DNA of 64,000 nt from Lytechinus pictus. Taxonomy: Eukaryota. Below, in pieces: positions 1-64,000 of this stretch; position 1 is the first letter of the stretch, and each line of letters begins with the position of its first letter. The notes beneath the pieces were generated by a model. The model ran no database searches and was not told the origin of the DNA. It was given only the letters and a program-made list of their open reading frames with translations. Where the stretch lies: NCBI RefSeq assembly GCF_037042905.1, contig NC_087250.1, positions 19,656,001-19,720,000 on the forward strand, read 5' to 3'. Made by a program: the position numbers and the translations under genes.

Positions 1-1468
1 AAGTGTTTGAAAACGACGAATACGAGTCCAGTTATGGATGACCTGCCGTGGTAGAATCTTTATCGATTCAATTACTTTACTATTTTAAAATGAGTGGTTT
101 TGTTGCGTTTTACCAACAGTTTTGATAGTTTCTGTGCATAACAATTATTATTGAATGATCTATCACACCTGTTTTGCAATGTAATTTCAACTTCTATGAA
201 TGATTACGTAAGATTACAATTTTCAAATTTCGAGGCAATTTTGCATGTCATAGTCTACCCACGTGATGCCACTACGTCATTAAGAAAGAAGTTATGACAG
301 GTTCGGAGGTGTCATAAATATTTAGTGAGGTTGTTGTACCCGATCTTGGTAAAGAGGGCTTCGAAACGGTTAGCGGACAAGTAGCTCACTATCTCCGATT
401 TAGTCAAGAAGTTAGACTTATGACGGTGTTGAGAAACGGGCCCCAGGAGATCATCGTGTGAGTGTTGTTCAACGTTGTACGATCGACTTGATACGAGGGG
501 TGGCACAACTAAATAGTCGCATTTAGTCGACTGGAGGTCGTACAACACTTGCACATGTGCTATATACAGATCAGTCTTGTGACTGGGTGCGATAATAATA
601 GGTCAAAAATAAGACTGTTGCAAGACCGATCGCAACACGGCTTATATACATTTCACTGCCGTTGCATTCGCATGTATGCGACCTTTCCTCGGTGTTATAA
701 AATAGGAGTTAAGAATAAATAAAAGAGAGGGCAGAAAATATAAGAAAAAGTGTAATATAAACTGCACGAAATTAAAAGGGCAAGATAATTAAGTTAATAT
801 TTTCGTCTTTTAAAACATAAATCAAACTTTTCCGAAATAAAACCAAGAGAAAATAGGATAAAGGGAATTCCTCCCTCAAAAAAAAAGCCCGCATACTGAA
901 TTTGGGTTTAAAGTAAACTCTTCTGAGATTGTGGTCTTATTATGGATAGCTAATTGTTACGTAAATCTGTTATGTTGCAGGTTTACTTTATTAGCTCATT
1001 CAAACAAAAGGATATGTACATACGCGCACCTAGCTCATTGCAGATTGGACGACAGCCCACTGGAACCCCCAAGCTATGGCTGCTATTACATTGCTCTGAG
1101 TTTGAATTGGTCTATACCTCACATCAATCACAAGAACACTCGCACTGGTTTCATTCAAACGTACGAGCAATCCCATTGTCTCACGTCGACTCTCACGACT
1201 ATGCAATCAATCGTGCAACTATTGAGACTGATATGAAACCACTCGCAATCCATCGTGCAACACTCGCATGTGATCGCACGACCACCGCACGAGCATTTGT
1301 GACTTACTCGTGCAACGGGGTTTACTGGTTGTTTTTGTTGTACGACAGCTGTTGCAACTGTGAAAGCCTCTGTGCGATCTTATGAGATGACTAGCGATTG
1401 ATGCCTGTTGCAGCCTGTCGCACGACCAAAAGGTCGCAAATGGTCGTACGTCAATTGTGAAAGGGGCT
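1..1468. mobile_element. Right part of a Harbinger/PIF-like non-autonomous DNA transposon (left end outside window)
   Basis: Ends ...GGTCGTACGTCAATTGTGAAAGGGGCT followed by TTA (1469-1471); subterminal CGAC/GTCG-rich repeats; interrupts the TIR of the next MITE. Extension to base 1 is assumed. Confidence 0.5.
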
Positions 1469-1723
1469 TTACAAAGAGTTACGATTGATCCGATCAACCA
1501 CAACTATGGAGAGCCAGCAACGTCAACATCTAAATTGCATGCCTTAAAAAAAGGTCTAGATATGCATATTCAATCATTCATTCATCATTTTCTTCAAATT
1601 CAGTTTGTTCTCTTTGTTTACAAAGGACGTTGTGCAAAAATTTCCTGTAGAAAAAAAATTATGACATAGTTGGATTTCCATACAGTTAAGGTTGATCCGA
1701 TCAATCGTAACTAAGACAGGGCC
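1469..1723 (-). mobile_element. MITE (GGCCCYGTCTTACAAAGAG family), left TIR truncated by an insertion
   Basis: Reverse-orientation homologue of the intact copy at 57328-57598 (TTACAAAGAGTTACGATTGATCCGATCAA ... TAAGACAGGGCC). Confidence 0.8.
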
Positions 1724-1759
1724 CTGAATATAATTCACCAGTAAGACCAATGAGACCAG

Positions 1760-1931
1760 GTGGGTGTTTCATAAAGCTGTTCGTAAGATAAGAACGACTT
1801 TAAGAACGACTGGTGATCCTTTCTTGTGGTAAATGGTATACACCATAGGCGATGGTTTAGCGCGTAAGAAAGGATCACCAGTCGTTCTTAAAGTCGCTCT
1901 TAACTTACGAACAGCTTTATGAAATGGCCTC
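1760..1931. mobile_element. Palindromic MITE, Harbinger-like (CWG target)
   Basis: Arms TTTCATAAAGCTGTTCGTAAG...TGGTGATCCTTTCTT / AAGAAAGGATCACCAG...CTTACGAACAGCTTTATGAAA; flanks CAG and CTG. Confidence 0.8.
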
Positions 1932-2734
1932 CTGGAACAATATCAAGACCGGTATAAAATTTAAGTTACAACTCAAGGCCAATTTGATTTTTAACTGTAT
2001 ACCAATATGACTAGTTAGACCACGTCTTAACCAATGTTCCGTTTCCCAGATCGAGGTACCGGTTGAAGTTTTACTGGTTCAACTGACCAACTCGAATCTG
2101 CGTGGTTCATCCTCCTGGATCCTGGATGAAGGTCATTTGACAAGAAGACATTTTATATGATCTCGAATCCATCAAGCGTCGTCGAGAGCAATACTGCAAG
2201 AGTCGATCACACCCCTGAGGGCGCAACTCCCATTGCCGAGTGGATACCAGGCGCGACCATGGGGTTTCGAAAAGGACCCTAAACAAGTACATTTTCCATA
2301 TTCTGAAAAGTGCACCCCTTAACAAGAATTGGCTTGCGAATCCCTTCCCTTAACAAGTATTGGAAACAAAACAAGTTTTCCCTGAATTGACCGCCTAAAC
2401 AAGTACGGCGATATTTTAATTGTAATGTCTCGGATGTCGGCTTTACCCTTACTTACATTACCGCCCCACTTCCCACAACTCGCTCAAATTGGACTCTAAA
2501 CACGTAATGTGGGGGAGGGGGGGGGGTATAAAGCATTTTAGTCATTTTTTTAATACATAGACCTCGCAAATTTGACCGTAAACACGTAGATGTACATATA
2601 TATAAACCCCTATAAAAAGTTTGGAAATCTGAGTTTGGCCATTAATTTCTCCCAATTATACACAACGCATATTTGACATCATTCAAAAGATAATTTAATT
2701 CTCTTTAAAATGATACCATGCTTGTTATGATCAT

Positions 2735-2907
2735 CAAGGAATTCCTTCCTACCGGTAGGCGGGTACCCATTCACTACACCTGCATGGGTGGGCGAGTGGC
2801 AAATTTAGATAATGGCGCGCTAAAGGATGCGAGTGCTGCGATGGGATTTGAACCCCCGACCTTGTGGTTCGAAGTCCGGAGACTTAACCACCGAGCTGCA
2901 ACACCTC
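2735..2907 (-). mobile_element. tRNA-derived SINE (decayed)
   Basis: Minus strand has A-box-like CAGCTCGGTGG and B-box GGTTCAAATCC followed by a body (CCACTC...CAGGTGTAGTGAATGGGTACC) shared with the copy at 27877-28116. Confidence 0.75.
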
Positions 2908-3000
2908 TATAATGATTATAATAGTGTGATGGTATAAAATTGGTCAAAGGGAGTAGCAGTTTCGTCCTATACGTATGGGAGCTAGCGAACAAAATGTATA

Positions 3001-3240
3001 CCTGCAAAAACTCCGGAGTTGATTTAACACCAGCCCGAAATTTATATCTGTCCACACCAGAGAAGTATTGAAATAATACAAATTTGGAATCAAACCGACG
3101 CTATTTTAATACTAATTGGTGTTGTATAAATACATATCTGGTGTTAGACCAAAACCAAACTGGTGTTTTTAACACTTCTCTGGTGTGGACAGATACAGAT
3201 TCCGGGCTGGTGTTAAATCTACACCGGAGTTTTTGTAGTG
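3001..3240. mobile_element. Palindromic MITE, CACT-type terminus
   Basis: C(A)CTGCAAAAACTCCGG ... CCGGAGTTTTTGTAGTG; ATA on both flanks (candidate 3-bp TSD). Confidence 0.75.
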
Positions 3241-3578
3241 ATATAAATATGCCGTTTGTCTAGAGTCCAGGGCCAAACTGATGTTCTGATTCACCAATAT
3301 TATGTTCGACAAAGACTTTTCATCGCTCTTTGTCATGCAGGGCATTTGACAATAAATTTGTAATGTTCTTGAAAGTGTTTTGAGTCGCGTTGCAAAAAAA
3401 AAATCCCTCCCTCTCACTCTCTGACCTACACAAGTAGAGTTCTATTCTCTTTTGTTTGAATGTAATGGACCTTGGATGCGCGTTGAAGTGTGAGGGTTTG
3501 TGTGTGTGTGAGGGTGTGTGGGTGGGGGATGTTTGGTGGTTGAATGTGTACATCAATCATATCTGTTTAAATTGATTA

Positions 3579-3772
3579 GGCCCGTTAGCTCAGTCGGTAG
3601 AGTGGGGGACTCATATTCCGGTGACCCGGGTTCGATTCCCACTTGGATGCGCTAGTGCCCCTTTGGTAAGGCATTAATCCTCAGTACCAGGTCCTTCGGA
3701 GAGGACCTTAAGCCGTCGGTCCTCTGGTTGCTTGCTTACAAGCATTCATGCTTTCTTAGCAATCAGGTAAAA
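3579..3772 (+). mobile_element. tRNA-derived SINE with Deu/Nin-like central motif
   Basis: A box TAGCTCAGTCGG, B box GGTTCGATTCC, then CGGAGAGGACCTTAAGCCGTCGGTCC resembling the Deu/Nin SINE domain (from recall); a 3' fragment recurs near 40465-40485. Confidence 0.75.
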
Positions 3773-5095
3773 AAATCACCACCACCAAAATCAGATTTAG
3801 ATTTGTAAACGGGCACCTGCGCCTAAAAGATTTCAATGTTTTTTGAGTTGCCCCTTACCATAATGTTGACTGTCGATGAACGTATTAATTGTATTTATTT
3901 TTTGTTGCTATGCATTAATATTATATTATAGTTTGAATCAGGGGAGGATCCAGGGGTGATATTCTGGAACACGTACTTTTGTCATAAATCTTGTCATTTC
4001 TCTCCGAGATGTGACACCGCTATGATTGTCACAAATCGGTATTCTGAACATTGTCTTTTCCCTGTCATATCTCTCAAAGTTCCCGCTCATCTTTTCGGAA
4101 GCAATCCAATCAAAATCATCGTTAGTTCCCAGTGGGAGCCCTTCTAACCAATAATAAAGCCCCATGCATGACAGGGGTGAATTATCGGATAGTCTAAACC
4201 ACTTGGTCTACTAATGAGTTCGTCCATTTTCACATACATGTAGTCTAAACTCATTTCGTCTACAACCAGTTCGTCTAATATCCAATTCGTCTAATTCTCA
4301 TTTGGGCTAATAACCAGTTAGGCTAATTTTCACATGGTCTAATATCCAATTCGTCTAATATCCACTTGGTCTAATATCCAATTCGTCCTATGAGCAGTTG
4401 GGCTAAAACCATTTAGTCTAATTTCCAGTTGACCTAACACCACTTGGTCTAATTTCCACTTCGACTAATTTCCACTTGGTCTAATTTTCATTTCGTCTAA
4501 TTGTCACATGGTCTAATGACCATTTTTCTGTCTAATTTCCATTTGGTCTAATTTCCAATTAGTCTAATTTCCACTTGGTCTAATATCCAATTGGTCTAAT
4601 GACCACTTGGTCTAATCGCCAATTGGTCTAATACCCAGTTGGGCTAATCGTCACTTGGTCTAATTTTCATTTGGTCCAATTCACACTTGGTCTAATGTCC
4701 ATTTATTCTAACATAACATCATTCATTATTATACAGTGCATCCCACAAAAAACGAAACCGAGATTTATCGATGATTTATCATAACTTAATCGCAAATACA
4801 ATAGACAAATGACCTACCATTTTAAAGCTTAGAATCTCCTTTTTCATCTGAAATTACTTAGAATATTTCTCATTCACGCATGAGTGAGCAAAAACTATTT
4901 TAAAAGGGGATACCAAAAAGTCACTTGGCGGGCCGTATCTGGGTTTTAAAAAGAAAACCACATTTTTAAAAAGTTCAATATCTGCTCTTTAATTTGATAC
5001 CTCGATTACAGAAAATGGTCAAGAAATAAAAAAGTTCTGGTTATTTGAAATAAGGCTTGAATTTCAATAATTTCATAAAATGAAGAGGTTTTACA

Positions 5096-8000
5096 TATGA
5101 GGCGCCGAATGTACCAATATTATATAGAACAATTATTTGTTATATAATCATTATTTATTAAATAATAACTATTATTTATATATAATTTACATTTTATTTG
5201 TAAATAACTACTATTATATAAAATATCATTTCTAATTATTTATATATAATTCCAAGTAATACTTCATTATTTGTAAATAATAATAGTTCGACATTCCATT
5301 ATTTATAAATAATGATTATTTGTTTTTCATTATTTATAAATAATGATTATTTGTTTTTCATTATTTATAAATAATGATTATTTGTTTTTCATTATTTATA
5401 AATAATGATTATTTGTTTTTCATTATTTATAAATAATGATTATTTGTTTTTCATTATTTATAAATAATGATTATTTGTTTTTCATTATTTACAAATAATG
5501 ATTATTTGTCTTTCATTATTTATAAATAATGATTATTTGTTTTTCATTATTTATAAATAATTTGTTGAGTTTTCCATTATTTATAAATAATGATTATTTG
5601 TTAAATAATGAAAACGTCTACTTCATTATTTATAAATAATTTTTTCGAGTGCACCATTATTCTCATTATTTATAAATAATCATTATTTAATGTTCGAGTT
5701 TTCCATTATTTATAAATAAAGATTATTTGTTAAATAATGAAATATCTACTTCATTATTTATAAATAATAATTTTGTTTCAATATCCCATTATTTATAAAT
5801 AATCATTATTTATAAACAATTTTTACAGTTTGCCATTATATACAAATAATCATTATTTATATACAAATAACCATTATTTATTAAATAATGCCATTATTTA
5901 TTAAATAATGCCATTATTTATTAAATAATGCCATTATTTATTAAATAATGCCATTATTTATTAAATAATGGAAAACTCGCTATAACATGCAAATGTGGGA
6001 CCGCCCATGATATGAATATTCATGATGCGATTTCCTTTTTCGTGATTTTTCTTCACAAATTTTTGTCCATTTCCTCTTCATAATGACATTTCTTGAAGCA
6101 ATTTTCTAGGGATATGGTCTGATTGTAATATTCTTCATTTTCTATATAACTTCGTCTTCGTAGAAATATCAAAAAGTGTAATTTTATACGATTTTTCCTA
6201 CAGTTCACAATCCCCATAGGCGCGCGTGTACGGTAGGGACAACCGGTGAATCGACGGAGTGCTCTTCATCGAAATACTACGTTGGTTGGTCCCCGGAAGT
6301 GGCGGGCGGAATTTAGCCCGAATCCTCGATGGAAGTCGATCAAGTGCATATGAGCTGAGAGAGTGAAATATCAGTGTACTTGTACAGGCCCTTCTACTTT
6401 TTATAAATATTTCTTGTTGCTTTTTTTGTTAAGTTAATTTTTCCTGGTGTAGAGATAAGTTTCAGTTCTAATAATGCACTTCAAATACATTTTGGAGTGT
6501 CTGTTTGAGGCGTTTGGGGCGATTTCACCCTGGCCCCAAAATGCTCGCAACGACAATACGGGGGCATGATGACCCCTAAATTTTTAAAAACTTATTTTTC
6601 TATTGAAAATTATCACAAAATTCACCAAAAGTGTGCACGAAAGCCTTCGTATTTCACTTTTAAAACTCCAAAAAGTGCCCAAATGACAAGCTTGGTCGCT
6701 TCGCTGTGTCGCTTTCAACTTGAGAACGTTTACGCGTCTGCTTCCCCCCCCCCCCTCCGAAAGAAATTCTGTATACGGCCATGCTCTAAAGAGCCTGGCA
6801 CATTGATTTATGTATACTTCATTTTCATTATTTTTATCTCATTATCATCATGGCCTTACGCAGAATTTTTTCCGGGGGGGGGGGGGGGGGTGGGGGGAGC
6901 AGGACGCGCGTAAACTTTCTCATAAAAATCTTGAGAAAGCGAAGCGACCAAGCTTGTCATTTGAGCTTGGTCGCGTCGCTGCATGTCTCGCTTTCAAGAT
7001 TTTTTTGAGAAACTTTACGCGCGTCCTAGCTGCCCCCCCCCCCCCCCCCGGTAAAAATTCTGTGTAAGGCCATGATGATAATGTGATAAAAATAATGAAA
7101 ATGAAAAGTACATATAAATCAATGTGCCATATGCTCTTTTGAGCATGGCTGTTCACAGAATTTCTTTCGGGGGGTGGGGGCAGACGCGTGTAAACGTTCT
7201 CAAGTTGAAAGCGAGACAGCGAAGCGACAAAGCTTGTCATTTGGGCTTGGTCCCGTGGCTGTCTCGCTTTCAAGATTTTTTTGAGAAAGTTTACGCGCGT
7301 CATGCTCCGGCCCCGGCCCCCCTGGAAAAAATTCTGCGTAAGGCCATGTTGATAATGAGATAAAAATAATGAAAATGAAAGTATACATAAATCAATGTGC
7401 CAGGCTCTTTAGAGCATGGCCGTATACAGAATTTCTTTCGGAGGAGGGGGGGGGGGGGAGCAGACGCGTAAACGTTCTCAAGTTGAAAGCGACACAGCGA
7501 AGCGACCAAGCTTGTCATTTGGGCACTTTTCGGAGTTTTAAAAGTGAAATACGAAGGCTTTCGTGCACACTTTTGGTGAATTTTGTGATAATTTTCAATA
7601 GAAAAATAAGTTTTTAAAAATTTAGGGGTCATCATGCCCCCGTATTGTCGTTGCGAGCATTTTGGGGCCAGGGTGAAATCGCCCCAAACGCCTCAAACAG
7701 ACACTCCAAAATGTATTTGAAGTGCATTATTAGAACTGAAACTTATCTCTACACCAGGAAAAATTAACTTAACAAAAAAAGCAACAAGAAATATTTATAA
7801 AAAGTAGAAGGGCCTGTACAAGTACACTGATATTTCACTCTCTCAGCTCATATGCACTTGATCGACTTCCATCGAGGATTCGGGCTAAATTCCGCCCGCC
7901 ACTTCCGGGGACCAACCAACGTAGTATTTCGATGAAGAGCACTCCGTCGATTCACCGGTTGTCCCTACCGTACACGCGCGCCTATGGGGATTGTGAACTG

Positions 8001-9025
8001 TAGGAAAAATCGTATAAAATTACACTTTTTGATATTTCTACGAAGACGAAGTTATATAGAAAATGAAGAATATTACAATCAGACCATATCCCTAGAAAAT
8101 TGCTTCAAGAAATGTCATTATGAAGAGGAAATGGACAAAAATTTGTGAAGAAAAATCACGAAAAAGGAAATCGCATCATGAATATTCATATCATGGGCGG
8201 TCCCACATTTGCATGTTATAGCGAGTTTTCCATTATTTAATAAATAATGGTTATTTGTATATAAATAATGATTATTTGTATATAATGGCAAACTGTAAAA
8301 ATTGTTTATAAATAATGATTATTTATAAATAATGGGATATTGAAACAAAATTATTATTTATAAATAATGAAGTAGATATTTCATTATTTAACAAATAATC
8401 TTTATTTATAAATAATGGAAAACTCGAACATTAAATAATGATTATTTATAAATAATGAGAATAATGGTGCACTCGAAAAAATTATTTATAAATAATGAAG
8501 TAGACGTTTTCATTATTTAACAAATAATCATTATTTATAAATAATGGAAAACTCAACAAATTATTTATAAATAATGAAAAACAAATAATCATTATTTATA
8601 AATAATGAAAAACAAATAATCATTATTTGTAAATAATGAAAAACAAATAATCATTATTTATAAATAATGAAAAACAAATAATCATTATTTATAAATAATG
8701 AAAAACAAATAATCATTATTTATAAATAATGAAAAACAAATAATCATTATTTATAAATAATGAAAAACAAATAATCATTATTTATAAATAATGAAAAACA
8801 AATAATCATTATTTATAAATAATGGAATGTCGAACTATTATTATTTACAAATAATGAAGTATTACTTGGAATTATATATAAATAATTAGAAATGATATTT
8901 TATATAATAGTAGTTATTTACAAATAAAATGTAAATTATATATAAATAATAGTTATTATTTAATAAATAATGATTATATAACAAATAATTGTTCTATATA
9001 ATAATGGTACATTCGGCGCCTCATA
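5096..9025. mobile_element. 3.9 kb palindromic non-autonomous DNA transposon, IS3EU-like
   Basis: Termini TATGAGGCGCCGAATGTACC / GGTACATTCGGCGCCTCATA; 6-bp TSD TTTACA (5090-5095, 9026-9031), single at the equivalent site of the intact host copy; arms near-identical for >1.6 kb. TAY...RTA ends with a 6-bp TSD fit IS3EU as described in Repbase. Confidence 0.85.
5296..5970. repeat. AT-rich subterminal tandem arrays (31-bp and 20-bp units), mirrored at ~8230-8825
   Basis: Unit CATTATTTATAAATAATGATTATTTGTTTTT containing an 18-bp palindrome; CCATTATTTATTAAATAATG x5 at 5871-5970. Confidence 0.9.
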
Positions 9026-9840
9026 TTTACAGGCTAGCGTTCAAACTCACTCGACACTCCGTTTTGTTGACGATCAGCCATGCATTAAGTCTTTTGTTAC
9101 CGTGCGATAGCTTCAGTGGGAAACCGGTGAAAACACGTTTATTTAATGAAATTATGGAAATACAAGCATTGTTTCGAGGGATCATAACTTTTTTACTACT
9201 TGACCATTTTCTGTGATTTAGGTATCAAAGAAAAGAGAAGATATTGAACTTTTTAGTCATGTGATTTTCTTTTTGAAATTCAGATACCCCCCGCCAAATG
9301 AGTTTTTGGCATCCTTTCTTCGAATTGTTTTTGCTCGATCATGCATGAATAAGGAATAATCTAAGTAATACCAGATGAAAGAGGAGATTCTAAGCTTTAC
9401 ATTGGTAGGTCATTTGTCTATTTTATTTATGATTAAGTTATGATAAATCATCGCTAAATCTCGGTTTCGTTTATTCTGGGACGCACTGTATATTTGATCT
9501 ACAATTAACAAGTATGGTACAGAGTGGATAAATACCATGCATCAGCAAATACATGTCGCCAGGATCCGGAGGGGTAGAGCCGGTAGGGCTGGTGGGCGCA
9601 AAACCTCACCGGGAGGGAATATCGATGACGCGCTCATCAAATGAATTATTCTAATCAAATATAATTATTATAATTAGGCCTATATATAGGCCTATGTATC
9701 GATTATATAGATAATGATTTTGGACGGTACATTTTGGATGGTACGTCTTGTGTGCAACGGTACGAATGTTTGACATTCAGCCTCTCATTCGCTCGCGTAC
9801 AACAAGCTAAGCAGGCGTTGTACAATAGAGCATATACATA

Positions 9841-10155
9841 GGCCCGTATTCTGAAGTCAGGTTTAACTTAGACCATGGTCTAACTCTGTGCTAAAATTAT
9901 GGGAAGCCAAAAGTGTCAAAATTGTTATTAAGTTGTATGTTTATTATGTTTACTGTGCTTTTTCCTGATTCATCGATGGTGAAGACAATAATCTATTTAT
10001 ACTTCTTACACAATATTGAATGATTTGAGAGCCAAATGAGGTGAAATATTATGTACATCTCTAATGTTAGTGATTTATGTAGCAATTTGCTATCCATACT
10101 TAAACCACAAATTTAAACCTGAGTTTAAGTTAAACCCGACTTCAGAATACGGGCC
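9841..10155. mobile_element. MITE (GGCCCGTATTCTGAAGTC TIR)
   Basis: TIRs GGCCCGTATTCTGAAGTCAGGTTTAACT / AGTTAAACCCGACTTCAGAATACGGGCC. Confidence 0.85.
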
Positions 10156-10371
10156 ATTGAGGTGGATAAATTAAAATCATATTTTTTCCTCCTGTATGAT
10201 CGTATAATAGCGTTATTTTACAGAAAATTAGCAAAATTTATTGTTTTTCCTCATAACCTTAAAAATCCCCTGAAACGGACAAAAAATCCCAAAAAATTGT
10301 TTAATTCCCAAAGATTTTCTTTTCATCTCATATTTTTCAAAATTTGGGGATGGAAATATACGTCACCCTAA

Positions 10372-10770
10372 AGGCCACCGCACACCTTACGACCCGACCA
10401 GTCGCCGGCTGGCTTGCGTCTGGGTGAGGGGAGATGTGACGTCACAGCTCTTGTCAGCTTGAGAGTCGCAGACCGGTCAGAGACAAGTCGCAAGGAAAAT
10501 CGGGAGGATTTGACATGTCGAATCCTTATGACTTGATCGCAAGCTCAATCCAACTTCCAGCCAATCAGACAGCAGAGTTGCACGACGCGATAATGATAAT
10601 CAACGCGCATAGTAAGCGCACTTTCTCAGTTGCTATACCAAAAAGCAAAAAGCGCATGCGTGAGTCGCAGATCAGTCGGGTCGTAAGGTGTGCGGTGGCA
10701 CACCTTACGACCCGACTGGTCTGCGACTGGCTTGCGACTGAGTGAGGGGAGATTCAATCGCAAGGTGGTC
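10372..10770. mobile_element. Harbinger-like MITE plus adjacent partial duplicate
   Basis: TAA|AGGCCACCGCACACCTTACGACCCGAC ... GTCGGGTCGTAAGGTGTGCGGTGGC (ends 10699), then the left end restarts. Confidence 0.75.
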
Positions 10771-12469
10771 ATAAGCCTCGACACCGCACACCAACGAACG
10801 TAGATGGCAGCAACACACAACCGTCAGAGTTATCAATAGACAGAGTGGCGAAACCGGAAGTGTGCTCTGATTGGTCAGATATTTCATGGAGCCCCAATTA
10901 GTTCCCTCTTGCATATTTTCTGCGCTTGTGATCTTCTGCTTAGTGCATGCCTCCGGAAATTTCAATAAACTACACGTTTTCTCACATTTAGTGATTAAAT
11001 ACCTCGACGCTTTCAACTCATGGATATATTTTCTAGACGCCAATGTGAGTATTTTAACATATAAAGTTAACTTTTTGTAGATACATCTGGTGTTATTTTG
11101 CGTAAATCGGCTTCCAAAATAATGTCGAAAAAAGTGTTTGGTAAGAGAGAAAAATTGAATTTTTTCAAGTTTTGTGTAATCATGTTTTGCACAAATTACC
11201 TCAACGTGTTGAAAATAATGTTTTACAATGACTGTCAAGGTTGAATGATCTTTTAACAAGTTGTTTCATGTTATTTTAGGGGAAATCCATTTATTTTCTA
11301 CCAAAAACAGTTCATAAAATTTAGCATATGGGACTACCCTTCATAAGACCCTAGCCAAAGATAAGGAGCTGCGCCGCCGGAGATTTCGGCGGCGGAAACC
11401 TTAGCCCACTCTATAGGCCGTAGGCGGTTACTTGCAGGGATGGCGCCACCAACTCAAGTCAACGCTAAAGTTAGATCTACTAGTCTTAATCTGAATTTTA
11501 CTAATATATAGATGGAAACATCCCATTAGAGAGGAAAGTATCCCTATATATATTTAGACTATTTTGTTATTAAGGCCAAAGTGTTAAAACTCCTGATTTT
11601 AGAAAACCCGTATGCCTAGATCTAATTTAGACCCTAACTAGAGTTAATATTAAGACTGAAGGCAGCACTGCATGCAGTGCAGTTGAGTTGTTGTTACATT
11701 AAAATTTTTAATCTAACAAAGGAACTGCAGTGCTCGATTAAATTTACTCTGGACTAGTCTAGGGTCTAGTGAAGATCTATAGTAGATGTAGACCTAGTCT
11801 AGTCCTAGTAGATAAAAAAATCCAAGTCCAAGACCAGAGCCTACCTATCAAGACAGCCAGTGATTCAATTAAGATTACTTTATTAATGCAAACAGGAGAA
11901 ATAATGATTCAAAGTGCTTTGACCTGTGTCCTCACAAACAATAATGGATCTACATCTACAAATAACAGATTTGCTGCATGCATGGACCTAGTAGGTCCAT
12001 GCTGCATGTAACCCATCTGTGTTTGGTGTGTGGTGATTGTCATGAGTTCATCTAGCTATTACTATGTTAGTACAAGTTCAGGGCCTATACTGACAGTACT
12101 CACTACTGTACCTTTATTCACTCATAGAGTACGTTAGCTTTGTGTGATTAATTCAATATGTGTTAACGTATGTATATGCTTTGACCTTATAACTGTGACA
12201 ACAACACTTGCTTGGACTGATGAGGAAAATGGCACAGGTCTAATAGTCACATTATGGATTATCTGCTGGTAATTGTACTTGCTCACTAATTTTGTTATCA
12301 TAATGGCATGTGCTTTCAAAGGTCATGCAATTAAGGTAATGACTTCAGTGACTACAAGTTTTAAGCATCAACTTTGGAAACAACTAGCTGAACAGAGTCC
12401 CGGGAACAGGGTTTATTCATTTAAAGGTGGTTTCTGATAAGTCATAGACTGTAATCAATAATTATCATT

Positions 12470-12655
12470 GTTTTCTGGGGTTGCCACGCAGTCAAGCTTA
12501 GCTTAAAGTGGCAACCCCTGCAACCTTCTAAAAATCATATTTGGTTTATTTGAAGATTTATGTCATTTGTATTTTCTGATATGTTTTATTTATTGTAATT
12601 ATTGTATTATAATTTTTTTTGGAAAAATGAATAAATAAATAAATGAAATGAAAAA
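12470..12655 (+). mobile_element. Probable LINE (CR1/L2-like) 3' UTR remnant
   Basis: Hairpin GGGGTTGCCAC...GTGGCAACCCC, then T-rich tract and (AAAT)n/(GAAAT)n tail. Confidence 0.45.
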
Positions 12656-13947
12656 TATCAATATGTATTGATATAAAATGCAATTTTTCAATGTTGTGCT
12701 TGTCAGTTATTCGTATATTATTATTGTATTTTCTTTGTTATAAATGTGTGTATGAAAAAGTGTTGCTGAAACCAATAAATGAAATGAAATGAAATATCTT
12801 AGCTGATAATGTTTTAAAACAATTTATCAAGGAATGAATGTTAACATAATCAGAACCTAATGCAATATCGAACTAAAGTAAAATATATGTTCATTCCCCT
12901 TTGTAACAATAATTGTGCAATTTTGATAGAATGAACAACTTTATATTGATGTCGATTTTATGTATAATTGTTTTTTATTTTCATAAATTTGTCGTTATGA
13001 TATTTTCCTTTTTTTCCACAAATGCATCATGTCATTGGGACTACTGTATTACATTTTCAATAAAATTTCCTTGTCATCACCTTATGCAGGATGTACATTT
13101 TTATTTCCATATACCCATCTTTTTTAGGTTATATCAAAATGCATTTCCATATAGTGTCTGTTATTCAAAAATCTAGTTTATTTAAAATCGATTCAACAGC
13201 CTGAATGTCTAATTCACTGCATATGATAATGTAAATGGGAAAATTGAAAAAATAAATTGTTCACCCTTATTCTTTTCACCAAGATGTAATTTTCCAATTG
13301 AAATTTATTTTCATTTATATTGTCATTCTAAATAGGTTATAGGCTTATATACAGGATATGCACGCGCAAATCAAAGTTATTTATGATTATAGTCAGTTGA
13401 CCTTTAGTGGATGTGAAGGAGGGAGTGGCATAACACAACATTACAAACAAAGTATTGTTTGGATCCACCTTCTTGTGCATAGAGAGATGTATTTCTTACA
13501 TGGAAATCACTTATGATATCTTATTGTTTTCTCTTTCAGGTAAATCCGATCATTTTCAATATTCGTCCTTGATCCTGTTAAAGCTATAAGCTTTCCATTT
13601 TAAATATGCATTACAAGCGTTTAATTAGTTGAGACTCTGTTTTTCTTTTTTTTCTTTTTGTCATTACACAGTATTACACCACACAATAGAAAGGAAGAGG
13701 GAAATCGGAGAACAGAAGAGAGAGACCCAGAGATGAGAGGGGCAAAGAGAGTGATAGATAAAGGGAGGGGTATATTCACAACTAAAATATTATTGACAGT
13801 TTCCACCATTTCCCAGAATTGTCAGATTAAATCAATCAGAGGAAATGGAAAGAACATTTTTGTTATGTGACAACTATTGCCAATCAGCAAATTCATAATC
13901 AAGTGAAATCACGATTACTATAGGAAAATAAAAAAGTGCCGAAAATA

Positions 13948-14217
13948 CACTGTAAAAATTATGAGTAAAATTTTACCACCATGATGGTAATTATGTGTCC
14001 AACCTATTTTGGAAAGTATTTTACCATGTTTACCCAATGCGGGAAGCATATTGTCCAGTGAGGTTAAAAAATAATCAGCAATTAATTTAGAATGGGCAAA
14101 AAAATAATCACACTGGATAAATAAAAATGCCCCAAAGAAAATTAATGTCAGATGTTAGATGGACACATAATTACCCTCCCACATGGCTTACTTTTCACCA
14201 AATTTTTCTATAGAGTG
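13948..14217. mobile_element. CACT-terminal MITE (decayed)
   Basis: CACTGTAAAAATT ... AATTTTTCTATAGAGTG with internal inverted TAATTATGTGTCCA / TGGACACATAATTA. Confidence 0.55.
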
Positions 14218-15982
14218 TTAGAGTGTAAGAGTTTATTATATAGATAATCATTTCAGAGCCAAGATGATTTTTCACTTAGAATAAAAACATGGCAGCCGCT
14301 GATGATAGTTAGGATATGAACAACTATAGATTACATTTCTTCAGATATTTACAAGATATTATGACAATGATGATAGGGCGCCACTGGTTGATCGCCCCTA
14401 CTTTTTATTAAAATAGTTCAAACAAAGAAGAGAAATTAAGTAATTATACCCCTTATTTTTCGATTGATAAAAAGTTGACATAACGCTTGGGTCCTTTGTC
14501 CCCTATTAAAAAGAAGATAGTTTCAAGTTTCAAAATTTATTGATAAGAATCTACACATATTGGATCATTCTCAATATTACAAATAATACTTTTGATAGTG
14601 ATGATTAGGGGGGGGGCAACAACTGCCTCATTTTTTTTTTAGTTAAAAAAGAAGAGAGATAAAGAAAGCAGGATATTCGCCGCCCTGATGATGATGGTAA
14701 TTATAACGATGACAATGATCATAACAAAAAATATTGATTTCAATGATAATATTAATAGTGACAATATTGATCGTCATATTAATAGTAATAGTAATGAAAA
14801 CAACAATAAAACAAAAAAATAATTTACCATTAACATCCCCCTTTTCGTTATACAAAACATCAAGATAAATGGTTAATTTTAATGTGACATAAAAAAGGGT
14901 AAGGTTGGTTAAAATTTTGCATAAAAATATTCGGATTGTTGAAATCATGAAATTCGATCTGAGTACAATGTTCCTATTTCCATTATTGATTGAAAGTCAG
15001 TGCAGTGAAAATAGTGTAAGCTAGGAGTTGTCACCTGGGCCCGTCCCCCTAAATCACCACAGATCAATAGCCCATTTTGTCAGGGGACTATATTAAATAA
15101 TTATGCTCTAACTTTTAATGAAATATATCATTTCAAAAGTCAGAATATATGCTTTTCCTTTATATTTTGTGATCACTGTATTATTTTTTGCTCCTTAATT
15201 GTTTATTTTCCACGTACGATACCGGTGGTGTGATTTCAAAATTTCAATGCAGTGATTCAGAAGAAGAAAACTGCCCCCAGGCCGGGTGACCAGACGTCCC
15301 GTATTTCCCGGGATGGTCCCATATTTTGCTCCTTTGTCCGGCCCGCGAAATTATTTTTCCCACCGAGTTCTGGACCAACATATGAATATTCATGACTTGC
15401 GTCTTCGGATTAAGAGTACGCATGCGCGTGGACTTCGCCTCGACGCGAGCCGGTCGTAAGCATTCACATTGCTAAGAATGAATTAGCATCGTCAAATTAC
15501 CGGTACCCTTACATAGTTACATAGGCCTTATAGGCTTAGATCTATATATATATATATATATATCCATTTCTTAAACACTTATCAAACTAGCTGCCATTAA
15601 TGGCAAGACATGTGCTAGGCTAGGGCTAGCTTAGGCTAGCGCATTAACTTTACCTCAAATCTGGACCTGTCTAATGCCTGATACTAATAGTAATAGCCGA
15701 CTAATGCCATGGTTAACTTCGAACCGGTAAATTCCGAACTTTACGTTTGATTTTATTTACCATGGTTTGATATGTCTTGTCCGTATACAGAACCAGTCCT
15801 AGATCTAAAAAAAGATATCTTAGTTCTAGTCTAGTCTCTAGATCTAGACTCTGATCTATGCTGTATCAGCATGGAACAACTAGTGTACCAAGGGGGGGGG
15901 GGGGCAGACTGCCCCCCTGACGATTTACAACTTATCCAGGGGACGTGCCCCCCCCCCTTTGAGAAGCCAAATTAATAATCTG

Positions 15983-17304
15983 CAGTGGCGTAGCTAGGAT
16001 CTTTTTCCTGGGGGGGGGGCACTGGGGAGTCCTTGCATTTTCAGGAGGGGGGCACCGGCCATTTTTTCCGGTGTGTGTGTATGTGTCACAAGGGCGGATC
16101 GGACTTTCGCAAATAGGGGACGGGGCCCGAAATTATCTTCACCTTTATTTTCCCCGAGCAGTCATTTCTTAGTTTTATTCTTATAAAACAACATAAACAT
16201 GAAATAATCTCGTAAGCCTTATAAAAAGTGTGAGCGCGAAGCGCAAGCGATTTTTTTAAAAATAAATATTATGGGCAATGGTATGTGTGCATGGTTGTGA
16301 ACAAGATTCGTATGTAATTAGATGGTTACTGCAAACGCCAAGTACGAACAGAAATTTGTATTAACTGTTCTAGCATTATCGAAAAGGGACCTGTTAAGGA
16401 CTACTTTCAGTTACCCACGAAGACGGTATATATTTCAAGTAATGCGAGCGCGAAGCGCGAGCAATTTTTGACATTCTGACCTAACAAATTTTGTATTAAT
16501 AAATGGGATAGGTATGAAACTAAACAATTGGTGCGAGCGCGAAGCGCGATAGGAAGAAAATTGAGATTTTAGACCTAAAAGCAGGACACTCTATTCATTT
16601 TTGTAATCATAAATAGGATATAGTTAATTGGGTATCATTAATAATGCGATCGTGAAGCGTGAGCAGACAATTATTGATATTCTGATGTGAAACTGGATAA
16701 TTTAAGTACATTTTAAATAAAGAACATGCAGGCTATCGCGCATGTTTTAGATTTAGACCTAGAATCTGGGCATTCTGAATACATTTGTCTAATGGAACAT
16801 TATGGAATACACGTAGACATTATGAACTTGGCAAATCAAACAATGTGACCACGCAGCGTGAGCTTAAAATGCTGATATGTAGACCATAAAACGGACATTT
16901 AACAGAGCACTTAAATTTGTAATTAAATGAAAAAAAAAAAATATGAAAGCTCGAACGAAGTGCGAGCTAAAATATGTTTTGTATATTGACTTCAAAACTT
17001 GCTCCATATCAGCCTATTGAGCAAGATATGAATCTCATCGAACAGGCAATTCTGGCGCGAAGTGCAAGCAAAATTTTTTATATAGTAACATGAAAGATTC
17101 TTTTTTCAAGTCTTCCCCTCACATTATTTCATTCCCTCGCCTTCCTCCCCTTATTTTCCTTTTCTTTTTTTTTTCTTCTGTCTTTATTCTCCATTTCCTT
17201 TTTCTTTTCTTCTTTCTCCCCCCTTTTTTTTTTTTTGCTCTGCCAATTTTTTTTTTTTTTTTTGGGGGGGGGGCACGTGCCTCCCCCCCGTAGCTACGCC
17301 ACTG
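15983..17304. mobile_element. 1.3 kb element with CAGTGGCGTAGCTA TIR
   Basis: TIRs at both ends; reverse-orientation homologue of 62225-63540 along its length. Confidence 0.85.
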
Positions 17305-17820
17305 CTGCACTGGCGTACCTAGGATTTTCCAAAAGGGGGGCACATTTTTGGAGGATATTTCGTCCGTGAAAAAATGTGACAAGCCCCCCCCAAAAAAAAT
17401 AAAAAATAAAAAAATAAAAAAAATAAAAAAATCTTCACGTTCAAAAGAGGGGGCATACGTCTTTTTCATTGCATTTTTACATTACAAATTATTCATTTGG
17501 CTTCTCAAAGGGGGGGGGCACGTCTCCTGAATCAGTTGTAACTCGTCAGAGGGGCAGTCTGCCTCCCCCCCCCCCCCCCGTTTGGTACACTAGTGGTTCC
17601 ATGCTGATACAGCGTAGATCAGAGTCTAGATCTAGAGACTAGACTCGAACTAAGATAAAAAATAATTTTAGATCTAGGACTGGTTTTGTATACGGACTAG
17701 ACAAACCATGGCAAATAAGCTAACATCTGTTAAACGTAAAGTTTATTAAACGTAAACCTTATTAGACGTAAAGTTCGGTATTAACCAGTTCGAAGTTAAC
17801 CATGGCATTACTCGGCTATT

Positions 17821-17960
17821 CAGTGTTGTAGTCAAGGCTCAAACCTCCAAGGCCAAGGCCAAGGCCAAGGCTTCAATACCAAAGGCCAAGGCCAAGGCAT
17901 GGAAACCCAAGGCCAATGAAGGCCTGAAAACCTCAAGGCCAAGGCATTTCAAACTACTGC
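17821..17960. repeat. (CCAAGG)n-containing repeat inserted in one arm of the internal inverted duplication
   Basis: CAGTGTTGTAGTCAAGG followed by tandem CCAAGG; absent from the mirrored arm (15640-15700). Confidence 0.6.
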
Positions 17961-18469
17961 GCTAGCCTAAGCGAGCCCTAGCCTAGCACATGTCTTGCCA
18001 TTAATGGCAGCTAGTTTGATAAATTGGATATATATATATATATAGATCTAAGCCTATAAGGCCTATGTAACTATGTAAGGGTACCGGTAATTTGACGATG
18101 CTAATTCATTCCGAGCAACGTGAATGCTTACGACCGGCACTGGTCGCGTCGAGGCGAAGTCCACGCGCATGCGTACTCTTAATCCGAAGACGCAAGTCAT
18201 GAATATTCATATGTTGGTCCAGAACTCTGTGGGAAAAATAATTTCGCGTCCGGCCCACCCCTCACGGGACGTCTATTTTTCCCGTATTTCAGTATATAGA
18301 ACAAAATGTAGTTAATACATTTAACAGTGACGAATGTTCATCAAATAACCAACAGATAATCGATTACTAAACTTTTGCAAGTTTTTTTTTTTTAGTTTTT
18401 AAAATTATATTAAAAACACACCATATATAATTATAATTTTTGTCAGATGGTTGTTTTTGTTTGCTGGAA

Positions 18470-19345
18470 GTTTGAATTTTTCCCTTTTCTTTCTTTTATA
18501 TCCTTCTTTCTTCATTATTCTATCCTTCGCGCTGCTGACACTTTTTTGTTCCATCTATCTTTATTTCTTATCTTTCTTTCATGATCCTTTCTCTCGCTGT
18601 GTGTTCATTTTTCTTTCGTTTCTTTTTCTTTTTTGTTCCATCTATCTTTATTTCTTATCTTTCTTTCATGATCCTTTCTCTCGCTGTGTGTTCATTTTTC
18701 TTTCGTCCCTTCTTTCTCTTATTTGCATTCTTTATCAAATTTCCTTTTTATTATTTCCTTCTTTCCTTCTTTAAACTGTTCTTTACTTTCTTCTCCATTT
18801 CTTTCCTTTTTTCTTTTCGTTCTTTTTCTCCTTCCATTATTTTCTCTTTTTCATTCTTTCCTCCCTCTCTTTTCTCCCTAATTCTTTCATTCTTTATATT
18901 TTCCCTTCTAATTCCTTTCCCTTATTCTTTCTTTCCCTTCCATCCTTCTTCCTTCCTTCCCTAGCTTCCCGATCCCTTCCTGTTTTTCTTCTTTTATTGT
19001 TTCTTTCCTTTTATTCTTTTATCTTTCCTTCATTCTTTCTTTCCGCTCCTTTTTCTTAATTTTTTTTTTCTTTCTCTCCTTTATTTCGTCTTTCACACAT
19101 TTGTTCGTCTTCCCTCCCTCCCTTTCTTTTTCTTTCTTTCTATATTCATTTCAAAGAATGACGGAAACCTTTTTCTCTCTTTTATTATTTTTTATCCTTT
19201 TATTCTAACTTTTTTTAGTTTTTCCTTCATTTTCCCCTTCATTTTTTTATTTCTTTATTCTCAATTAATATCTTTTCCTTCTTTCGTATTTTCTTTCTCT
19301 CCTTCATTCTTTCGTTCACCCTTCCTTCCCATTCTTCATATTTTT
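18470..19345. repeat. Polypyrimidine low-complexity tract with a local ~85-bp duplication
   Basis: T/C-rich sequence; 18541-18620 repeated at about 18629-18705. Confidence 0.8.
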
Positions 19346-20563
19346 TCACAAGTGTATAACACTCTGTAGCCTTCTATGTTGATTTTTTTTGTCGATTGTC
19401 CCGTATTTCATTTTATGAAATCTGGTCACCCTGCTGCCCCCTTTCCCCGAGTTTTCCAGTCCATTATGTCTTCAGCATCACCTTGTTAATTTTTCGTGTT
19501 CCCATATTCCTTATTTGCCTATTTTTCCTCTTTATTTCAATTTTTCATTCATCGAGTAAATCAAGTCTCTATAATTCATCACATTAATTTTCAATAAAAA
19601 AGTGGAATTCATCTTGAATAATATTAATGATAATGCCAGACAAACCGAAATGGGGGATCTATCATGTAGCTCTAAACCAAAGAGAAGAAATTACATTAGA
19701 TTCATTATCATTTCTTCCGGACCTAGGCTAGTTTGTCGAAAATCAATTATGAATTATGATAATAGCGATGATTGCCAAATCATTGCATGTGCGCGCTGAG
19801 GGAACTAATCAGCCCCCCATGGCTGACCTTTGACCGCGCGTATCCTGTTTTCAGTGCGCGTGTCGCCACTCTGTCTATTGATAACTCTGACAACCGTGTC
19901 GCTATTAGGAAGGTCCACTCGATACGCGCATACAAATGAAGTGCGCGAACAATTTGGTAGTCATGCCATCGAAACCATGATCCGTTACAATACACTCACG
20001 GAGTGACAGCAAAATAGAAGTAAACTAATAGATTATGACAAAAGTAGATTAAAACAATAAAAACAAAAAATATACAAAATATTGAATAATTATGTACCTA
20101 GAAATTAGCCGAAGTGGAAATTAGACCAAGTGGAAATTAGCCGAAATTAGACCAACTGCACATTAGACCAACTGAATAATGGACCAAATGAGGATAAGAC
20201 CAACTGCAATATAGACCAAATGAATGATGGACCAAGTGACGATTAAACCAACTGGTATTAGACCAACTAGTATTAGACCAACCGACTATTAGACGAACTG
20301 GTATTAGACCAAATGCAATTAGACCAAGTGACAATGAAATACATTAGACGAAATGGCAATTAGACCAAATGAAAATTAGACCAAGTGACGATTAGCCCAA
20401 ATGGGCATTAGACCAAGTGGCTAATAGACCAAGTGGTCATTAGACCAATTGGCTATTAGACCAAGTGGTCATTAGACTAATTGGTTATTAGACCAAGTGG
20501 TCATTAGACCAAAAGAGAATTGGAGTAAGTTGGTTTATAGCCCGAATGTTGTTAGCCCATCTG

Positions 20564-20721
20564 GGGAGCGTTTCATGAAAGGACTTGTCGGACGTTTTAT
20601 CTGACAAGTCCCATTTTATCCGACAGTTACTATAGTAACAGTGCCTCTCAGCCAATCAGAATCAAGGAAAGATGTCAGATCTGACAACTTTGTCAGACAA
20701 AAATGTTGATGAAACGGTCCC
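20564..20721. mobile_element. MITE with CTG TSD
   Basis: CTG|GGGAGCGTTTCAT ... ATGAAACGGTCCC|CTG, inserted in the 20-bp array. Confidence 0.85.
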
Positions 20722-20779
20722 CTGATGATTAGACCAAGTGATATTAGACCATCCGTCAGTAAACCGTGACAGGTAGGGT

Positions 20780-21232
20780 GTATGTTTACACTTAATCGGC
20801 ATTTGAATCGGCTCGCGGTTCTGAACCGCGAGCCGATTCAGCATCGGCTTTTTCATAGCGTGTAAACGCGAGCAACTTGAATCGGCTCGCGGTTCAGAAC
20901 CGGCAATTTGCACCACCAAAGTAGTAGGTTCTGAACCGCGAGCCGATGCAGAATCGGCTTTTTTACTATATACGTGTAAACAGAAAGCCGATTCTGCACC
21001 GGCAATTTGTGCGCATTTCAATTACTTTACCATTATGACGTAATTGTAAGCGCACTGATCCAGCGTTGTTTTTATTATGACGTAAATTGTTGGTGTGCGT
21101 ATCATTTCAGGTTTTTGCATCGGCTCGCGGTTCTGAACCGCGAGCTGTAACAACGTGTAAACGCAAATCAAAAGCCGATTCTGCATCGGCTCGCGGTTCT
21201 GAACCAAAAGCCGATTAAGTGTAAACACGGTA
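20780..21232. mobile_element. Harbinger-like MITE with internal palindromic repeats
   Basis: GTTTACACTTAATCGGC ... GCCGATTAAGTGTAAAC; repeated ATCGGCTCGCGGTTCTGAACCGCGAGCCGAT. Confidence 0.75.
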
Positions 21233-21919
21233 TAAGTGTAAACACGGTAATTGATGCGCTTAATTACAAAGAGAGACAGGGAGCTGTGAAGGACTTCAGA
21301 GGAGAAGTAGAAAAAGAAGGAAAACAGAGAAAAAAGGAGGAATTAATATGTAGGGCCTAACTAATTGTAGCATGAAAAAATAATCTTGAAAATTGTCATG
21401 GATGATGAGTGAAACTAATACCACAATCTAATCTAAATAATATCATTATTCTTGACATTCAGTCGGCAGGGTATCGGGATATTTGGTACTAAAAGATATG
21501 ACAAAATTTATGACTGCTACCCCCTGTCATAACTTTTGTCATATCTTTTGCTTGTATAAAAGGATTACGCGCATTTAAAGCCGCGTATTTTTGGTGCGCG
21601 CTAAAGAGATGAGACGAAACTTATGACAATTTTTGTGACAAAAATTATGACATCCACCAGAATACCGATTTTGTCATATCTCTGAGAAAAGATAAAATAT
21701 GGAGAAAAGACAATGTTCAGAATACAGCCCCAGACTTTTCAAGTGAGGGAGGGGGAGCACATTTTTCCGAGGAAAAACTTGACAAGCAAAAATCATTTCG
21801 TCTACGAAAAAAAAATTGACAAGGAAAAAAAAAGAAGTTCTACACTTTCTAATAGTAGACCGGCCAAAAGTCAAAAAGTGCTCTAGATAAGGATTCGACG
21901 GCAAAATTTGTTAATGCTT

Positions 21920-24330
21920 GGCATCCCAGCTAAAAGTCTTGCAAAAATACCCAGGAATAGCGTACGGCCGGATGCCAAGCGCAATTTTGCGTGAAAGTGT
22001 CATTTTTAGCGTAAAAACTGAAAGAATGTCGAAAATCACGCATTTTGATATTTTGACGGATTATCATTATATTTTTAATTATCTTTGATATGAAATTATT
22101 TTTATTCAGAGTTTCAAATTATAAGTCTCATAAATATGCATTTTAAATTTGAATATTACACACACACATATAGCACAGGGAAACATAAAACCGCGATTTC
22201 CTCCAAATAAAAGTTTGTGAAAACTATCAATAGTTTAAAGTTTATATACGCAGCTTAAATTCTTCGATTTAACTGCGTTTATCCATCAAATGTATAGTAA
22301 ATGTCCTAATGTCACAAATATTAAAAGAATGTTCAAGTAAGATGGAAGATATCTCACTTTATGTTATCCGAAAGGAGACAATGTGCATTTTACCAGGTGC
22401 GCATTTTGAAAGAAAAATTGAAAATACCGTACATTATGTACATAATTACATGTATAAGTACATACTAAAGCGAGTTTTTAATTACATGTATAAGTGCATT
22501 CTAAAGCGAGTTTTTAATTGGATAGCACAATTTGTCAATTCTTTGCATCCAAGCTAAAAGTCTTGCGGAAGTCCTGAGGAATAACGTACGGGCGGATGCC
22601 AAGCGCAATTTTGCGTGAAACTGTCATTTTTAGCGTAAAATCTGAAAGAATGTCGAAAATCACGCATTTTGATATTTTGACGGATTATCATTATATTTTC
22701 AATTATCTTTGATATGAAATTATTTTTATTCAGAGTTTCAAATTATAAGTCTCATAAATATGCATTTCAAATTTGAATATTACACACACACATATGGCAC
22801 AGGGAAACATAAAACCGCGATTTCCTCCAAATAAAAGTTTGTGAAAACTATCAATAGTTTAAAGTTTCTTACGCAACTTAAATTCTTCGATTTAAAAGCG
22901 TTTCTCAATCGAATGTATAGTAAATGTCCTAATGCCACAAATATTAAAAGAATGTTCAAGTAAGATGGAAGATATCTCACTTTATGTTATCCGAAAGGAG
23001 ACAATGTGCATTTTACCAGGTGCGCATTTTGAAAGAAAAATTGAAAATACCGTACATTATGTACATAATTACATGTATAAGTACATACTAAAGCGAGTTT
23101 TTAATTACATGTATAAGTGCATTCTAAAGCGAGTTTTTAATTGGATAGCACAATTTGTCAATTCTTTGCATCCCAGCTAAAAGTCTTGCGGAAGTCCTGA
23201 GGAATAACGTACGGGCGGATGCCAAGCGCAATTTTGCGTGAAACTGTCATTTTTAGCGTAAAATCTGAAAGAATGTCGAAAATCACGCATTTTGATATTT
23301 TGACGGATTATCATTATATTTTCAATTATCTTTGATATGAAATTATTTTTATTCAGAGTTTCAAATTATAAGTCTCATAAATATGCATTTCAAATTTGAA
23401 TATTACACACACACATATGGCACAGGGAAACATAAAACCGCGATTTCCTCCAAATAAAAGTTTGTGAAAACTATCAATAGTTTAAAGTTTCTTACGCAAC
23501 TTAAATTCTTCGATTTAAAAGCGTTTCTCAATCGAATGTATAGTAAATGTCCTAATGCCACAAATATTAAAAGAATGTTCAAGTAAGATGGAAGATATCT
23601 CACTTTATGTTATCCGAAAGGAGACAATGTGCATTTTACCAGGTGCGCATTTTGAAAGAAAAATTGAAAATACCGTACATTATGTACATAATTACATGTA
23701 TAAGTACATACTAAAGCGAGTTTTTAATTACATGTATAAGTGCATTCTAAAGCGAGTTTTTAATTGGATAGCACAATTTGTCAATTCTTTGCATCCCAGC
23801 TAAAAGTCTTGCGGAAGTCCTGAGGAATAACGTACGGGCGGATGCCAAGCGCAATTTTGCGTGAAACTGTCATTTTTAGCGTAAAATCTGCAAGAATGTC
23901 GAAAATCACGCATTTTGATATTTTGACGGATTATCATCATATTTTTTATTATCTTTGATATGGGATTATTTTTATTCATAATTTCAAATTATAAATCTAC
24001 TAAATATGCATTTCAATTTGGAATATTACACACACATATATGGCAATATGACATACAAAAATCGTGATTTACTCAAAATAGAAGTTTGTGAACATTATCA
24101 ATAGTTCTAAGTTATTTTCTTCGATTGAAATTGGTTCATCTATTGAATATCGATCGTTTCTAATGTCACAAATATTAAAAGAACTTTCAAGTAAGATGGA
24201 AGAAATATTTTGCGAAAGGGGGCATGCAAAATTTAGCGGGGAGGGGGGGGGGGGCATTTTGAATGTAAAATTGAAGATACTGTAAATTATCAACATAATT
24301 ACATGAATAAGTACATACTTAAAACGAGTT
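21920..24330 (+). repeat. 623-bp tandem repeat (~3.8 units), ~1.5 inverted units at 25370-26310
   Basis: Near-identical ORFs recur at 22309, 22932, 23555 (period 623) and inverted at 25705-25917. Confidence 0.92.
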
Positions 24331-24711
24331 ACAAAATTTCTGGCCGCAACTGCCTCTTCCCCCCCCCCCCCTCCCCCCGCTGCCTAAGGTCATGTATAGT
24401 GTCCGAAAGGATTACATGGAGCTGAAAGTGTCCCGTTTTCAAGATAATATACCACTAGCGTAAAGGGGGGGGGGGGCAGACTGCCCCCCGACGAGTCACA
24501 ACTCATGCAGGAGATGTACCCCTGCCCCCCCCTGGCTCTTTTAGTCCTGCTCTGCTATGCATGCAGGCGAGACATAAAATAGGTATTGCCGTGGCAACGG
24601 CCATATTTGTTTAGACTTTGATAATCCAATAATTGAAGTAAAATGTAGATTGACAGAGTAGTTTAAAAATGCTAATTCGATCGTTTTATTCATACATGTT
24701 TATTTTCTATG

Positions 24712-24935
24712 CACTAGCGTACCTACGGGGGGGGGGGCAGAGGGGGCAGTCTGCCCCCCCCCTGACGAGTCCCAACCCATGCAAAAGACGTATCCATGCC
24801 CCCCCCCCGACGAGCTTGAAGACCTTTTTTGCCCCCCCCCCCCTGACGAGCTTGAAGACTTTTTTTTGCTCGTCAATTTTTTTGGCCGACGGTTTTGCAC
24901 CCCCCCCCCTGTGGAAAATCCTAGGTACGCTACTG
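24712..24935. mobile_element. MITE with 8-bp TSD
   Basis: CACTAGCGTACCTA ... TAGGTACGCTACTG; TSD TTTCTATG (24704-24711, 24936-24943); relatives at about 15878, 17308-17595, 24452. Confidence 0.85.
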
Positions 24936-26407
24936 TTTCTATGATTTTGGATATAGATATTCCTACAAAATTAATATTACCACGGTAACGGCAAATTAAT
25001 TATCAGACCTATTTATGAATATCGCCACAGGTAGATTTTACGTTCAGCACCAATTAATTCGCGGAAATAGCAAGAAGATCGAACTCTACAAAAGTAAACA
25101 TAATCCTATATACTATCATGACGAGTATCGCACTGATTAATATTAGTATGTGCAATATAGATGTAATATTGTGCGCTGTTTGTATTTTATCAGAAATGCG
25201 CATTCGATAAATGTACATTGTTATCTTTCGCATATAACATAAAATGATATATCTTGCATCTTATTTCAACATTTGTTTTCACTATATGTGCCATGACAAC
25301 AATTATTATGTATTTATTCGGTTAGCGCTAAAATTGACGAAATTGAGATGCAGAACACAAACATTATACTATTGATAGTTTTCACAAACTATTATTTTTA
25401 GTAAATCACGATTTTATATTTCATATTGCCATATATGTGTGTGTAATATTCCAAATTGAAATGCATATTTACTAGACTTATAATTTAAAACTCTGAATAA
25501 AAATAATTCCATATCAAAGATAATCACAAATATGATGATAATCCGTCAAAATATCAAAATGCGTGATTTTCGACATTCTTTCAGATTTCACGCAAAAAAT
25601 GATACTTTCACGCAAAAGTGCACTTGGCATCCGCCCGTACGTTATTACTCAGTATTTCCGCAAGAATTTGAGCTGGGATGCAAAGAATTGACAAATTGTG
25701 CTATTCAATTAAAAACTCGCTTTAGTATGTACTTATACATGTAATTAAAAACCCGCTTTAGTATGTACTGATACATGTAATTATGTACACAATGTACGGT
25801 ATTTTCAATTTTTCTTTCAAAATGCGCGCCTGGTAAAATGCACATTGTCTCCTTTCGGATAACATAAAATGAGATATATTCCATCTTACTTGAAAATTCT
25901 TTTAATTTTTGTGGCATTAGGGCATTTACTATACATTCGATTGAGAAACGCTTTTAAATCGAAGAATTTAAGTTGCGTAAAAAACTTTAAACTATTGATA
26001 GTTTTCACAAACTTTTATTTTGAGGAAATCGCGGTTTTATGTTTCCCTGTGCCATATGTGTGTGTGTAATATTCAAATTTGAAATGCATATTTATGAGAC
26101 TTATAATTTGAAACTCTGAATAAAAATAATTGCATATCAAAGATAATCAAAAATATTAAAATAATCCGTCAAAATATCAAAATGCGTGATTTTCGACATT
26201 CTTTCAGATTTTACGCTAAAAAAGACAGTTTCACGCAAAATTGCGCTTGGCATCCGGCCGTACACTATTCCTGGGTATGTTTGCAAGACTATTAGCTGGG
26301 ATGCCAAGCATTAGCAAGCATTAACAAATTTTGCCGTCCAAAGTATAAAAAATCGTTTTGGCCGGTCTACTATAAGGGGGACACTACTGTTTTAAAGACA
26401 TTTTTAC

Positions 26408-27569
26408 CAACGAACGTAGAGGGCAGCAACACACAAGCGTGTTGCTCTAAGGAAGGTCAACTCCGCTCGAATTTTGTGACCACTTTAAAAAATAAGGTGG
26501 GGTTTTGGGAAATTTGTCGAGTTGATTTTTTTTCATTTGTTAATTTCAAATATTTTTTAATGAACAATTATTAGATCGGTTATTCTGGGTATAAATATTA
26601 AAAATATTACTTTCATTTTTAAAGAAAATATTTAGCTTAAATAATCATGATTTTGACATTTTTCCTCATTTTGGAATATTAAGCCTGTAACGAGGATACC
26701 TCATATCTCTTATTTTCTTCTGCTGAATTTCGCTGCACCACTAATAAATGCATAGACAAGCACCGTAATAATCGAGGTCATTTTTCTGGCCTGGGTGCGC
26801 CGAGCCTGGGCCGGTCGCGCAGCTAGCTAGTGACGCTTCAGGCGACTCGTCATAGATCTAGCAACTTAGACAATGACGTCTAATTTGCCTGGCCTGATTT
26901 GAAGTGTAATGGCTTCAGGGCTGATGTTTATCAACGATGATTGTTCAAGGTTAGATTTCAAATTTTAAATGTCATTTGACTTTTAAGTCTATAAATCTGA
27001 AATAAAGGCGCTGTATCCCCGAAATCCGGGTCTAAATTTCAACTCTGAGTCCGAGACCATGGCATGGACGGCGAAAAAACAACCCATGCATCGGATGCAT
27101 TGCATTGGCTGCGCGCTGCGCTGCAGCTGCACTGTGATGATGGGTTCAGCGAAGAGCTCAGAGAAAATAAGGTATTCAATCCCGAAATGCTTTGCGAGTG
27201 GTCACAAAATCGTCTCGACGCAAATCACCTAATACAGCCGTCTGGTGAAATCGCTGATAACAACAATCACCGATTTGGTAATGATTTTAGTTTCCTGAAA
27301 CTTATATTTGTAAAGTTTTAAATATCAAAGTATGTTTTTATATGTATGTATATTCCTCAACATATTTTTTAAGTTATCTTTGATATTGTTGTAGTCATAT
27401 TCTTTCATATTCGTTTTTTGATCGCTACTAATTTGTTGTTGTATTTGATCGGCATTTGATTTCGTTGGCATGAACAATAAAATACGCGCGCAGCTCAGCT
27501 GCATGCGCGTATCGAGTTGACCTTCCTTATAGCAACACGCTTGTGTGTTGCTGCCCTCTACGTTCGTTG
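26408..27569. mobile_element. 1.16 kb element with ~55-bp TIR and 8-bp TSD (P-like)
   Basis: TIR CAACGAACGTAGAGGGCAGCAACACACAAGCGTGTTGCT...GGAAGGTCAACTC; TSD ATTTTTAC (26400-26407, 27570-27577). Confidence 0.9.
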
Positions 27570-27736
27570 ATTTTTACATTACGAATTTAAATTTTTGCCT
27601 CTCAAAGGGGGGGGGGGGGGCAGCACCGGCCGGCTGTGCCCACCCCCTCTTGATCAGCCAGTAAGTTGAATAGTATTATAAGGTAACTAAATTAAATTGA
27701 AATTGCATTGACGAAAAAAGAAAGAAAAAACCTCAC

Positions 27737-27850
27737 CCATCGGTAGTTTGACGTATTTAACATCCGTAAGAAGAGGAGCATCTGTGACGTTTGCCATGTA
27801 TATTGCTTTTATACCGTAGTCGGCAATAAACACCAGAGTTCTGCTTTCAT
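27737..27850 (-). CDS. Coding exon 2 of a secreted/receptor protein, probably YWTD beta-propeller (LRP-like)
   Basis: Acceptor TTCCTGTATGCAG, donor G|GTGAGG, 114 nt, phase 1-1, in frame with the signal-peptide exon: DESRTLVFIADYGIKAIYMANVTDAPLLTDVKYVKLPM. The family call is by resemblance only. Confidence 0.75.
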
Positions 27851-27876
27851 CTGCATACAGGAACGACACAATAGTG

Positions 27877-28116
27877 ATAATAAGAATGATAATATGCAAC
27901 ATTTATATAGCGCTTGATACAATGTTTCTAAGCGCTGCATATTATTATTTACCCCGGCTTATGCACGCTTACCATGATCGGGCGCAACGTGTATTCGAAG
28001 AATTTATTCCTACCGGGTACACATTCACTATATACACCTGGGTGGAGAGTGGCAAATATAGATAAACGCCTTGCCAAAGGACGCGAGTACTGCGGTTTGG
28101 ATTCGAACTCCGGACT
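27877..28116 (-). mobile_element. 5'-truncated tRNA-derived SINE in intron
   Basis: B box GTTCGAATCC, body CCACTCTCCACCCAGGTGTATATAGTGAATG, 3' AAGCGCT...ATATAAATG and TTA-type tail; same family as 2735-2907. Confidence 0.75.
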
Positions 28117-28120
28117 GTGT

Positions 28121-28411
28121 ATAATATTTCCCTTGCCCACAACTTGATGTTCTGCTGGTATATTAAACAGCGACCGGACTTCTTTTAGAAAATCTAGGTT
28201 ATTGTTCTATATTCTATCAAATGGGCCCTCTTCTCATTGTTCACTTCTCTTTCTAATTCAAGACCTTCCGTAGGATATGAACTGTTCCAAGCAAGCTTGT
28301 CTTCTGTGTCGTTTCAAAGGACACCTCGACTCCTAGAACAGCCAGAAAGCTTCTATGTCTTGTTGTCACAGTTCCTAAGGCTCCGATGAATATAGTATTG
28401 GTACTACCTCT
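28121..28411 (-). mobile_element. 3' fragment of RLE-type non-LTR retrotransposon (R4/Dong-like)
   Basis: Minus strand reads EVVPI/(frameshift)IFIGALGTVTTRHRSFLAVLGVEVSFETTQKTSLLGTVHILRKVLN* (stop 28253-28255), the typical IGALG...QK..LLGT..ILRKVL C-terminus; abuts a (TAA/TGA)n microsatellite. Confidence 0.8.
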
Positions 28412-28862
28412 GAAGTACCAATTATTATTATTCTTATCATCATCATCATCATTATTATTACTACTATTGTTGTCAGTTATCTTACTATAATTATTATCGT
28501 CATTATTATTATTATCATTATTGTTATTATTATTTTACAATTGTGAATTATATGTCCAACAATAATAATGATCGATAAATGATCATTATCGTTTTTTCTA
28601 AGGAAGTATTTCTGCATTTGTTAATAATAATTACAAACTCACAAAAATGATAAAAACAAAATCATTGATCAAACTAAAAACTGACATTAAAACCATGATA
28701 ACAATATAAATAATAAACATAATTTAATTAAAATATGAATGTACTGGCCGGATATCGTAAGTAAAAAGCTTGAATGAGTAACAACCGGGGAGAAAGACTT
28801 AACAAACTTTAAGTTTAGAGGATCGGTCTGCTCAACATGACAAAATACTTTCTCATTCTTAA

Positions 28863-29454
28863 AGGACAAGTCCACCCCAACAAAAAGTTGATTTGAATAA
28901 AAAGAGAAAAATCCAACAAGCATAACACTGAAAATTTCATCAAAATCGGATGTAAAATAAGAAAGTTATGACATTTTAAAGTTTCGCTTAATTTCACAAA
29001 ACAGTTATATGCACATCCTGGTCTGTATGCAAATGAGGAGACTGATGACGTCATCCACTCACTATTTCTTTTGTATTTTATTATAGGAAATATGAAATAT
29101 TCTAATTTTCTCCTCATTGTCAAGTGATACAACAATTAATTCCTCCCTGAACATGTGGAATTAGCGTAGTTTAATACTATATGGTTCAGTCAAGTTGGTC
29201 CTTATTGTCAAATCTATAAAAAATGAAATATTGTATAATTCAAACAATAAAAAACAAAAGAAATAGTGAGTGATGGACATCATCTACTGACTCACCTAGT
29301 TGTGCATATCACTGTTTTGTGAAAAATATGCGAAACTTTAAAATGTCATAACTTTCTTATTTTACATCCAATATTGATGAAATTTTCAGCACTATGCTAG
29401 TTTGATTTTTCTCTATTTATTCAAGTCAGCATTTTCCTGGGGTGGACTTGACCT
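28863..29454. mobile_element. Kolobok-like MITE
   Basis: TTAA|AGGACAAGTCCACCCC ... GGGGTGGACTTGACCT|TTAA. Confidence 0.88.
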
Positions 29455-29502
29455 TTAAAGGTTAGAATAATTTTCACGGTTTTGCTGATTTGGATAATAA
29501 TA

Positions 29503-29650
29503 GAAATGTTGACTGGCTTTTCTTTCGGAGAACATCAAATATATTGCCCTTTAAGAACCGTATTTATTGCCCTCGTCAAAAGACTCGGGCCAATATGATT
29601 CTTTTGCGGGCAATATATTTGATGTTCCCCTCGGGCCGGTCAGTATTATA
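29503..29650. repeat. Short hairpin repeat / decayed MITE
   Basis: GAACATCAAATATATTGCCC / GGGCAATATATTTGATGTTC. Confidence 0.65.
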
Positions 29651-29695
29651 TAATTACTATTAATATCGTTATTCATGCTATATGAGTGTACTCAC

Positions 29696-29795
29696 CTAGA
29701 GAGTAATGTGGACTGTTAAGCCAGGCATTCGTCGAGGAGAATGAGGTCAATAGGAGACATACAACGGATACGATGCCATGGGTAGTTGCTAACAT
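29696..29795 (-). CDS. Coding exon 1 (signal peptide) of the LRP-like gene
   Basis: AAAACAATG start, MLATTHGIVSVVCLLLTSFSSTNAWLNSPHYSL, donor G|GTGAGT phase 1; upstream acceptor CTCTTCTCCTACACACAG implies exon start at 29812 and upstream UTR exon(s). Confidence 0.8.
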
Positions 29796-29897
29796 TGTTT
29801 TCTTATTTATCTCTGTGTGTAGGAGAAGAGACGTAATAATTCATCTTTATATATATATATATATATTCGGTAGATATTCCACGTGTTGGAGTAATAT

Positions 29898-30007
29898 TAA
29901 GAGAAACAAGGTTGAAACTTTCATGCTTTAATCCAACTTCAATAAATTTTGGACTTCGATAAATTTTGTTGGATTAAAGCATGAAAATTTCAACCTTGTT
30001 TCTCTTA
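29898..30007. repeat. 110-bp hairpin element
   Basis: TAAGAGAAACAAGGTTGAAA.TTTCATGCTTTAATCCAAC mirrored with a short loop. Confidence 0.8.
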
Positions 30008-30009
30008 TA

Positions 30010-30823
30010 CAGTGCGTCCCACAAAAAAACGAAACCGAGATTTATCGATGATTTATCATAACTTAATCACAAATACAATAGACAAATGACCTACCATTGT
30101 AAAGCTTAGAATCTCCTCTTTCATCTGAAATCACTAAGATTATTTCTCATTCACGCATGAGTGAGCAAAAACAATTTGAAGAGGGGATACCAAAAAGTCA
30201 TTTAGCGGGCTGTATCTGGGTTTCAAAAAAAAAACCAAATTATTAAAAAGTTCAATATGTGTTCTTTAATTTGATACCTCAATTACAGAAAATGGTCAAA
30301 AAATAACAAAGTTGTGGTTATTTGAAATAAGGCTTGAATTTCAATAATTTCATAAAATTAAGAGGTTCTACAAGCTAGCGTTCAAACTCACTTGACACTC
30401 CGTTTTGTTGACGATCAGCCATGCATTAAGACTTTTGTTAACCATGCGACAGCTTCTTTGGGAAACCGGTGAAAACACGTTTATTTAATGAAATTATGGA
30501 AATACAAGCATTGTTTCGAGGGAACATAACTTTTTTACTTTTTTTTTGTGATTAAGGTATCAAATAAAAGAGCAGATATTGAACATTTTAGGCATGTGAT
30601 TTTCTTTTTGAAATTCAGATACCCCCCGCCAAATGAGTTTTTGGTATCCTTTCTTCAAATTGTTTTTGCTCACTCATGCTTGAATGGGGAATAATCTAAA
30701 TAATATCAGATGAAAGAGGAGATTCTAAGCTTTACATTGGTAGGTCATTTGTCTATTGTATTTGTGATTAAGTTATGATAAATCATTGCTTAATCTCGGT
30801 TTCGTTTTTTCTGGGACGCACTG
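30010..30823. mobile_element. Tc1/mariner-type MITE, intact
   Basis: TA|CAGTGCGTCCCA ... TGGGACGCACTG|TA with long inverted arms. Confidence 0.92.
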
Positions 30824-31054
30824 TATATTTATATACATGTACACATATATCTCATAGTTTTATTATTCTTGCGCTTCTCTCCTCCATACATATCAACAGT
30901 TGATTTCAAGATAGAGTGATTTGGGAGGTCATTGTCACCGTAAATTAGTTTCATGATATATAACCCTTTATCCATTATCTTATTCTTTTCATGCACTTTC
31001 ATGATTGTGGTCATTAGCAAGTGATTATGACACAACAATGATGTCCTCACTTAC

Positions 31055-31106
31055 GCAATAATTTTACAGCCTGCGCCTCAAGTATGTTTTCATTAAGATG
31101 GTGATA
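31055..31106 (-). other. Candidate non-coding 5' UTR exon
   Basis: Long polypyrimidine tract ending CCCAG acceptor, 52 nt, donor GTAAGT. Confidence 0.35.
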
Positions 31107-33634
31107 CTGGGAAGAAAGGGAAAGGGAAAGGAAAGAAAAAAAGGGGGAAAGGGAAGGGAAAAGGGAAAAGAAAACTAAGAAAAAACATAAAAAAGGAAAA
31201 ACGGAAAGATAACGGGAAAAGGAAGGAAAGAAGAACAAGTGAGAAAGAACAATTCTCTCCGATATACAAATACATTAGCATGATTAGTAAGACAGGGAAA
31301 TAAATTAAAGATGACAAAAAGTCAAACAAAAGCGGGAAATAATGGCAGAATGGAATTAGCCGAAATCTAAATTGGAAAATAAAGAATAGGGACAGGATGA
31401 CGTACACTACCGGGCTGCCGAGGATTGAGATAACGAGCGGGAAGAAAAATGGATGGTATATATAGCATAATGTCGTATGAAAGTCTATCATAAACTTGCT
31501 AAATCTCCAAAAGCTCTGTCCAAGAGTCAAGACCCCGTGCAGTGGGGGCTCTTCATCTGTAACCTTTAATGGGTTCTATAACGGGCCCCTATATGGACCC
31601 TTCCTGTATTAAGCTTTACGTTGAAGCACTGGCGTACCGGGGGGATGGTTCCACAGCCAAGGGGAAATAAAAGAAAATAAAGGAGGCAGCGAAATGAGAT
31701 GAATGAAAAAAATATATATGACATGATATTTGCTATAATGATGTAAAAATCCATAATTAGAATTTTATTTTAAAAGGCCATTTTTTTCTGGCCCGCTTCG
31801 CTCGCTGGCGACTTTTTACAAATTTTCCCACATTTGCTATGGTGTGCCCCTCGCAATATTTTGATGATTACGATACACAACTGCATTGAATTTATGTGTT
31901 GTGTGAAAGCTATATAAATATACACGCAATTTGATTAAAATAAGTGGCCATCTGTAAGGTTTAAAATGGCTTTGATATCAAAAGGTTCCGGGGCTCTGCC
32001 CTGGACCCCACCCATAAAGCACTGTTATATGGATGAGTTTGGACCATGGCCCCCAAAGGTTCTACAACCAAACAAAAAAAAATGAGGAAAGAAAGGAAAG
32101 TGTATTATATTTTTCTGAATATCACGTTAAAATCTATCTTCATGTAAGATTCTCATGAAAAGGTAATTTTTTTATCTCACTCGCTTCGCTCGCTCGGGAC
32201 CTATATTAAGCTACTTCTGGCCACAAGCGCCATACTCGGCCCCCTCGAGCATATAGAGCTTCGCCCTGATGCTCACAATCATAACAAAAATCCTGATCAC
32301 CGTGGCGTACAAAAAAGAGAGAAAAAAGGAAAGAGAGGAGGGTGAAGTGTGATATCGTCTTTTTAACATCATGTCAAAATCTATCACAAAATTTGATTTT
32401 TGCAATAAAAATGTCAAAATTTTTGCTCGCTCGCTCGCTTATTTATATATATATTTGCCCGATACGCCATATCGCCCCCTCAAAGATTTTGCCTTATGAC
32501 GCCATTGCCTGTTCCATGATATGACCGGGAAATTTTTTGCTCTTGCCCCCCCCCCCCCCCTGGCCACCGACCCCTGTTACGCCGCTGGTTCAGGGCCAGC
32601 AATGTGTTCATATCTACAGAAGATTTAGCAATGTGACGATATCTTCAACACTGTGGACATCTCTACAGCGAGCGTTTTCACAGTGTGTCTACATAGTGTA
32701 CTGTGTGGACATCGATCTACACTGCCAAAAATTATCAAATTTAACACTGTGAAGATAATTTCACACAGTGTAATTGTTCACATTGAGCTCGCATAGTGTA
32801 CTGTGCATGGTGGAGCGTTGCTGTTTATTTTTTGGAACTGTTTCAGTTGCGCTTTTTCCGACACTGTTTGTCTTCAAAGCATTGGTGTGACTCTTTAAAA
32901 TACGGTTATACCAAACAGCCTAAACATATTGAAATTGTGATTAAAAAGTGTCATACATAATGTTCCTTTACCTTTGTTCTTTAGGTGTAAAATATTATTC
33001 AATCTTAAGTTTTGGGCGTCACCTAGCTATAAAGTGGAGCGCAAAGCGTTAGCATGGTCAAAATTAATCATCCTTTGTTCGTAAAATTGGCAACAATTAT
33101 TAATTTGCTATTAATTTTCAAAATTTGACAAAAATTAAGTATGAATAAAATATGAGCCAAAATTTAATCATTAAAGCAAGGCTCCACACAAACTTTTTTT
33201 CTTGGTGGCCAGGGGCCCGTTGCAGAAAGAGTTGCAATCAATTGAAACTCTAAAAATCATGCGCGACTTGATTTTCAACCAATCAACAGCGTGCATTTGG
33301 GACTTGCGATTGATTTGTTGGCTTGCGTTTAAACCAAAGACCTTATAATATATTACTAGACCGAAAGCTGCGTGCGCGTTCAGCACAAAACAAATGAGAT
33401 TAGGCTCCGCCTACCGCGATCATTTGAAGACAAAAATAAGCCCTCATTGACATTCATGAGCATGAAGATATTCATAATCCGGCCTTTTCATTGGCTAAGA
33501 GTGTCATTAATACGCGATTTCCCCGATTCTTTGTTATCGATACTAGTGGTATCGTGTTACAGAATTAATTATTCATTTGACCTCATTACGTCATCTAATT
33601 TATTCATTCTGAAACTTTTCTTTCCTCACACAAA

Positions 33635-36600
33635 ATGGACCTACGAACACTCCGGTGAGTACGTATAAATTGATATAACCACATGAATTCAGTGAACTAT
33701 TTACACATTTCACACTGTATTTTGTGATCTTAGGTTATTTGTTTAACAAATTAGAGAGTTTGCTATTAATCTTCTGTTAAAGGAAAGCAGAATTTGGTCT
33801 TTGAAATTGAAGTTAGATTGTCATCGTCGCTCAGTGCAGCCTGTATGTTGCTTGCAGTGTTGTGGTTATGCCGTTAAGGACGTTCCACAGTTATGTTGGT
33901 GCGCATTATGATCTGCGCATAGTTTACACTCTGCGCGCTGACGTCACAATGGATGAACAGGTGATTAATTAGCTGCGGGTATGTGCTGATTTTTCTCATC
34001 TTCTGCACTTTAACTGCAGATCCGATGCGTTATTTCATGAAGCTAAAAAATGGAATTATTCCATGGACCATTCAAAAAAAGATTCTCTACAATTTCAAAA
34101 TACTTTACTCTGCAGTGCTGCCAAGAATCACGAATATTACCCCGAGTTTGAATAAATGGTAGAGTGGTTTTGATTTTTTCTTCACATAGATACAAAGCAT
34201 TCAGCGCACTTTTGGTGTTTTAAAAAGCACATTTGCTCTAATAAAAATACTGATAGTTTAAAAACAAGCACATGAACCCCTATTTTTTAATGTTTGTTCC
34301 TCTTAGGTATACCTTCCTCTACAACTCTACAAATTTTGGTGAAAATGACATGGATTTTGAATAAAGTGCAGCATTTATTGTACTTTTGTAGTTTGTTACT
34401 GAAATTTCACATTTTTTAGATTGGGATTTTGTTATCTTTCACGTCATTTTTAAGAACTGACAGTGCTGTTAAACTTAAAATTGCAAACAAATAGCACTAT
34501 AAATATATTCTCCATTCTTACGATACAATTATTAACTCTCTTGCGAAATTTGATGACTTTTTCATGTATTTCGACTGAGTAATACAGGTTTAAACTCATT
34601 GTAGTAATCTTGGGCAGTCTAAAAATGCCAAATTCTTTTGAATGCGCAATTCTTAAGAACATCAATTTGGGTGAACTTTGAAGTTCTATAGCAAAAAATC
34701 AAGCACATGGACCTATGTTAATTTTTGCATATTTCGAATATTAAGGTTCTAAAGTATCTATGTGCAAAGTTTGGTGAAAATGACATGGATTTCACTTTAA
34801 CTGTGGAACGTCCTTAACCACATGTATTTTGTACGGGCTCCTAGCCGGCTGGGAATATCGAGAGATAATCGGGCTGGTTTGGTTCACCTCCAACAAGGAC
34901 CAACCCACGATTGATTAAAACAAGAAGAATGAGGCTTCTTTTTGTACACTGTAACGTTAGATCTAGAGGGAGATCTGCATCTATCTTCAGTAGATCGAGA
35001 CTCGGTCAGGAATAAACTGTGAAGCAGAGTATGGATGAAGATACGCCTGTCATTGTGTCAATCCTCAGTCCTCACTTTGTTTCAGATATCAAATTTATTT
35101 TGCATAACTTCAGGCTTCTGCATTTAGCCCCCACCCATTTTAACTCTTATTGTTATTTATAAATATAGTTAGACTCGGTCTTAGAAATAACATGCTGCTC
35201 TGCATGTTTGTCTTATTATCAATAGATCTAGGGCCTAGATCTTCTTAATCCTAGGCCCTACTTACTTTATACTTAGATCTATCCTAGGCTACTTTACTTT
35301 TATTTATTCATCGATGCTATCAAGACAAGAGCTAATAGGCCTACCTAATTCAAATCTAGTCTAACTTATACTTTCCCAACCCTCGACACTTACCCCCAGG
35401 GCTTATGATCTAGGTCTGTAATTTAGGCCTAGGTTCTAGATCTAGGTCTGGGCCTAAACGACTCCATTTACATGTGTACGAGTATGACTGTCAGTGGACC
35501 AAGGACTAACTTGTTAGATCTAGATCTACTCTTGGTCAATAATGGCAATGAAGTCTTAGCCAGGAATAAAAGTCAGAGTCAGACATCAAAAATTTATAAA
35601 CCGATATAGGGTCTAGATCTCGGTTTAGAACCGAAGCTTTACTTTCTAGGTCTAGATAGATCGAGAGTCCATCGTTAGTCTAGATCTACTAATCTAGACC
35701 TAATTTAGATACATGAATGCTGTCGTACAGCACTGAGTCTTGTTGGACTAGATCTAGACTAAATAGATCTAGACCTAGTGCATGAGATTATGAAATTATG
35801 TTAAAATCAAATGAAATAAGATTCGGAAATAAAAAGATCCAGATTTTTTTTTTTTTTTTGGGGGGGGGCAGACATGTGAAAAAATTTAGAGAAACCTAAA
35901 ATTCAGAAAGCGAGGGCCAGAAGCGACAAATATTACCTAGGGCCGTTTTGTGCATTTTCTAAAGTAAAATTGAAGGATGTCATGCAATTCTCTTTTTGAT
36001 GAAGGTTTCACATTTCAGCTCTTACCCAAACCCCTCCCCCTATACATACGGCCATGAAAAAGATCACTTCTTATTATTGTTCTCTTTTCTTTCACAAACA
36101 GGTTGAGTTTGAAGAACAAGAAAAACAGTACAGGTCTACCTATATGGTTCAAGATGATGATCATAAGTGCATGCATCATTTTGCAGATTCTCATCCAGGT
36201 ATAAAACTTAAACTAACCCATACAAAATTACAGATACATTACATGCATTGAATGTTAACCATGTTTACATTAAATAAAAATAATCCGAGCCACAAAGAGG
36301 TAGGATCTGTAATGAATATAGACACTTTTTAAATATACAGGCTCTCGAGTCTAAAATAGAACCAATGCCAAAAGTTATGTACCTTGAGCAAATTTATAAA
36401 ATACCGGTAAGGTCATGTCCTTGATCTACTAGTAATTAAATGGCCTTTTTATTTCCTATTTGTTTTAAACAAAGCAATATCTATTTTCCATATTTTACAA
36501 AAAATCATTTTATTCATTCTTTAGTGTGATATTCATATTTTATATTTGTAGATTTACGATTTTTTTTAAATCTTGTTATTTTACATTTTGTCCAATAGGA

Positions 36601-37213
36601 TGATGCAGTTTTACAATTTCCATGGAGGTGATTGATGATGATAAATAATTGGTGAAGTAGGCCTAATAGAACAGCGACTAGACCACAAAGAGAAATACAA
36701 CCTACAGCAGTTATATGAGTGAGTTAATTAGTGAATATTGTTAATAATGGAGGTTGTTCACATTTTTTTGGCAACAAATAGACCTGCCTTTGAAAAACCC
36801 ATTTCAATTTTGTTTTTAGATTATAGTTAGTGTCGTTTTTTAATCACAGATCAAAATATTCTGTGCAACAAAACATATCAACTTTAATTCTGACTATTTA
36901 TATAATTTACATATGTTGATTCATATATTCATATTTATGAGAAATCTCTGACATTTTTTCATAGAGTACATGTAGTTATAATGGAGAGTGGTATGCAAAC
37001 TGCATAGAACAGGTTTCAGTGATATGCTTTATAGAAGTACAAGTTTATAATTAGTAGAAGTAAGATTTCCTGTTATGTGTTGAAAAATCATATATATGTA
37101 TAGTCTCACTTTTCTTAAAACGATAAATCACGACAATTTAATTTAAATTCATTGATTTTCTTTCTCTATTTTTTTCAATCTGCAGGACTGGTGTAACAGA
37201 TGTTTTCATTTAA
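33635..37213 (+). CDS. Putative spliced microprotein ORF (exons 33635-33654, 36102-36198, 36599-36627/36631, optional 37186-37213)
   Basis: CAAAATGG start, GT-AG boundaries with pyrimidine tracts, compatible phases; MDLRTLRLSLKNKKNSTGLPIWFKMMIISACIILQILIQDDAVLQFPWR(TGVTDVFI)*. Coding status unproven. Confidence 0.4.
33878..34813. mobile_element. Kolobok-like element
   Basis: TTAA|GGACGTTCCACAGTTA ... TAACTGTGGAACGTCC|TTAA. Confidence 0.88.
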
Positions 37214-38535
37214 GAAATCCAACAATTCAAGAGTCTGACTTACGAACCACTTGATGAAGATGGAAAAGGTTTTTTTTTCCAAGTCCAATTTTTCAACAAA
37301 ACAAAAAAATTATTATCACAACCCCAAATTCATGACGTATGAAATTTCTTGTTGATTTTCATTAAAACTGGTTGCAAAAGGAGAAGTTATAAACATACAA
37401 ATAGGAGCGGCGGAGTGAAGTTGAAAGTGGCAGGGACATAGGGAAAATGCTGTATTACGTGGAATTTTTAAGAAGTTGCGAGCGAGCAAAATTTTGACAT
37501 TTTAAAAAAGAAAATCTAAAATATTCAGAATGATATATTTCACCCTTTTCTCTTTTTTTTTTTGGGGGGGGGGGGGGGGCAAGAGTCCTTCAAGCCCCCC
37601 CCCCCCTCCATCTGTACGAAACTGCTTATATACCCCCACTCGTGAATTATTAAACTTAATGCACAAAGGATTACCTTCATAAGTGCATTATCGAAATGAG
37701 AATATTGTTTTCTTGTTTCAAAGGGCAATCGTCATGGTGGCCATAAAACGGGTCCTTCTCAGGTGAAAGGGGCACAGAACAAGTTCTTTAAGAGCACTTT
37801 TCTTGGGTAAAAGGGGGCAGTGATTCGAGAAAGGGCACTTACAAGAAGGCGAGGAAGCACTCTTTAACACATGAAACGGGCCCTCAGATGAAAGGGCACA
37901 GAACATGTTCCAGGGGGGGGGGGGGCACTTTGGGGTAAAAAAATTGCATACAAGGAAGAGCACTTGGTAACACCTAAAACAGGTTCTTGTCAGGTGAAAG
38001 GGACACAGTACACGTTCATGAGGGGGCATTTTTCTTGCATAAAAAGGCACTTTTCAGTGCTTAAAGAAGTAGGGGGAACTGTGCCCCCCCCTCCCCAGGA
38101 TCGCTGCCCCAGCATACAAACAAAATATTCTTTTGGTTCAAAGTATTAACATACGCTTAAGAAAAAGGTAAAGCTTAATCCTCTGATAATGTGATATTTT
38201 ATTATGGCTAATTAATAAAATTCACCACTAACCAGAGAATTCCTTTATGTCTTTCATTTGTGTTCATATAGTATTTGTACAGAGCTAAAATGAAAGGGAT
38301 TTGGAATTTGCAAAATTCAAAATGAGATGAAGATCGAGAGAGGGAAAGAGTGATGAGAAGTGGATTAAAAAGAGATGAGAAAGAAATGGAGGGGCACATA
38401 TGAAGAGATAATTTAGAGGGGGGTGGTAAGAGAGCTAGAATGTGGGAAGTAGGAACAAAAGGGGTGGAAGAGAAATAAGACGAGATTTATGGAAACCAGG
38501 AGACAGATAACAAGTGGGAAAAGAAGAAGGAAATA

Positions 38536-39362
38536 TATGAAGAGTTTAGTTGCAAAAGGGGTTAGGGCCACTTTGGACCATTCCGAGAAAAACCATGTTT
38601 TTATTCTCACTTATTGCAATATTCTTATGAGAAACTAAATTGTCATGATGTACTACTCTATCATGTGAACATAAAATTGGGTATAAAAGAAATCTACCCG
38701 TCTTCAATTTTTTTCTATATACTTAAAAAATATATAATTGTGTACCTAACCCCTTTTGCAAGTAAATTGAAGTGAATCCAATCTCTTTTGATTAAAAAAG
38801 TGATTTTTTTTTGCCACTTCCATTCACGTTTTCATTTGAATTTCAAATTTTCTTTGGTATCATCAGAGTGACTGAAAATTTAGAGGTTTAGAGAAAGAAA
38901 ACAATAAAATATATGAAAAATGGACCTAACCCCTTTTGACAAATGAGTTCTTCAGAAGAGTTTAGTTGCAAAAGGGGTTAGGTCCACTCCAAGAAAATAA
39001 TTCTTTTTTAATTCTCCCATATTGCAATATTCTTATGAGAAACTGAATTTTCATGATACCCTACCATGAGAACATGAAATTGGGTATTAAAGATATCTAC
39101 TTGTCTTCATATTTTTTAAGATATTATTTTCCAAAAAAAGTCTGTGTGGACCTAACCCCTTTTGCAACTAAACTGAAATGGACCTAACCCCTTTTGAAAA
39201 AAGGTGATTTTTCTTTGCCATATTAGTTCACTTTTTAATAGGAATTTCAACTTTTCTATGGTATCATATTATATATAGCTACTAAAAATCTTTACATTAA
39301 GACATAAGAATCAAGTTCGATGAAAAAAGGACCTAACCCCTTTTGAAAATGAGCTCTACATA
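38536..39362. mobile_element. Head-to-tail dimer of a ~415-bp MITE
   Basis: GAAGAGTTTAGTTGCAAAAGGGGTTAGG begins at about 38539 and again at about 38955; each unit ends CCTAACCCCTTTTGA...GAG(T/C)TCT. Confidence 0.8.
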
Positions 39363-41503
39363 TGTAGGAGAAAGGCGGCACAAAAGAATTTTGAGTGGGA
39401 AAATGATTAAATGGAAAAAAACAGTAAGAAATGCTGGAGAATAAAGGGGACAGGAAACGTATTAAACATGATAAATTGGGGCCCGTTTCATCATGAGTTA
39501 CAAGTATAGTAATTACGATTTAGGGATGGCAAAAGCACTAGAGACCTCTTTACCTAATCACGACTTGATCTGCTCTTTTCATCTTCCCTTTTGGAATTAG
39601 CAAAGGCCTATAAGACGCAATACAAACAATGCTTTGTTTATAAGTGATATCGCTTGTGATATCGATACTTTATAGAGCGCAACGTATCGTCTCAGATTTG
39701 CGCTTGCTTGATTCGCTGAATCCTTCGCGTCACGAGCGCGTAACAAAATGAATACATTAATGAATTTGCCAAGTTGACCTTTGTCATTGCGCTGATGTGC
39801 GTATTGTCTAATACACGTACAAAACCACAGTTGACGAGGGAGCATCGTACGAAATTAATATTAATGAGGGCTTATTTTAGCTTCTAATGGATTAAACAAA
39901 ATGGCGGTAGCTTCGGGGGCTTGGTTTAAACGCAACTCTTTCTGCAACGGGCCCCTGATCAATCCACCAAAATAATTAATTTCTTCTTTTTGATAGCCCG
40001 CAAAGCAAACTTAGTGGCTCTAAAACAATAGAAAACATATATTACAATTTATCAAAACTTTGGTAGCCGAACAGGGCTACCAAGTTGGGGCTTTTACAGA
40101 AGTCTGGTGGCCCAACTCTCATTTCTGGTTGCCCCGGGCCATAGTACTGCTAATGTCAAGCCCTGATTAAAGGATGAATTTATTGAAAGGTCGCCAATTA
40201 ATTGACATTTTTAAACTTGGAATTTCTGTTTTCTGTTTTTTTTTCATCGATCTGTTAATTTAGAGTGTGTATAATGACTATGACTATGATTAGCTCATGT
40301 TAAACGGTTTTTTTTATTATTTAGGAATGATATTATAGCACCATAAGGTATAGCTAGAATGGTTTCAGTTTTTATGTACGTTTTTCATTTGCGTCATTTG
40401 TAATATTGCTAGGAGTCAGGATAATGATAAATTGCAGTAGTATCATTGACTATCCCGTTTTTACGCTTTCTTAGCAATCAGGTAATTCATTTTTTTTGGG
40501 GGGGTGGGGGTGCTGGGAGAGCCACATATGTTATAAACCATGCGAAACACCCTCTGAAAATAAGGTAATTGGTATGCTAAAATTTAGAGACTTGACCAAT
40601 ATCTATACTTAAAAAAATCTTTTCAATTTTTTAATGATTTTTTTTTTCATTTTTTCTTCTGACCTATATATGCTTTTTGTTCCATTTTACTTTATTTTTC
40701 TCGTTTTGAATTGTGTTAATGATTTGGGATATCAAATATGTTGGAACGAATAATTTTTATGTAATATAATTCGTACTCTTAGTAAATAAGCTTCCATTAC
40801 TTAACTTGGCGATATTTATTTTGTAAAATTTTATACTTAAGTCTAGTATGATATGCTCAATGATAATTATATCCTTAATTTCCTTCATAAATTTTGTTGA
40901 ATTTTGTATTTACTATGTCAATGATATCATACATCTTAATTTATATTTCACAGCTATTGTTTTGTCTATAGGATAGTTTTCACATTTCGTCAATAAAAAA
41001 AAATGAATCCGGTACTAGTCACCATTCTTTGAATCACTATTGCCTGTTTCGGCCGGAGAGCAATGGATTTGGTCCACTGATCATGCTGATTCTATTGTTC
41101 TCTGGCTGAGGCAGGTAGTGCTGAGTTTGGGAATTGTGACTGGTAGTGTATTTTATCTCTAAACAATTTTGTATTAATGATAATTCTGATTTTAAATGTT
41201 ATTGAATTCACTCATTACTGTACATTACCCAAGTTACTCTTTTATCTATTATGTATATATTGTTATTTTATGTTAACAGGACCAGGCTGAAAAACAGTTA
41301 ATCTGAGCCTGTTATCCTGTATAAAGATATTTTAATAAATAAATAAAATAAATAAATAAACTATAGCTTAAATCTATACTTCATTATAATTGCAGTGACC
41401 ATTTTTTTTTGGGGGGGGGGGGGGGCTTGTCAATTTTTAATAGATATGTTTAAATCGTTTCCATCGGGCCCCTGGTGGGCTACTAAGTATGGTACAATCT
41501 TAC

Positions 41504-41600
41504 CTGTCAGTTGAAGAAAACCTTGATCTCGGCAGTACTACTTCGGCCTAAACAAATTACAAAGTCACAATGTCTTGAATCCGTCTGTCGGCCGAACTGA
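41504..41600 (-). other. Candidate upstream non-coding exon
   Basis: Donor CAG|GTAAGA, Inr-like TCAGTT near 41597, TATAAAA near 41652-41658 on minus strand; appears non-repetitive within this window. Confidence 0.3.
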
Positions 41601-43179
41601 AACAGGACACTTTCGCTTGACTCGAGAAGGCCTAATGGATTGCTCATAACATTTTATACGTATATCAATTTTAAGGTTAACGCCAGTACCCTTTCCTCCC
41701 TTTTTGAATGTTATTTTCTCTGATTTATTTTAACTGCATGGCCGGGCCTGATGTTAGGAAATTGCGCTGCATGAAAGCCCTTTGTGATTTTTCCCTTCTG
41801 ATGATAATGCGCATAGCAACGCGCATATCTACCGAAACCATTATTACGTAACAGTAAGGATAATGCGCATGCGATATGCGGAGTTTAATGAATCCTATGA
41901 TGGAGATCACACCATCCCCAAATAATCCTTTTGACAGACATACAGTTTCAGTCCAGGAGGAGGGGGGCTTGTATCGAGGGCGATACTCGCAGAGAAAGAA
42001 CTAATTAAAGTAAAGGCCCATTAAAGAACAACTTAATTAAGGTTCTGTTGCAAGCAGTACACCTATACACCCTTTAATACTAGTATAAATTCAATAAAAT
42101 GCGATTTTCTAAACTAAACAAACTTAAAAAAAAATCTCTTTAATTCAATATCATCCATCTTCGTAAGCAATTCTACAACAATTATTTTGCGGGGTCCGCA
42201 TATACAAGCATTTGCCTTTTAGTGGATCCCTCCATTTTCTCTGATCTTTATAATGTTTATGATAATTTGCTTAAAAAAAATTGTTTTACTTATGGGCAAT
42301 CAAAAAGAAATTTGTACATCCAACCCCCCCCCATTTTTCTTAAGTCTTACTTCACTTTATAAACTGACCAAGTCATGGTCCTTTGAAAACATTGCAGACC
42401 GTCAAAAGAACAAGAAATCAGAGACAGAAATTTCATGAAGGTCCCATATATAGGGGGTCGGACGTACATATTTTATGGAATTGCCCTTATGGGAAAAAAA
42501 ACGGATTATCATTTGTTAAGTTCATAAACCATTAAAAAATGGAATTCACACCACATAACAAAATGGAACAGATAATCATATGTGACGTTACAAAACCAAA
42601 GTTGAAATTGAAAATAAACAAATTCATGATGTAATGAATTTTCGCCAACGTTCATTATCAGTGAGTGTTTTTATTAGTTTGACGTCAGAGTCAATTTCTT
42701 GATATAGGCCTATATACTGTTTTGCTCAGCGGGCTGATCTGACGGGAAAGTAAGTAAAAATAAAATAAAAGAAACGGAGGATAGTAAGAAAGAGAGGAAA
42801 AGGTAAATGAAAGATGAGATGAAAGGGAATATTCTTTCATTTTTCCCTCTCATCCTTTATTTGCATTTCCTTTTACCTATCATAGGCCCTATTCTTTTTT
42901 TCATTCCCTAATTTCTGTTCCTTTTTTTCCCTTCGTCTTCCAGACAAGTGTACCTTTAAAATTTTTCTTTTTCTTCTTCCTGCACGTCATTTAGCGAATT
43001 TCAAATTCAGGTTCAACTTTATTTCATTTTCAGCATAAATAATAGGAATACGACAAATGTGATAATCATAAACAATAATGAATTAAGACAAGAGAGCCTA
43101 CAATGATTTTTCAGTTATACTGTACAGTTCTCTACGAAGCCCCAAACCGGACATTTTTGACATCAAAAAAAAAAAAAAA

Positions 43180-43626
43180 TTATCACGTACGTACGCAGTA
43201 TTATTACGTACGTACGTAATATTATTACGTACGTACGCAGTATTATTACGTACGTACGTGATAATTATTACGTACGTACGTGATAATTATTACGTACGTA
43301 CGTGATAATTATTACGTACGTACGCAGTATTATTACGTACGTACGCAGTATTATTACGTACGTACGTGATAATTATTACGTACGTACGCAGTATTATCAC
43401 GTACGTACGCAGTATTATTACGTACGTACGTGATAATTATTACGTACGTACGCAGTATTATCACGTACGTACGCAGTATTATTACGTACGTACGTGATAA
43501 TTATTACGTACGTACGCAGTATTATTACGTACGTACGCAGTATTATTACGTACGTACGTGATAATTATTACGTACGTACGCAGTATTATCACGTACGTAC
43601 GCAGTATTTATTACGTACGTACGTAA
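43180..43626. repeat. Tandem repeat of 22-23-bp units built on ACGTACGTACG
   Basis: Alternating ATTATTACGTACGTACGCAGT and ATTATTACGTACGTACGTGATA units. Confidence 0.95.
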
Positions 43627-44867
43627 TGTTATCTCCCAAAAGGTCATACATGAATTCAAATACCGGTAGTTACTGAAATCTGATCACGCTAGCGCGAAGC
43701 CCGCAGGCTTTAAATTTTTATGTGGGCCTACAATAGGCCTTCTGCTTTGATTGTTCCCGCATAGAATTTCCCTTTAAATACCAGCCTCTTCAAATAGTTT
43801 TTCTTTTTTTAAACACCTATACATCTTCACTTAATTTACATTAATTAATACCATATCATATTCAAATTTAAGCAGAGAACGAAGCAATTTCAAAAGGGTG
43901 GTAAAATAATAGGGGCTCATCCCAGTGTCGCGTGTGGGTACATTTTTGAAAAAAACTGTCTCGCCAAAACACTAACATAATAGGCCTTTAATTGTCCTTT
44001 CCCCAATGTGTTTCTAGCAGTTTCTGAAAGGAATGGTTTAATTGAAAACACAGCCTGATGACGAGAACAAATTAAATGGTTATCATATGAATATTGTGGC
44101 CTATAGCAGGGACCTGGGAACTCGCGGGGGTGCTGGGGGTGCTGAAGCACCCCCAAAATTTTTCCTGGGGGTGCTGCGTGTATTATTTTCCATAGGCAGC
44201 ACCCCCACGAAATCAGGTTCCCTTTGTATTTTTTATATAATTATAATGTACATAATTATCACATCCGACAATCGCAAATCATACAACGTCTTTCACATAT
44301 TCCAATAACATCCCTCCTATAACATGTAACGCGACTCAATCAAGCTCCGGCACGCCGATACCTGTAGACGTATAGTCGCGCGCGATACGTGATAAGGTTT
44401 ACACACTACCATGACTACTCGATAGCAGGGAGGGACAAGGGTGTGTTTGGACTTGAAACTTAGAGGGTTTTATGTCGAATCAAGTGTGGGCGAGCCCGAC
44501 CGCCCATGTTTTGTATAAAGAATTACAATTCAGACAATAAAAATCAAATTTCAGTCTTTTTCGCCCTGCCCCATGGCCCTGGGAAGCGGGGGTGCTGGGG
44601 GTGCTGCATGTGTTATTTTCCATAGGCAACACCTCCTGGAAATCTAGTGGTAAGTTGATGAATGACAGAAATGTAATGAAAATGAACGACGTTTTGTAGA
44701 CCACCACCCCTTTAAGAATTTTCCGACACAGTAGTTAAAATAGTGTTTAAATTCACCCTTTTTCAAATCGGAATATCAAATATGTTCTGCTCGTGCTTCG
44801 CGCTCGCATTATTGATTTTTATAATAAAAACAAAGTATTTACAACGCCCAGATACTAAAGGGCTAAC

Positions 44868-44934
44868 CAACGAACGTAGAGGGCAGCAACACTTTGCAGT
44901 ATTGCTTGTGTGTTGCTGCCCTCTACGTTCGTTG
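44868..44934. mobile_element. 67-bp TIR-only MITE, CAACGAACGTAGA family
   Basis: CAACGAACGTAGAGGGCAGCAACAC ... GTGTTGCTGCCCTCTACGTTCGTTG; TSD GGGCTAAC (44860-44867, 44935-44942). Confidence 0.92.
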
Positions 44935-45366
44935 GGGCTAACTCTAAACACGCGCATATATGTTTATTCAGATACGCAGCTTGTTTTGGGGCTACTCCGG
45001 GCTGAAAATATTTATATCAAATACAATTTTATGAAAATCTGATAACAAATAGTTAAGTTATTTAATTCTAAAGTTTAGCAATAGTTTATGAAAATGGTGA
45101 TATGCATGTCGTCATGAATATTAAATAGGTGGGTTGACATGTGCGGAAATCTCTTCCCAAAGGTAGAGGGACCAGGGCCTGCATGGAAAATTTGACAAGC
45201 ATAAAAAAAAGAAAAAAAAGTTTTTCACCCAAAATGTAAGGTCATTTAGTCCAAAAGCTATTATTTCGATTGTGAAGTGATGTATTTTTCTCCATGAAAG
45301 ACCAAAAATAGTAGGGGGGCATTTGATATTGTGTCCCCCTACTATTTTTGGTAGGGGGGACACGTC

Positions 45367-46395
45367 CCCTTACAAAAAATTCCTGTAGTACTCTGTGATA
45401 TGTACTGCAGGAAGTATCGCAGGAAAGTACTGCAGGAATTACGTGCACGTAATTTGGGACGGTACTACAGAAATGTACAACAGGAGTACAACAGGTCCGT
45501 GTCCTGTGATACTTCCTGTGGTAATAACCGCATAAGTATGGCAGGAAGTATGACAGGACACGATCACCACAACCGCTACAACCGCTACAACCACTACCAC
45601 ACTACTATTAGTACTACAGGACAGTATCACAGGATAGTATCACAGGATAGTATCACATGATAGTATGACAGGACAGTATGACAGGATAGTATGACAGGAC
45701 AGTATGACAGGACAGTACTACAGGAATACCGCAGACCAGTATCACAGGGAAGTACTACAGAACAGTATCGCAGGACAGTACTACAGGAGTACCACAGGCT
45801 TCTGGTACTGTGTCCTGTAGTACTGTCCTGTGATACTGGTCTGGTATTCCTGTAGTACTGTCCTGTGATACTGGTCTGGTATTCCTGTAGTACTGTCCTG
45901 TGATACTGGTCTGGTATTCCTGTAGTACTGTCCTGTGATACTGGTCTGGTATTCCTGTAGTACTGTCCTGTGATACTGGTCTGGTATTCCTGTAGTACTG
46001 TCCTGTGATACTATCCTGTGGTGATAAATAGTATCACAGGACAGTATGACAGGACAGTACTTTAGGAATTCCGCAGACCAGTATCACAGGAAAGTACTAC
46101 AGAACAGTACTACAGGACAGTACTGCAGGAATACCAAGAGACCTTACCGCAGGACAATTCCTGCAGTACTGTCCTGTGGTATTCCTGTGATACTGATCTT
46201 TGATATCTTCTGTGGCATTATTGGTCTCATCCTGCAGCCTTCTTGTGATACTTTACTGTGGTAATCCTGCAGGGGTATTCTTGTTGATTTCCTGTGACAA
46301 TCCTATGGTATTGTCCTGTAGTAGTCTGTGCGATTTTCTCACGACACCGTCCTGCACTGGTTTGTTAGGCGTAGTAGTTTGTAAGAATTTCCTGT
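45367..46395. repeat. Element built from ACAGGA/TCCTGT short repeats in alternating orientation
   Basis: Begins CCCTTACAAA, ends near TTTGTAAG; 14-bp and 36-bp tandem units (e.g. 45813-46015). Confidence 0.7.
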
Positions 46396-46739
46396 GATCC
46401 AGCACAACAACTTTGACATCTTGACTAATGAAAAGAGGCGTGAAAAAACCCACAAATTTGCAAAGACGTTAAAAGCATATTCACATACCTTTATTATGTA
46501 TCAGCTGTACTATGCACAGTATAGAACATCTTTGATATCATAAATGACTGCTAGAATAATGCAGTAACATTTCATCTTTAGGATAAGACATGTACAAAGA
46601 TTTATATCCATGAACATTGAGATGCCACATGAACTACTTTCACTATTCATACATTGCTGCCATTTTGAGATCACATAAAGAAAGCTAGATTCGACCCAGA
46701 ATCCTTCCCTCTAACACAACAATAAGCGATTATTATTAA

Positions 46740-46911
46740 TACCTTGGTCACATTCCTTGACCGGTTGCCTTACGGCGAGACAAAATCAGCAGTTTTAGGT
46801 ATTCCTGTACAAACCACCCACGTGTAGCTGGTAGTAGCTGGTACAAGGATGATTAAGACTGTTAATTTTGACTCGACGTAAGGCCACGAGCCGGCGAATG
46901 TAACCAAGGCT
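46740..46911. mobile_element. Harbinger-like MITE
   Basis: TAA..CCTTGGTCACATTC ... GAATGTAACCAAGG..TAA. Confidence 0.6.
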
Positions 46912-47387
46912 TAACCAGTATTATGGTTGCAAAAAAACTGTAATAGCTGAGCAATTGCATTTTCCCCTTCTTGTCAACACCCGATTGGCTTAATACTAAA
47001 AGCAGAACATCCTTTACTCAACCATGTTATGAAACAATGGATAACCACTTCTGCATGTACAGATAATGCATGGTGCACATACAGTAAGGGATGAAATTAT
47101 GATGTGTTGATCACCAGTATAAACTTAAAGTACATGAACGTAATCATAATCACTTCATTTTGCTCAGAATTCACTTAAGTCCATAAATACTGAAAGATAT
47201 TTTTGAATGAATTTCACATGATTTAGAACGTTCACCATAGGTTAGAAAAAATATGAACATAAGATTACTTTGCCAAAACGTAGATCAAATCTATTGAGAC
47301 ATTAACCTTTTTGACATTGAATAGGCATATCATTTTACACAGTCTTCTTGTCTAAGAATTGCTCCAACTACGTATTGAAGGGTTATA

Positions 47388-47863
47388 TATGAATGTAAGC
47401 ATGAGCCCATCATAAACACGAAATTGCGGCATGTAATTTGATTTGCTACATGTCATAATTGATAACTAAATGACGTTCAATACTTGATGTTGCTACATAA
47501 AATAATTAAGGTCATGTGGCAATGTGAATTCATACCTACTCGAGTCATTTAGTAATTTCAATTAGTATATGACCTAATTAATTATGACATATAGCTCAAA
47601 ATTGACTTGAATAATTATGACCATTTTGATTGACCTCAATTATTTGAAGTAGCAACATCAATTATTTAACATAAGCACTCTCAATCGAGGTGGAGTAACT
47701 CTTCTTTAGGTCATGTTACTATTCGAATTGGAACATGTCATTGTTTAGGTCATGCAGCAATTCAAATTACTTGCTCAAGTAAACAATTACAATTGTAATA
47801 TCACGCAAAATGAATTAGCTGTACATGACATAATTCTGTTCTTTGATGGGCTTATGCTTCCAT
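47388..47863. mobile_element. Decayed TIR element with TAT...ATA ends
   Basis: AAGCATGAGCCCATCA / TGATGGGCTTATGCTTCCATA; no clear TSD. Confidence 0.55.
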
Positions 47864-48296
47864 ATATTAAGTAAATGGCTTTAATTCTTAATGATTATAC
47901 AAAAATTCATATACATAAAATAAACCAATATGAAGAGCATCATATCCAAAGTGATCACCAGTTCACCCAATGTTACAGTACAAAAATAAAAAGCTGATTT
48001 TCTTATGTACTTTCACACTGTATGTCACTTGACCCTGGCAGACAATAGAATTGACAAGCAGTGAGTCCTACATGTACATGTAGCTGCCTGGTTTGCATAC
48101 TTTAATGTTATATGAATTTCAATCATGGCCATGTGCTGTTTATACACTAAATGGAGGGATCTTGTCATAATGTTATGTCAATTAAAAACTGAATAAAATC
48201 CCAATTATCCTGAATAGCTAGACTAGCCCCCTTGCAATGGACATTGTAATCTTGTTTTCTTTTACCTTTCATTATTTTTGAAAATTTTCATACAAC

Positions 48297-49223
48297 TAGG
48301 GCTGGGACTAAAACCCGGGTACCCGAGTAGAAAAATCAATACCCGATACCCGAAAATTGCTCACCAGTATAATGTACATGTATTTGATTTGTATTGCGTA
48401 GTGTAAGACATGATTGTAACTCATTACAAAAGTACACAAGCCTCATTTTGAATTTCACCAATTACCCTCTAAATATCCATAAATATACAAGTTTTCAAGT
48501 GATGATGATGTGACCGAGATCGTTCAATCATCGCCATGTTTCTTTTGCAGCGCAGTGACGTCATCCAGCCACTGCGACGCAAACCAATTTATGAATGAAA
48601 ATATAGTAAGCATGCGCATTGCAAGCCTCAGCCCCACGCAGTATTACGTCAAAACAAGTCTGCAATACTCTGTCACCTCATACCAAAATCGACCTACGAA
48701 GCACCAGCCAATCACGTTCTTGTTACCATTTTTAGTTCATCATAAACCGAAAATGGGAACACGATCGTGATTGGCTGGCGCATTTGACGCTCCGAAACCC
48801 GGAAATCAATTGACTTTGTTCACGTAGCGATACAAACTCACGAACACGATGTAATATCGATGCTACTTCGTAAGATTTTGACGGAAAAGCAAGAATAAAA
48901 ATTTGCTTACCTGTGCAGTATCGGTGAGAAAACCTTTTATAATTCATATGATATATAGGAAAGTGGAATTCTAGGTCGATTTTGGTACGAGGTGACAGAG
49001 TATTGAAACTTGTTTCGATGGAATACTGCGTGGGGCACGGGAGGCTTGCAATGCGCATGCTTACTATATTTTCATTCATAAATTGGCTTGCATCGCATTG
49101 GCTTGATGACGTCACCTATGGGGTTTTTCCACTAGTCATATTTCAAGTGACATGATTTTCAGGTACCCACCCGAAAATTACCACGGGTACCCGAAGAGAA
49201 AAAACCCGAAAGTCCCAGGCCTA
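48297..49223. mobile_element. hAT non-autonomous element
   Basis: TAGGGCTGGGACT ... AGTCCCAGGCCTA; TSD CATACAAC (48289-48296, 49224-49231); ACCCG subterminal motifs; internal inverted repeat ~48555-48695 / ~48970-49115. Confidence 0.9.
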
Positions 49224-49480
49224 CATACAACTCTTTGTTTTTTTTAATACTTTATCAAAGCTTTTATGATTATAAATGTAATTAAATAATTTGACTTGAT
49301 AAATGTATATTACTGGTATACTAATTGTGAATATTTAGCAAGAAACAGTATTTGTGTTGGATTAATACATAAAAATGTTGCGAAATTTCGGAACAGCGTA
49401 CCCAGGCATCACAAATTTGGTCTCAAAAGATGTGCAAGACTTGAAAGTAAAAAGGCAGCTAACAGCCTCCCAGTTATTAA

Positions 49481-49936
49481 CCCTTAGTTAAATTGGACCA
49501 ATTTGACCCCCCCCCCTTCCAAAAATTTTGCGACCATGCTGTCGCACAATTTTTTTAAAACATGCCTCTTTCTAGTCTTGTGCATCTTTTGAGACCAATC
49601 TTGTGTCACCCGGTACGTGGTTCTGTAATAACGTGACATTATGTAAGTACATGTCATACCAAAAATTGCTCAAAAACGTGATTTTGTGTACAAAGTCAAT
49701 GCAATAGAGGAAAAAGTATGATTTTGTATTCTAATTACGCATAAATTAGTATTATCACTTACTAACAATTTGCGTGAAATAATTTACAATTTAATTTTGT
49801 AAATTATGCCCTAGACAACCCATGTGCCAATGTTAGACGCGATTGTGCGGTCAAGATCTCAAGGAAGGGGGGGGGGGGCCTGGAAACCCCCCCTTCCCCC
49901 TTCCCCGGCCATATCAACTCCCAAAATACCCTGGCT
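49481..49936. mobile_element. piggyBac-like MITE (decayed)
   Basis: TTAA|CCCTTA start; homologous to 61368-62151. Confidence 0.6.
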
Positions 49937-50388
49937 TTAGTTGACTTTCTGGCTCCTCTTGAGTAGTCACCATTCATTGGACAGCTTGTTTTTATCCAAG
50001 TCTGTATAGCACGAGGCAGCTTAATCTGTAGAAAAAAAAACACATACCATTACGATAACATGAACAACATAAAAATACAAGAAAAAAGGTGTTTTGCCCC
50101 CATCTAGATCTCTTTTCACAAGTACATATCTATCGGATAATGAGGTCCTTGCGGCTATCTCTCTTAGCATATTCTTGCTTATAAAAGCAAACTAAGCCGA
50201 AGAGTGACAAACAATTTATAATGCAAACAAATTGTCATAAGCACATATTGAAACTCTTTAATAAAACAATGAAGAATAAATCTACATCTTCTAACAAGGA
50301 TTACACTGTATGCCACTGCATGAATACAATCTGCTTAATTTTGTAATTATAATATCTACTGAAGTGAATGCCTATACTGTATAATCAC

Positions 50389-50508
50389 CTTTTATGAACT
50401 CCAACCGTGTCTTGTACAAGAACATGGCCTTTTCTGTGTACACCTGTAGTATCTTTCCCACATAATGCTGGACTTGCTGCTCGATCATCCAGAGATCCCT
50501 CTTTGAAT
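50389..50508 (-). other. Internal exon of a putative spliced transcript (with ~51716-51790 and 50025 onward)
   Basis: Acceptor TTTCATTAAAG, donor AG|GTGATT, 120 nt; two of three frames open (one reads DSKRDLWMIEQQVQHYVGKILQVYTEKAMFLYKTRLEFIK); next acceptor TTTTTTCTACAG at 50026. Confidence 0.5.
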
Positions 50509-50686
50509 CTTTAATGAAATGAAATGAATTTGAGTGACATAGTAAAATTTTATTTGCAGGTTAATACAAATACATGATGTAATAAAAATACATGATAAAA
50601 CTTCTTCATTTCCATATTTCAGTGTTACAATTCAGGTGCAAAGAGTCATATTCTTTAATAATATTCAACATAAAATCAATGAAAAC

Positions 50687-51673
50687 TAGTGCTGTTGTCG
50701 ATAGGCCTCATATCGACATTGATGTCGACATACGAAGGATTTTCAAAATTCCGACATGTCGACATGCACGCACCCACATCGACATGTAAACATAAAATAA
50801 AAAGGGGTCTAGCCTACAATCACGAGTGTAAAGATTAGCTGAAAAGTTAGAAGCATTTATCCACAGTAATTGGCGCGATTAAAAGGTTTATTCAGCTTAG
50901 CAGCGCATTAAATGAAAAAAGAATATCTGCGAGCTGTGCGGCAGTAGAAATAAGTCAGTGCAGGGCCGGCCTGCCCGATCGAGCCGCCCTCGATATCCCG
51001 TTATAGCGAGAGTAGCATTCACCGTACCCATCCACGGAAATATGTACCCATCGCGCGCTATTCACCGTGCTTGATAATACGTTGCTCCTCAATGCATTAC
51101 TTTTCACATAAACGTGAGCAGCAGCGAACACGTGTTTTTGTCAAAGTTGTGACTGCCGCAATTGAGCGCTTACTTCATATCACGAAGTCACAGAAAACTT
51201 CCCTTCATTCGTTTGGAGATCGTTGCACGGATCGCCGCGGAAGTGATACTGAAATTATCGGTCGATTTTCATTACTTTTCATTGTCAAATTGAGGAGCTT
51301 GCGTTTGCAGCAATGATCACTGTTGTAATTGGTGATTCTCAAATTGGCTACGAGTGTTATTGAGCAATGCTTTCGAAACCGGATCCTGGTACAAAAACTT
51401 GATTCTCCAGAAAAAAAATGTGGATTAAATCGGTGATTTTGGAAGCTCAATTCCCGAACTGAGCCTGTATTATATAGATCTAGTGTGGGGATATCACTCG
51501 TGTCAAGGTGAATATATTTGATTGAGAGTGTTGTTCCACGATCGAATGCTTTTTTTTTATGTTAGGGAGCCCAGGCTAAATTACGGTCCCTTTTTCATGT
51601 CGACATTGTCGATGTCGGGATTAATTTTTAAGCGACATGTCGACATGGATTTTTGTTCCCGACAACAGCACTA
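50687..51673. mobile_element. hAT non-autonomous element
   Basis: TAGTGCTGTTGTCG ... CGACAACAGCACTA; TSD ATGAAAAC (50679-50686, 51674-51681); CGACAT subterminal motifs. Confidence 0.9.
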
Positions 51674-52141
51674 ATGAAAACATTAAAAGTAGAGGAGCAT
51701 TTTAACCTTACTCACAGTCTGTTATTGTCGCTAAAGTCTTTACAATAAGAAGATTGGGCACTTTGCCGACATCGCGTAATGCTTTGCATCGATTTACATG
51801 TATAATAGTCTTTGTGCCTAGTCTTTTCTATGTAGTGTCTTTGATATGTAGATAAAACATGCGTCCTTTAGCTAGTTAGACGAACAATTTTGGAAATTAA
51901 AGACGGATCCATATTTTATCAACCGGAAGAGAAATTAGTGCTTAAATGAAGCTATTTGAGGGATATTGATGATATTTAGGGTGAATTGACTTCACATCTT
52001 TTCGTAAGTTTGTCATGTTCATAGAAGGCCGGACTTGATTTTATAGAAACCTCTTTTAAATTTGTGGGATTGCCTACCTCGAGTGAAGTTTGTGCAGGCT
52101 CCACTCCACTTCACTATTGCTACACTACGCTCCACCTACCC

Positions 52142-52679
52142 AAACTTTGAGACCGTGAACTGGATCTGTCCGATCTGATATTCCGAGTGACAAAAAGTGG
52201 GATCTTATGGGGGGGGATATCAAATTCATGCAACATCACGCTCTTTAAAAAAATTAAAACTAATATTCTTCCTGCACACAAAGTTTCAGTTCTTCTCCAT
52301 GCCTCTATCCGTCTCAAAATTGATGATTTAGAGCCAACATGAAGTTTCTCACACGTATCAATATTCAATACATCGCATGCGTGTGAGGTCGGTCGGGTCA
52401 GACCAGGCCCGGTATCTCGCGAATATTGCATCCGCATGCAATGTTTTGAAATCGGCAGCGAATTATAAATATGTGTGAGGAACTTCATGTTGGCTCTAAA
52501 TCACCAATTTTGAGACTGATAAAAGCATGGAACTAAATGAAACTTTGTGTAAAGTAAGAATATTAGTTTTAATTCTTTTTAAAAATCAAGATGTTGCATG
52601 AATTTTATATTCCCCACCCCCATAAAATCCCACCTCTGTCACTCAGAATATCAGATCGAGTTCATGGTCTCGAAGTTCG
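52142..52679. repeat. Diverged ~200-bp inverted repeat around a CpG-rich spacer
   Basis: 52142-52345 mirrors 52480-52679 (GATCTGATATTC.GAGTGACA / TGTCACTC.GAATATCAGATC). Confidence 0.75.
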
Positions 52680-52699
52680 CGTCTGTAACGTTGGCGAAG

Positions 52700-54710
52700 A
52701 ACAATAGAAAACAAGATGGCGGCGTAAACATCGGGCAAGTCTCTTCCGTCTAATCATGATATTTTTCGCATTTTTTGGAATGAATTTCTTCTTCAAAAAT
52801 AACGACGAGAGCGTAGAAATGTTGGAAATTAAGTTTTATCCCATGTACATGATTTAGGTCTAACGTTAGGCTAGATCTTTTAGAAGGAAAGTAGAAATCT
52901 CGGGGCCGGGGGTGAAAGTTTCAAGTTTTGGCTTCCTCTGTGTGGGTATATGAGAAAGGATCCCTGGCTTCATATGAGAGTGACCTTACGAAGTTACGTT
53001 AGTAAATGATTTTCACTCTCTAGAAGCCGCCTGGCTAGGCCTACAGCCATTCCCGATCACGATATTTTGAAAAGTGGTGGATATATTGACTTCAAATGTG
53101 ACTGAGAGACTTGTCATGACATTTGGGAACAAATATTGGTGATGAGGTATGCTGGTATTAATCTAGACCAAAAGCTTCGGTCTCTGTTATGTTGGTTGTT
53201 ACGCTGAACTACGTTGGCTCCACTCACCAAATACATAGACCGAAGTTAAACCGTCGTCTGTACAGGGGCTCAATGGCCACCGCTAATTTCTTGTTTTTCT
53301 CCTCGATACCGCGATATTTTCCACCAAAAGTTCATACATATGCAGCTATAGCTGAAAATGTATAAGTAACGACAGTTTCTTACCCTAAATTCCCGCTTTA
53401 AAACTGGCAATCAGGGGATTAACTCTGAAAGTTGACACTTGCGACTCGGACTAGTGGGCAGCCATCTTGGTAACGACGAAAGTCAGACTCCGCCCCATGA
53501 CCTTTACGTCACACATTATAATTACAGAAGGAGAAAAGAAAGGAGCAGTTAAAGAAACAAAAGAAAAAAGGGGAAATAAAAAATAAAAAAAGAACAGTAA
53601 AACAAAAAAGAGAGAAAACGAAAGAGAAAGAGATAAAGGAAAAGGAAAAAAAAACATCTAGAATTTCAGTATTCATAAACCCGACGTAAAAGAGATGATC
53701 TGATTGGCCAACGGTTTCGATAAGCAGTTGACCCGGAAGTTCTTCCCACCGGCATATGTTTGTGTACAATATCGACTTCGGAGGAACGAGTGAATTGGGA
53801 GCTACACGACAGCCGAGGTAAGTCACTGTTTTTGTTCATTTTAAATTGAGTTTTTACCACTTTAATGGCAATTAATGCCAAGAGGGAATCTCAAGCTTCA
53901 TTTTGGTAAGCTTCTTTTTATATTTAGTTCTATCATATAAACAAAAATCGATGAGCCCCGTCGGGGGGATTTTACGTTGTACCTCCCCTAATGGCGGCGG
54001 CACGCTAGCGAGCCGTCTGTGTATGAGGAGAAATTAAAAAAATCAAAAAATGTTGAAAAACTCCTCGAAACAGACGGCTGCCAGCTGTCTAGTATTAATC
54101 GGCCGGTGCGAAACTGCATTAGCGTCCACCCCTGACCTGGCTACAATCATGACAATACAAACATCCTCACCGCCGCCATCAATATACTACTAACTTAGCC
54201 AGCCGTTGGCCGTCCCCGGCCGCGCACACCGTAGTCTAGTTCTAGACGATATTAAACGAATTTATTTGCACCGATATATACGTTCTATTCCGTGCGTACG
54301 CCCAGCCGAGTGTGCGCGCAAAACCGAGAACCTGTACTCCGAGGAAATAAATTCGTTTAATATCGTCTAGAACTAGACTACGCACACCGCAGATCAGCCC
54401 CCACCCGATAAGCGATCGGGAACAACGGCAGTGCAGTGGCCGTACGGTAATGATTAAAAAGTCGAAGAAATTTAAGTGCATGCCGCGCCAAACTACGAAA
54501 AATGGATCTAACTTACTGTTTAGCCTGTTGTGTGAATGTCTTAAGAAGTCGTTGTCCGAATCTGATCCATATTCTGTTAGTTTTTGTTGAAATATTGACG
54601 GCCTTCTTCATCAAGCTTCGGGTTCAGCTGAGCAGTTACGAACGTTTTTTTTCAAATGGCGGAACCGGAAACACGTATACGGTACAGTCCGTGCGTTTGT
54701 ACGGGGAGCT
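52700..54710. promoter_or_regulatory. CpG-rich region with clustered promoter-type motifs
   Basis: YY1-like CAAGATGGCGGC (52712), GCCATCTTG (53461), AAATGGCGG (54654); ATTGG (53703); ETS CCGGAAGT (53733); donor GAG|GTAAGT (53818). Confidence 0.45.
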
Positions 54711-55937
54711 CGGAGGGGGGGGGGGGGTCTTACTTTTTACTTGGCAACCAGACAATTTGACTATTTTCGCCATCATTTATATATCATATTATTAACGTAA
54801 AGGAATTGAATAAAGTAAAATTCAAATATTTATTTCTTCTTCCTTTCTTTTTCTTTTCTATGTCTTTTAATTTTTTTCTTTCTCTTTATTCTTTTTTTTA
54901 ATATAAGGATAGGATTTAAAAACATGTCTCACAATTTTACTGAAAATATGTTATATAGGCCTACTAGTATGCAAGTAGGATGACAAAGAAAGCAATGAGG
55001 AAAATCACAGCTCCAATCCTATGTATTTTTAATTTTATTTCTTTTCAAAAACACACATTTTATCCTTTCTTGCGATCGAAGGAAAGATCCCTTTATAAGG
55101 TTCAAGTAGTAAAAGAAAATAATCTTAGATCAAGTGCCGGCAGGGTATTTTGATAAGGGGTGGAGGAGCAAGACAAGCAAATATAAAGATACCATTTTGA
55201 AGCGAAACATAAGAAAAGATAATAACTTTGCCAACGAGGTAAAAAATAATATGATATCGGTTGTGACACTTTAAGGATGGAAAATAGTTTGAAAATATAT
55301 AGATACAAACTTCATACAAATTAGAAAAAAAGAAGCAAAATAAACTGCCATCATATGTGAACAGAGATACAAGATTGTTCTTGCAATTAAAAAACATATT
55401 TACAAACTATATATAGCTTCGCATCATAAAAATAGATTGAAAATATCCAAATTTATTTGATTTAAAAAGAAATAGATATAAACCAGCCTGGCTAACATAT
55501 CCCCTGTCCCCTCTGGGATTTCCGCCCTTGCGGGTTGAAGATATCACATCCCCACTATCCTGTTTCTTGTGTTATTACATGGAATCAAAATTGTTTATTT
55601 TTTTCATACCAGTGTGAATGATATGTCTCCCTTATAATGAAATAAGTTGCAGCAAAGAATATCTAATAGACTAAATCAGTTGTCAATTCAACTGTTTTTT
55701 TGGTTCTTGAAGGGAAAATATCAAATAAACCTAATTTTATATAATAAAATACAAAAGAACAATTGGGGATATGACATCATCAGTTTGCTCACTGAATATT
55801 AATGAAGACATGCTTAAAACTGTTTCACCGGAATAATGCTAATCTTTAAAATGCAATAACTTTGATATTCCTTGTCGGATTTTGATCAAATCTTTATTCT
55901 TATGTTCGCCTGATTTCTCTTAATCTGTTCAAACCAT

Positions 55938-56530
55938 CCCTGATAGCAGAAACTGGTAAATATGACGTCATAATTACGTCAGTTTAACGACGAGTGTCAC
56001 GTCATTTTGACGTCGTAACATGACGTCTTATTGACGGGATCTTGCACCCGCGAATAACGTCATTATGACGTCGTATATTGACGTCATTATGACGTCTCCA
56101 AGAGTGACTACGACGTCTTAATGACGTCTTAGCAACGTTTTTACAACGTTTTCCTGACCAGTATCAAGGGTCAGATTGACGTCGTGTATTGACGTGATTA
56201 TGACGTCTTCGAGAGTCAACAACGACGTCTTAATGACATCCGTGCAACGTGTTCCTGACCGGTTTTAGACGTCATATTGATGTAATTATGACGTCTTTAA
56301 AAGTCATCTACGACGTCTTAATGACAACTTTGCGACGTATTCCTGACCAGTTTCAGACGTCATATTGATGTAATTATGACGTCTTTATAAGTCAACTACG
56401 ACGTCTGAATGACGACTTTGCAACATATTGCTGACTAGTAATAGACGTCATATTGACGTCGCATATTGAAATGAATATGACGTCTTTTGGAGTCAACTAT
56501 GATATCTTAACGTATTCTGACGTGATAATG
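55938..56530 (+). repeat. Probable left end of a large DNA transposon with GACGTC-rich subterminal repeats
   Basis: Starts CCCTGATAGCAG, truncating another repeat; ~88-bp degenerate units dense in GACGTC; partner end not in window. Confidence 0.6.
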
Positions 56531-57068
56531 ACCTAAACATTAAATTCTACATGCAATGTACATTCACTTCAAAGACCTTGTCATTGAGGATTATCTATAT
56601 TTGGTGAATACTGAGGTGGTCTGACAATGTCCAGCATTCCCAGTAACAATATAATGATCCTCCATGCCAGGGCCTTGCATAACTTGTCTCGGTCTCAAGA
56701 ACATGACCCCCCCCCCCTCGAAAGGGAATATACAAAAATGGAAAACGAAATCAAAAACATGTACGCATTTCAATTACGAAATCGTGGCAAATATTCTATT
56801 AATAAATAAAAGTTGCATAACATATTACCAGCAAAAAAAAAAGGAATACAAAATGTTGAAAACTCTAAATAGATTGAAAAAAAAAACACTTTTCTATGAA
56901 AATGCAGTATTAGGGTCAAAGGAATGAAATTACAATGTTTGTTATACCAATACATACAATTGTACATGTATAAATACATGTATACATTAATACATAACAG
57001 AGGCATAATGATCTCAAAGAATAAAGCTTTTTCGTTGAAATTGTAATTAAATATACCTTCAACTTTAG

Positions 57069-58370
57069 ACAACTATGTAATGTAGGTAAAAATATACTGT
57101 ATGTAAAAAAAAAATACCCGAGTTGGAATAGTTTCAGGATTTATGGAAGCTCGCATTTGGGTGAAAGAATCATACATGTACATTAATTCTTATGAAATGT
57201 TTGGGTTGTATTACACTATCACTTAGGGCCAGGGGTAAAAGACAGTAGTTGCAGCAAACAATTATTTCTTCGGAAAGTCTTTTAAATTAAGGTTAATTGT
57301 CAAAATATTGTACATAATCTAGATCTGGGCCCTGTCTTACAAAGAGTTACGATTGATCCGATCAATCATAACTCTATGGAAATCCATCAGTGTCATAATT
57401 TTTTTCTACGAAAAATTTGCACAATGTCCTTTGTATGCAAAGAGAAACGCAGCGAATTTTTGAGAAAACAATGAATGCATGAACATACATCATAGCTAGA
57501 AAATATTTTGAACAAACATGCTTAATAGATATTAACGTTGCTGACCGTCCATAGTTGCGATTGATCGGATCAATCATAACTCTTTGTAAGACGGGGCCCT
57601 GGTAAATTAATGTAAACTTGTATCTTTGTAAAATCATGAATTTTGATCTTAAAATCAATAATTCTGATGATCACTAACACAGAAAAGCATATGTGGGACA
57701 GGACAGTGTATTATGATTGATTTGAAAAATACCAGACGTTTGATAGAATTACATGCTTATTTTGCTCATTTCTCAGCAATTACACATTTTCTTCCCGAGC
57801 TTTTTGGCACACATCTTTTATATATACATACACTTTGCTGGTAACTCTGTTGGATTCTGTTCGAACTCATTTTAAGATAGTTACTACTAGAGGTGCGCTA
57901 TTAACTTAAGGCAACTATGTAATGTACATGTAGGAAAAAATATACTGTATGTAAAAAAAAAAAATACCTGAGTTGCAAAGTTTTCAGGATTTATGGAAGC
58001 TTGCATTTGGGTGAAAGAATCATGCATCAATAAGTCTGATGAAAATAGTTTGTGGAACTGTTGTATTACACTATCACTTAGAAGGAAAAGACAGTAGTTG
58101 CAGCAAACAATTATTTCTTGAGAAAATCTATAAAATCAAAGTTAATTGTCAATATATTGTACATAATCTACATCTGGTACATTAATGTAAACTTGTATCT
58201 TTGTAAAATCATGAATTTTTAAACTTAAAATCGATAATTCTGATGATCGCTGTAAACACAGAAAAGCATATGTGGGACAGTGTATTATAATCGATTCGAA
58301 AAATACCTGACATTTGATAGAATTACATGCTTATTTTGCTCATTTCTCAGCAATTACGCATTTTCTTCCC
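57069..58370 (+). repeat. Direct tandem duplication of a ~0.5 kb unit
   Basis: CAACTATGTAATGTA...AAAATATACTGTATG at ~57070 and ~57912, collinear through GCTCATTTCTCAGCAATTAC. Confidence 0.85.
57328..57598. mobile_element. MITE with CTG TSD
   Basis: CTG|GGCCCTGTCTTACAAAGAG ... CTCTTTGTAAGACGGGGCC|CTG; empty site at 58174-58176 in the duplicate. Confidence 0.92.
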
Positions 58371-58707
58371 TACATGTAGCTACGTAGGCTTTTTATGTGA
58401 GCTGAGAGATTTCATACCAGATTTCCTTAGCTTGATAAAGTTCTTATGATAGTCTGTGTATCAGCATAGTATGTGTTCAGTGTTTTGAACCCACTGGAGA
58501 TTGTGCATCATATCTTTATGTATGGAAGTCATTTTGCATCTGCGGTCTCCATGGTTTTTTCAGGATCTATGTGTTGACTAGACCAGTCCCATATTGATAT
58601 TTTCGTGCTGTGTCACTTTGGAAGGCCGTCTCTAATTGGTTGACTGGTGAGTTGGCAGATGCACAGCCCATCCCACTTTTCAATTATATCATTACGTAAT
58701 CTCTAAC

Positions 58708-59324
58708 ATGTCTAAGATATCCACCAGATCAAGAGGCCGCTTGCACTCGGCTAACGCATGTACACAATCCTCTGCTTCATCATTAACTGGATCTAAACAA
58801 AGCCCAGCATACCTAGATCATATTGATACAGTCGTTCAAAGAGCGGTGGCCGTGGCAATGGAACGCGAGAGACAAAAACTCAATGATGACATGGATAAGC
58901 ACGAAAATAAATTGCGTGAAATTCTTGATGAAAAGCTCACTAGTCTACACGTTCTTGAAATATCTATCGATACTAAATTGAAGCAACTCCGTGATTTTGA
59001 AAAATCGGTTTCTGATAACACGACTAACACCATAATGCTTTGTCAAATAGGCTTGACCACATCGAGCAGTACTCCTGTCGCAATAATATCCGTATCCGTA
59101 TGAGATTGTTCGAAATGTAGCAAAGCAGATTGGTATCGATCTTACTCCATGTGACATTGATCGATCCCATCACCTTTGCCGACCAACTAGCAGTCATGAT
59201 GTTCAACCCAAAGGATCATACCCCGGCGTGGCCCTGTAATGCCAACTTAGCAGCTCCACCAATCAATGTGAAATTCACTTCATACAGGCCGAAACAAACG
59301 ATGATGAAAAATAGAGGAAAATGA
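58708..59324 (+). pseudogene. Disrupted ORF1 of a CR1/L2-clade LINE (coiled coil plus L1-ORF1-type RRM)
   Basis: Coiled-coil segment, then across frameshifts RLDHIEQYSCRNNIRI, IGIDLTPCDIDRSH and PPINVKFTSYR, matching the EQYSRRNNLRI / IDRSHR / IIVKF motifs; no ORF2 follows. Confidence 0.8.
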
Positions 59325-59582
59325 AAATGCTCAGGAACAGATGACTGGGTGCAGGCAGGCAAGGCAGTTCAGGTGGGATGAAAATTTATTGGCAGGACAC
59401 CTTCCGTTTCAAATTACAGCATCTGCAGAAATAACAGAAGAGGAGAAACATAAAAACTTTTTCTACATAAACTATTCATTAATCTTCATTAAAAACTAGA
59501 TGGTTTCAATATTAATTTCCAATTTATTTTAAATGATTTGGGGTTTGTTACATATTTTATACTTCAAATATTAACATGTTAA

Positions 59583-60175
59583 AGGAGAATGAAACTCTTG
59601 GAGCAAGTTAGCTTTTGTGAAAGCAGAAAAATCAAAGAATAAGATCAACAAAACTTTGAGTAAAATAGGACTAGCAATAAAAGAGTTATGAGCATTTGAA
59701 TGTCGAGATCACTAATGCTATGGAGATCCTCCCATTGGCAATGCGACCAAGATCTGTGATGTCACACACGTACAACTCTCCCATTTGGACACTGAAAATA
59801 TACCCCAAAACATCTCTTTTTGCTCATTCTAATCATATGACAAACGATTCATCAATGATATAATGTTGTGAAACCTCTGTACTTGTCATCTCATAAAGAG
59901 AACACCTCACCTTGTGATAGACTCTATAAAAGTGAGAATATAAGTGAAATTAAGTACTAAAGTAATGAGGGAGTTGTTACAGTTGTACGTGTGTGATATC
60001 ACAGATCTTGGTCGCATTGCCGTTGGGAGGATCTACATGGCACTAGTGATCTCAATATTCGAATGCTCACAACTTTCTTATTATTCATTCAATCTTCCTC
60101 AAACTTTCAACAATATGTTTCTTTGATTTTTCTCTTTGATATGGATTCAGCTGGTTTCAAGGGTTTCATTCTCCT
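59583..60175. mobile_element. Kolobok-like MITE
   Basis: TTAA|AGGAGAATGAAAC ... GTTTCATTCTCCT|TTAA with long imperfect arms. Confidence 0.88.
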
Positions 60176-61078
60176 TTAAGTCAAGTCGGGGGGGGGGGGG
60201 GGGCATGATGCCCTCAAGACCTTTAACCATCTCTGTATAAGGAAGGAAATTTTAGAATCAATTTATTTGACACATAAAACATATTATTTTTTTATAATTA
60301 CAATTTTAATTCATGCCTTTTTTATGTGTTTTAAATGGTTATGGGGTAACCAGGACTGTCAGGACCGAGAATTCGAACTTCGAGGCTGAAATACAGCCAT
60401 TCCCTATGCCTGATTTGGCTTAAATTCAGGTCAAGGATCAATTAAATATATATTTTGCAAAAAAAATTTTGAGGTGGAATTAGTTTTCTGGCATCGCGAG
60501 ATCGACCAATGCAAAATTTTATTAGCGCCAATTTACCATCTAAACTTGTCATTGAAATTAGAACGTCCAAACCGATCTAGTACCAGTACTAGCACAATGA
60601 ATCAATCAGCTATGCATGTGCACCAATTCTGTATTTCTTGCATACGTACGTCACTCGAGTTAAAGTTCATGTCATTGCGTTATATAGCGTGGGAATTGTA
60701 AGAAAGTGATCCTTCAAAATTTTTACCTTCCAACAATTAACATTTTTTAAGCCTTTGTATGCATTTAGAGTACAAAAGCTTACAAATTGGACAAATTAAA
60801 TGTTTGCCCCAAAATTATTGTGGAAGGGTGGATTTTCTAGGGAAATCCATCTTAGTGTACAAAGTTCTACAGGCAACAGAGACTTGTCTAGGCTCCGTGA
60901 ATGAAAATACAATGAAAAAATATCACAGAGTCCTCGAAGTACAGTCAGGACCATTAACAGATTATAAGGTGCCCCGAGTTTGTGCACACCCAAATCTGCG
61001 TGATTCTGATAATAGAGATTCCCAATGATCCCCCCCCCCAAAAAAAAAAAAAGGCTTTACATCTGAAATAGCCTTCTA

Positions 61079-61268
61079 ACTTACCTACTGCCCGATGCCT
61101 CCTATCATGTAGGGCAGCAACGAAGGATCTCCACTCCTGGCATCCAGCGATTCTGGGCCTTCTTCTGGAAACTCCCCCAGGCCAGGTCATATTCACTGAC
61201 TTCATCTCCTCCTCAACTCCTCATGTGTGACACCGAGACAGGTGGTTTTGTGTCTCCCTCTCTTTCTC
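61079..61268 (-). mobile_element. 3' end of an RTE-clade LINE
   Basis: Frameshifted RKRGRHKTT...VEEEMKSVNMTW..GEFQKKAQNR..QEWRSFVAALHDRRH, then a TAAG-like tail remnant. Confidence 0.8.
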
Positions 61269-61367
61269 CTGAAATGTCAAACAGATCTATTCATTAAAAA
61301 TCTTACTCAAAATGGTGCTTTTGGTAGAAAAATAATGAATATAGGGCATTTCATGTGACGGCCTTAA

Positions 61368-62151
61368 CCCTTATTAAACTGGGGGGGGGGTCAATTTGAC
61401 CCCCCCCCTCAACAAATTTCATCACTACGCTGTCGCGCAAAAAATTTTGATCGCGCCGCTCACTGACTTTTTACTTTCAAGTCTCGCGCAAATTTTGAGA
61501 CCAAATTTGTGACGCCCGGTTACGCGGTTACGACATTACGCAACATTATGTAAGTGCATGTCAGACCCAAAATTGCTCATAAACATGATTTCATGTACAA
61601 ATCCAATGCAAATTGTGTATTTAGCCAAAATTCATAAATTTATCATTATTTCTACTTTTAGTGATTAAACTTAATTAATTTTGCCTTGTTTATGATTAGA
61701 ATTAAGTCTAGAACGATTTCCATCGAAAATACAATAAAAAACAAAAAATGTAAAAAAACAAAGAAATAGCCTACATGATTAAAAAAAAAATAAAATAGGC
61801 CTACATAAGAAATCGGTCTTGGTACCAGATTTTTTTTCATTCACAATTGTTAGGAATGCTATAAAGAATATTTTCACCCCAAAAATATCATTCTAGCTTT
61901 ATTTAGTGAATCAGAGCAAAAAGTATGATTTCATGAATAAATTAGCATAATTAATTCATATAAAATAAAAAAATATGAATTCAGTGAAATTTACCAATGC
62001 AACTACGTAGATTACGTCATTCTCTACCATCATGCAAATTTTCGTTGTGATCGTGCAATCCACGGCCGAGATCTTATAAGGGGGGGGGCAATAATACCCC
62101 CCCCCCCCCCCCGGGAATGACAAGAATCAAAATACCCCGGTAGATTTAGGA
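61368..62151. mobile_element. piggyBac-like non-autonomous element
   Basis: TTAA|CCCTTATTAAACTGGGG ... CCCCGGTAGATTTAGG..TTAA. Confidence 0.7.
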
Positions 62152-62224
62152 TTTAAAAAATTGTCAGTACGGTATATCATCGAGGATCTACATAGTCAGA
62201 TAGTAGTACATGTAGATCTGGTAC

Positions 62225-63540
62225 CAGTGGCGTAGCTACGGGGGGGCCTGGGGGGCACGTGCCCCCCCTGAGATTTGGTGTGCCCCCCCAGAAAAAAATG
62301 GCAGAGCAAAAAAAAATTTAAAAAGGGAGAAAGAAGAAAAGAAAAAAGGAAAAGAAGAAGAAAGACAGAAGAAAAAAAAGAAGAAGAAAATAAGAGGAGG
62401 AAGACGAGTGAATGAAATAATGTAATTAAAAAACAAATCTCTTCATGTTACTATATAAAATTTTTGCTGGCGCTTCGCGCCAGAATTGCCTGTTCGATGA
62501 GATTCATATCTTGCTCGATAGGCTGATATGGAGCAAATTTTGAAGTCAATATGCAACAAATATTTTAGCTCGGACATCAAGCTTTTATTATTATTTTTTT
62601 CATTTACAAATTTAAGTGCTCTGTAAAATGTCCGTTTTATGGTCTACATATATCAGCATTTTAAGCTCAAGCTGCTTGGTCACATTGTTTGATTTGCGAA
62701 GTTCATATTGTCTACGTGTATTCCATAATGTTCCATTAAACAAATGTATTCAGAATGCCCAGATTCTATAGGTCTAAATCTACAACACGCGCGATAGCCT
62801 GCATGTTCTTTATTTAAAATGTACATGTACTTAAATTATCCAGTTTCACATCAGAATATCAATAATTGTCTGCTCACGCTTCACGATCGCATTATTAATG
62901 ATACCCCATTGACTATATCCTATTTATGATTTACAAAATGTGAATAGAGTGTCCCGCTTTTAGGTCTAAAATCTCAATTTCTTCCTCTCGCGCTTCGCGC
63001 TCGCATCAATTTTTTAGTTACATACCTATCCCATTTATTAATACAAAAAGTGCTTAGAATGATCATTTTTTAGGTCGGAATGTAAAAAAAATTTGCTCGC
63101 GCTTCGCGCTCGCATTATTGAAATATATACCGTCTTCGTGGGTAACTGTAAGCAGTCCTTAACAGGTCCCTTTTCGATAATGCTAGAACAGTTGATAAAA
63201 ATTTCTGTTCGCGCTTGGCGTTCGCAGTACCCATCTAGTTACATACGAATCTTGTTCAGGATCACACATAACATCGCCCAGAAAATTAGATTAAAAATAC
63301 ATGAAAGTAAAAAAAAAAATCGCTCGCGCTTCGCGCTCGCACTTTTTATTAGGCTTATGAGATTATTTCATGTTTATGTCGTTTTATAAGAATAAAACTA
63401 AGAAGTGACTGATATAGGTGAAGATAATTTCGCGCCCCGTTCCCTATTGACGAAAGTCGGATCCGCCCTTGTGACACATACGCACACACCGGAAAAATGG
63501 TCGGTGCCCCCCCGGGAAAAAAATCCTAGCTACGCCACTG
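62225..63540. mobile_element. 1.3 kb element with CAGTGGCGTAGCTA TIR and 8-bp TSD
   Basis: TSD TCTGGTAC (62217-62224, 63541-63548); homologue at 15983-17304. Confidence 0.92.
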
Positions 63541-63820
63541 TCTGGTACAGTTACATATATAAACTAAACTTTGTGAAATCTTGAAATCTACACTGAAAAA
63601 TGTTCAAACTGAAGATCACCAACACAGATAAGAGCACGTGGGACAGTAACCCAGAGAGCTCCCGCCCGCGCAGCGGGCGGGAGCCCAGAAGCTCACAGTG
63701 TATTCTACCATTGCCACCGAACAAGGGTGATTTATGGTCTAAATATTTCTCCAAATGAATTGTGAAAACAAAAAGTGTACAATTACCACGATTATATGGA
63801 TGAAGGTCTAGCGAGTGGCA

Positions 63821-64000
63821 GATTCCTGACATCTGAGCACAGTCTGGAACCTCAAAAAAACCAAAAGTTCTCTCCTTCTACCCAGTCTCGATCGGCCGTT
63901 TTGTTACGATTTTTAACAAAAATGGCCGATCGAGACGGGGTAGAAGCAGAGAACTTTTCGTTTTTTTGAGGTTCCAGACTGTGCTCAGATGTCAGGAATC
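63821..64000. repeat. Hairpin/palindrome running off the window end
   Basis: GATTCCTGACATCTGAGCACAGTCTGGAACCTC ... GAGGTTCCAGACTGTGCTCAGATGTCAGGAATC, axis near 63910. Confidence 0.88.

Follow-up and report, generated by a model that had tools for sequence, protein, structure and literature searches.

Non-autonomous, internally deleted elements are described in the P superfamily, both for the Drosophila P element, whose terminal inverted repeats (TIRs) measure 31 bp, and for zebrafish THAP9-type elements, whose TIRs measure 13 bp (PMC7776569). A target bias of P towards GT....AC with A/T at -3/+3 is reported together with the target motif GTNCGNAC of hobo (PMC3276498), and P dimers separated by an 8-bp spacer are reported together with tandem dimers and arrays of hobo (PMC5932611). 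Among KDZ transposons, Zisupton is multi-exonic and has TIRs and 8-bp duplications of the target site (TSDs), and Kyakuja, reported from fungi, has CA..TG ends, no TIRs and 7-bp TSDs (PMC12730594, PMC9297572). The definition of the multicopy Pack-TIRs of animals demands TIR ends as well as a known copy in the host from which the cargo derives; one of them, Ssk-FB4 of Drosophila, encodes a membrane protein with peptide and selection evidence (PMC8277862).

In the window, a stretch of 64,000 nucleotides of Lytechinus pictus DNA, positions 33335-39923 are one member of family 1, a young family of non-autonomous DNA transposons (Table 1). About 150 dispersed copies of the family are present in the genome, with a median length of 5.9 kb among the 58 end-paired copies on C1-C7. 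At all ten loci with both ends sampled (this copy and nine others) the TSD is identical on the two sides and measures 8 bp, not 9 bp, and its sequence differs at every locus, which bears out the 6.6-kb insert of the preliminary description and its expectation of further loci with both termini and distinct TSDs. The duplications are biased towards GTNNNRAC, with T at position 2 in 15-16 and A at position 7 in 19-21 of 29 flanks. Each end starts at the same base and shows 98-99% identity over all 40 scored matches; the left-end motif has 201 matches against 6 in the control, and the exact right-end motif 213 against 0, family 1 accounting for 74 of the first 100. The termini agree over CAA/TTG only, 3 bp at the tips, as had been noted, and form no TIR. 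A subterminal inverted repeat of 88% identity, missed in the preliminary description, lies further inside. The CpG observed/expected ratio (o/e) reaches 1.35 and 1.59 at the two ends, compared with 0.36-0.54 in the interior; the CpG-rich patch described at the right end stands, and the AAAATGGCGG within it, then taken as promoter-like, is part of a terminal motif common to a sister family. The element contains no transposase ORF, its longest stop-to-stop ORF being at most 111 aa.

Table 1. Features of the family 1 copy and its surroundings (window positions).
Feature	Position	Strand	Remarks
Host MITE, left part, insertion target	33210-33326		TIR 33210-33235
Left TSD GTTTAAAC	33327-33334	+	direct repeat, 8 bp
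Whole family 1 element	33335-39923	+	6589 bp, nested 936-bp MITE included
Left terminus, CANAGAC...TAGACNGAAAG design common to sister family	33335-33367	+	
CpG-rich promoter-like left region	33335-33634	+	o/e 1.35 over 33335-33660
Subterminal inverted repeat, left arm	33433-33457	+	core 99 bp from left end
Predicted exon 1, coding part	33635-33654	+	ATG to phase-2 donor GTGAGT
Nested MITE	33878-34813		TTAA duplication 33874-33877 / 34814-34817
Exon 2	36102-36198	+	97 nt; donor used in RNA
Exon 3	36599-36718	+	120 nt; spliced in RNA; stop codon 36629-36631
Exon 4	37186-37268	+	acceptor used in RNA; 3' limit a possible donor only
Separate repeat bounded by inverted repeats, two ~415-bp units of ~75% similarity	38539-39360		
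Subterminal inverted repeat, right arm	39854-39878	-	core 46 bp from right end
Right terminus including AAAATGGCGG	39897-39923	-	motif almost exactly as in sister family
Right TSD GTTTAAAC	39924-39931	+	direct repeat, 8 bp
Host MITE, right TIR	39932-39957		26 bp

The insertion lies inside a host MITE, as first described: perfect 26-bp TIRs bound the host, and reads of the unoccupied host are plentiful, the joint 33326/39924 being present in all four runs. The TTAA-flanked nested MITE is private to this copy, occurring at the same place in none of 29 other left-end loci. The number of ~415-bp units varies among family 1 copies, and the repeat is absent from some.

The sister family, family 2, consists of about 55 copies that have the end design and the first splice donor in common with family 1 and an unrelated interior, between which blastn and tblastx detect nothing above chance. 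In both families the donor GTGAGTAC, preceded by CG, is located 320-380 bp inside the left end. Families 1 and 2 stack at common sites: of 135 family 1 junctions, 5 have a family 2 end no more than 200 bp away, where 0.008 would be expected. Two stacked junctions, the L086 array and L004, have 8-bp spacers; the others have spacers of 0-3 bp or are located inside an end.

The P superfamily is the leading guess for this pair of families, though a tentative one. CA...TG ends are a P-like trait and are found here, together with the 8-bp TSD, the GT....AC target bias with A/T at -3/+3, subterminal inverted repeats at unequal spacing (cores 99 and 46 bp from the left and right ends in family 1, 162 and 44 bp in family 2) and dimers with an 8-bp spacer, the last also a trait of hobo. 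Family 1 differs from P in lacking a TIR, in an interior unrecognisable as transposase, and in that no P-type transposase was found between such ends. hAT and KDZ are weaker candidates, about equal to each other, and a superfamily outside these three is slightly less likely again. The likeness to hAT, through hobo, comprises the 8-bp TSD with T at position 2 and A at position 7, the target motif and the tandem dimers and arrays; the T/A pattern does not separate hAT from P. Unlike hAT elements, family 1 has no short TIRs, and the 60 kb around each listed end contain none of the 33 matches to the hAT dimerisation domain (PF05699) on C1-C7, out of 62, all of which are at least 63 kb away. As for KDZ, a multi-exon KDZ gene exists in the same genome (one found, 2/6 candidates), more than 300 kb from listed family ends. 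The TSD of family 1 equals that described for Zisupton in length, but the TIRs are absent; its TIR-less CA..TG ends resemble those described for Kyakuja, with a TSD of 8 bp instead of 7 bp.

No autonomous partner was found among the 4 examined of about 10 long copies. The copy at C3:55.20 Mb is lengthened by a nested gypsy-type gag and a MITE, that at C14:13.69 Mb by a nested foldback and that at C3:76.17 Mb by an unrelated insert with no ORF above 109 aa, and the one at C13:28.48 Mb is a family 1 element that sits within an end of family 2. Two variant left ends proved to be a truncated stub, on C1, and a chance match. For a THAP/P transposase, PF21788 has 25 matches, and the 18 on C1-C7 all lie more than 600 kb from listed family ends; a P-like ORF of 959 aa on C4 has no family ends in the surrounding 6.7 kb, and the KDZ gene has no sequence in common with the element. 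With neither an autonomous partner nor a parent gene found, P-like, hAT and KDZ are thus all still candidates.

The transposase-less, mobile and multi-copy character proposed for the element is supported, and so is a transcription unit inside it that is spliced. The joints 36198/36599 and 36718/37186 are seen in reads at a low level, which supports the predicted exon 2, the acceptors at 36599 and 37186, and the expectation of reads spanning 36198/36599. The ATG at 33635 and the GTGAGT donor after 33654, noted about 300 bp inside the left end, are retained in all 30 left-end loci; the joint 33654/36102 and the donor at 36627 are not among the 15 joints listed of 120. Exon 3 uses the donor 36718 in RNA, not 36627, so that the ORF ends at the stop codon 36629-36631 with 49 aa, and the 57-aa form proposed earlier loses its support. 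A contig ending at 33656 was discarded as evidence for the exon 1/2 joint, since a SNP at 33626 explains it equally well. The five splice dinucleotides checked are all intact in 21 of 22 other copies spanning them. At 36131, all ten reads of run X19 have the family allele G and none the private C of the copy in the window, so the RNA reads are not evidence for expression of this copy itself. The sense bias of the reads points to putative promoter activity in the left end, and the spliced transcript may alternatively be read as a lncRNA.

Family 1 is probably a young non-autonomous cut-and-paste DNA transposon that is mobilised in trans and whose spliced passenger is incidental. A trans-acting DDE transposase would bind the subterminal and terminal motifs, pair the two unlike ends and insert the element with an 8-bp stagger. 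An autonomous ancestor is the probable source of the promoter at the left end and of the first splice donor; the downstream exons would be passengers, copied because they are located between the ends, and most likely represent what decay has left of a gene, captured or ancestral. The 49-codon ORF would then be open only incidentally, without being maintained. The idea of a relic gene has no homologue behind it, and a frame test for such a relic gives an equivocal score difference of ~4.5 bits; the 43-codon open run of exons 3 and 4 is unremarkable (P=0.15).

It is very improbable that the joints stem from host transcripts that run through copies in introns, or from processed copies of DNA, rather than from an element promoter. 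The low depth, the intronic reads and the weak antisense reads over parts of the element's right third are compatible with such an origin, but the exon 2/3 junction reads are all sense (seven and two in the two stranded runs), read depth across exons 1-3 is almost wholly sense, and intron 2 is kept in all 23 other aligned genomic copies. An aid to the element from transcription, splicing or the RNA itself, with exon sequence irrelevant, is unlikely as well; promoter and introns would in that case keep the CpG-rich ends open or shielded from silencing. This would fit the CpG ratios of the ends, the splice-site retention and the left promoter-like region and donor kept by both families despite their unrelated interiors. 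However, splice sites are retained no better than would be expected of young neutral copies (intron substitution 1.6-2.9%), the conservation of the ends is partly an artefact of selecting loci by end similarity, and common ancestry simply explains the common donors. The RNA level is also very low, and none of 15 Rfam matches reaches the gathering score.

A little less likely again is a Pack-type mobile gene for a single-pass membrane peptide of 47-49 residues, and the topology attached to it, with the basic N-terminus inside and one helix, is equally doubtful; the peptide would act in trans, so that broken copies would still move. The ORF with a hydrophobic stretch does exist in its 49-codon form (best 19-residue Kyte-Doolittle mean 2.07), with a strong ATG context and exon phases compatible without alteration. 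Under plain Markov shuffling, 2.5% of trials yield an ORF of 49 codons or more that starts at the fixed ATG, and 0.015% one with an equal hydrophobic stretch, a naive chance that favours the peptide and weighs against an incidental ORF. On the side of an incidental ORF, when the codons of the acidic alternative frame of exon 2 are permuted, the frame first described is open in 71% of cases, and in 1.2% of cases it also has a stretch that is equally hydrophobic. The spliced RNA is sense-stranded in two runs, the frame is unbroken in 29 of 42 copies in the portion sampled, including one diverged subfamily that retains it despite a 6-nt deletion, and Ssk-FB4 offers a precedent as a multicopy Pack-TIR membrane protein (PMC8277862). 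Against the peptide, a frameshift or a stop breaks the ORF in 13 of the 42 copies, and four frameshifts are multi-copy (L019/L025, L007/L023/L064, L062/L079 and L109/L113). Constraint is not detectable at the low power of the tests: 12 non-synonymous substitutions at 106 sites and 4 synonymous at 23 sites give no synonymous excess (p=0.32), and coding and intron variation are indistinguishable (p=0.25-1.0). An apparent conservation of exon over intron disappeared when the columns next to gaps were left out and the count was made on distinct variants. Low power, and the fact that a trans-acting product need not be conserved in each copy, also count against the incidental-ORF view. Besides the exon 1/2 joint missing from the listed ones, junction reads amount to ~0.8 per million records in X19 with all copies summed, and the exons of the sister family are unrelated. 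A stop well upstream of a used junction is a likely signal for RNA decay, and here it lies 87 nt upstream of the next one used.

No homologue of the ORF appears in a word-indexed protein library queried with two frames, or with HMMER, for the first-described frame, among 1.84 billion representatives of uncertain eukaryote coverage; the best ESM Atlas values, 0.78 and 0.79, are at chance level, and Pfam returns DUF997 alone, below the cut-off (E 0.03). The protein queries were unspliced and 20-48 aa long, two of them intron-padded, and these blank results are therefore weak. With its broken copies, multi-copy frameshifts and similar exon and intron variation, the membrane microprotein of the preliminary description is unsupported, and its proposed checks by ORF retention and, at low power, dN/dS speak the same way; a functional product of the 49-codon ORF is putative and improbable. 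An exon 3 30-mer with up to three mismatches has 98 genome matches, only some of them tied to element ends, and the 7 diverged ones sampled resemble family copies. It identifies no parental host gene outside the element, although one below ~90% identity would escape. A C17 copy whose three changes are all silent in one exon 3 frame was considered as a coding parent and dismissed: it is a divergent member of family 1 that has a frameshifted exon 2 and is followed by a family 2 element. From the Pack-type proposal, then, the multi-copy mobile element holds, while a parental host gene was not identified in this weak search.

The likeness to Pack-TIRs as described lies in a transposase-less element whose gene-like interior has moved to many sites with distinct TSDs and, as is often the case for Pack-TIRs, is transcribed; Ssk-FB4 also encodes a membrane protein, here a putative one. 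Family 1 differs in having no TIR ends, no identified parental copy and ~150 copies rather than a few, and the peptide and selection support described for Ssk-FB4 has no counterpart for the 49-codon ORF. That an undescribed TIR-less, asymmetric-ended DDE lineage, its non-autonomous families retaining promoter and introns, has spread a translated gene for a single-pass membrane microprotein to ~100 intact sites is improbable; such a mobile, intron-containing, trans-acting microprotein family would be far larger than Ssk-FB4.

The literature searched holds no account of such an end design, and the families may be catalogued in Repbase or Dfam. Even if the peptide has no function, two young TIR-less families that move precisely on unlike ends would escape TIR-based annotation, and they form a natural system for studying the pairing of asymmetric ends by a transposase and the cause of the stacking of sister elements on each other's ends. 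Translation of the peptide, if it occurs, would make this a rare example in which DNA transposition has amplified a gene for a microprotein. In conclusion, an end that is CpG-rich and promoter-like comes with a strong ATG or donor and with several splice sites in about 200 copies, which can thereby seed chimeric transcripts in host genes.

The family 1 copy in the window splits a small MITE with 26-bp TIRs; these TIRs are perfect, and the uninterrupted form is frequent in reads, which confirms the nested insertion proposed in the preliminary description. The 8-bp TSDs proposed there are likewise precise: at all 10 loci from which both ends were retrieved, the window copy among them, the duplications are identical within a locus and differ between loci, with the consensus GTNNNRAC and A or T three bases outside. 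Searched against the 812-Mb assembly, each end gives 40 scored matches, 98-99% identical and sharing the same start or stop base, a cut-and-paste signature, and establishes the element as multi-copy. The exact right-end motif occurs 213 times in the genome (0 in the control) and the left-end motif 201 times (6 in the control). The first 100 right-end rows divide into 74 of family 1 and 26 of the sister family, and scaling this split gives about 155 and about 55 copies, respectively. For the 58 paired family 1 copies on contigs C1-C7 the median is 5.9 kb, which the window copy exceeds because of a private, TTAA-flanked MITE of 936 bp, presumably Kolobok- or piggyBac-like. Stop-to-stop frames within the element reach at most 111 codons, in agreement with its description as transposase-less.

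The two ends are unlike. The termini pair over CAA/TTG alone, as previously described. Inside them lies a subterminal inverted repeat (25 bp, 88%), with 99 bp between its core and the left end and 46 bp on the right side. The sister family (~5.2 kb; loci L086, L085 and L039) has the same left-end design, CANAGAC...TAGACNGAAAG, a nearly identical right terminus and a related 23-bp repeat core located 162 bp (left) and 44 bp (right) from the ends, with the same first donor, CG|GTGAGTAC, ~380 bp inside the left end. Its interior, which contains a duplicated internal exon-like block, has no above-chance match to that of family 1 by blastn or tblastx. Since the right terminus is shared in this way, the motif there, formerly read as promoter-like, is primarily a conserved motif of the terminus. 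Both ends are CpG-rich and have weak antisense reads, so the motif may also have a promoter role. The antisense-biased depth in the right part of the element could reflect an inward right-end promoter or cross-mapping from repeats.

The two families are also stacked upon each other. On C1-C7, 5 of 135 family 1 junctions lie within 200 bp of a sister-family end, against 0.008 expected, and at the stacked loci (L004, L028/L085, L039, L048 and L090-L101; G000 contigs C3, C7, C13 and C17) family 1 is positioned at or inside sister-family ends. The spacers vary between 8 bp, ~1-3 bp or almost none, and a TSD inside the end. For P and hobo, PMC5932611 reports double insertions in which 8 bp separate the two copies.

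Features of the window and of other loci (G000, the assembly; C, its contigs; L, single loci)
Feature	Position	Observation
Family 1 copy	33335-39923 (+)	bordered left and right by GTTTAAAC (direct repeat)
Exons 1 (predicted, coding part); 2; 3; 4	33635-33654; 36102-36198; 36599-36718; from 37186	
ORF stop	36629-36631	
Private MITE	33878-34813	TTAA duplication, GG...CC ends; further copy in flank of L014; deep read coverage, both strands
Antisense-biased reads	37558-38253; 39414-39877	weak depth (<=3), two stranded runs
Foldback	5092-9029	large, near-perfect; arms 799 and 808 nt, 100% complementary; 31-bp AT-rich arrays
Inverted repeat	4730-9492	encloses the foldback
Repeat units	21893-26317	623-bp units, direct array and inverted orientation; arms up to 959 nt, 92%
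Palindromic insert	L062:5828-8901	at least 3 kb; nested within a copy of family 1; arms 98.5%; C2H2 zinc-finger ORF
L063	G000:C1:37903500-37913499	KDZ/Zisupton-type gene with several exons; matches to KDZ, CxC and B-box-like domains
L087	G000:C4:26167200-26173900	P-type transposase frame, 959 codons; long acidic repeat N-terminal part
Second P-type locus	C21:9248908	score and frame length equal to L087's
L086	G000:C9:23018500-23024300	three tandem sister-family units; 8-bp spacer at the junction seen
L027	G000:C2:51611392/51611393	two family 1 copies head-to-tail, no spacer
Cluster around L027	near C2:51617130-51617166	head-to-head pair

Family 1 resembles P elements in having subterminal repeats, ends that are unequally spaced and dimers with an 8-bp spacer (PMC7776569), but P elements have TIRs, which both families lack. 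The target motif cannot tell P from hobo (PMC3276498), and Kyakuja has CA..TG ends without TIRs and 7-bp TSDs (PMC12730594). On these grounds, family 1 is assigned to no transposon family; its mode of action is closest to that of non-autonomous P-type elements. The literature searched contains no account of such ends. No transposase for family 1 was found in the genome searches, long copies and leads examined. Profile matches in the genome number 25 (P-type), 2 (KDZ) and 62 (hAT), and those on C1-C7 all lie more than 60 kb from any listed family end. Four long family 1 copies considered as autonomous partners contained nested elements or unrelated inserts, and two further promising leads toward a partner or parent failed.

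RNA from three raw runs, sampled to 6%, 6% and 25%, together with a contig set, was mapped at 90% likeness, and the joints are supported across two organism labels and three studies. Exons 2, 3 and 4 are spliced together: the GT-AG joint 36198/36599 is spanned by 7, 2 and 26 reads in the three runs and by one contig, with 9/9 reads sense in the two stranded runs, and joint 36718/37186 by 0, 2 and 17 reads and one contig. The predicted splicing thus stands at 36198/36599, while the exon 3 donor is 36718 rather than 36627; joints 33654/36102 and 36627/37186 are absent among the 15 joints listed of 120. Intron 2 is kept in all 23 other aligned genomic copies, and read-through as the source of the joints is very improbable. 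All copies taken together, run X19 yields ~0.8 junction reads per million records. At position 36131, 10/10 X19 reads have the family base and none the private base of the window copy, so these reads give no sign that the window copy itself is active. That the act of transcription, or the RNA itself, has a role is doubtful.

Under the observed splicing, the ORF comprises 49 codons with a best 19-residue hydropathy of 2.07. The idea of a functional microprotein comparable to Ssk-FB4 (PMC8277862) draws support from a plain shuffle from a fixed ATG, in which a frame this long arises in 2.5% of trials and one this hydrophobic in 0.015%, from exon phases that fit without any change, as described, and from one diverged subfamily that retains the frame through a 6-nt deletion. 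It is nevertheless unlikely, since the frame is broken in 13 of 42 copies (5/24 near, 4/7 diverged and 4/11 partly seen), with two copies scored as intact, one despite a stop two codons early and the other despite mutations in two acceptors. These translations used the window exon 1, which is nearly invariant across 30 left-end loci. Each of four frameshifts recurs in two or three copies, which means that lineages with a broken frame went on transposing. Nor is there a synonymous excess: 24 aligned copies, the near ones picked by likeness to the ORF region of the window copy, have 12 non-synonymous changes over 106 sites against 4 synonymous ones over 23 (p=0.32, low power), and the coding sequence varies no differently from the introns (p=0.25-1.0, low power). 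Protein searches found no homologue. Read in its other frame, exon 2 is acidic, with many GAA/GAT codons. When these codons are permuted, the proposed frame stays open in 71% of cases and equally hydrophobic in 1.2%, 80 times the naive figure, which makes it plausible that the basic-then-hydrophobic peptide stems from an older coding sequence read in a shifted frame; this relic idea is itself tentative, with P=0.15 for the downstream open run. The headline microprotein is unsupported.

Family 1 is probably mobilised in trans. A DDE transposase would read the subterminal and terminal motifs and move the element, whose promoter and first donor would descend from an autonomous ancestor, with the downstream exons as passengers and the ORF incidental. 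A TIR-less family pair with verified splicing merits specialist attention.
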